A DNA stretch of 51,022 nucleotides, counting the filler, from Catajapyx aquilonaris (Eukaryota): the NCBI GenBank assembly GCA_000934665.2. It is 2 parts of 2 records of this genome, joined end to end, with 100 filler letters (N's around TTAATTAATTAA, not from the genome) between each part and the next. Parts side by side here need not be neighbours in the genome. Positions count along the whole stretch, not along the records: positions 25,510 to 51,022 come from JYFJ02005367.1; 1 more part is not named here. One strand, given 5' to 3'. A program made the translations under genes and the position numbers. Shown here piece after piece: positions 1 through 51,022 of this stretch (its first letter is position 1; every line of letters starts with the position of its first letter). The notes below the pieces were generated by a model, which was given only the letters and a program-made list of their open reading frames with translations, was not told the DNA's origin and searched no databases.

Positions 1-1514
1 ACTGATATCTTAAAACGGAATATGCCAAAAAAATCCAAAAAATATGGGCGAATTTATTATGTAGTTTCCAAAATGAAGGCTAGTTCCCCATTGTATTAGT
101 TAGGCCTATACGACTTACTTCATGGTTTGTAGAGTACATGTAATCTTACAAACAGAAGCTGTTCTGCATATGTAATATGCAAATATAAAAAACACTTCAC
201 TACCATGAAGACATTTTCTGAATAATCCCAGTGATAGCGATAACCGCCTGTTACATTGTGACTGTAATAAGAGTAGCAATATAACATATTAAATTTGTTT
301 TAAAAAGTGGCATTTGTGCATTAATTTGACGACTTCTTGCACCATGAAAGGGTCTATACCATAAGCAGTAGATTAAGGATTCGCCACGGACCTCTCCGTC
401 CTTCGTCCAGCAGGACCGACCGTGCCTATTGGCGGACCCTTACGACTATAAGTGTAAGACTGAAATGAGGGCTGAAACTGTCCATGTCTTACGCAGTTTT
501 AATGTTTCTTTGCAACTTTTCTTGTGGGGTGAAAATAATAATCATATACTATATTACAGTGTAGGTGTAGAGGCAGTACAACTTAGAGCCTACCGGAATT
601 TCAATACTCATGAAAAGATCAAGAGTAATTTTTATGTGTAAAATTAATAATGCCCTAAACCGATTGCATGGACAATGTTGGTATTAAAAGCAATATCATA
701 ACTTCATAACCGACAAATGCTGATAAGACATAAAGAAATGAACGTAAACCGGTTTTAATTTTGCGATAGCTCACGGGTGGTCTAATTTATTACGTCATCA
801 ACTTGGGAGGGGGGGGGGGCTGCTCTCCAATGGTCAAAAATGATGAAATAGAGAATTGGGACGGTGGAGTGGGAGATGCAGCAAATAACGATCCATCTGT
901 ATATTTGTTTTAAAATTGGCAAATTTTAACTATTTATTTATTTTACTGTATTCTTCACAAGTAGTTTGCTGCGGGTAAGGTGGGCCATTGTGACCTTGCG
1001 GTCCGTATACGCGGCATTTTCACCGATGCGAATGTTATGAGGTCAATTTTGTTACGCACTGTAGCCTATTTGGATTTATGCGATTCTAACTGTGAGTGTA
1101 GGGCCTTACACCTATAAATGAATAATTTTGCTGCCAAATAAGACTTCGGTGGTGACGTGGCACTATCTACTAATATGGTCTACTATAGCTCCACCTTCTA
1201 TCAGTGAGTTTTCCATTTTCCTCTAGTTGCATAAATCGTGACTGGATTACAATAATAGTTTCGTATATTCTAGTGGCATGTTATAAGTTATTTAAACATC
1301 GCATTATTAGGCCTTAAGTTGTATCACAGCACAACCATGAAGAATAACAGTATAGCTTACGCACTTATCATTATAAAGATATCACGTATTTTAAGGGTAA
1401 ATAATGACGCAAAAAGATGCGCAGAAGGTAAGAAGCATTACGCTGGTATATAATACAGTATATGTATTGAAAATACTCAAATAATACATTCATGGTGTCT
1501 ATTTCTAATGTTAC

Positions 1515-1848
1515 GGGGAGGCGAAGTGGCGCTGCGGTAACGTATGCGCCCGCGGATGTTAAGGTCCCGGGTTCGAGCCCAACCCGGGGTTTCCTCCCTT
1601 CATCTCGCGCAGAGTAAGACCGTCTCTGGCTTCGTTTCGGGTGGCGATCCTTCCACATATGCCACCCGGGGGAGTTCACAAAACGGCACATCAACGTCTG
1701 TGCACATGCACTTTGCACATCCCCTCCCAGTTTCCCTGCCCGTGGGTCCGGGCGTATTCAAAAATAGACAACAGCCCTTTCCCTCCAATGGTGGTAATCC
1801 ACCCCCCTATAGACAAAAAGGTCACCACGGGGTACTTCAAAAAAAAAA
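1515..1848 (+). mobile_element. tRNA-derived SINE (family A, copy 1), full length with poly(A) tail
   Basis: Pol III A-box-like GTGGCGCTGCGG and B-box GGTTCGAGCCC; A-run ending 1848; target-site duplication TCTAATGTTAC(GG) at 1504-1516 and 1849-1861; related copies at 10301-10865 and 12313-12729. Confidence 0.9.
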
Positions 1849-4800
1849 TCTAATGTTACGGCTACAAACACCAAGCCACGTTCCTGTCGATGCCGTGTAT
1901 GCATCACTTCAATATTCTGCATGTCAATAATATTATCATTATTATATTAAATATTTCTTCCCACGCTGTCCAAAAAAATCAAATCCCTTCCCTTATGTCA
2001 CGTGTGAGGTTGTAGAAAGTCCTTCCATACACTGTGGTGTCTAATGAATGTACAATTTGCATTGAATCAGCCGGAATGATTGCATCATATAATATTCTGA
2101 AGCAGCATGACTGTACTACTGTAAATGATACTTATTATGCCAGTTTCCCATGGTGGGCTTATCTGATCAATGGCATGAGTTTAGTAATGATATAGGTTGC
2201 TTTTTTTAAATTAATTTGTAAACATGGGTTTTGAAATTGAAACCTGGTAGTTTAGATGCATCATATTAGTTAAAAATATTAAACCAGTGGTTAAGTAAAT
2301 ATCGCTCGACACATGTGCTGTAAGAAAGCATTAAATTTGAAAGGCGCTTAGCATCATCATGTGTGTTCAAAATGAAGTGTAAAACCAATGTCATTTATAG
2401 CAATTGAGCGTGTCGTTTTGGAAGCACAATTTTCCTAACCTATCATTACTCCGGTGGCTACCGGTCATATAACTGGAGAGGGTTGGCCCGGGGCATGCTT
2501 GTTGCGGTGCTGCTTCTGGTTCAAAGTTCGCAACCAAGTGACCATTGAGAATGTGCCAGCGAAGTGGACACGTAGCAGCAACAGTACACGCATGACTGAG
2601 AGTTTGCTAACTTCTTTTTGCAACCTTAGCTTTCCACCGATTCCATGCCCAGACATTACTGTCAAGGCTTTTGCAAGCCACTTTCCAACATATGGCTGAC
2701 CACTCTTTATGAATAAGCTTTCATGTACTCTAACAGAGTTTAGTAACATTATTGCTGCTTTAGAGCCATTTATTTTTTTAAAAAAAAACTGCAAGTACAC
2801 TAAAAGTACTTTTACGGTCTGAGCCAACTTAGATAATGCAATAATCAATTGTTATAGCTGATGAGGTCATCCATGCAAGACAGTAGTTGCAGTTGCTTGC
2901 AATAAAATTGCGCAATGTGAAAGGGCTTGAATATAGGTGTGTCCCTGGGTATGGGCAAAGTGAACCGGGCTGTCACACATGGCATCAGTGACCGGTGCGA
3001 GGGCTTTCAAAGCCCGTGTGCAAATTCGCAAAGCGCACACAATCGGGTTACGAGCACTTTTAATTCAAAAAAGTGGCGCGAAACGGCAGGGTGTTGCGGT
3101 TCACCCAGTAGGTCAGTTGGTATATTTTTGCATTGGCTCCATATATTACTACGCAATCCTTCTTAGTGGCACTAAATTGCCAACACTTAGCCTAATGCTC
3201 GCGCGAATTTAATCCCGCGTGTGACAGTTCTGAGTGAATTCTTCATGAGACAGCATTATGGTACATGCATGAACCGGCCTTTTCTTGACACGTGAAAATC
3301 AGGGCTTAACGGCATACATTGCGCATTAACAACGACAAACTGCTGATCTGGTTTTTATCTTATTTTATGATACGGCTTGCAGTCGTGACGCATTACATGG
3401 TGGGAAATTTTAGTCCCTTGCGTGCTGATGTTTCAAGCAGGACGTTTACAAGTGAAAAATGGAGTACATTTACTGGACATTTATGTCCGGTTTTTATATT
3501 TTCAAAAGTACGATGACAAGCGGCGTAATACTGGCACATAAGTTTTTTTGTTGCGAACATATCTGTTGTGAACAAAACTGCTACTGATTACACTTAAACA
3601 TAACTGTATACAAATATAATATATTACCGATACATGGAAACTCATGTTACTCTTAAAAGAGGTTTCTTTCAGCACTCTAGTGTGAAATCAAGAAAATGTG
3701 CTTAATAAGCACCTTGACTATTGTTGTGCTTCACTTTTTAAATTATTTGCTTGAAAGTAAATCAGAAACTTTCAATCAGTATGTCAGTCAAATATAATAT
3801 AGTTATTAAAATCATTACCTGTGACGAAGAGTTGCACCACATAACTCGACGAGAAGCATTTGGACACTGCTTCATTTACTGGAAATAAATGGACTTAAGG
3901 AGTTTATTACTTCATATCAACCTCAATCAACAAACTAAAGCCAGTATATTATCCCACTGCTGTTAGCACGAGAATAAAATGAATGAAATCTTCTTCCAGC
4001 CACATCCAGGTAATTGTAGCTTATCCAGCGTCATATCAACACCCTCACGCATCATGTATAACGAAGCAGCTGCAATGCAAAAAAGTTTTCACGCGAGCAT
4101 CATATAAAAGGCCGAGCAATGAAAGTGAGTAAGTGTATTGTGTGTGGGTTGGGCCATGCACACACAGACGTGGTTTAATAATAATAATGATACCATCTGC
4201 TCCGCCGTTACTGACCTGTTGACCTCGACCCATGTCTTCCTGAGATGGACGGGAAGTTGGCAAGATGCAAACGGAATTGCCAAATGCATTGTTGACCCCT
4301 CCCTTTCCTCCTTCCCCCTTTCGCCAATTTGCATATGCACTTAGGAAGCAGTATGTCCGGAAACAAGTTTGCCCTAATCTGATATTCGGGAAAATTAATC
4401 GAGTTGCTTCGCACATCTTCCCTGGGTATATAGATATACATATACATATTTAGAGCTTGCATGCAAGTGGAGATTAATGCGGTAGCTTCCTGCCATGGGC
4501 AAATCACAAAAGTTGGGCGTTGCCACTTGCAAGTTGAAGCAAATCGTGTTGTGCCTCATCTGGCTGGGGGTTGATCGTGGTTTATGACTCTGACTCACTG
4601 CAGGTACAGTAGTCGGAATAATAAAATGGAAGACATGTGCGACTTTGGAATGAGCCGGCAGTCTTTCTCATGTAGATTCAACCTGCTAATATGCTGTTAT
4701 TTAATTAATTAGCCAATGCGAGAAGGTTGTACAAGAAAAAATTAGGTGTAGAAAAAAAATGGTGGAGGGTCCATACATTTTGGTTGTTCATATGCAAAAT

Positions 4801-7800
4801 GAAAGGAATAAGGGGGCGGATCTTTGATTTACAAAAATTATGCTAATTTATGACTGAATGGACGCCCCTATGCCGCCTACTGACTTGGCGTCATCCAAAT
4901 GTGCTGATTAACTAAATGGCATTTATTTGTGCGGGCCAAACGCATCATGACGCAACTGTGTCGGATTAACTGTTTGACGAGTAAACCTAGACAACATAGA
5001 TTTGACACATTTTAAACCTGTTTTACACCTACTATTCCGGGGCTGTATGGGGAATTGTGGAGAGATTTAACGGCAGGTCCAACCTAATGAAAGCTGATGA
5101 GACAGACTGTCAAGAGAATAATAGGTCACCTATTATAAACTGTCCCCCAACTATAGCTACATGAAAGCGACGGCATTATTTTTCGCATACCTATTGTCAT
5201 TTTTCTATACCTTTGTGAGGGTGGTATGATATCTGAAATCCCGCTAATCTGTATGGCCGCTAAGTTATAGCAGCTTAAGATATTATTTGAGATATGGCTT
5301 AATTTGTGAAGCTTAATAGGATTCCCAGTTTTGTACAGGTTTTGAAAAGCCAGCCATTTTAATAAACATATTCTGTGACCTGTACTTGGCCTAATTAACG
5401 GCACCAAATCCCGGATTAATTCCCAACGCCTTGTCACATACGTTATTTTTAGTGACCACATTATTAGAAAATATGTCCACAAAACATGCAGCGTAGCAGG
5501 GTGTCAAGTCACGTCCCACAAAATTGACTTCCGTCAGTAGATAGAGTCAGAAGGGCAACCAAAATATTTTTTCCCCTCAAAAAAAAAGAAATAAAAAGGA
5601 AGTTGCCCCTTAGGCGTTTATGTAATGACAATTCCGGCTTCTTAATAGCCTGGGAGGTGAGCGGAGATAAACCGACCACATCCTTATCCCTCCATTTCAT
5701 CGCTTTTGTACACTCGGAACCAACGCAATAAATTACATTGCTTCCCCCCTTCGAAAAACAGATAAGTGAAATTGGAGTATTAACGTTTTTCGTCCAAGAA
5801 AGGTACTTGAGGAAGCCTTGAGGGGCGAATCCCGGGGTTTCCTTCTCCCTTCTTTACGGCTCGTAAAAGGAAAGCATCAGATAATAAATAAGAAACGAGG
5901 GACACCTGTCTACCTGCTGCCACAAAATTCGGACCTGAAACCCAATCGTGACATGGAAAAGGAAGCCATTTCGACGTTTTGGAGCACTGCAAGAGGATCT
6001 AGCAGCTTGGCTTTTTTGCACCTCCACCTTTTATAACCATGCAAACTGTCTAAAACTATGAACACGCTTGTTAATCTAAAAGCTTTCGTGCTAACAAGAA
6101 TGATAATGCGTTGGACTATGGATATATATTTTTTCCTCCATTTGCTTGTAGTTATACTTGTGCGTCAACTCATTCGAGATAATTGCGCACACCATTTTTG
6201 TACTTGGTTTTATGATGCTAGCGAATGAATCATGTGCGCATTAATGCGTGGTTATTTTTTTTCATTCCAGCAACCGTCGGGAACAACAAGAACAAACAGA
6301 CGAATTGTATAATGCAACTTGTAAATCGTTTGTTCCCAATTTATAGGAGGGAACAATTTCGTGCACATTTTTGTGTGTGTATTGTTCCTTGAGCAAACTG
6401 CTGTGGTAACATGCATGTGGAAAACGGGTATTAGGTTAGCGAATAAAACCTGGGCCACGTTTTATTGATGCGAATCCCTGGCGCTGCGCGCATGGAGTAG
6501 CGCACAAATGTGTTTTGCAGCTGCACGATCCTGTTCCATTCACTCAGCCAAGTCTCGAATGATTATAGGATCTTCCAAGGCGACGACATTATGTGGGGGT
6601 GTATGGTAGACATATTGGAAGGGTTGACTATTCAACAGAATGTCTCACTCACATGACATAAAACGGCACCTGCACTGAGAGGCTGATGTAAAATTGGCTC
6701 ATTTTGTAGCTACTAGGCCTAATGACAGACTACAGTATTAGTTGGCTGATATATCACGCGATAGTACTGGCGTTCGATAGTCCAAATAGGTTGCTGATGT
6801 CAGTTTGTTCACAACAAAAAATGCACCATAAACAACTGCTCATTTTTGTCTGCAGATCGGACACCCATATGCTATACGTTTTCTCAGCACCTTGCACACA
6901 CTTCACGATGATCTACACTATAAGATATAGTTTTGCATGGTCGGTCCATCATCAGGACGGCTCGATCGTCATTAGCAAATCCAGCTGCTTGTTTCCGCCA
7001 CGGATTATTAACCATACTTTGCATACTTATCGAGCAAACCCAATAGGATAGGTCCTTTGTTGCGGCTAGGCTGGCAACAACAACAAAAAAGAGGCGAGCA
7101 CAAAGGGCGCATATCCGCAATTCCTGGCACGTCAGATGCTCACCTGGCAGGGACCACCTTCGCAAATTTGCACGCCAAAGCTGAGGATGATATGGCATCC
7201 TGTGCAGGTGAAAGGAATTGGACAGCCTCATTTCCTGGTCGGAAGGAAATCCAGACTAAAGAAAAGAGTCGCAGCTTTTTTTTCCCATTGGAGACCAACG
7301 ATACACATCGCATGTCGTGTGGATGACCAGTCCAGTCAAGGCGGGTGTTAATGTTCATCGACATGACAAGGGCCTTTCAGCAAGTTGGGGGGTTGGCTTG
7401 ATGTAAATCTTACGTCTGCTGGTGTTTGCTCAAGGACCATATGTCCAAATGTGTTTCAAGGACTGTTAAAGAGGCGTATGCTAGATTTTGCCACACGCAA
7501 GTGTCTTATATCAGGTCCGAATTGAACAAATCAGACGGGGGGAGATGGGCTTCAAAAAGTGGGCAGGTGGGTTCATGTCCAGACTGACCCCTGACCGTTA
7601 GTTACGCCGCAATTAAAACGGGCATTTATGGCAAAAAGGAGGGGTCAGCTGCTCGTGTCCATTTGCAAACCTGCCCAGGAAACTTTCCAAATTGGTTATT
7701 CGTTTTTGTGGCCCTCTCATTGCATGGAAATCTGATTAGGCTGATGGACAGCATAACAGGCTCGTTATTAGTAAGACGATCAAGAAACTAGGGGGCTTGT

Positions 7801-9299
7801 TATTTCGGTGCAGCCTGCGTAGGCATTCGTGATCCACTTAATATAGGTATTATTTCCTTCAAGATTAAGACAACTTGTCTCTTTTTATGGCAGATCGTCA
7901 GCCTTCGGATATTTTGCATAAGAGCTGCAGCACATATGCTTGCTTTAAAACATCATTCGGGATAATTATATGGCATGATATTAACACTTTATGACTGCTG
8001 AATATCAAATTTAACTTCATTAATAATAATGGTCTGTCTCTCTACAATGCTTTAATAAGCAGTTATATGTTTATATCTTCTATCGGTGAAGTAAATGCCT
8101 GCAGCAGTTTCAAAATGTGCGTGTAAGGTGACTTGAGTTTAATGAGTGCTTAATACCATATGGTGACTCTAATATACGTATTTAGGAATGTAAATCTTAA
8201 ATATGAAAAATAGCAGTTAGTGAAATGAGCTATTATTTCTCAGTTAGAAGAATTTATAAGACATACCGTACCTACATATAATAAAACGAGCATTACAATC
8301 AATTTACAAACTCCCTGACCTGTTGTTAAGAACCTTTCTACTCTGTTAGCTGTATACCCAAACCATCAGTCAGCAGTATGGTAATGGCGATGGTAATGGA
8401 ACTTATGGCCGGTTGCATGGACGAAGGTCAATCCAGAACAAGTAGCTTAACTGATTAGTTATATTCACATGGAATGAATCATTTGTTCTGCAGTCTCCCC
8501 TTAGAGAGGAGATTTTAGCGTGAATTGCAAATAAATTATTGGAAGCTAGTGTAAAATGAGGGTCCCATAATGTTTCCGAATGTATAGGACTACTATTTCC
8601 ACCAATGCAGAAAAGAATAACCTGTCACCAAATTGGTTTTGAATATCCAAGCTTGGAGCTCTTTGCGACTACATATTGCGGAATCTGTTATTCAGCCAAT
8701 GACCCCGTAAAAGTTTTAATATTGGCAGAAAGAGAGAGCCGTTTAAAACACATTGCAATAAAATAATCACCCAATCACTTTTGTGTGTAGCATATTGTCG
8801 CATTTCATTAGGATATCTAGTCGCTATAATCGAAAATGAAGGGATTTACAAATGATGAGAGAAACACATGTGTTATGAAAGTTGGTAACAAAAAATTATC
8901 ATCATCTTCATTTTCATGGATAATAAAGATGTCACACCCATGTTTTTTTCATATCCTATACCCTGTATACGGTTTGATTATTGCATTCACTACAAGGAGT
9001 AACAAAAAGCATGCCTGTAATTCTACATAATTATATGCACATTCCCAGGACAAGGAAGACATAAGGATGAATGAGTGATGTGCATAGCAAAATAAACCTA
9101 TAATGCATTGATTGGAAACTGTATGTACTACAGTAATAGCTTTCAGCACGAAAATTCCAAGTGAAATTAATTATGAAAAACTCGTATGTACACAGCTTAT
9201 AATAATTCATACCCCGTTATCAGCCATCGGCTCTTTAGGGGGGAAGTTTGTTTTGCCTGGAACTCTTTGCTTTTCATTTTACTGTGCTCTTTGGGGTAG

Positions 9300-9470
9300 G
9301 ATAGGTACGGAAGAAAGCGGCTGTGGCCTATTAATTACGGAAGCAACTCCGGAATTCTCCTGGAGAATCCGCGGGAAACCACAGAAAACCACGGTCAGAG
9401 TTTCCGGCCCCGGGATTTGATCCCAGGACCAGTCGGACACCATATCCCCTCCTCCAAACTGCTTCGGTTA
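9300..9470 (-). mobile_element. tRNA-derived SINE fragment (family C)
   Basis: Minus strand shows B-box-like GGTCCTGGGATCAAATCCC followed by GTGGTTTTCTGTGGTTTCCC...CTCCAGG...CCGGAGTTGC...TAGGCCACAGCCGCTTTCTTCC, resembling a SINE body I recall from many arthropods; single copy here, no TSD found. Confidence 0.6.
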
Positions 9471-10300
9471 CACAGCTTATATGTTTGGGATTCTTAACCG
9501 GAAGAGTTCCCAAGAATACCTTGATGAGGATGTAATAAATGATGATCCTACTAAGTGATTTCCTTACTGCGTGAAACAGGAAGCTGGCGTGTGCCCTAAC
9601 TCTTCAGAGTCACCCCAGAGTCTATTCTGTTCATATAAAAGTCTAACTTTCAGGTTAAACTGATGAACTTTTAAGCCCACGTTGGATCGATACAACTGCA
9701 GTGAAAATTAAATCATAAATAGCAAGTTTATTTCTGCGCGCTCTCAAGCTTGAGCTGGCATATACCTCTGGGCATAAAAACAAGAGCTTTGAGAGTTGAA
9801 ATCCGGCCTAGGTCAGTCTTATTATCATGTTGTTCAACTCTCGGTTGATTCCCCACCTTTATATTGCGTGGATAATTTTATTGTCAGTCCATTGGGAGTT
9901 ACATTTGTATCTCTTGCGTTCGTCCTTTTTCATTTACAGAATAATACAGTATATAAATAATTCCATGAAATGATTTTTGACGAGTTTTGACTATTTGAGA
10001 TTCTTCATTATGTGCAGGTCTGAAGTGATGTAGCGCAATTTAACCAGGGGTATAGGTATACCTTGTTGTAGTGCTGGAGGAACCTTACAAGCTTCACAGT
10101 CCGATACGTTAGAATAAAAAATAGTACAAGATGGTATATACGCTATACCCAAGGGAACCTCCAAAAATGAGGGCGGGGTAAAACTTGATGGATAACTCGT
10201 TCAAGTTTCGCATATATATTCCCACTGGTAGATCCCGACATGTACACGGGAGTGAAGTGCTCATGCGCAACTGGAGAGAGTAATTCATACGTTTTATCCA

Positions 10301-10865
10301 GGGGGAGGCGGAGTGGCGCTGCGGTAACGTATGCGCCCACGAAGAGGAAACCCAGTCAGCTGCAGTCAAAAACAGGGGTATCAGTTGACATTTTATTTCA
10401 TGTCTTTGTGCGCTTTCTAACGCAATGAAAATTTTTTGGAGGGCTCTTCAATGTACCTACCTGGAGCTTTGCAATTTTTCGTAATTAAGTATAATTACGA
10501 AAAATTGCAAAGCAAAGTAGTGAACATAAATCGCTAAGTTAGGTGTCGAAATTGTGCGCTTTTCCATTCCATCTCGATAATGACCCGTGACGTATGTCCT
10601 TAAAAATGTGAAAAATGTTGGGTCGTCTCTGGCTTCGTCTAGGGTGGAATTTCTGCTAGACATATCCACCCGGGGGAGTTCACAAATTATGTACCATCTT
10701 GGAAACTTTGCACTGCACATTGCACATCCCCTCCTGATATCCTCCCCATGGGCCCGGACGATTCAAATGAATAAGCACCAAAAATGTAACACCGATCAAT
10801 AAGAAATAAATAAAGGTCAAAGTGCTTGTACCCAAGGGGTGAGAAGCACTACCCACAATTATTAT
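10301..10865 (+). mobile_element. SINE family A, copy 3, interrupted internally
   Basis: Head 10301-10342 nearly identical to copy 1; body resumes ~10621 (CGTCTCTGGCTTCGT...CCACCCGGGGGAGTTCAC...TGCACATCCCCTCC); ATT tail; 11/12-bp TSD TAC(G/T)TTTTATCC at 10288-10299 and 10866-10877. Confidence 0.8.
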
Positions 10866-11445
10866 TACTTTTTATCCCGCCCCATTATTGCAGGTGTTCA
10901 CTCTTTGGCAGTATCCCACTTTGACTAATGAATATGACTTGGGCGTATTAAGAGTGATTTGAGTGTAAATACACTTATCTTAACCTAAGTTATGAAAAGG
11001 TGCCATCAGATATTTTATAAATTATCCATGAACTGTAATACAGTGCAACTCCATTGTAAGTTGCTTATGAACTAGCAAAAACAACAACAACTCACATACG
11101 CAAACATGGTAGGGCAACAGGGGCTGCAGAGCATTTTATCGCAAAACTCCCCTATAGTAACATGTCATGCGTGTGATTTTTGTGCCCTATTTTGTCACTA
11201 TACCCTAATAGTCCGCTGCAAAAGATATCCTAATGTTTCTCTCCCTTGACTTTTGCATATAGGCCTATACTGCATTGCTCCGAGCAATTATAATGAGAAT
11301 ATAGGCCTATACATTAAAGTGTATGATTGCCAGTAATATCTATAACTTCAGTTGTGACTTACCTAGAAACATTCCAGAATTTCAAGAAAATAAATAAAGA
11401 AGAACAGTTAAAACCCAATTTATTCCACCATTTATAAATTTATAA

Positions 11446-11501
11446 ATAACATTTCTCTCATATTACACGCCTATAGGCGTGTAATATGAGAGAAATGTTA
11501 T
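11446..11501. repeat. Perfect 56-bp palindrome with no spacer
   Basis: ATAACATTTCTCTCATATTACACGCCTA|TAGGCGTGTAATATGAGAGAAATGTTAT, checked base by base. Confidence 0.97.
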
Positions 11502-11701
11502 AGACACAGCAGTCGCACAGTTATTGTAAAGTGCTGCGCCAATTTATTCAGGATTACTTTATCATCAGTTTTGCATTCACTTTCGAAAATATCTAGATTC
11601 TAAACCATTATCATTAAATTAGAATACAAGATAATTGACATGTAACTTATACCATGGTGACTCTAAAGTTAGGATACATAGATAATAATTGTATTGTATT
11701 G

Positions 11702-11785
11702 TTGGTTTTCAGTTGTGCCAACTATATCAACTTATCCTTTACTGACTGACAACAATATGCTATAGTTGGCACAACTGGAAACCAA
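11702..11785. repeat. Inverted repeat with 25-bp arms (MITE-like hairpin)
   Basis: TTGGTTTTCAGTTGTGCCAACTATA (11702-11726) pairs with TATAGTTGGCACAACTGGAAACCAA (11761-11785), 1 mismatch; outer arm continues at ~11954-11968 after an insertion. Confidence 0.8.
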
Positions 11786-11789
11786 GAAT

Positions 11790-11949
11790 CATCATCATCA
11801 TCATCTTCACGGCGTTTCCCAAACAGATATGGGGTTGCCAGCGGATATTGAGGATGAGGTCCTTAATATCCTCGTATGACCACATACATATACAAAAAAA
11901 AAATCTGAAGCCTGGTCAGGTACTCGCAGATAATGGGGGGGGGGGAGGG
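11790..11949 (-). mobile_element. 5'-truncated retroposon 3' end with (GAT)n tail, RTE-like
   Basis: Minus strand ends ...GCAACCCCATATCTGTTTGGGAAACGCCGTGAAGATGATGATGATGATG; flanked by imperfect 14-bp duplication TGG(A/C)AACCAA(G/C)AAT at 11776-11789 and 11950-11963. Confidence 0.55.
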
Positions 11950-12307
11950 TGGCAACCAACAATACAATCGAATTACCTATATATATTTGACCTAATTTAT
12001 GGCCTCACACAAATATAATTTAGACCCCGTTGTAAGGACATAAGAGAAAATGTATTATGTAATGGAGAATTACTGTTAATTTGTGTTCATACAACCGGAT
12101 GTAAGATACTTGGCAAAAATGCAGATTATTATATGGCTATATGAGTAAGCAAAGCATATTTAATATTCCAAAAACCAACGTGATACTGGTGACTAAACAT
12201 TTTTTTTTAAATCGTCGGGTTGGAAATACTGATTTTAACACATCCAATTTTGATATTATTATCATTATTAAGAACAGATATGCTTACATTAAATTAATGC
12301 AATATAT

Positions 12308-12380
<73 letters not shown>

Positions 12381-12400
12381 TAAATAATAATAAAAAATAA
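12308..12400. repeat. Compound microsatellite (TAG)n(TAA)n
   Basis: Directly visible trinucleotide runs; forms the tail of the minus-strand SINE. Confidence 0.95.
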
Positions 12401-12729
12401 TCCGGGGTAGTGCTTGACCTAATCTGAGGTATGCAGCACGGACCTTTATTTATTATGTCAAGTACATTTGGAGCCTTTATACGTAACGCCCGGGCCCACG
12501 GACAGGATTACAGGAGGGGATGTGCAAGGTGCAGTGCAATGTCTTAAACGTGGCCATTTTTAGTGAACTCCCCCGGGTGGTTTAGTCTGTTGGAAATACC
12601 ACCAGAGACGAAGCCAGAGGTGACCCTGAACTCTGCACGAGATGAAGGGGGTGTCCCCGGGTTGGGATCGAACCCGGGACCTTAACATCCGTGGGCGCAT
12701 ACGTTACCGCAGCGCCACTCCGCCTCCTC
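12313..12729 (-). mobile_element. SINE family A, copy 2, full length with (TTA)n(CTA)n tail
   Basis: Reverse complement matches copy 1 head and body (B-box GGTTCGATCCC); perfect 16-bp TSD ATGCAATATATTAGTA at 12297-12312 and 12730-12745. Confidence 0.92.
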
Positions 12730-15700
12730 ATGCAATATATTAGTACAATTATTTTTATTTCTTTATCATTAAAATTTAAACGTTGAAAAAAAAAACCTTA
12801 CATCAATTGCATACTTCACTTACTGGTTGACGACGTATGGCTGATATCGTATTTAGATGCACAACATGACACTGTAGCTAAAAGACGGTAACAGGTCCCA
12901 CGTGAGAAGGCGAGAACTCTCTTCCCCTCTTTGTCCACACTTCCCCCAGTATCATGTCCACCTGAAGCTCGACTAAAGAGTGGCTCAGCTGTGTCCAGCA
13001 CGATTAGTATTCTACGAGAGAAGTCTTGCCATTACTGATCCCTGCACAAATTTTGGCCAGACATGTAAAAAGAGAATGGCAACAAAGTTCGGCAACATTG
13101 CCTCTTTAGCCCCGGACTTGTGGTCAGTTGGTAGCTATGGGCACATCTTCCCATCTGGGGATTGGTCGGCAGTTTTTTTTTTTTTTTGAAATTTGTCNCC
13201 CCCCCCCCCCCCCCCTTCCCCACCTGCCCCCCACTGAAAAGCGCGCTGGAGAGCATCTTGCTAACTCGTTCCGAAGGCCTTGGTCAGCAAGATGACCGTT
13301 AACCACGGCGTTTTGAAGGTGTAAGAGAGGCAGCCTTTTGTGCCCCGAACACCAACCCTTCGTAGTCATTACCCTGGCACGTCAGAGACTGGTCTCAAGT
13401 TCACCTTAGGATAAAGACTGCCACTGTTCAAGTGATTGGCTTTTTGGTATTTTAAAAAAATTTTCTCGCGTTGGTAGGTACTATAGGTGCGGTTCCATAT
13501 TTTGAAGGTTTGTAGCAATTTTGCATGCCAACTGAAAATAATGGCCTTATCATGCAACAATGTGAATGTTTTTGGCGCAAAAATGTACTGGGAAGTTGAA
13601 AAATGGCTGAAGGGGAATAGGAGGCAAGAATGATGCACGTGCACGTGAGAGCATGGGGTTTGACGTATTTTATGACTTGGCTGGCACTGCCTTTGTGGAC
13701 TTCTTGAAGGGCGCCATCTGCGGGCCCTTGTCCATCAGGCCAGCCTTGAATGGGGTGGGGTCACACTCCGGAGTCATTACTGAAATTTACTATGGGGAGG
13801 TGTAATATCCCCTCACCTTTTTTTCCCTCTCTTTCTCCTTACCCCTATCCAACCGTTCCCGATAAATTATTATACCACGGCTCCCATACAAGTTTGAAAA
13901 CTTACAGTAATAGATTTAAGAGGTCCATTTTTTTTCTCTCACCCTGCTGCACTGCATACCCTTTCCCAACCAATCCAGTTCATATTGCGGCAATGGAAAT
14001 GGTACGTGTTTGTTGGGTTTTAGCATAATGCCAGGGAAGAAGTTATGAGGCCAACTCTTTGCTAGAAATGTAATTGAAACGCACGGTGGGGGGAAGCCCC
14101 TACTTCTAGTCCCCACCCTCCCCTTTTATTCCCACTCCACCTTCCCACATCAGCAGGGCTAGGAAATGAGACAAAGGAGTTTGGAGTTTTGAGGTTCCCT
14201 TATCCTGGCTTCCCAATCCCCAGGACCGCAGTGATAAGGGGGTCCTCTGGAAATAAATTCGCAATTTGTAGTCCTTTAGAGGCCTCGGTCGTCGTGGTTT
14301 CGACTCCACGTGCGAAAAGGCTCCAGAAAAGGGGTTGCTGAGGGGGAAAAGGGGGTGGGCTGCTGGACACCCTTTTCTGGAATTTTCTTTCTAGTCGTAA
14401 AATTGGGAGCCACGCCCACGTGAGACACATCCGAATGGTCACATTTGGTAGAAAAGCGGGGGATTCCGTGGATATGTCAGGATCAAGCTGGGATTCCAGG
14501 AGTTTAAAACTTAATATCATTTGGCGACCAAATGCAGGTCATTCCTTGTCCAGCTGTCAAATTTACTGCTGGCTTGGGCGCGCTTAGGATCAAAGTACTG
14601 GAGTAAATGAATACGAATAACACGGAGAAAGATGATAACGAGGGCTGTAACCTACAACACACACTTCCACATCGTATGAATCAAAGAGCTTTCTCCTGCC
14701 ATTATTATTCAACTGGAATGCTCCTTTCGTGTCTTCCAACAATATAAGCGGCTGGGGTATATCTCAGGTTAATTGAGAATGAAATATAGTCAGCGGAAAG
14801 GACCTCACAGGTGGCATTCACTCCAACAGATGTCCATTAACAAAGAGTGTTAATGAGTGATATTAACGTCCGCAAAAAAAAAAATCCATTGGCCAAAATC
14901 TGCCTGCGACTGGCCTGCAAGAAAACTGCAAGCTGCTTGAGCAGGAAGTTGCAACAATAATTATGCAACAGTTATCTGTGTAAGCTACCGAAAATAGAGT
15001 GGCAGTGTCACGAGTGTGAAGGCACGCTGCATCAGTAGATAACACCTGTATTCTAAGCCTTGGAGTAGCACATTTTCAAAACGTGTGTCTATCATATACC
15101 GTACACTACAAATGGAGCCATTTTGCACAATATGGTGGTGATAAAACAGCTGATTGAGAATCCTGCCATCTGGTGATTTCATCTCACTTTCTGGCATGGC
15201 GTGGGTGGAGCGTCACATCTTAGTGTCTACTATAGTTGAAAACGTATAGTACGTGTTAGTATTACCTCTACTTTTGTCAGCTAACTCACAGTCAGATTAG
15301 GATATAACCGGCAGCGTATGGATGCAAGTTTGATTATTAGACCATGAGTGCTCACGCCGGCTGGCTGCATTGGAATGGAAATTGAATTAAGTGGCACGGT
15401 GGGCTGTTGCCTTACCGATGTCGAATTTACCACGCATCAAGGCCAAGTTGGCGGATTTCTGTTTCGCTTCGTTTCGGAATGTCTAACGTGCAAAATTTCA
15501 TAGTGGTGTTCTCCTCCGGCATGTAATAAGGAGATTACGGCTCTGAAACTTCAGGGTTTGGCCGTGCAGCTAATAACATCTTGTTACGGTCAAGAGGAAT
15601 CAACCGGTTGGCACAAATGTCGGCGCCGTTGGAGCATTTTCGACATTGTTGAGCTCGTTACATTGTCGGAAGTAAGAGAGGAGGGGGTAGGAGGGGTATG

Positions 15701-18700
15701 GCTGGTGAGCTATGAGGGAAAGCGAGATGTAAATCTTGCTTAGCAAATAGCCCCAGCCTGCTTGTCTCATTAGTCTTATAAAATCTGCGCCGGAATTTCG
15801 TTTTGATTAAACGATGTCATGGGGAAATGGAGAGGGTTGAAAGTTGTTGGCAGCAACTGTCGCTGATTGAAATGATGAGTTAGCAGGCTGCAAGAGTGCG
15901 CATGGTTTCCATGCTACGCGCATGAACAGGAAAAAGACCTATGCTATAGTGCGTGTGTGATTACAGCATGGCCCAATGGCGTGCATCGTGGCCTAGGTCA
16001 GGGCCAAACAGCAGTTAATGCTGCCTGACAATGCTATTTGCCTATAAGTTGTGACAGCCCTATATCACCGGGTATATACTGCTGGGGAGAGGGGGACCAG
16101 AGAGAGAGAGAAAGTGAATAGAAAGGGCGTTGCCAGCAGCAGCCTTTGGCAGATTTCTAGCCCCGAGCGCAATTTCTATAAGTAGCAACCATTGATTATT
16201 AGATGACGCTTGCTGGGGTTGCAATTACTCATGCACATGTTTGCATTTTGCTGGGGAGCCGGTATCAGGGGATGTCTGGCTCGATCAAGTTTCCTGGCGG
16301 ATGGATTTTGAAAGTTCGAAGGTGAAAAGGTCCGCTCGAGCATTGGATGTCCCCAACGGTGTTCATAGGGATTGTGCAACACACACATAGCTTGTATATA
16401 TCATCATCATGTATAGATTTGGCTGCTGGACTATGGGGGATCATTTTGAGGACGCTGGCCTCCTGCTCATATAGCACGGCTTAAGGCCCTTTTATACATA
16501 TAGCAGAGGCTATACCAATATATGCTTATGCATAGCTCAGTTACTGGCCTTTCATATGTCGTTGGTGTGTCAATGCAGAAACTAGACGTAGTAGTGATTT
16601 ACTGTCAAAGTATCATAGCTGACCTCATTTTGTACACTATTATGCATTATACATTTTACATGACAATAATATAGAAAATATGATTTTGTTTGCAGTGGAA
16701 ACAACAACCTTGTGCAGACTATCAAAACAACATGAGCTGAAATAAATGTACAAATGTTTGTCAATTTACAGGCTTGGTCAAAAATAAAGTATTTACAGAA
16801 ATGGACGGCTGTAGAGTCTCTGCGCTTATTATACAGTGATTATACTGGGTGTTCATTATTACAGGGGTTGCCTAAGGTGAAGGATATGTGCATGATACAG
16901 ACATATGAGAATTGGAGTGCGTGCCAATCTTCTTGGAGATCTCCATAGAAAAGGATATCATGTGTGTTTCTGCGTGTGTCAATGGGAGAGGTAAATGTTA
17001 TGTATCTTATTGTTTACCTCTTGACTGGTTGATACCTCGACATTTCTCACTTCCATTAAGAAACATCCTGCATTGAAGCCTGAATTTCAATGCATCATGA
17101 TGAGCTGTTAGATTTAGATTGTATAACACTTAGATCGATTCGTTATAAAATGTTATAGTAAAATTTGGCATCAAGGCCTCATATTATGTAAGTACAACAT
17201 GTCGGGAAAAGCCCAGCAAGCAATTTTTCAATGACATACTTTAACAACTTAAAATTTGGTGTAGATAATCCGTAGATATCATTATTATACTGTATAGCAT
17301 TAAACATAAATCCATAGGCATGTAGGCCTACTCATGAATGTTATTGTGCTGGAGATTTTCATTATTTTAATTCTCTTCTTGGGGGCGGGGGTTAGTAGCC
17401 TATACGTGTTATGCAATAATTATGTGGAAAATATATTTTGAGACTCTCAACTATGGGGATTATAACAAGGGCTAAAAATGTAGAAATGTCTGTGCATTGT
17501 CTGCGACATGTTCGCCGTAAAATGGATAGTACTTTTTACCATTTTTAGCAGCTTATTTTTAAAACATTATGTGGGTCTTTATAAGAATTTATTTTCATGA
17601 TTATATTTCATTAAATCTCAATTCCCATCTCAGTGAAATTTTGGCATTGCAGATTTACTTAATGCCATTAAATATAAGCAAATGTAGCAAGTTGAAAAAC
17701 AGACGGCGAACGTTTGCAGATATGTTTTAGGGGACGCTACGTTGCTGCTGGGTGACAATCTGAACAGCCAAATAAGGGCGTTACATTTTTGGACATCTCA
17801 TGACGTCCACTTCACTCCTTAATACCATTGTTTTGCAACCCCAAATCGGGCTAACTAAATATTACACTTACTGTATAACGTTGGGTTGCATTTTAAATCC
17901 AAAACGTTGTAACGTTAACTTGGAGTAATAATGACGATCCAGAAAATATTTGGTCACATAAGCGTAACTTGTAAGTTTATGTAATAAATAATTTCACAGC
18001 ATGCTTTCAGTTTCTTTGCTATTAATAAGCACTAGACGGAGTGTATTTTTCATCATCTTCTCGAACAATAATTTGGAAAAAGACTATTCTTTCCTAGCAA
18101 ATGCACTTCTGTGTGTTCTTGTTTACCGAGGTGCTCGTTATATATCCTCCACCTAAGTATTGTAATTGGTCCACCGTCAGTGACATTAAATTGTGCAGTT
18201 ACAACTTATTTCAATATCACAGTGATATTAGATGGTCATAAAGAAGCGACATGCTGAAAATTAATATTTTAGCTCAACAATAAACTTGCATTACAACTCA
18301 TAAGCTGATACAAAAACAGCCACCCATATAGGCCTACGCAATAACTTATAATTATGTCATGTTTTACACTTGTTAGTCGACGTATGCATCAGACACCTAA
18401 GCCATGCTCATATATAGGCCTTTTCTGAGCAGGGTTATGTTACATTGTTGCATCCTTTTTAATCGAGAAACTGATAGTGCCATTTTGTGATAATGCGATG
18501 AGTGCTAGGCTTGGTCGACCATGTGAATATTTTCCTGAAGTGGTGCCACCAACTCTCAAGATGGCGTTGAAGGCTACAAAAAAAGCTCTATAGCATTTTC
18601 CTTGAGCGGGCATCGCGTCGTCTCTGTTAGCACACGCCACCTTCCGAGACAGACATCCATGGTCGATATTACTCTGGAGAGGGCTTGTCCGCCATCTTGG

Positions 18701-21700
18701 CACCATTCTTCTGCTCCCACGCATTGGCTACCATTTTCACCCCGGCCCCGCAATACCCCCAGCAGTATTGGTCCTCCGAGTCCACCGAACCCATCTGTCA
18801 CTCAATATCGTCAGACTAGCTGCCACCTTACAACAGGCCCAGCCTTTTTCCGCTTAGGCCATGGTTACAACAGGCCGCTCATAATGGGCTCGACTGCAAG
18901 GTTTGCGACTTGATCATATACAGAAACTTGGAAATGACAAGGTCTAGTCTACGTTCAATAAATTTTCACCTCTGAAGTCATCGCAATGTCTGAGTAACTT
19001 TTGACAGACTGGAACATGGTCAGGACGCGACGAAACACATGGCTAAGAAATGCTTTGCATTGGTAAGTAAATGGTTGTAAATAACTTATGGGCCAAATAT
19101 TATAAACATTTGAACCCAATTAATATTGCAAATATAATGTGTTAAAAAGTACCGTGCATGTGTCTTTTTTTCTTTCGAGAGGGGAACATGTCCACGACCT
19201 TGGCCTTTCTCCTTGTGAAGTTTTGATTGCAGTAATGATTAAATGAACTGCAGTGGGTCACGTTCTTCACATCTGGTTTATGCCACACTTTATAAATTAT
19301 TTACTTCAACGCTAAACTTATGAATTTTGTATAAATTAACCCCGTATTTGAAAATATTGAATATTGAATATACCTTTGTAGATGATCAAGTGTACAAGTA
19401 TCGTAAGTCACAAATGAAAATTCTCAGGAGGCACAAAGAAATAAACATCTATTACTGGTAATTCAGCATTTCATTCATATTATACGTACTTCATGCCATA
19501 ATATATTCGACCATGTGCATTTATTATAGAGTTGCAATATTAAGTAAACACTAAGGTGTAACATGGATTTTGTGCTTACTTACTGGTGAGATCAAATTTT
19601 TGTTCAAAATGTCAGTTACGATACTTGACTATATTAATATTCTCTAATAGCCTACTTGTATAATGATGGATTAAGTTATGGACTAAGGATGTTGTTGCTG
19701 GATACAGTGCAAACACATAGTCTAATGACCATTAGACATGACCATAAGGCATAGTGAGAAACTTGCCTCTAAATCTGAAACCCCTAAGCTGAAACCTATA
19801 CATGCTCCACATGTGCAAAGATAGAGAAAGAGCACATATCCATTGTGATCACTATGTATGTAAAAATATGTTAATAAACTACATAATTATGACTATTACC
19901 TTACACAGCTTGACATACCTCGTATAAGGAAGAATTTTCATTATTATATATTCATGCTGACCTTTTTTGAAAATGTGGCTTCTGTATTATGTGTCTGTGA
20001 AGTCTACCCCATATGAAAGTTATGCAAGCATATAGGCCCTTAATTCCTTTTTGGCCATCGTCGATTGATATTCCCATAAGCCTATTACCACTTTTTTGTT
20101 CACGTGCTATATGGCAACAAATGCATTTTTAGCAAAGCCTGAAGAGGGTAATGGTTGGGATTTGTGACACCGAGTCTTTAGCATTAAAAGAATATTTAAG
20201 GCCAGGTGAAAGAGTTTATCAACAATTTGAGCAATCAATTAAATCAACTGAGTAAATGAAAATTTTGACCTCAGACGTGGATTGCTCTGCCCCTCATCCC
20301 CTGGGCAAAACCGGGGCAGGATTTCTTTTGGTCCCTATTCAGAGGCAAACACTCAGATGAAAGGCCAGATTAATGGCCTGGTCCAAACAAATGGACAAGT
20401 AATCCGGAATTTCGCAGGGAAATAGAAAAAAAGGCAGGCATCGGTTCCAGTAAAATCTATTCTGCGGTTTAAGTGGCTGCAACGGAAACCCCTCACCTTT
20501 GCTAAATAAAACACCAGATTGTAAATAGCCAAATGGAATCGGGGGTGGAAGTGGCCTGTGCAACAGGGACCTGATTGATTAGGAAACATTTTCCTTCGCA
20601 CTGCAGGTCAACGACCCACAGAATAATCCATGAAACAGGCCCAACATCATTGTCACCTGGTCCTACGTCTTATCCCCTAATACAATCCCCAGGTGGAAAA
20701 GAAACTCATTCCGCCGAATTACATTTTGCTTGTTCTTTTGTAGACACAGATTTTAACAAAGGCGCGAATTTAAATAATTTCCATATTTTATGATAGGCCT
20801 ATGCATCTGATGATGTCATATCATGATTCTAAACAGTGACAACTTCCAATGCGACCAAACAGAAAGACACGTACAGTCGTGGCGGGTATCAAGATGTAAA
20901 AAAAAAAATGTATGGGGTTTTCCAGGGGTCCGTCTTCCCATCACATGCAGCAGCCTGTCGGTCGCCTCAGGGATGCTCGATCACGTGTTGGGCACAAAAA
21001 GGGTCAGGGGCTTCCCAAACAGGCTCCCAGGACCAAAGTCCAGCGACATTCAAGACGATGGCCCATTCCATGGCGAATTTGAGACTTGTAATCCTATATG
21101 GTCTCACCCCCAACGGGCGCAGCTCCTACCCCATTCATCTCGCAAAATTTGGCAATGAATTATTCGCAAATCACAGACACACATGTAAAGACTCGGGCTT
21201 TTTTTTAAAAAAAAAGTCCCTCCACTTAATTCTGCATCACACGTCGGCTCAATTAGGCCTACCCCAAGCATAACATGTTGAGAAAAAAAATTGTAAAAAC
21301 CTGAGTCACGTTGCATTTTTTGCTATCAAAGGACCAGTCAAGCCCTTTTTGTACTCATTTAGTGTCTCACTTTTTTGCTGTCTTTTTGCCACTGGTACAC
21401 TATCCCCCATTTGTTTGCGCTTCCCCCTCAACATTTTTTTCCCCTCCATACAGTGGTTTGGTGTGTTATTTTCTTCAGGGGCCGTTGGGGAAGGACCCCC
21501 AGGATGTGGAGGACGCGTGCCGAAGAAGAGGGGCTCTCGTTTATGGCCACCTAACCTTTGCAATGATGATGAAGTTGAGGGGGCACAGGTAGACAAAAAA
21601 TAACCCCGAGCCTACTGTATAATCGCTAACCCTCCTTTTTTTGTAATCTAGCACCACCTTTTCTAAACCCCTGTCAAACCTACATGAACTGAAATCATAC

Positions 21701-22961
21701 AATTTGCATAAGTGTCATACACTGACCTTCATCTATCGAAAAGATAACCGGTTGTTTTACGAGCATTTTTCTTACATTTGTCTAGAAGTTTCTCCTGTTG
21801 TTCCGAGTTGCAGACTAATGTGCTGGCCATACAAGCTGGAGTCCAGATCTATTAGATTTAGTGCAGAATACCCTGGAGCTTTCAAGTTGAGTCCAAGCTG
21901 ACCCCTCGTCTCGCATATCTAATCATTTCGGGAAGGGTAGTTGCTGGAGGATATGAATGTTCCTCAAAGAGTCGGTGGCGAACTTTGGGTGGGGGATGGA
22001 TCCATCTCATCAAGGTGGCTTCTATTTAGCCCCCAGTTGAAGGGGGAGGTGGGGGGGGNGGGGGGGGGGTTCCGAGGATAATACTGGCGTAGACCTTCCA
22101 CATAATTACGCGTTCAGGGCAAATTTGACCCAATAAAGCCTGGGCACATGTATTGAAGGGGCCTGATTGAAATCGGATCGATAGGTGGGCGGGGAATTGG
22201 CTCTGCAAAGTGGCCTACCAACTTTAGTTTCAGAGCATAAAATATGCGATGTCCGGTACATATCGAATCGAATATGTTTGCAGCCGTTTTGCGCACATAT
22301 TGGGTCCAGAACTATATTCACGAAATGGTTACCGAGTGGGAAGTGCTACACGATCAGCACCTGTTCTCTCGTGTGTATAGTGATACTGGAATTGTTACTA
22401 ACTTTATCCTGAACCAAATTAATCGTTTTTGTCACTAATCGTCTCATTACAATGCCTGGTTGAATGTCAGTATAGATTATATATAGGTGTAATGAGTTTA
22501 TTTGCAGGTATTGTGGGATGTAAAGGTCATTCGTGGTCTGTAAAAATGGGTTTGGTATGAACTATTACCAGGATTTTTTAATGGCATAGAGAGGGGAGGT
22601 CAAGGTGTAAGTTTGTACATTTAAAAAAATACTGAAAGCGGTGCCTGTGATTTAAAATTGAACATGCGGAATTGCGGATGCAACAGGGGCCAAGTGCTAT
22701 TCATTTTGAAAAATTGAGTTATGCAGTGCAATGTCCATTAACATTTTTGAAATCAAAACAGATGCCAAAGAGCATATGCTGGGCGTTGATATACTAATAC
22801 ACTAATGTATTTAGTAGGGGAAATCAAATATATTTAGATTTTTTTTGCCTTTCCATTAATGCATTTGCCCTTTGAGTGCTAATGATGTACGTACATATGC
22901 GTTTTTCGACTTGTAAATATCACATATAAGTGGATAAATTATATATGATGACCTGAAAAGC

Positions 22962-23283
22962 GGGGACTGCACGGTGATATAGTGGTCAACGTCACAGCCT
23001 TCCACCTCTGAGGTACCGAGCTCGATACCCGGTTAAGATAGAAGAACTGATTTCTCATGTGGATCGTGTTACAAGTTGTTGTCTCCATATTTGCGTAGGT
23101 CTACTCGGGATTCTCCCATCCCCCCCCCCCCCAACTCTATTGCGTCGTACACAATTTGAGTAGACATATTAAGTTTATTACTTTCCCTGATTTCTCATTG
23201 CTTCGGTGTGATTACTATATGAGGTGGTGACGTTAAAAGTTCTTCCGAGCCAGAACGACTGACCCTAATCAAACAACAACAAC
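22962..23283 (+). mobile_element. tRNA-derived SINE (family B), degenerate, (AAC)n tail
   Basis: Head GCACGGTGATATAGTGG...GCCTTCCACCTCTGAGGT shared with 49645-49810; ends GACGTTAAA...CCCTAATCAAACAACAACAAC; 9/11-bp TSD ACCTGAAAAGC (22951-22961) / ACCTGGAATGC (23284-23294). Confidence 0.7.
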
Positions 23284-23501
23284 ACCTGGAATGCAGAACA
23301 ATCAGTTACAGTTGACTGATTTCAAAATATGAGGGTTTGAAGTTATAGATGATTCATTATCCCTTATAGTGGAAGCGGTAAGCGTCATATTTCGGTAAAA
23401 CCTGGCATTTGATGATGAAAGTGTGCCACTTGGCATGGTGCTTCCTAGGACCATAAGGAATGATTCCGGAAGTGGAGCCGAAGATTTCGTCCATTAGGAT
23501 T

Positions 23502-23958
23502 CAAGATGGCGGCCAATAATGAAACTTGCCTCCATTGCATTGTTACAAAATCGGTATTTTTCGCAGGAAATTGACGATTGAGGTGTTGATTCCTAGCAAT
23601 ACGAAGTCGCTGAACACGAATCTAATGTCGGAATATAGTTTGAACACGTTTGAAACCAATATGGCGGCCAACAATCTAAGGGGCCTCCATTGTTACAAAA
23701 TCAGTATTTTTCGCCGTAAATTGACGATTGAGGAGTCGATTCCAATCAATACGAAGTATCTGAACCAGAATCTAATGTCAGAATACAGTTTTAACACATT
23801 TGAAACCAATATGGCGGCCAATAATGAAAATGGCATCCATTGTTACAAAATAGGTACCGTATTTTTCGCAGGAAATTGACGATTGAGGAGTCCATTCCTA
23901 GCAATACGAAGTCGCTGAACACTATTTTAGTGTCAGAAGACAGTTTGAACACGTTTTA
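23502..23958. repeat. Tandem array, ~3 x 150-155 bp
   Basis: Units start at ATGGCGGCCAA (23506, 23661, 23811); each has CATTGTTACAAAAT, AAATTGACGATTGAGG, CAATACGAAGT. Confidence 0.92.
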
Positions 23959-25364
23959 AAGCAATTTTTAACAAAAATGTCCAATTTTGAGTCATCGGTT
24001 TGAACAGCGTGTGTGTGGCTTAATCCAGGAAAGATAAGGTATGGGGTCAAAAGAACTGCAATGGAAATCATATGTGGAGAATAACATATCCTGCGTTCAA
24101 CGCAATTGGAGCTAGGGAACAATATTTTCCGATCAAGTGGTGGGTCATAGAATACTACAATATAACATTAGAAGCGACTGTTTGTTTTCTGGAGAGTATA
24201 TAAATTCATGGTGACAAAGGTTTACACTAGGCCTACATGAACATGGTGAAAAGCACAATCTGCTGCAAACATAGCATAAGGAAAATAATTAATACTCAAT
24301 TAGACCTTTAACCGCATCACAAGACTACTGATCACCACGATTTGCACAGCATTCTGTTATATTCGTAGTCCTCGAAAAGGATAGTGTTCCTACTTTTCTC
24401 TGAGTTCTTTTGTCACCATGAATTTATATACTCTCCAGAAAACAAACAGTCGCTTCTAATGTTATATTGTAGTATTCTATGACCCACCACTTGATCGGAA
24501 AATATTGTTTCGTACTTGGACCAGGTCTTTCCCACATTTGCACCGCAGTTATTTTCTGTAATCTCTGTCAACCAGTTTCTCGTCTATATTCTCATCCGAC
24601 ATATACCTGGTGCACTTTCAATCTCGACTCTGCAACCTGGCCATCACTGTTGCGCAATTTTCTGGCATTGTTGACCCCCCACTGCACCTTTCGAGCTGAG
24701 GACACACATGTTTTCACCGTCTGCGACTAAGTTTACAAATTATACAGATCATGATGCTTTCTCACATATTCTTCTATTCTTCTTTACCTTTCTTCTAATC
24801 TGGATTATTTACCCGCCAAACCGGAAACAAATATAATATGATAGTGATATTAATAATTTTAGCTGTGATAGCTATTATATCATTACCAACAATTTCATCA
24901 ATGATAGCTCGTTTATGGGTTATTCGAGTACAGTACTGTAATTAAGTGACTCATTTACGTAAATGCTTTAGTAAGCACAGTATATTTGCAAAAACCTTCG
25001 CAGATTGGTTAGGTGGTGTCAATATAATCGGAGATATCTTTGTAGCGATTCGCTCTACAAAAGAACGACAAGGATCGAATATGAATTGTATACATTCTTC
25101 CATTTCGTCCTCTTCATAAATTCATATACGTGCAGCTATCTAAGAGATAGATTTTTAAAACCTATTTTCGCCACCATTGTTCCAAGATGGCGGCGGGTTC
25201 CCTAGCTCCAATTGCGTTGAACGTTGGATATGTTATTCTGCACATATGATTTCCATTGCAGTTCTTTTGACCCCATACCTTATCTTTCCTGGATTAAGCC
25301 ACACATACGCTGTTCAAACCGATGACTCAAAATTGGACATTTTTGTTAAAAATTGCTTTAAAAC
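23953..25364. repeat. Nested inverted repeats (168-bp outer arms, 101-bp inner arms)
   Basis: 23953-24120 vs 25197-25364: 4 mismatches; 24118-24218 vs 24409-24509: identical. Confidence 0.93.
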
Positions 25365-25409
25365 CAGCGCCGGATTTACCCCCCCGGCCGCCCTTAGGCA
25401 CTTGGGATA

Positions 25410-25509
25410 NNNNNNNNNNNNNNNNNNNNNNNNNNNNNNNNNNNNNNNNNNNNTTAATTAATTAANNNNNNNNNNNNNNNNNNNNNNNNNNNNNNNNNNN
25501 NNNNNNNNN
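25410..25509. other. Artificial contig linker / assembly gap
   Basis: 44 N + TTAATTAATTAA (25454-25465; palindromic, TAA in all six frames) + 44 N = exactly 100 bp. Confidence 0.93.
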
Positions 25510-25844
25510 TTCCTCGTCTTGCGAAACCTGTTGACATCTTGAATCTAACACAATGGTTATTGCAACTGCTGTTGCAATGTCGATAACTGATGTCGTAACT
25601 GTGACACTTGCCACTTAACAATAGGTTATTAGATTCCATTTTGCTCCATTGCTTATATTTGCGAGAGAGTACCCTAGTTCATATTTTAGATGTGTCATGA
25701 ATCCCGGTTAGGTTAGGTCTATTTCAAGGAAGTTTTGCAGCAGGTTTCAAGAAGAGACTGCATGAAGCACCATTTCAGTATGACAAGCTTCGGCAAGGAA
25801 GGATTTTTACTTCAAATAATGTTTACACACGTAAATTGTAATTC

Positions 25845-25853
25845 TTCCTTAAT
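25845..25853 (+). promoter_or_regulatory. U12-type (minor spliceosome) branch-point motif
   Basis: TTCCTTAAT 11 nt upstream of the MED23 exon, with no polypyrimidine tract between it and the AG. Confidence 0.6.
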
Positions 25854-25864
25854 GCTTGATAAAG

Positions 25865-26009
25865 ATACCATATCAAGTACATGTTTGTTGGTGATATCGT
25901 GAAGCAAGAAACAGAACAGATCATAAGGAATTTGAGGCCAGCCCTACAGATGCGGCTCAGGTTCATCACTAACCTCAACATTGAAGAAATTCCAGCTGCC
26001 ACAACGTAG
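25865..26009 (+). CDS. MED23: Mediator complex subunit 23, last coding exon (gene 5'-truncated at the gap)
   Basis: After AAAG acceptor (phase 2) translates to YHIKYMFVGDIVKQETEQIIRNLRPALQMRLRFITNLNIEEIPAATT*, matching the MED23 C-terminal motif YH.KYMF.GD..K...E.II..L.PAL..RLRFIT; AATAAA at 26174-26179. Confidence 0.9.
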
Positions 26010-29000
26010 GTAAAAAAGAAAGAAGAAATGGGTATATCAAAAGTCAATAATGTGATGTACTCTTGAACAGTCGTCATACTGGTGATGGGTACCTGGTTCT
26101 GTGTTAAGTGGCGTTTTACTTTTTTGACTGTGTGTATGCTGTTCTGGTAACGTGTTTTCAATGACATGGGTGTAATAAATTGTGTGTCTTAGCCACATTG
26201 CGTAATTTTATGTGACATGTAAATGCTTGTTAAGAATATTACATAACACAAAGGGTGATTGAGGAGCAAAACACGACTTTCATCGCAAATGCGCGTCTTA
26301 CACCGTGATTAAATGGATGGCTGACTACCGGAAGGACGCAAAAACGCTATTTTTAAAGCGTTGTAACCTGCGAATGAGTCCTCCGAGCAGGACGTTTCCG
26401 CCATGAACGACAGCACATACTCCCCCGGGTTTGCGAGAAACTAAGTTGGCAAAAAAATTGCAAAAAAATGCAGACTGTCATGTTCAAGGGGAAAACTCAT
26501 GTTAGCGTCCCTGCCACCTATTTTGACCCCAAGGGGTCACATCAGTGGTCAGAATCACAGTTTGGGTCCAACTGGAAGACTGAAAGGCCACCCATCCTAC
26601 TGGGAGGACTTTCTTATGCTTTGGTCACACGTCCTGCTGGTAGCGCTACCTGCAGGACAGGAGGCCATCCACTTAATCATAATGTAACCACCTGCAATAA
26701 AATCTAACTCACTTGTCAGCATCTGACCTGTCCGTAGCTCTCCAAGGTAAGACTGAAACCTCTGCAACTATTGGCTGACCTTTTCTCGCAACATGATACC
26801 CTTATTGCAACCTGTTCCCTGCTGAATGAGTTCCTACAAATGCTTGTAAATGTATACATTGTGAAGAGTTGCTTATTAAGCTCCGGTTGAAATTCGGAGA
26901 GATTGTCTGAGTTTCATATGCGCCACTTTAATCTGGTGACATCAGTTAAGCTGCACCAAGCAGGCTTTACTGATATCACTATTCAAGCAGTGTGTGTAAA
27001 ACTGTAGACACTCGCTTGACGTTTCCCGCTTCAATTGCAGCATTTCTAAAAAAGAGTCTTGAGTAACCCTGGTTGGTGGGAATGAAGCATGCGGTTGCAG
27101 GTGGCTTGGACACCAGGGGACTCCTTGTCAAGGCCAGATGAAAATCCCCCACTTCAAACGCGATGTCAATCTGGATTAATCTTGGGATTGGTGGGGACAG
27201 GCAGGCGTTCAGGGGATGCATTAGCTTGAGCACTCTTTAGTTGGCCTGGGGCGCACTTGCAGGTAGGTATGATGAATGTCTGGGAGTTCCACGTATCTCC
27301 CAACTCACAGGTAGGACCCCTTTCCAACATTGGCTGATATAGTGAATGTAAGCATGCATTAGATACTGAAACAATGTAATATTTGCTCATTATTGAATCA
27401 ATTCCATGTCAAGTACCTCTCGTCATTGTGACATTGTTATGCTGCGACATACTGTAGTAGAAGCATGCTTCCATTTTAGTGGATGAAAATATAGGAAAAG
27501 GCTTTGTGTTGAAGGAGTGATCGAGCAATTGTACATTGTGCTCCAAGAAAAGCCGCCAATTAAGTTGAAAGGGGCTTCCAGGTGGGGAGCTACAGGTTGA
27601 GTCACGTGATTCCCATAGGGAAATGGTTATTGGCAGCGCATCCCAGGTGGGAGTACCAGGGAAAAAAGGTAATCAGGCGGAATTGGAAGGTGAATAAGGG
27701 AATTGGATGAGAGGCATTCGTCAGACACGAGGCCCATTTGGGCTTAGGTCAGTCCCTATTACCATTTCCAAGGGTATATTGCAATGGGGACTTTTCGGAA
27801 GGAAACATATCAGTTACGGTGATTATGCAACTAATTTAAGATCTGGTTGCTATATTTGTGAACACACAATCTCGGGTATTGGACGCATCATTATTTTTGG
27901 TACCGTCCCTGCTCCCACGCAGGTAATTACAATCGGAATTATTTTTTGACCTTTACGTGGGTTGCTCTGTTTGATACGAGTTGTTTCTACTAATTGGCTT
28001 CTAATATTTGCTGTACTTGTCATGCTGCATTCACACGGTCGTTGACTTCGCGGTCGTCGACACGAATCTTTCACACACACGTAAATTCTTAATTTGGGAA
28101 AACCAATCGACTCTTTGATTTGCAGATTGGCAGCCCTGCGTCCAAACACGAGCAAGATTTTAAGTAAGTTGGTTTGTTTTCCATCTCGGAAAATGTTTAA
28201 ATCCGATCTGGCATCGTTCAAACCGACACTTTGCATGGAAATGTATGGAAACCACAGAATCGTTAAAAAGAGTGGTGGGGAAGGGGGGGTAGACTTCCTT
28301 CTCCGATTGCTCTTTGGGAGTGACGTAAAAGGGACCGTCTCTCATTTAAATGCCATCCACTTCTGTCGGAACAGTCCTGACGTCCCAGTTGGCCCGGACT
28401 TGCTGAGGTTGCCAGTGACGATTCCCGTTTTGTCCCTGCTGTGTCGACCTGGTGATTACACCCTTTTGTTTCATTAGTGGGACTGGTGGATGGGGACAAT
28501 TCGCGACGGATTTGTACTGATATTTGGCGTGTCACGTCGTCGGTGCCTGCAGGGCCAGGATTGATTTGGACGTTGACGCATTTTGGGCTATCGGGAAAAT
28601 GGTATTTGCACACCACTTGGCTGGGTCGGAAAATGTTCGCGAACTTTTCTGGTGGATAGAAATGTAGGTCGACGAATTCACTCATTTGTAGAAGCTTAGC
28701 TGCAAAATGGAACTCGTGACGTGAATTTTACGGGACTGTCACAACAGTCCAATTTTGAGTGATTTGTGGCGGGGCTTGTAAAAGCTGCATTGTTGAATTG
28801 CTGTGCGAGTGAAGTGATTTACGAATCTCTTGATTCCCCGCTTGAATCGATAGTTAGCGGAAAAAATTTGAACAAAAAGTAATATTGCGATGCTATCTGG
28901 CGCTTATCTATAGTGTGTTGGGGGATACCCGATAGCGTGCGACGGATATAAATCAATTTCAATTTATTTCAGGACGCGCATCGTATACGCCGAGCGTAAT

Positions 29001-29178
29001 TATTAATTAACCCAGGGTAAATATTATCAGGGTAAGAGAAGTACACAGTGCACATAGCTGTTTTCTTGGGTATATAATGAAATCACACTCCTTGGACCGA
29101 GTGTAAATCAAATACCTCTTTGCTTGCCTTTGATGTAAACCTATATAGCATTGAAGACACGCGTACCGGATAGAAACA

Positions 29179-29262
29179 ATGAATTACAACAATTATGGAG
29201 CAGCGGCAGACGGATCGGACTCGGAAAGAGCGACTGAAGTGCCCAGTAACGTGGAATTTCAG
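29179..29262 (+). CDS. PDE10A: PDE10 candidate first coding exon (long isoform), [28 protein letters not shown]
   Basis: ATG to CAG|GTACAT, phase 0; preceded by acceptor at 29148 and an upstream GG|GTAAGA donor at 29031 in a CpG-rich region. Confidence 0.5.
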
Positions 29263-32200
29263 GTACATCAGTAGTTTGATGTGTTTAACGCAAAAATTAG
29301 TAGTTGCACTGTAGCCTTTTTTGAGCTTTGGGAAATAATCCGTAAGTAGTATGTCCGATTCATTCGGTCTAGTAAAGTTGAATGGCCCAAACGCATTTCT
29401 CTACTTAGCATGGGTCTATTGTCCTATCTACGCCCACGGGCTGAAATTGAGTTGATGGTGTATGCTGGTGCACTGACAATGACGGGCTTTTTCATGGATG
29501 ATTGGTTTTCTTCCATGCAATATTGAAATCCAGAAGCCTTGCTGGCTCTTTCAAAAATGCCTGAATCATTTTTGTGCAATCCGAGCGAGAGCTACAAGCT
29601 TACTGATTATTATGAAAGATGCGAAATTTTGCACAGTGAATTCGTAGCAGGTAACACACAAAGGAGTCAGATGGAGAATATTGTGTATAGCTTTTAACAC
29701 GAATTTTTCTATGAATTTAATGTTACTCAATGTATGAAACATATGTGTCGGATCCAACTCACGAAACTTCCATCGCCTCAGCTTCACCTCTGAATTGTAG
29801 ACAGAACTGTGCTGTACTTGAATGGCTGTATTCAAAGACACCTGCCAACATCATTAATGTCAGAAAATGGACATTGATTATCCCACCAGACCTGGATAGT
29901 CATGGACCATGGCAGATTGTAGCCATTATATGCACTTCAAAGACTGCATTAGCTGAATATCCTAACCAGCATGGGCTGGGTCGAGGCCTGGAGGGGGAAA
30001 GGTCGCGGGGGATGGGGCGAAGTCACCCGATCTATTCACCGAAGCTTTCTGGCAAAATGTCGATTGTGCAGCCACTCGACCAGAAGACTGCTGGGTACAT
30101 TTTTCAAATCTAATTCTAAACGCATGGGGGATTCTATGGCTTTGTAATATTATTTGGTTCTATGCTCGCGGAAATATTTGTACTATATCGCTCAAAATCG
30201 TCTCCATGTTTTTGAGCGATATAGTACAGGAAAAAGTCATGATGCTAAGAGGGAAAATGCTTGATGTTGATTCCATCCTGTGTCTGCACTGGCTGCCATT
30301 ATACAATGAATATAAAAATTGATTGAAGTATTAGATTTCCCAAGTAAAATCGTTGTTATGAGAATGAATTCAATCTGCGATCATCTGCGCGTGTATGTTG
30401 CGTTAGTCTAAGGATATATGATCTCTTGCGGTTTCTTGCTAAACTTTCATAGTCCGGCCTGTATTGATCGAAGAAGCTGCAAAAATAGCACTGCATCACG
30501 TGTCAGATGTATGATGTTATGTAGACTTTTGTGGTGTGTTTATTTTGCGTATGTTCATTGTTGCATGATAAAGCTTCACCTATTGAGTCTAATCCCCTAT
30601 GCCACACGTGACTGTTCCATATTCAGATCCAAATTGTGGTGAGCCCCGCTGAAGAGAGAAGATGTGGAGCTGAGGTGACTGTGACAGCCACAACACCATC
30701 GCGCCTTATGACCAACCGAAGATTACCTCCTCTTCTTACTGCCTCTGGTAACGTCTCTAATCTTCATTATTTTGGACCCCCCTCCGTCACTTAATCGCAG
30801 AAAGTAGATAATAAATGAACCAGCCATCTGCCACGTGTTTGCACTTTGCTACGACCAACATGAGGATTCACCTCGCACTTCATTCTCCCTTTGTGTCAAA
30901 ACCACTCTTTATAATTGATCCTCACAATGATCTGAAGCACCATATGCCCAGCCATCTGCGAACATTCATTCCGATAATCTCCTTGAAAGTGTCGGAGGTT
31001 CGCGAATATGGGATTTCGCAACAATACAATTCCTCTTTGTTTGTGGAGGTTCCCGAGACTCGAGTCCATCCGGGAGCAGAAATTCGGCAACTTCTTCGCC
31101 GTCAAGCCGCACCAGCCGGTCGCCATACCACCAGTTCTGCGTGCCTTATCAGGGGCTGACAGCCCCGGGGCGACCCGCAGTCACCAGGAGAGCCCCTAGG
31201 GTCGTGCCCCCATTGACATTCGGACAGAAGCAGCAGCCAGAGAACAGTAAGTAGACGACACCATGAGCTATCTTCCTCTTCTCTCGCTGCTGCTGCTTCT
31301 CTCTGGCTCTTCCTTTCTATTCATTTTTTACAGGTCATGTCGCACTTTATGTACTGTATATACATATAGTTTTTAGTATTGCCTGCTGCCTCGAGCTGAA
31401 TTTTGCAATAATGGCCCAATTTTCCTGTCAGATGTCAAATATGTCTTGACACGTTCACTTCTGAAACCGTTTGGCTTGTCACGTCTGATATTGGCGGAGG
31501 CAATGGGTGCGTTTAATGCACGTCGGAAAAGCGTGAGAGAAAAGGCAATCGGTGCCAAGCATCGACATTTTTCCCGATGATGTGGAAATACGTGGGAGAA
31601 AAGCCCGAAGTGGAAAAGCGCGCGGTGAGTAGAAAAGCTGTATGGTAATGACTTCGAAGGGAATTATACGCTTCTGGGAACAAATTCACGGAGGAACTGC
31701 CGTTGAAAGCAGCAGATTCGTCTCTGTCGGGAAGTGGCGCAGCTTCGTGCTAATTTGCGACTCCATTTATCATCGACGGCCCTAAGACCTCCGTGTTAGC
31801 AACCTGCAATTTTGATTCCCGCTAAGGCCATCATCATTATTTAATATGCTTATCCCACATTTTCATATCGCCAGGAGAAAGCGAATCCCAGATTTCAAAA
31901 GCTGGGTGGACCACACACTGAATCGATTGTTGCAGTGTTTCAGAAATTCCTTCTCATTATAAGACATTTCAGAATCAAACTACCCTGTTGAAAATTGCTA
32001 CTGTAAATATCAGTCCCGCCGAACAGTGACTTTAGTTACTGTACTTGTACGGATATAAAACTACACCCCTTCTGTCCTGTTAGCACGCCTTGCATGCCGC
32101 CTTTTGCAGAATGAAATGGGGCTTTTCCGAGTGATATAAGTTTTACAGTCCTAGTCCTGACAGTCACAAAACTGTCGTAGTGCAAATGGGAACTCCAATA

Positions 32201-35200
32201 TTATTTTCTTCTCAGACCCAAGTTGGGTGGAGCTTTCACGGGCTACTGGAACACTGACCTATTATTGGAATCTGTATCTGTTGATTCGTGTAATAAAAAA
32301 ATCTGCCCGGATCGTGAACAGTGCAACTAAAATGCCGCCCTATCTGCAGTTTCTAAGGTGTTGCATTACACGTCCTTTGGTAAACCACAACTTCCTGTTG
32401 ACTAGTTTAATCCTCATGTTTCCGTCTGAATGCCTCCGTGTAACATTGTCCCCACCAGAAACGACTTGCCATCAAAGCGAGTGCTGGTAAATTAAATTAC
32501 GTTCATAGTAACTGGTCACATGCACGTCCATATCCCAGTACAGCAATTGTCCTCCATATTTTTCCGGCGCAATCAGTCTTGAAAGCGCCAGAAACAGAGC
32601 AGAGCACTTGAGAGCTCCCAATGATGTAAGTGCTAGGAGTGTATATAGGGAGGAGATTCTGCTGGGGGTTTGACGTCACCAAGGGAAGGCAGGACACACG
32701 CACGTACACATGTGCAGTAGGTGTGAGAACGTGGAGGAGCAAGCACGAGGCTCTCTGATCTTTACGAGAAACACTATGGGGAGCTGTGTCAAGATCGGAA
32801 TAGGTAGGAATATATGCAAACGTTTTAAAAACAAATGGGCAGTGTGCCATGGGTCGTTAGACTAAAAGGTAGCGAAAATGTCGTCAACGTCGCATGAAGT
32901 TGATGGACTCAGGCCCCGTGACCTTTTCCCTCCCAAAAAACCGCTGGTGACGTTAAAACTTACGGACCGCAAAATTGATGCAAATGTTCTGGCGGGAAGG
33001 TCTGGTTAGCGCGACCTTTAGGCGGTGTTTACTAACACATCCTTTTATAACAGGATTGCAATTACGAGAGAGCGAATGGCGCACGTGCTCGCATATGTCT
33101 GCTAATTTATACTACGTATACGCTTTGCCAGTTTGCCATGAACCAGAACTTGTCGATGTGTATATAGAATATTGTTGAAACTATACCCAGCAACTGCCGG
33201 TTTGTCTTCAATCCTCGGATCCCGATGAAATATTTTCCCAACCCAAATCGACTTCACGTGCGATCCACATGCACACGGTATCAAACATAACCCAATTTGC
33301 ACATCATAAATTCGTGGACTTTGCAATTCGCTGAATTGATAACTATTGCTTTAAAAAATAAGCAGCTAAGGCTATTGCAACTGGAACACCCTGTAATAAT
33401 ATATCTAATCTCATTCGGAAACAGAGTGGGCTTGGAGCTAACGAGGTGGAAATAAGCCGCAATTAGTCTCCAGGGTATGGATCCAGACTGATGCTGCCTT
33501 GGGCACCATCCGCTCAAATCTCATTACAGAGCTACAAAAGTGCCTGCCTTGGATCCGCTTCTCAAAACAATTTTCCTTTCCGCAAAAAAAAAAAAAAAGT
33601 CAAAAAAGAAGAAGAAAAAACTTTATAGCCAGAAATTTAATGATGGTTCTCTCAACGCAACTGCGTCAGACTCTAACGATGTAATCGTCGTATGTGATCC
33701 TGTAATGTGTGTTGGACATCCTAGAAGGTAATTGCCCTTGCTCTATTCCCTGCACGAATAGATAATTCAATCATAATTGGCAGTGTCCCCATAACTTACG
33801 CGTTATTGGATAATTTTCTGAAAATACGATGGCCGATAAATCACTGAACACAAAACTGCGAATCGGTGATTTACTGCTGGGAGTCAATTAAGTTAATGAC
33901 TCCTGATTTAGGCACGGATTTAATCGAGTAAGGAAGCTATCGCTCCATGATAATCACTAACGGAGCAGGTGTGAGATGATCAGCTAAGTGCCAATTAATA
34001 CACCCGTATTATCCGGTTAACTATAGAGATATTTTCATCGAAATTTACTGTTTGTTCTTATTTTTCCACCTGTGAGCATCCGTATTTTCCCGCTGTGCAA
34101 ATGGGTGAATATGTGTGTGTGGGACTGCATGACATAACTGGACAGTCGCCAAAGGGTCACCGCGTGTCAGCCGACATGACGACCTCCAAAGAACTCTTAT
34201 CTTCCCAGTTGAAGTAGGTCGCTATTGTCATTTTCTCTCCCTTTTTTCTCACCTTTCCCTTCTAATGCCACCACGGCAGAGTGTTCGCTTCATATCTAAA
34301 CGGGCGTGACTTTTAATTTTCATAGTCCCACGCCCTGCTTTTTTTAGAGCCTGGATGAGGCGATAACCCATGACACCAGCAATGTGTATTATTGCACATG
34401 TTAGTTATTAATTTGGTAATCCAGATATGCCTGATTTTTTGGTTCAATTTTGTAAATGTTTTTTATGAGCAAATGAATGATCAAAAATCTAACAACTGTA
34501 CTACATGTAGGACGCTAGGCATATCTGTGTTAATTTGTCATTAATACGTGTCTTTCAACACTACTTTAATATTATGGAAATATTACGATGAAGATACGCG
34601 CTGATTATATAAAATAATAATCCACCTACTAAGAAACTTTAAAGGCATCACATGCCTATGAGTTTACCGTGGTTTGATTAATTACTGGCGACTGAGCAAC
34701 GCCCCACAAAAAATCCAAGAAAAGTTTATTAATTTTTGTGCACGTCATTAACCTTTGACCTTCCATGAATATTAAGTTACGAACTTTTTTTTCCGCGACA
34801 TAGTTGAAATAAGGCAACAGGTACTGTTTCTCTCAGGTGGGACTTTGTTGTGGGGAGAGGAGGGGGTTGAAGAGGGAATCGATAAAGTGGGAGGGATAGT
34901 GAAGAGGGGGTTGGTGGTGGGGTGCGCTGTAGAGGCGGGGGAGATGGATGATAGTGTGAGCTGTGACAGTTGAGGTCTTGGTTTCAGACGGTTTGGTCGA
35001 GAATCAACAGGTCCCCAGTGGCCACCGCGAAATGTGAACTTAGGTCGTCCAGATAATGTGCGACATTGTTAAAGAGGAGGAGGAGGAAGATGTGGAGGAA
35101 CAGGAGGATGAAGAGCAGCAACATCAGGAAGATCGACGGTCCAAATGGGGTCTCAGGGGGGTCTTGGGTCATGTTTGTGCCATGCTGTTGCCCAGAGTCT

Positions 35201-38200
35201 TCAAGAGGAACAAACGCAAGGACACCCCAGGCCAGTTTCATATTGTTACATATAAGGAAACATAATCCGGACTTCTCAGTGTCGGGGGACATAATTAGAC
35301 AAATTGAGTCTGCTGGAGGGCAAGCGAACTTTATACTCCGGGTATGGCCCCAGATGTTGAGTGATTAGTTTAACGCAATTGTGTGCTTCAAAAGGATCAA
35401 TCCTGACCGAGACAGAAACGTGCTGCATTCGGCGTAATGAGCAATTCCGATGGCAGACTAGAGGGGATTATATAGCTATGGTTAACAAGACAGCGTTGCA
35501 ATGGGGCTGTTTGGTTGATTGTCCCCATGAGGGCATGTGTTTTTTTTCATCACGTGTGTGCACACACACAGGACGAGTGCACACAAGCGGATTTTCACTT
35601 TGTCGGCCTACGCAGGAGGGGGAATTATGTTGGTGGTTTTGCGGTTCTTTTCGGGTCACGGACTCACTTTGCCCAACTTTTCCGGTGGATTTGATTCGCT
35701 TCTGTGTGGCGATTTTATGGCGCGATGGGTGCGATGAAAACATGGTCTTATCCGGTTGGAATAATTGCGGGACCGAATTCAGATGCCATGTGCGCAGAGA
35801 TTTGCGAACGTCGCAACAGGCGACAAACAAATGTTGATCCGCAATTGTGTTGCACCTGTCGAGCATGCTGTGTACTCTGAATGGTACAGTGCACATCGGT
35901 TCAATTTGACAGACTTCGCTCACAGCATTGGCATATACAGTACGTACAGTAGTGACCACATAAGCATGCCTGCATGTGAATAAGTGACATTTAAATGCAA
36001 GTCTGATGAGGCTAAAAAGTTGGATTAGTCGAATCTGGCTTGAATTAGTTCCCTTTGGCAGACAGCAGCAGTCCTCATAATCGAATTACGCGACAGATGG
36101 GTCCAAGGGGGTCCTTTTGTCTCTCCTTCCGCTGCTACCGAGATGGAATTGTCAAAAGGTTTCGACTGGGAACCAGGTGGGAAGATCTATTTACACTCCT
36201 TCTCTATACACTAGAAATGCACTAGGGGACACCTCAACATAAATTGCAATTGTTGTGTACCATCCACTCTGTGCAGATTGGTGGCGACAGCTCATTTTAA
36301 TTTCCCGACTAGGAACCGTGTGACTGCATCCTGAACCTCGTTATTCACTTCCCCATGCTGCTTTTTATTCGACATGACGACACCATCGATTATTTTATGA
36401 TGTGCATTTTTAATTTTTCAGCCGCCGGGCCTTTTCACGTAATTTTGTCCTCCCAAGCTACGCGGGGGTGGAAGGGAAGAAAACTTAAAAAATGCAAGCA
36501 AATTGGCCACACTTAGAATGATGAGGTGCGATCATTTTCTATATAGCTCTCAGCATTTGCTCCAAAATATCTGGGTCTCGAAACTTCTGCAAACTTGCCT
36601 TACCGCGGCATTACCGCTCCAGGGTCCGAAAATTTGATGTGGGATTATAAATATGATCGAAACTTTCCAAAGTGGTTCCATCTCGCATCCCCGTATAACA
36701 AGCTTGGAGAAAATATGATGGGAAAAACAGGTTCCTCGTTCCTATATAAGTGAGGCACATTTTTTTTCCCTCCCTTGAAGATCGATTGGGTCGTGAACAT
36801 GCATTCTTCGTCGATGGTTCAGTGACGGTGTGAAGAGCTGTATATATTTTGACCCTACGTGGTATGCTACATGGTGCGCACCAGTGAGGCCCTTTTCAGT
36901 TGGAACTTTTTTTTGGGGGGCCAAGTCACATTTCCATGCACCATCAGATTCCCTTTGAAACTTATATCGACATTCTATGTCCTCCAGAACGGAAATTCGA
37001 TCCGATTTTTCCCCCAGTAAATCTGGGTGGCATCAAAGGATCGGGCCAGGCAAACGTGATAATAAGGAGATTTATGTGTTTACCCTTCTGCGACCACTTA
37101 TCCCCGAGGCGGATTTTCTCTCTGCATGTGTCGTCCAGCAAAAATTCAGGGCTTTGAGAAGAGCCTTGCTGGATTATCCGTAGCGTCCAGGCTTTAGGGA
37201 AGAAATAGAAGGTGACTATTTCCATCGGTTTCCAATAGCCGGAAGGAATCACCGTAGCAGAGCCTATTTTGCCAGCCCCTTCCTCTCTCAAAGACCATTG
37301 GAAATAAATTGGTATCCAAGATCCTTTCTAACTGGTTCCGAATGGGATTCGTTTCCTGTTGCTCTTTGAAGTCGCACGTGTTGGAGTTTTTAAAAAGGAT
37401 TGACTTTTATCCTTCAAACGGTGTTTGAGAAGTGATTTTTAGGAAATGTCTGCTGGAATGTTGGTGGAGTTATTTTGCGCCTGTTCCCCAGTTTTATTGA
37501 TGTGCCTGGAAATATTCTGGCAGTGAGTCTATATGGGAATAATTACGAGCGTGTTTAATTTTGCTCTTTGCAGGACAAACTCCAGGGACATCGTCGGTGG
37601 GCGTGAATGGAAACGGAAGAATGGTCCTTAAAAGCACCTCGTACGACAACCTCCAAGGTAAAGAAGAAAAAAAAACTGTTTGCTTCTGACTTTGTTTGTG
37701 CAGGCAACTGATGAAAGAATTTAAAGGCGAGCTTCATGCTAGCTACCACAAACAAACAGTGCAATACTGTGTTTACCACAAGTGTAACGCTCTGCCTTTA
37801 TAAACCAATTTGGCAACAGGTTAAGTACCAATTATGTTTCATTTTCAGAACTCTCAGATGAGCAGGTTGGTGGATACTTGAGGGATAATCCTGACTTCTT
37901 GGAGCAGTTTGTAATGGAGGAGGTAGAACTTGAGCAGCTCGAGAGATGGATGATACGTCGTATGCAGAGGGCCAAAACGAGAACCGAACCTAATGGTAAG
38001 TCTACATTATTTCATCATTAGTTGCCAATCAATACCCGGTTTTTTTATGCTAAAAGTTGGAACGAAGGTAGCTGCTCCGAAAAGTCTGACTGCGTGCAGT
38101 AATGTATCATAGATGAAAAATCGGGTTCAGAGGGAGAGATCATACTGCCGTCATAAAGAGAGCAAGAAGAGGCTATGAATTTTTTTACTGCATGTATTTG

Positions 38201-41200
38201 AGCGAAATGGCAGGCCTTTTATTAAAGTTTTATAGCGCATGAGCGTCCGCGAATCCAATACTTTCGGGCCCAAAATTACTCTTTTTGTCCCAACCCCATC
38301 TTTTAATCCCCCATTTTAATCATAAATCAATTCACTAACGATTCTTAAAGCTTGTTTTTATCCGTCCTTACAGAATCAGGTAAGGCTTCAGCTCCACCAA
38401 GTTGATCTGGGGGATTATATTGTACCTTTATGGCAACAGGTGTTTTCCCGCTGTTGGGTTTCCTAATCTCTTGCTCTTTGGCGAATGTAATTGGGCCCAT
38501 GTTGGAAGAAAATAGTCGGATGGAGTTTCTAAGGAAAAGGTGCAGTTGTACGATATCAGCAATACACTTCTCACTCACAAATCCGTTAGCAGTCAGACCA
38601 AAAAGCCTCTGAGATTCTGGTAAACACCTTTTATGCGGTCGTCATCCTTGAGGTAGTGGACTGGCCCGAATCAATCAGAGAAGGCTTAGCAGCAAGACAA
38701 CAAGGCGAACAGAATATTGACACACGTTTCTCCGGTCCTTTTCAGGTAAAATTGGGAGGAAGACGAGTCTATCCAGGTGGAAGGTAAGGAAAATCAATCG
38801 CTATTATTTCCCTGGCTTGGATCACTTTCCATGCTCCAGGATAACAGCGCTAGATATTTATAGAATGCATCGATCGCTAGTTTTTCTAACCTTTAATTTG
38901 TATCGTGCTTGTTAAGCCCCCGTCTATACTGAGAATGTTAAGTTATCTGGTTTCTTCCACGAACTGGTTCCTCTAATAGCAATCCAGTAATCGGATTATT
39001 AGGTTTCGGAACATCGCATCCGAGCTCTTAAGATTAATAACGGTTCATTGGTTTCATCTTTCTTTTTACTATAGTTTTGCGTCCATGCGGACAAGAGGAA
39101 GATGCTTCAGGAATTGACCCAGAGCCTGCACTTGCGCCCTAACAAAGCCAATGTTCTTTGGGAACTGGGCACATGCATCTCTTCGGCGGTCAATGCTGAT
39201 GGGTTCCGCCTGTACCTGCTCGACAACTCGACTCAGCAACTCAGGAGATACGACGGGAATGTCTCGGAGGAGTATGTGTTTTTTTGTGGGGGTGTCTTTG
39301 AGCACCGCGGTACTCTCTAATTATGGCACTGACACGATCATGAATATTGATGGGGGGTGAGTGTCAATTTCAGAGAGTGGCATGAAAATCTGCGGGATTA
39401 AACTTGAGCTGCGGAAGTCACTTGATGTCAGTTTTTAAAAACTCATTTAAAAGTATGTCGTTTTTTTTGTTTCAGAGTGGATCTCCCTAATGGATATGTG
39501 CAGGATATATGCACTGGAACCACCCTGCCAGCATATGTGTCCCAGACACGTGAGGCGGTTCGGACGTCCAGCCCTGAGAATGATCCACGTTTCCCGTTGG
39601 GCTCAGGCTCTCCGGACGAGCCTTGGGAGCACTTTCTGGTACTTCCCATCATACAGTCAGATGGGGAGCAGCGGGCTGTGCTGGAGCTCCTGAGGAGAGC
39701 TGGAGCCAGTCCCTTCTATGAGGAGGACGAGGAAATTGTCAACAGCTATCTAGTCTGGGGAGGAATTGCCATGCACTATGCAGAACTATATCATAATATG
39801 GACAAACAGAGGAGACTCAATGACTTCTTACTGACAGTAGTTAAGTGAGTAAATCACATCACTTTAATGATTGGTGATGAAGTATGATGAGGAATGTTAA
39901 TGTGCCATGCTGCTCCTTTTGCCAGATCCATCTTTCAAGATATGGTTAGTATGGACACACTGATCATGAAGGTGATGAACTTTGCCCAGAGGCTTGTGGA
40001 TGCTGATAGAGCATCATTGTTTCTCCTGGATAACCGAAGCAATGAATTGTATGCACGATTGTTTGACATGGGGACATCCAACGATGATGAGCCTCCCAAA
40101 CTGGAGAAGGAGATTAGGTATTGGAATGACAGAGGACAAAGTGCCCTGCGATGGCTGATGTGCTTGAACTGCACAATTTTTGTTTTATCAGGTTCGGTTT
40201 GGGAACAGGCATTGCTGGAACAGTGGCAAAAACTGGCGAGGTCCAGAACATAACTGACGCATATTCAGATCCAAGGTTCAACAGATCTGTGGACCAGCTG
40301 ACGGGATATAGAACCAGGACCATCCTTTGCATGCCCATTTACATACGAAGCAGTGTCATAGGGGTTGTCCAAATGGTTAACAAACGGTCTGGAGTCTTCA
40401 CCAAAGTGCGTATTCATTACAATTTATTTTTATTTTTTATGCCTTCTATCTCGAGTCACTTGTGACAGACATAATTTCAACACAGGAAGATGAAGCATCT
40501 TTTGAGACGTTTGCTGTGTATTGCGGGTTGGCATTGCATCATGCCAAGCTCTATGACAAGATTCGTCGATCAGAGCAGAAGTATAAAGTAGCCCTCGAGG
40601 TCCTCAGTTACCATAATTCCTGCCAGGAAGATGAAGTTAGGATGCTCAAAATGGAGGGAGTACCTGATGACATGGAGAGAGTCCTTACGTGAGTTATCTA
40701 CAAAAACATTGTAAAATATTCTGTCAATGTTGGCTGTCCGAAAAAAAACTAGTTTTTTCAGGGAAAAAGTAGGCTACACCTTTTTTTGGGAAAAACTTAT
40801 TTTTTCTGAAAACAATTCATTTTTATAGAAATTCTTATGACCGTTGTGTTTAATTAAGTAGACATCTTACCCAAAAAATCAAGCGAGCAAGCAAAATTCA
40901 GTTCTTCAGTGACTATTTACAAAATCCGGTCCCTTCCACGAAAGGCCTGGCCTGTATGACACTAGTGCAGAATTCAGTAGCTTAAACAATATTTTACCCC
41001 CACACAAACTGTTTTCTTCCCTTTTTGCAGCTATGAGATGAATCCAATGTCACTGAGTGACCAGGAAAAAGTGCGCTACACCATTGCCATGTTTGTGGAT
41101 TTGTTTGGCCTCTCACGTTTTGAGAGTGAGAGCCTCATACGTTTCTCACTCACCGTAAAGAGGAACTACCGGCGAGTACCCTATCACAATTGGGGACATG

Positions 41201-44200
41201 GATTTGCAGTGGCCAATTCCATGTACACCATACTCAAGCACTCCCAAGAAATCTTCAAACCAATGGAGGTACTACCACTTAACATCTGAATTGGCGTTCA
41301 AGCTCTAAAGCAGAAGATTGTCTTCCTTTAAACGATTTCAGTAGCAAATATATCAGTGCGTGATGCTTGGAAACCATACTAATTTTGTACATATTATCTC
41401 TTTGACAGCGCTTGGCACTGTACATAGGCTCACTCTGCCATGACCTGGACCACCGTGGAAAGAATAACAAGTTCATGCTGGATTCCGAGTCCCCACTAGC
41501 AGCAGTGTACAGTACCTCAACAATGGAGCACCATCACTTCAACCAGACCATCACCATCCTGCAGCAGGAGGGACACAACATTTTCCAGAAGCTGGGAAGC
41601 CATGAATACAAGCAGGTGCTGGGGCTCATCAAGCACTGCATCTTGGCCACCGACCTGGCCTTGTTCTTCCCCAACAAGGCCCGGTTGGGACAAATGGCCA
41701 AGGACGACTCCTTCAGCTGGGATGATCCAGACCATAGGTATGGGTTTCCGATAGAATTTTTTAATAATTAACTTACTGAACATTGGAATTGTGGTAGGAT
41801 GCTTCTAGAGACAATCGCCATGACTGGAGCTGACCTTTGCGCCAGTACAAAGCCTTGGGGTGTCCAGTCCGAGACAGTGCGAGTCATTTTTGAAGAGTTC
41901 TATGAACAGGTGAGCTAAAAACCATGACGGCTGTTGTAAGAAGACTCTACAGATTGTGTGGCCATTTACTGCTTGACTATAAGCACCAAGCCGCAGGTCA
42001 CTTGTTCCAGTTGCATGTATTATCAATCCCAGTCTGATCCTAAGATTTTAAGCAATAATCCTGGGCTTGGGCTAAAGGAAAGCAGACCCTGATACAGTTA
42101 CCCTCAAATTATTATTTTAGATGTAAAATAATAATTAGAGGGTTAGTTCTGGAACCAGTGATGTGTGCTTAGACGATGACTATTAATGTTGCAGCCAATG
42201 AAGCCATTGTAATGAGTGAAAATGGACAGCTGCAGGTCCATGCATGGCTTTGTTACGGTTGCTACCTTGGCATAACTACAATGTCAGTAATGGCCACACA
42301 AAGCAATACGTGTATCAAGTTTGAAAACCTTGCAGACTGGGTCAAGGGGCATGTCATGCAGTGGAGGAATAGCTCTGATGCACATCTTTTTTGTACAAGC
42401 AAGTCTTGAAAATGCATGCAATAGTGTGGAAATAGGGTCTGAGTAAAATGGCAATATTGGAAACAAAATTGTAAGACCCCCAACCCAGTAGAAAAGAAAA
42501 GTAAAGTCTGAGGGAAAGTGATTTAAGGGTGACGAGGAGCGAGCAGCCGGAAGGACACCAATGCCAATGATGGACAGGTACCTGGCAGACCAGCAGTCCC
42601 TCACTCAGGTTGGTGCCTTCAGTCGCCTGACACGCAGCATCCTCTTGACTATGCTGTAATCCCTCTTCTCACCCTCTTCTCTACACCCGGCCTCTCGATC
42701 CAGGCTCCCTGCCAGGACTCGATTGAGGGTCGATCAGTGGAGCAAAGTTTAAGTTCAATGCAGGCGCGACGTTTACAGACCAATGGAACTACTACTTTCA
42801 CTGGTTCACTGTTTACTTGCCATGTAATGATTATTCTAGAGACCTCTTAAATTTGTAATAAAACTGATAATAATTGCTTTTTTAGCACATCTTTCTGCAA
42901 CTTACGTTATTGAACTCTGATAGATAAATGCTGGAAGCTTACTTTTCATAAATGCTGACAGCATTTTCTGTACAGCAGCAATTAAAGAGTAAAATGGCAT
43001 TGTCAGGTCTGCACTCAAATTAATCTGCTGAGTGCATACAAATACAGTACAATGCACAACCTGGTCATCTGTCATACATGTTAGTTCTGCCATATCAAAT
43101 TCCACTGATGAATCACTTACAAGATGTGAGTAAAAATAGTTTTACGTATTTCTGATTCGCTAAGAATTTATGGTGGCTATTGAAAGTAGTAAGTCCCTGC
43201 ACATGTCTGCAGTAAAGTCTGTTGTAAAGTGTTTTAAATGAAAGTGTCAACAAACTGGGGAAAGAGTGGTTTGATTTGCACACGAATAAGCTTGCTGTTA
43301 TGATGCTCTTTCAGGGAGACGCGGAGAAAGAGGCAGGGAGGGTACCCATTCCTATGATGGACCGGAACAAGAAGGAGGAACAAGCTAACATGCAGGTGAA
43401 CACGCAGGGCTCACTTGCGCCACCGCTTGTTCCTTTTACACTCGCACTTTTCTTCTCACCAAGCACATTGCTTTTTCACATTTTTGGGGAGCCTCTTCCA
43501 TTTTGGAGGCTGCGTTTTTTTTTGTTTTTTTGATTTTCCAAAATGTCAAGACATTATTTTTCTCTGTACATGGCCTTACTGGTACTTTCGGTGCTTTTGT
43601 GGTGGTTTGGCCCAACTTTTGTGTACTTGTTCAAGGTCCTACTTTTAACATAGAAGTACAGTCACCCCATACTATTTTAACTTTCATCTTTCATTATAAC
43701 ATTTCTGTGTGGTATTTTTCACCTTCATTTATCTGGAGTTGTGGTTTCCAACCTTTCTCGAGTCACGACCCCCTTTTATAATAACCAAGTAACCTGCGAC
43801 CTCACCCCCACATTTGTGTAAAGAGGCACTTTTATAGGGCAAGGAAAACATAAACATATTTTCATAACATAATTATTACCAAATATTTAATTAACCCAAC
43901 ATTTAATGAGATGGTTGCACTTGCATCAGGCAAACATAATTCGCGGCAGCGTGTTCGTAAAAAAATTGAGAAAAAATGCGGAGACCCCCCAGACAACCAT
44001 TCGTGACCCCCTTGGGGGTCGCGACCCACAAGTTGGGAACCACATTCTAGACTATCTAGAGCAGTGCTTCCCAAATTGAAAATAATATTTGGGGTCGCAA
44101 GGGAGGGTAATAAATTATTTTCACAAAATGATGCTATCTTTCTTGAAAATCATGACCATAGGTCATTTCACTGTTTACCTGTCTTTTCATGTTGGCGGAT

Positions 44201-45720
44201 CGGATATTTTACAAGACGATTTTTTGGGGTCGCCAACGAAAGAAATTGGGAAGCACTGGTTTAGAGAGAAGGATAGTGATAAAAATGACACTAAGGTAGT
44301 GCTTTATTTTTCTGACGCTGTATAATGATTTTATGCTCATTAGTCTCCACGTCTTTCAATGCACAAATTCGTAGTTGATGCCACCCTACATATTGCACAG
44401 TCAAAGTTGGCCTTTCAAATGATCTGTGAGTGAGAGAATAAAATCATCTGTCTCCCAACCTTCAGTGACTGCAGGTGATTATGACTGTGCATAATGTATA
44501 TCGCTAAAAAGGTAGTGTCACTACCACAAGTCCACTCAGCAAGTAGTAGTATGCGAAAATCAACACCTTCACTGAAAATTTTGAAACTGCTTCAGATTAA
44601 CGCCTCAGTATGCACATGCAGGCAGTCTCCAACTTACATAAGTGGATCATTCCGCAACATTACATGCAAGGCAATTTTACGTAACTCAGGACGTCAAAAA
44701 ACTCCTACAGTATACTGTACTGTACCTTACACGTACGTACATAGAAACTAGAGCCACTGTCATATTCAATTGTGGCCTTTGTGAGAGAGTCAGGATTCTC
44801 CGCAATGCCCAGTAGCTGGGCATCATGTCCGTCATGCGTATTTAATGAGAAAATGAGTCTCGGCAGGCACGTTCGAGTTGCCACTCATAGCAATTTAATG
44901 TGGTTTGGATGGATGGAGGCATTTCACATTACTAGTTTGTTTGGGAAATTTGGCAGCTCTTTTTGTGCATGTTGTATGCAGTTAATGTAAGTCTGGATCT
45001 ACAAAGGTCAAGGCTACATAAGTTGGGGACAGTAATTACTTCACGTGCACCTTTCATCTGTAATTCAGCAGGTTCTTTCATGAACCACACTCCAGATAAT
45101 TCCGAGTTTTCGTTCCTGTTTCATATACTTGAACCAGGCTTGAACCATAATTTGGGAAATAGTTTGGCATAAACTACATGCCATACAAAATGATATTAAT
45201 TTGGCAATGGACATGTCATTTTTTGACAAAATCTGGAAGCAGCGTTCAATGGGTAAAGTAATTGAGAACAGTGAAGTGGAATGGCAGGGTGCAACTGTCC
45301 TCGGATTATGGGTCAGGTACAACTAATTCCTTCCCAACTCAGGTGGGCTTCATCACGGGAATCTGCATACCATGCTATGAGCTGCTGGGAAAGTTCCTTC
45401 CTGGTACCCAGCCAATGCTGGATGGATGCAAGAGGAATCTAGAGCGCTGGCAGCAGATAGCCAGTGAGCAGCGGGCCATCTCGGAAGCCCAGAAGAAAGA
45501 GGAGGAGGAGGAGAAGGTGATTGCTGAGGCTGAGGCCAAGGAAAAGGCAGCTGCTGGAGCAAAGGAAGTGCCACCGCCTACTCTTGAGGTTGTGACTGCT
45601 GCCAATGAAGAAGAGGAGGATGATGATGAAGGAGTGGGAGAAAAGGTGGAGCTGGATCCAGAAGTTGTGCTAGAGGATGACGAGGATGATTTTGTGGTGA
45701 GGGAGATTGGATCCACTTGA
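29179..45720 (+). CDS. PDE10A: cAMP/cGMP phosphodiesterase of the PDE10A / pde-5 family (GAF-A, GAF-B, PDEase); spliced model join(29179-29262,30627-30747,31049-31246,37574-37657,37849-37995,38746-38783,39075-39271,39476-39844,39926-40117,40192-40405,40486-40688,41031-41268,41409-41737,41798-41909,[42528-42608 or 43315-43395],45343-45720), ~994 aa
   Basis: All junctions GT-AG and phase-compatible (2985 nt, no internal stop); GAF motif NK....F...DE; catalytic YHNWGH and HDLDHRG; PDE10-type N-terminal helix [17 protein letters not shown] and C-terminal PIPMMDR...Q.GF...CIPCY. Exons from 37849 onward are secure; the first four rest on splice phase only. Confidence 0.92.
30627..30747 (+). CDS. 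PDE10A: PDE10 candidate N-terminal exon, [12 protein letters not shown]...[13 protein letters not shown]
   Basis: TTCCATATTCAG| acceptor phase 0, open frame, CTG|GTAACG donor phase 1. Confidence 0.5.
31049..31246 (+). CDS. PDE10A: PDE10 candidate Ser/Arg/Pro-rich N-terminal exon
   Basis: Pyrimidine tract + GAG acceptor, 198 nt open, consensus GTAAGT donor, phase 1-1. Confidence 0.55.
35056..35230 (+). CDS. PDE10A: PDE10 candidate alternative first coding exon (acidic stretch, hydrophobic helix, basic cluster)
   Basis: [58 protein letters not shown]; acceptor TTTCAG at 34987; putative non-canonical CAG|GCCAGT donor in phase 1, matching 37574. Confidence 0.5.
37574..37657 (+). CDS. PDE10A: PDE10 exon ([27 protein letters not shown])
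   Basis: Strong TTTGCTCTTTGCAG acceptor, AAG|GTAAAG donor, phase 1-1, in frame with next exon. Confidence 0.75.
37849..37995 (+). CDS. PDE10A: PDE10 exon (conserved N-terminal helix)
   Basis: [44 protein letters not shown] / GTAAGT. Confidence 0.9.
38746..38783 (+). CDS. PDE10A: PDE10 38-nt microexon ([13 protein letters not shown])
   Basis: TTTTCAG / AAG|GTAAGG; needed to convert phase 1 to phase 0. Confidence 0.88.
39075..39271 (+). CDS. PDE10A: PDE10 exon (start of GAF-A)
   Basis: [18 protein letters not shown]...[13 protein letters not shown]. Confidence 0.92.
39476..39844 (+). CDS. PDE10A: PDE10 exon (GAF-A)
   Basis: DPRFPLG...LVLPII...VLELLR...[16 protein letters not shown]...LNDFLLTV. 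Confidence 0.94.
39926..40117 (+). CDS. PDE10A: PDE10 exon (GAF-B)
   Basis: [35 protein letters not shown]...ELYARLFD. Confidence 0.95.
40192..40405 (+). CDS. PDE10A: PDE10 exon (GAF-B)
   Basis: [44 protein letters not shown]...VVQMVNK. Confidence 0.95.
40486..40688 (+). CDS. PDE10A: PDE10 exon (GAF-B end, linker helix)
   Basis: [43 protein letters not shown]. Confidence 0.95.
41031..41268 (+). CDS. PDE10A: PDE10 exon (catalytic domain, YHN motif)
   Basis: [24 protein letters not shown]. Confidence 0.95.
41409..41737 (+). CDS. PDE10A: PDE10 exon (catalytic domain, HD motif)
   Basis: [11 protein letters not shown]...[16 protein letters not shown]...ILATDL. Confidence 0.96.
41798..41909 (+). 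CDS. PDE10A: PDE10 exon (catalytic domain)
   Basis: [46 protein letters not shown]. Confidence 0.93.
42528..42608 (+). CDS. PDE10A: PDE10 alternative catalytic exon A ([27 protein letters not shown])
   Basis: 81 nt, phase 0-0, TTTAAG / CAG|GTTGGT; 14/27 aa identical to exon B; not in ORF track. Confidence 0.82.
43315..43395 (+). CDS. PDE10A: PDE10 alternative catalytic exon B ([27 protein letters not shown])
   Basis: 81 nt, phase 0-0, CTCTTTCAG / CAG|GTGAAC. Confidence 0.9.
43739..44045. mobile_element. hAT/Charlie-like MITE
   Basis: Ends TGTGGTTTCCAAC ... GTTGGGAACCACA; subterminal CGACCC repeats; flanks resemble the NTCTAGAN target. Confidence 0.75.
44062..44258. mobile_element. hAT/Charlie-like MITE (197 bp)
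   Basis: TIR CAGTGCTTCCCAA ... TTGGGAAGCACTG; 8-bp TSD ATCTAGAG / GTTTAGAG (6/8); internal GGGGTCGC motifs. Confidence 0.85.
45343..45720 (+). CDS. PDE10A: PDE10 last coding exon (end of catalytic domain plus acidic tail)
   Basis: [39 protein letters not shown] then E/D-rich tail, TGA; AATAAA at 45845-45850. Confidence 0.94.
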   Translation: MGFITGICIPCYELLGKFLPGTQPMLDGCKRNLERWQQIASEQRAISEAQKKEEEEEKVIAEAEAKEKAAAGAKEVPPPTLEVVTAANEEEEDDDEGVGEKVELDPEVVLEDDEDDFVVREIGST

Positions 45721-46114
45721 GGATAAGCCATTGTAAAATCCTACGTGTTTCGAACACTCGTCTTCAACTACTTCACTTTGTTTCACTGTGATCACTAGTT
45801 TCTTACTGGCTATTTTCATCTGAAATGCTAGCTGAGACTCACTTAATAAAAAGTTAGGCCAGTAGGGGTAAGTATTTAAGAAAAGTGAAGTCACTTCTTA
45901 CATCCTCACTTTGCACATCTAATGTTCTACTATGAAAATAAATGGACACTTTTAAGCAGGTGAAATGTCATTTCAAGACGGTATGTCAACAAGTCATCTT
46001 AGGGCCACAATATAATTTATTCAACGCATATAATTTGGTCCCATTGCATAGTAATACTCCAATAGATTTAACAGTCAATAATAATAAAAATACAATAATA
46101 TTGTGCGTGAGATT

Positions 46115-48046
46115 CTAAGCTTGCTTTGGTGGCATTTTGAGTATCCCAACCCTCCTCAAGTAGCGGACAATGAAAGGAGTGGCGGCTGCTGTTATACTCA
46201 TTCTTACTGGTACAAAGAGCTTGTGAATGGCATAAGCGACCACAAAGGTACTGGCCCCTGATGTCAGCTTACTCTCCACCAATTCATTGCTCAGCCCCAA
46301 GCTCCTTAAGATGCCAACTACGTCTAGACCACTGGAAAGTAAGAATATTATTAAAAATTAATAATAATCATTTCCAGAAGATGGATTACAAGGGTACCAG
46401 ATCCCATCACCAATAGCTAAATAATTTTGTGATATATACCTGGAAACGGCAGTGTAGCATCCTCCGAGGGACAACAAAGAGATACACACGTGAAAGACGA
46501 CAACAGTGCTTCCGTAGTCCTTGATCAGCCTTCGAAGCTTTCCCTTGCGATCCTCTTTGCCCTCCTCAGGAGCAGGTGTGTGGGTGGACGTGCTGAAGTT
46601 CCGCCTGTCTGTACGTACCAGGGCATATTTGCCATCCTGCACTTTGGACTCTTATGATAACTAAAAGCTTCAGAAAGCACAGTGAAATCCACTTCTAGTT
46701 TAGCAAGCTGAAGATAGTGGCATGTCATGTTAAAGCACAAGCTGAAAGTTATAAGCGTGTTTCACTGTAGAAGTGTAGCAGAAGTGCAATCCAACTTTTC
46801 ATATCAGAATCTCCTATCATATTGTACTGCAGCAAAAACAATGTATAACTGCCTTACAAACAGGTATGATCTTCTCAACTCAGAAACATTATTGATAAGC
46901 ATAATCAAATTATTTCAGATTTTTTTTTTCACCCTCTCACTTTCCGGCGATTCTGACATGAAACTGAAGCTTGCCTCTAAAGAATGTTTATTGCCTTACT
47001 CTCATCGTCGTCAACACCATTCTTGCTGATGTTCTTAAAATGTGTGGAATGCAAGTCCTGTGCGAGGTACTTCTGGTCCTGTCCCCAGTTCCCACCAGGC
47101 ATGTTGAGATGTGTCGGAAGGTTCTTGGTCCCTGGTGGCTCGTAGGGCTTAGGCACGTTGCTCTGCATCACCGAGTTGAGGCTCAGGACAGCAGTCTGGT
47201 CATACCCATCCACATAAGCATCATCTCTGGTGCTGCTGTCAGTCCCTGATGAGTGGCCAGCCACCACAGTCTGGTCACTCATGAAGCTCGACCCAAAAGC
47301 GCTCCCAGTCTGTTGCGAGGCAATGGTCGAACCAGAGAGATCCCGGGCGCGTTGGGGTGAAAAGCGCGACTTCTCACCAGCGTTGATCTCCTCCATATTG
47401 TTTGGCAATGGGAGGGCCCCAGGGTCAGGGAAGCGCGTCTGCGGGGTGCGGTGCAGATTGGCGTAAGGTGGCTGTTTAGTAGTGTCTGAAAGAGTAATGG
47501 TAACAGTTATTGTGCTGAATATGTGCAACAAGTGGCTTGCACACAGGCAGCAGAAAGACTTCAGAACACTGCATACTGCGCTAACAGACTGGACTACTTC
47601 GCATGCCTCAGCTGCATGCAAGTACTGTAAGTATTCCTGCAGGAAAAATGCAAGTCATGCGTAATTACAGTTTTATTCTTTGTAATATTTTTTATTACAG
47701 CTACGTCTATGTTATTTACCCAAAATGCTTGCCCTTCAGAAAGCAACTTTTTTATGCGGTGCATGTGATCGCCTGCAGGTGCCCGTCACGATGGGAAAAA
47801 CAGGGCAAAACAATATGACAAAGGGCAGCATGCACGTGCTGATCAGGCACTTACGCAAGTACCTAGAGGTGAATACCATTTCCAAGGCCGGCCGACACCT
47901 TGGCCAACTTTACCTTCAAAAATTGCAATTTTTCCCCCGCAACATTTTGCAGCGAATGATTATACCGTACCCTTGAGTGTCCTGCACTGCACCACCACCC
48001 GTCCCATGCTCTTGAATTTCGGCACGGTCCTGGCTATCTTCCACAT
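46115..48046 (-). CDS. FAM210B: FAM210B (DUF1279, mitochondrial); model complement(join(46115-46331,46440-46650,47000-47485,47971-48046)), 329 aa, or 167 aa without the 486-nt exon
   Basis: KLRRLIKDYGSTVVVFHVCISLLSLGGCYTAVSSGLDV...GASTFVVAYAIHKLFVPVRMSIT...PFIVRYLR is the FAM210B domain; exon 1 MWKIARTVPKFKSMGRVVVQCRTLK is basic and acid-free like a presequence; phases compatible (990 nt). The 46650 acceptor and inclusion of 47000-47485 are less certain. Confidence 0.85.
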
Positions 48047-48099
48047 CTTTTTTTCTCCCTATATTTTCCAGCAGGCCACAATCAGCACGCGAAAGTTTC

Positions 48100-48650
48100 G
48101 CATGCAAATCGAAGAGGACGTATCCAGTGGGTGGGAGAGGAAGCTGCTGATGTTCGCATTTCCCGCCAGATGTCTCAGGGTGCCCAACCTCACCCCAAAT
48201 ATTTTATCGGTTTTTTGTCCCAATTTAAATTATTTTCCAGATTGCGTCGTTTTTCGTGCCGATGTCGGGTTAAACGGGCGTGTTGTTGTAAACAACCGGA
48301 TTCAAGGAGAAAGCAACAGACAAATCTTTATTGCGTAGGTGTTGTGGTCCCCGTAGCTTCGGTTGTGACGTCACGCGCCAAGTGGTGCAACAAGCAGCTG
48401 TTTGCCCCCAATTAGCAGCTACCAGCCACATTAGTCACTAACAGTGTACGTGACAGCGTTTCATCGGCAGACAGCCACATTTTGGTGATTTAATGAGCGG
48501 TGCAGCGCAAATTAGTGCGGCTGCTTGGCACAAAAGAGCTTCAATGCTGCTGCAACTGCGCTTGAAGTGAATGACGCAGGTTACTGGCCGCATTAGCTGT
48601 TTTGTGTCTGCCTAGCCGTTGCGCTGCTTCCGGCCCCCCCGTCCGAGCTC
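48100..48650. promoter_or_regulatory. Probable bidirectional CpG-rich promoter
   Basis: CpG-dense; palindromic CRE TGACGTCA at 48366-48373; lies between the FAM210B start (-) and a + strand GC-rich segment ending in CAG|GTGAGG at 48999. Confidence 0.5.
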
Positions 48651-49644
48651 GTCCATCTTGGATTCGTTCTCTCTGCGTCGATCGTTTTTCCAGCCGTCGT
48701 TTTTGGGTCGTTTCCACTGGAAAAGAGTCGCCTTTTGACCCTTTCATCGCTGCAGCCCAGCCCAGCCTTCTTCCCCACTGTTCGTTGGGCCCCTCTTGGT
48801 TGGCCCTCTTCATTCGCACAAGTTTGGTTGCTTGGAAGCCCCCGCTTTTCTTTTCCTTAGGGCACTCGTCGGAGGCGCCGGTTTACTTTTTTTTTTTAAC
48901 GCCTCGTCGAGGGAGGCTGCACGGGGCAGGAGGGAGCCGTGGAATAGGGAGGCCCAGCCTTGGTCTTCGTCAAACTGCGAGGGAAACCTTACAGAGCAGG
49001 TGAGGAGGAGGAGGAGGAGGAGGCCTAGTGGCTTGGGCTAACGGTCGATTCGCACCCGTCATTGCATTCCAAGCAGGCTTCAGAAGCTCAACAATATATT
49101 AAGAAAGCAAGGGTTCTAAGCTTGCTGGGGGAAGGAAGCCAAGCCCAGGTGTGAATGGTCTGTGACCCTGACTGGATGTATTGATTTTAGGCTGGGCATG
49201 AATAAGGCAGTTGGGTCTGGCAAAGGCTGCTCTCCTTGGAGAAGGGGCAAACCCATAATAATTAGAGCTTGGAAATATAATCATCGGTGATTCTGATTTA
49301 CATATACATTGTACTCCTGATTATCCGTGTGTCCCCAAAAATAAAATTTAAAATGCAAGTCCGAAAAAATGCCCCCAGTGTGAATATGTGTCCCCAATGG
49401 AAAAATTTAAGACCTTTTTCTAGAAGACAAAGTAAAAATCTATTGCAAGTTTTATTGTTTTGATTCAACCAAGCAGCATACTCTCTACGCAGTAGTACAC
49501 TGTTGGATGTAAATTGAGGCATTCTGCTAGTGACATTTTCCGAAGCGGGAATCTTGCATTCTGCCGATTCGGAAAATGTTGCTAGCCACCAGTGCCTCGA
49601 ATGCCTTGATTAATGTCCCACACTGCACATTAATAACATTGTCC

Positions 49645-49810
49645 GGCGGCACGGTGGTGTAGTGGGTAACGCCAAAGCCTTCCACCTCAGAGGTCCCGGG
49701 TTCTATCCCTGGATTGGACTCTGGATGCTTATGTGGATAGCGTTTCGATGGGTTTCGGGTGGGTTTTCTCAGGGTTCGCCAGTTTCCTCCCGCTATCAAA
49801 ATCCATCACA
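49645..49810 (+). mobile_element. tRNA-derived SINE (family B) with V/Meta-type central motif
   Basis: A-box TGGTGTAGTGG (49655-49665), B-box-like GGTTCTATCCC (49699-49709), GTGGGTTTTCTCAGGGTTCGCCAGTTTCCTCCC (49759-49791). Confidence 0.8.
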
Positions 49811-49811
49811 G

Positions 49812-50316
49812 TAGTGTTGTCCGATTGACACTGCACCGGCTACACTCGGTGTAGGGAGGTGACGTCACAGTGCAGCGAGTGTGACCCAGCACTGGGGCCT
49901 CGAATCGGACACCTCCAGTGCAACCCAAGATGGCCGACAGCAGGATTTCCACAGGATCGTGCACAGGATCGTGGGCACCTTGGCGGTTTGACCTTTTTTA
50001 GCTCTTTATAACGACGAGCAATTAATACTTGCACGCTAGGGGACACGGTGGTCTAGTGGCCAGTCCAGGGGCTACTGGCCAGCCAAGCGTAAGGTCCCAG
50101 GTTCAAATCACCCTCCATCCGCCGCCATCTTGCCAGCCCGTCTTCGCGCCTTACACCGCCTGCCCCACCTTCTCCACTGGTGCAGCGAGTGCAGCCCCCC
50201 GCTTGCACTTGTGCAGTTACACTGGCGAATCGGACACGCTGCTCCCGGTGAATCGGACGCTTTTTCCTGCACGAGTGTACACTGGCTACACCAGTGCAAT
50301 CAATCGGACAACACTA
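49812..50316. mobile_element. MITE with perfect 17-bp terminal inverted repeats
   Basis: TAGTGTTGTCCGATTGA (49812-49828) / TCAATCGGACAACACTA (50300-50316); internal AATCGGAC repeats. Confidence 0.8.
50039..50112 (+). mobile_element. tRNA-like SINE head / tRNA pseudogene inside the MITE
   Basis: A-box TGGTCTAGTGG (50049-50059), B-box GGTTCAAATC (50100-50109); no proper cloverleaf. Confidence 0.6.
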
Positions 50317-51022
50317 GTAAAGGCAATGATTAAAGTTGGTCAAAAGGTGATCCCCTAAAAAGACCAAGGAGGCTTATCACGGGATATCCATCATTATTAA
50401 GGTGGAAATGAAGCGACTTGCTAATCAAATGAGAGTCCAGAATTGGAATGTTAATAAGAAGGGCTAAAATCAGGGAAACATACGCAACCGATGCAGCAGT
50501 AAATGCTGTTCAATCCTATGCATTCCATTCGAATCTGCGTTTTAAACTCGATTTAATATGGGCCCATTACCGGCTGCAAGTTATTGTGCGCAAGCGCAAT
50601 TGTCACGGCTGCCAACTTAAACATGGTATTTGGAGGTGTGCTTAATATTTGTTATTTTTGATGGAAATCGATTTTATTCGGTCGTAATTAGGAGGTTCCA
50701 ATTTGTCATGGCATTTTTAAAAGTTTAGTTCCGAAAGGGGAGCCTGTAGCTCTTCATTTGTGTCGGATTTGGAACACGTTCCGTTGGTACGCGTGTGAGA
50801 GGTAGAAGCGGCAACACAGCAAAGATCCGGGCCAATTATCACGTAGCAATGTGACGTCATTGCCGGGTGGATTCGAATGATTCGATTATTATATTATAAT
50901 TACAACTATATAAACTAATATAACTGTTCTGACGTCTGACAAACACCCCCGCCAAACGAAAATCCTGTGTGAGCCATTGTGAAAACCATCATACTAACTT
51001 GCACTCATATTTGGCGGTCGTA

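What the first reader, a model, noticed from the sequence alone, without database searches (positions are those of the whole stretch)
42528..43395. Tandem mutually exclusive exons that swap part of the PDE10 catalytic pocket
Seen: two 81-nt phase 0-0 exons, [27 protein letters not shown] and [27 protein letters not shown], each fitting between ...EEFYEQ and VGFITG...; 14/27 identical residues, 7 of them with different synonymous codons, no stops or indels, intact AG/GT. That pattern suggests an old duplication with both copies under selection. Known: the segment corresponds to the end of helix 14, the M-loop and the invariant substrate-binding Gln (human [27 protein letters not shown]); PDE alternative splicing is usually at the termini, not in the active site. 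Inference: one gene yields two enzymes differing next to the invariant Gln (SLTQ vs ANMQ) and in M-loop charge (YLAD vs NKKE), possibly tuning cAMP/cGMP preference. Double inclusion keeps frame and the 706-nt spacer is too long for steric exclusion, so an active exclusion mechanism is needed. I do not know a description of this for PDE10 but cannot check the literature.
Basis: partly seen in the sequence, partly recalled or inferred. Interest (0 to 1): 0.9.

Follow-up and report, generated by a model that had tools for sequence, protein, structure and literature searches.

The report
Twin alternative exons in PDE10 pocket
A PDE10-type phosphodiesterase gene, probably of an arthropod, carries two old, intact copies of the small exon that forms part of its cyclic-nucleotide pocket; RNA shows the second copy in use, while the first looks preserved by selection but was not seen expressed.

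Summary
Two 81-nt, phase 0-0, AG/GT-flanked exons (A 42528-42608, B 43315-43395) are homologous: 14 of 27 residues identical, 7 of them by different codons. They lie 706 nt apart and are the only two copies in the window.

The gene is PDE10-like. The only run available holds one spliced contig that joins 41909 to 43315 and 43395 to 45343. Exon B is therefore used and exon A skipped in that transcript. Exon A was not seen in RNA.

Exon A is nevertheless not a decayed copy:
- Its nearest relatives are the equivalent PDE10 segments of insects (19 of 27 identical; pN 0.18 against saturated pS).
- The same up / A-type / B-type / down layout, with intact splice sites, occurs in the Blattella germanica gene model PSN28964.1 and in 8 related metagenome loci.
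- In both lineages the first copy has the weaker acceptor.

The exon carries the counterparts of human Pro712, Met713, Glu721, Gly725 and Gln726. A and B differ at the Glu721 (Q/E) and Gly725 (T/M) positions.

Mutual exclusivity, a change in substrate preference and an exclusion mechanism remain inferred; no RNA pairing above chance was found. I found no published description. This is a new member of a known kind (tandem-duplicated alternative exons).

The parts
41798..41909 (+). Upstream constitutive exon (..[30 protein letters not shown]), donor CAG|gtgagc
   Evidence: Spliced contig of run X1 joins 41737>41798 and 41909>43315; translation
41910..42527 (+). Intron upstream of exon A (618 nt). 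Its last 40 nt are purine-rich and hold 6 extra AG dinucleotides
42528..42608 (+). Exon A, 81 nt, phase 0-0, 'type-Q' version ([27 protein letters not shown]). Weak acceptor (7 of 20 pyrimidines) and weak donor (CAG|gttggt). Not seen in RNA
   Evidence: Skipped by the X1 contig that joins 41909>43315
42609..43314 (+). Intron between the two copies, 706 nt
43315..43395 (+). Exon B, 81 nt, phase 0-0, 'type-K' version ([27 protein letters not shown]). Good acceptor (14 of 20 pyrimidines). Used in RNA
   Evidence: junctions 41909>43315 and 43395>45343; best PDB match human PDE10A
43396..45342 (+). Intron downstream of exon B (1947 nt). Contains inverted-repeat, repeat-like sequence around 43760-44270
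45343..45717 (+). Last coding exon ([15 protein letters not shown]...), the end of the PDEase_I domain plus an acidic tail
40192..41737 (+). Preceding RNA-confirmed exons of the same gene: 40192-40405 (GAF), 40486-40688, 41031-41268, 41409-41737 (PDEase_I core)
   Evidence: Junctions; translations; Pfam; PDB best hits PDE10A

Best explanation
Exons A and B are tandem duplicates of the PDE10 exon that encodes the end of helix 14, the M-loop and the invariant substrate-binding glutamine. B is the default exon: it has a good acceptor and is the form found in RNA. A is a selectively maintained alternative exon with weak splice sites at both ends. I infer that A replaces B in a regulated subset of transcripts (by tissue, stage or condition). 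One gene would then make two PDE10 enzymes that differ in the M-loop and at pocket residues. The differing positions are the counterparts of human Glu721 (Q in A, E in B) and Gly725, next to the invariant Gln (T in A, M in B), plus position 12 (M in A, I in B). The pair is old, and the same ordered pair exists in the cockroach lineage. Shown: the homology, intact frames and splice sites; use of B with A skipped; PDE10 family assignment; the similarity and pN/pS of A to other arthropods' PDE10 segment; the two-exon layout in the cockroach lineage; the mapping onto pocket residues. Inferred: that A is spliced in at all in this organism; that A and B exclude each other; that the enzymes differ in substrate or inhibitor preference.
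For: Observation.
Family: two exons score best against human PDE10A chains (55.7 bits against 45.9 for PDE5; 119.9 against 94.6). Pfam finds GAF and PDEase_I.
RNA: one 822-nt contig of run X1 joins 41909>43315 and 43395>45343 with GT..AG ends.
Exon A is constrained:
- winA against winB gives pS 0.73, pN 0.28.
- winA against the cockroach-type first copy gives pS 0.84, pN 0.18, with 19 of 27 residues identical. That is more than A shares with its own neighbour B (14 of 27).
- A full HMMER search with exon A found 3 true relatives among 5 hits: P0007, P0009 and P0005.
- A follow-up search found 38 PDE10-annotated fragments with the type-Q segment. In 9 of these 38 the segment is read straight into the downstream exon (..SQ|[LVI]GF..GICIPCY), so this version makes working transcripts elsewhere.
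- In a 32-row, 27-column tree, winA sits with P0026 and P0009 (support 99/94 and 98/89) and winB with the cockroach second copy (79/66).
Same layout elsewhere: P0007 is PSN28964.1 of Blattella germanica and carries a type-Q copy followed by a type-K copy. Of the 56 metagenome loci, 8 (L006, L007, L009, L015, L016, L031, L032, L033) show up exon, then about 1.15 kb, A-type, 818-840 nt, B-type, 3-6 kb, down exon. All copies are AG/GT-flanked, and the B-type peptide is identical in all 8.
The first copy has the weaker acceptor in both lineages: window 7 against 14 of 20 pyrimidines; cockroach-type 8-9 against 14 of 20.
Pocket mapping: one search aligns B to the human PDE10A segment. With Pro712/Met713 at exon positions 13/14, Glu721 falls at 22 and Gly725/Gln726 at 26/27. 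Passages of PMC12571622 and PMC4694998 list Met713, Gly725 and Gln726 as active-site residues, and say Gly725 opens the selectivity pocket that Met816 closes in PDE5.
Against: No transcript with exon A was seen. The only spliced contig over the region skips it. Contigs drop rare variants, the depth was only 7.4, and a single run of unknown kind was available.
Exon A has the poorest acceptor of the 9 examined in this gene (7 of 20 pyrimidines, 6 upstream AGs within 40 nt) and a non-consensus donor, gttggt. This fits a regulated exon but equally a dying one.
A word-based search of 5.8 billion proteins with exon A (45-aa query, longer proteins only) returned nothing. The matching control with exon B found only 2 distant relatives and not this organism's own protein, so that blank says little.
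Orthology of A and B with the two cockroach copies is not proven. Forcing winA+winB together costs 11.8 lnL but is not rejected (p-AU 0.114); the same holds for the cockroach pair (p 0.21). Single-copy species such as L001 are about as close to winB (21 of 27) as to the cockroach first copy (20 of 27).
No intron complementarity above chance was found that could enforce exclusion.
Confidence: 0.6

Rival explanations
1. Exon A is a relic. It was once a working alternative (or the ancestral) exon but is now never or almost never spliced in this organism, and has not yet accumulated disabling mutations.
For: The X1 contig skips it. It has the weakest acceptor of 9 in the gene and a poor donor. No protein with this organism's exon A was found.
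Against: The 27-codon frame is intact, there are no indels, and AG and GT are kept. pN is 0.18-0.28 against saturated pS. All residues that are invariant across 35 aligned relatives (G, D, E4, G8, P11, MMDR, final Q) are retained. The first copy is equally weak in the cockroach-type loci, where it is clearly conserved.
Confidence: 0.22
2. Exon A is an ordinary cassette exon that is sometimes added in front of B (A+B together), not a substitute for it. Alternatively both can be skipped, giving catalytically altered or dead regulatory isoforms.
For: Double inclusion and double skipping both keep the frame, because 81 nt is a multiple of 3. The B. germanica gene model P0007 strings both copies together. 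No exclusion mechanism was found.
Against: P0007's tail runs on into the intron after B (query residues 57-88 match contiguous DNA). It therefore looks like an automatic model rather than evidence of a transcript. A+B would duplicate the M-loop and the invariant Gln inside a compact domain. In 9 of 38 relatives' fragments a single copy is joined directly to the downstream exon.
Confidence: 0.08
3. On evolution: the window's pair and the cockroach pair arose by independent duplications of a single ancestral exon, so the type-Q / type-K resemblance and the shared order are parallelism.
For: AU tests do not reject winA+winB as sisters (p 0.114) or the cockroach copies as sisters (p 0.21). Single-copy forms are intermediate: L001 is 21 of 27 to winB, 20 of 27 to the cockroach first copy and 16 of 27 to winA. 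Duplications of this region recur elsewhere: L039 has another pair, P0005 has three partial copies, and L040/L054-L056 have a duplicated neighbouring exon.
Against: The best tree puts winA inside the type-Q group (99/94, 98/89) and winB with the cockroach second copy (79/66). Holding winA+winB together costs 11.8 lnL. Both lineages share the order (Q-type first, K-type second) and the weak-then-strong acceptor pattern.
Confidence: 0.4

Closest known systems
Tandem duplicated exon substitution events (mutually exclusive homologous exons) of animals, as catalogued in PMC9741552 and PMC8373072
   Same: Two adjacent homologous exons of equal length and phase, old, each with its own splice sites, swapping a functional segment of an otherwise identical protein. 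Such events are described as rare, ancient and often convergent between arthropods, nematodes and vertebrates (passages).
   Different: No phosphodiesterase appears in the main text of either paper ('PDE' and 'phosphodiesterase': 0 occurrences; supplements not seen). Here, exclusive use is not yet shown by RNA.
Blattella germanica PSN28964.1 (P0007) and 8 metagenome loci with 96-100% identical exons (L006, L007, L009, L015, L016, L031, L032, L033)
   Same: Same gene family and the same exon duplicated. Same order (type-Q copy first, type-K copy second), similar spacing (818-840 nt against 706 nt), and the weaker acceptor on the first copy.
   Different: The second copy there is far more diverged (GDAEKLAGHVPSPLMDRDRKCELGAIQ; 16 of 27 to the window's B). 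The record is an unnamed fragment model ('putative 3'') that includes both copies. Orthology of the pairs is favoured but not proven.
Human/rodent PDE10A splice variants
   Same: Same enzyme family. Exon B aligns to the human M-loop segment.
   Different: [quoted passage not shown] The vertebrate-type contig L038 showed one copy of this exon in the 3.4 kb held. Human PDE10A has Gly at the position before the invariant Gln, which opens its selectivity pocket; the window has Thr (A) or Met (B).
Docking-site/selector RNA pairing clusters (Dscam1 exon 6 type; recalled)
   Same: A cluster of homologous alternative exons that needs a way to include only one.
   Different: Only two variants. The best inter-intron pairings are no better than in dinucleotide shuffles (reached by 59, 66 and 96 of 100 shuffles). 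None was found consistently in the cockroach-type loci.

Membership tests
PDE10 (GAF-containing class I cyclic nucleotide phosphodiesterase) | PDEase_I catalytic domain | tested here: met
   PF00233 on exon 41409-41735, E 2.6e-34. The edges of the domain fall on exons 41032-41268 and 45343-45717.
PDE10 (GAF-containing class I cyclic nucleotide phosphodiesterase) | N-terminal GAF domain(s) | tested here: met
   PF01590 GAF on exon 40193-40405, E 2.4e-10. Only this one GAF exon was tested; the tandem GAF-A/GAF-B arrangement was not mapped.
PDE10 (GAF-containing class I cyclic nucleotide phosphodiesterase) | Closer to PDE10A than to the other GAF-PDEs (PDE2, 5, 6, 11) | tested here: met
   Best PDB hits are PDE10A for two exons (55.7 against 45.9 bits; 119.9 against 94.6 bits) and for exon B alone. 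JGI names 9 of the 38 related fragments PDE10. No family-wide phylogeny was made, and the short cockroach fragment alone scores best with PDE6.
PDE10 (GAF-containing class I cyclic nucleotide phosphodiesterase) | Invariant substrate-binding Gln at the end of the M-loop segment | tested here: met
   Both exons end in Q, at the position that corresponds by numbering to human Gln726.
Mutually exclusive tandem-duplicated exons | Adjacent homologous exons of the same length and phase with intact splice sites | tested here: met
Mutually exclusive tandem-duplicated exons | Each copy found alone in mature mRNA; never both, never neither | tested here: inconclusive
   A B-only transcript was seen in one contig of one run. 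No A-containing transcript was seen.
Mutually exclusive tandem-duplicated exons | Both copies conserved under purifying selection | tested here: met
   pN 0.28 against pS 0.73 between the copies. winA to cockroach-type A gives pN 0.18; winB to L001 gives pN 0.14. Only 27 codons, so power is low.
MXE by steric hindrance (intron too short) | Intron between the copies shorter than the minimum needed for splicing | tested here: not met
   706 nt.
MXE by U2/U12 spliceosome incompatibility | One intron with U12-type splice-site consensus | tested here: not met
   The donors are gtgagc, gttggt and gtgaac and the acceptors end in ag. The U12 consensus is recalled and was judged by eye.
MXE enforced by frame shift and NMD | Exon length not a multiple of 3 | tested here: not met
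   Both exons are 81 nt and open in frame.
MXE by competing RNA pairing (docking site/selector) | Intronic complementary elements beyond chance, ideally conserved | tested here: not met
   The best ungapped pairings between the three introns are reached by 59, 66 and 96 of 100 dinucleotide shuffles. The lists show nothing shared. Gapped or short conserved pairings could have been missed.

The most novel reading that the evidence does not exclude
The pair is one ancient arthropod (at least pancrustacean) switch. An early tandem duplication gave PDE10 two interchangeable M-loop/pocket exons: type-Q (..DQQ..[ST]Q) and type-K (..[KR]K.E...Q). Some lineages (the window's organism, cockroaches and their relatives) still splice them alternatively, making two enzymes with different pockets next to the invariant glutamine. 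Most insects then fixed the type-Q exon and other animals kept type-K. On this reading, the insect PDE10 active site descends from what began as an alternative exon.
Probability: 0.3. Interest if true: 0.7.

Novelty: new member of a known kind. Interest (0 to 1): 0.55.

Why it matters
Known PDE isoform diversity is described as lying mostly in the N- and C-terminal regulatory regions. An exon swap inside the pocket would be a different way to diversify a cyclic-nucleotide phosphodiesterase. It would change the M-loop and the residue beside the invariant glutamine. In human PDE10A that residue is Gly725, which determines the inhibitor selectivity pocket; in PDE5 its counterpart Met816 closes the pocket.

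It also provides a natural pair of otherwise identical enzymes for testing how these residues set cAMP/cGMP preference and inhibitor binding. In addition, it shows that automatic gene models (PSN28964.1) can string both copies together. The wider weight is limited. Duplicated alternative exons are common in this genome according to earlier, unchecked notes, and expression of exon A is still unproven.

Tried and rejected
RNA runs: no RNA holder was listed for window:40100-45750. One run of unknown kind (X1) was listed and laid. Both tools are capped at one call, so tissue-resolved junction counts could not be obtained.

Protein searches:
- A 45-aa contiguous translation spanning exon A (longer proteins only) gave 16 candidates and 0 hits at E <= 10.
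- The matched exon B control gave only 2 hits.
- Exon A alone has no PDB match at E <= 10.

Other look-ups:
- No whole genome is held for this window.
- Earlier-findings look-ups by place, by sequence and by the words 'phosphodiesterase PDE10 exon duplicated' were blank.
- The ESM Atlas did not help with the taxon; the nearest clusters were Rotifera, Arthropoda and Chordata.

Exclusion mechanism:
- Inverted-repeat lists for the window and for L009/L015 showed only short AT-rich pairs with no shared pattern.
- RNA.duplexfold on whole introns gave meaningless global duplexes and was dropped.
- The ungapped pairing scan against 100 dinucleotide shuffles per intron pair was not significant.

Phylogeny: the 27-column tree and AU tests cannot decide between one and two duplications. 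The tree used 32 rows: 14 of the 38 proteins, P0003, 15 locus-derived segments and the two window exons. The remaining near-identical insect fragments were left out.

Considered and rejected:
- Chance similarity (E 1.3e-6, only two copies in the window).
- Constitutive double inclusion (one search shows A skipped).
- An origin of exon A from a processed copy of a paralogue. The in-frame read-through after A begins VGAF, like the next exon's VGF, but nothing upstream of A resembles the preceding exon.

Literature: searches, and text look-ups, found no description of a catalytic-domain exon swap in any PDE. Only listings and passages were seen; supplements were not.
Full report
**Observation.** The window holds two 81-nt segments. 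Exon A (42528-42608) translates to [27 protein letters not shown] and exon B (43315-43395) to [27 protein letters not shown]. Each is preceded by AG and followed by GT. They share 51 of 81 bases and 14 of 27 residues. Seven of the 14 identical residues use different codons, and there are no stops or indels. The spacer is 706 nt. A tblastn scan of the whole window finds only these two copies: A against the B site gives E 1.3e-6, and all other hits have E > 1.

**The gene.** RNA-like contigs and translations define these exons: 40192-40405, 40486-40688, 41031-41268, 41409-41737, 41798-41909, then B, then 45343 onward. Pfam finds GAF and PDEase_I. Human PDE10A chains are the best solved-structure matches for two exons (55.7 against 45.9 bits for PDE5; 119.9 against 94.6) and for exon B alone (17 bits, E 0.04). 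Exon A alone finds nothing in the PDB. I did not build a family-wide tree, so 'PDE10-like' rests on best hits and on JGI's name for related fragments.

**RNA.** Only one public run (X1, kind unknown, kept as contigs) holds the stretch. When laid on 38000-47000 it gives GT..AG junctions throughout the gene. One 822-nt contig (depth 7.4) joins 41909>43315 and 43395>45343. So exon B is used and exon A is skipped in that transcript. Contigs drop minor variants, so this shows B is the main form in that sample. It does not show that A is never used.

**Splice signals.**
- Exon A has the weakest acceptor of the 9 examined in this gene: 7 of 20 pyrimidines at -23..-4 and 6 extra AGs in the last 40 nt, against 8-17 of 20 pyrimidines and 0-2 AGs for the others.
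- Its donor is non-consensus (CAG|gttggt).
- Exon B has 14 of 20 pyrimidines.

**Is exon A alive?** Between A and B, pS is 0.73 (saturated) and pN 0.28. A full HMMER search of 1.84 billion representatives with exon A gave 5 hits, 3 of them true relatives:
- P0007 carries the upstream exon, a type-Q copy ([27 protein letters not shown]), a type-K copy (GDAEKLAGHVPSPLMDRDRKCELGAIQ) and then intron read-through.
- P0009 carries the upstream exon plus GDEERRAGRQPMAMMDRYQPDQQANSQ.
- P0005 carries three partial tandem copies.

P0007 is PSN28964.1 of Blattella germanica. A follow-up search from P0009 found 38 fragments, 9 of them named PDE10 by JGI, with a consensus of GDAER.AGR.PMAMMDR.QPDQQANSQ. 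In 9 of the 38 the segment runs straight into the downstream exon. In one (P0026) only a 20-codon in-frame intron separates them. So the type-Q version is the working, often the only, version in many insect-like species.

The window's A is 19 of 27 identical to the cockroach first copy and to P0009, which is more than to its own neighbour B (14 of 27). Against the cockroach-type first copy, pN is 0.18 with pS 0.84. A copy that had been neutral for long would not look like this. A recently silenced copy cannot be excluded.

**The same layout elsewhere.** A scan of metagenome contigs returned 56 loci. Eight of them (L006, L007, L009, L015, L016, L031, L032, L033) have exons 96-100% identical to the cockroach protein. 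Their layout is: up exon, about 1.15 kb, A-type, 818-840 nt, B-type, 3-6 kb, down exon. Every copy is AG/GT-flanked. The B-type peptide is identical in all eight (two nucleotide forms, one synonymous difference). The A-type occurs in five nucleotide forms, with up to 5 synonymous and 2 non-synonymous differences. There too the first copy has the weaker acceptor (8-9 against 14 of 20 pyrimidines).

One more locus, L039, has a different pair with intact splice sites. Other loci have a single copy fused to a neighbouring exon. For example, L001 ([27 protein letters not shown]) is 21 of 27 identical to winB, 20 of 27 to the cockroach first copy and 16 of 27 to winA.

**One duplication or two?** In a maximum-likelihood tree of 32 segments (27 columns, so weak), winA joins P0026 and P0009 (99/94, 98/89) inside the type-Q group, and winB joins the cockroach second copy (79/66). 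Forcing winA+winB together costs 11.8 lnL (p-AU 0.114). Forcing the cockroach copies together costs 6.0 (p 0.21). A shared ancient duplication is favoured, also by the common order and acceptor pattern, but independent duplications are not rejected.

**Taxon.** No genome is held. Earlier unchecked notes on other windows of this genome call it an arthropod, variously crustacean-type or springtail-like, and rich in such exon pairs. The arthropod affinity of exon A agrees with that, but I did not establish the taxon.

**What the exon encodes.** One search aligns B to human [23 protein letters not shown]. If Pro712-Met713 are the P-M at exon positions 13-14, then Glu721 is position 22 and Gly725-Gln726 are positions 26-27. 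L038 shows the vertebrate tail ..VPQGQ. Passages of PMC12571622 list Met713, Gly725 and Gln726 among active-site residues. They say Gly725 opens the PDE10A-specific pocket and mention the long M-loop. PMC4694998 says the pocket is bounded by Pro712 and Met713, involves Glu721, and is occluded in PDE5 by Met816, the counterpart of Gly725.

| Exon position | Human counterpart | Exon A | Exon B |
|---|---|---|---|
| 12 | Ile | M | I |
| 22 | Glu721 | Q | E |
| 26 | Gly725 | T | M |
| M-loop stretch | DKKDE | YLADQ (uncharged) | NKKEE (charged) |

Neither copy has the human glycine. A functional difference is plausible but untested.

**Mechanism of choice.** Steric hindrance is excluded (706 nt). 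Frame-shift/NMD is excluded (81 nt). U12 incompatibility is unlikely (U2-like donors). I looked for competing intron pairings. The lists show nothing consistent. The best ungapped pairings between the three introns are matched or beaten by 59, 66 and 96 of 100 dinucleotide shuffles. The weak-first, strong-second acceptor pattern suggests default use of B with factor-dependent activation of A. This is inference.

**Literature.** Searches combining mutually exclusive exons, tandem exon duplication, PDE10, phosphodiesterase, arthropod and glutamine switch found no description. Two catalogues of tandem duplicated exon substitutions do not mention PDE or phosphodiesterase in their main text; their supplements were not seen. 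A review states that PDE10A variants differ mainly at the N- and C-termini.

**Verdict.** This is a real, old, tandem-duplicated exon pair in the PDE10 pocket. B is expressed. A is conserved but unobserved in RNA. It is most likely a regulated, mutually exclusive alternative (confidence about 0.6) and a new member of a known kind.

Noticed in passing
L040:7811-7900 and 8348-8437; likewise L054, L055, L056: In other invertebrate PDE10-like genes from metagenome contigs it is the neighbouring upstream exon that is duplicated in tandem (..VIFEEFY.Q type, then ..VIMEEFW.Q type), followed by a single copy of the M-loop exon. Both copies have GT donors. L004 and L041 use the VIMEEFW type alone.
   Followed up: partly
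L039:2441-2521 and 4014-4094; L041:1937-2017; L047:393-473: L039 has another AG/GT-flanked tandem pair of the M-loop exon. Its second copy, and the single copy in L041 and L047, end in ..LE. That places a glutamate where the 'invariant' substrate-binding glutamine should be.
   Followed up: partly
P0005 (145 aa, ENA contig of 142,645 nt): One open frame holds one full and two 5'-truncated copies of the M-loop exon, separated by 17-residue spacers that begin like an intron (VRSYD...). This is a recent local tandem repeat of exon plus intron start in another species.
   Followed up: no
window 42609-42656: Reading on in frame past exon A's donor gives [16 protein letters not shown] and then a stop. 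The first residues resemble the start of the next coding exon (VGFITG). This is probably chance, but an A-terminated truncated product is conceivable.
   Followed up: no
window 43760-44270: Repeat-like element in the intron after exon B: inverted arms at 44052-44077 and 44243-44268, and a GGGGGTCGCGACCC palindrome at 44011-44032. Run X1 contigs with loose ends at 44004, 44043, 44195 and 44258 suggest copies elsewhere in the genome are transcribed.
   Followed up: no
window 44777-46006: X1 contigs cover 44777-45250 and 45252-46006 without splicing, across the last acceptor at 45343. This could be intron retention, pre-mRNA or DNA carry-over, or an alternative start.
   Followed up: no
window 46002-47654, minus strand: A neighbouring gene lies on the opposite strand. 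It shows a junction 46331>46440 with CT..AC ends, very high contig depth (422) at 46002-46331, and a 225-codon open frame at 46980-47654. It was not identified.
   Followed up: no
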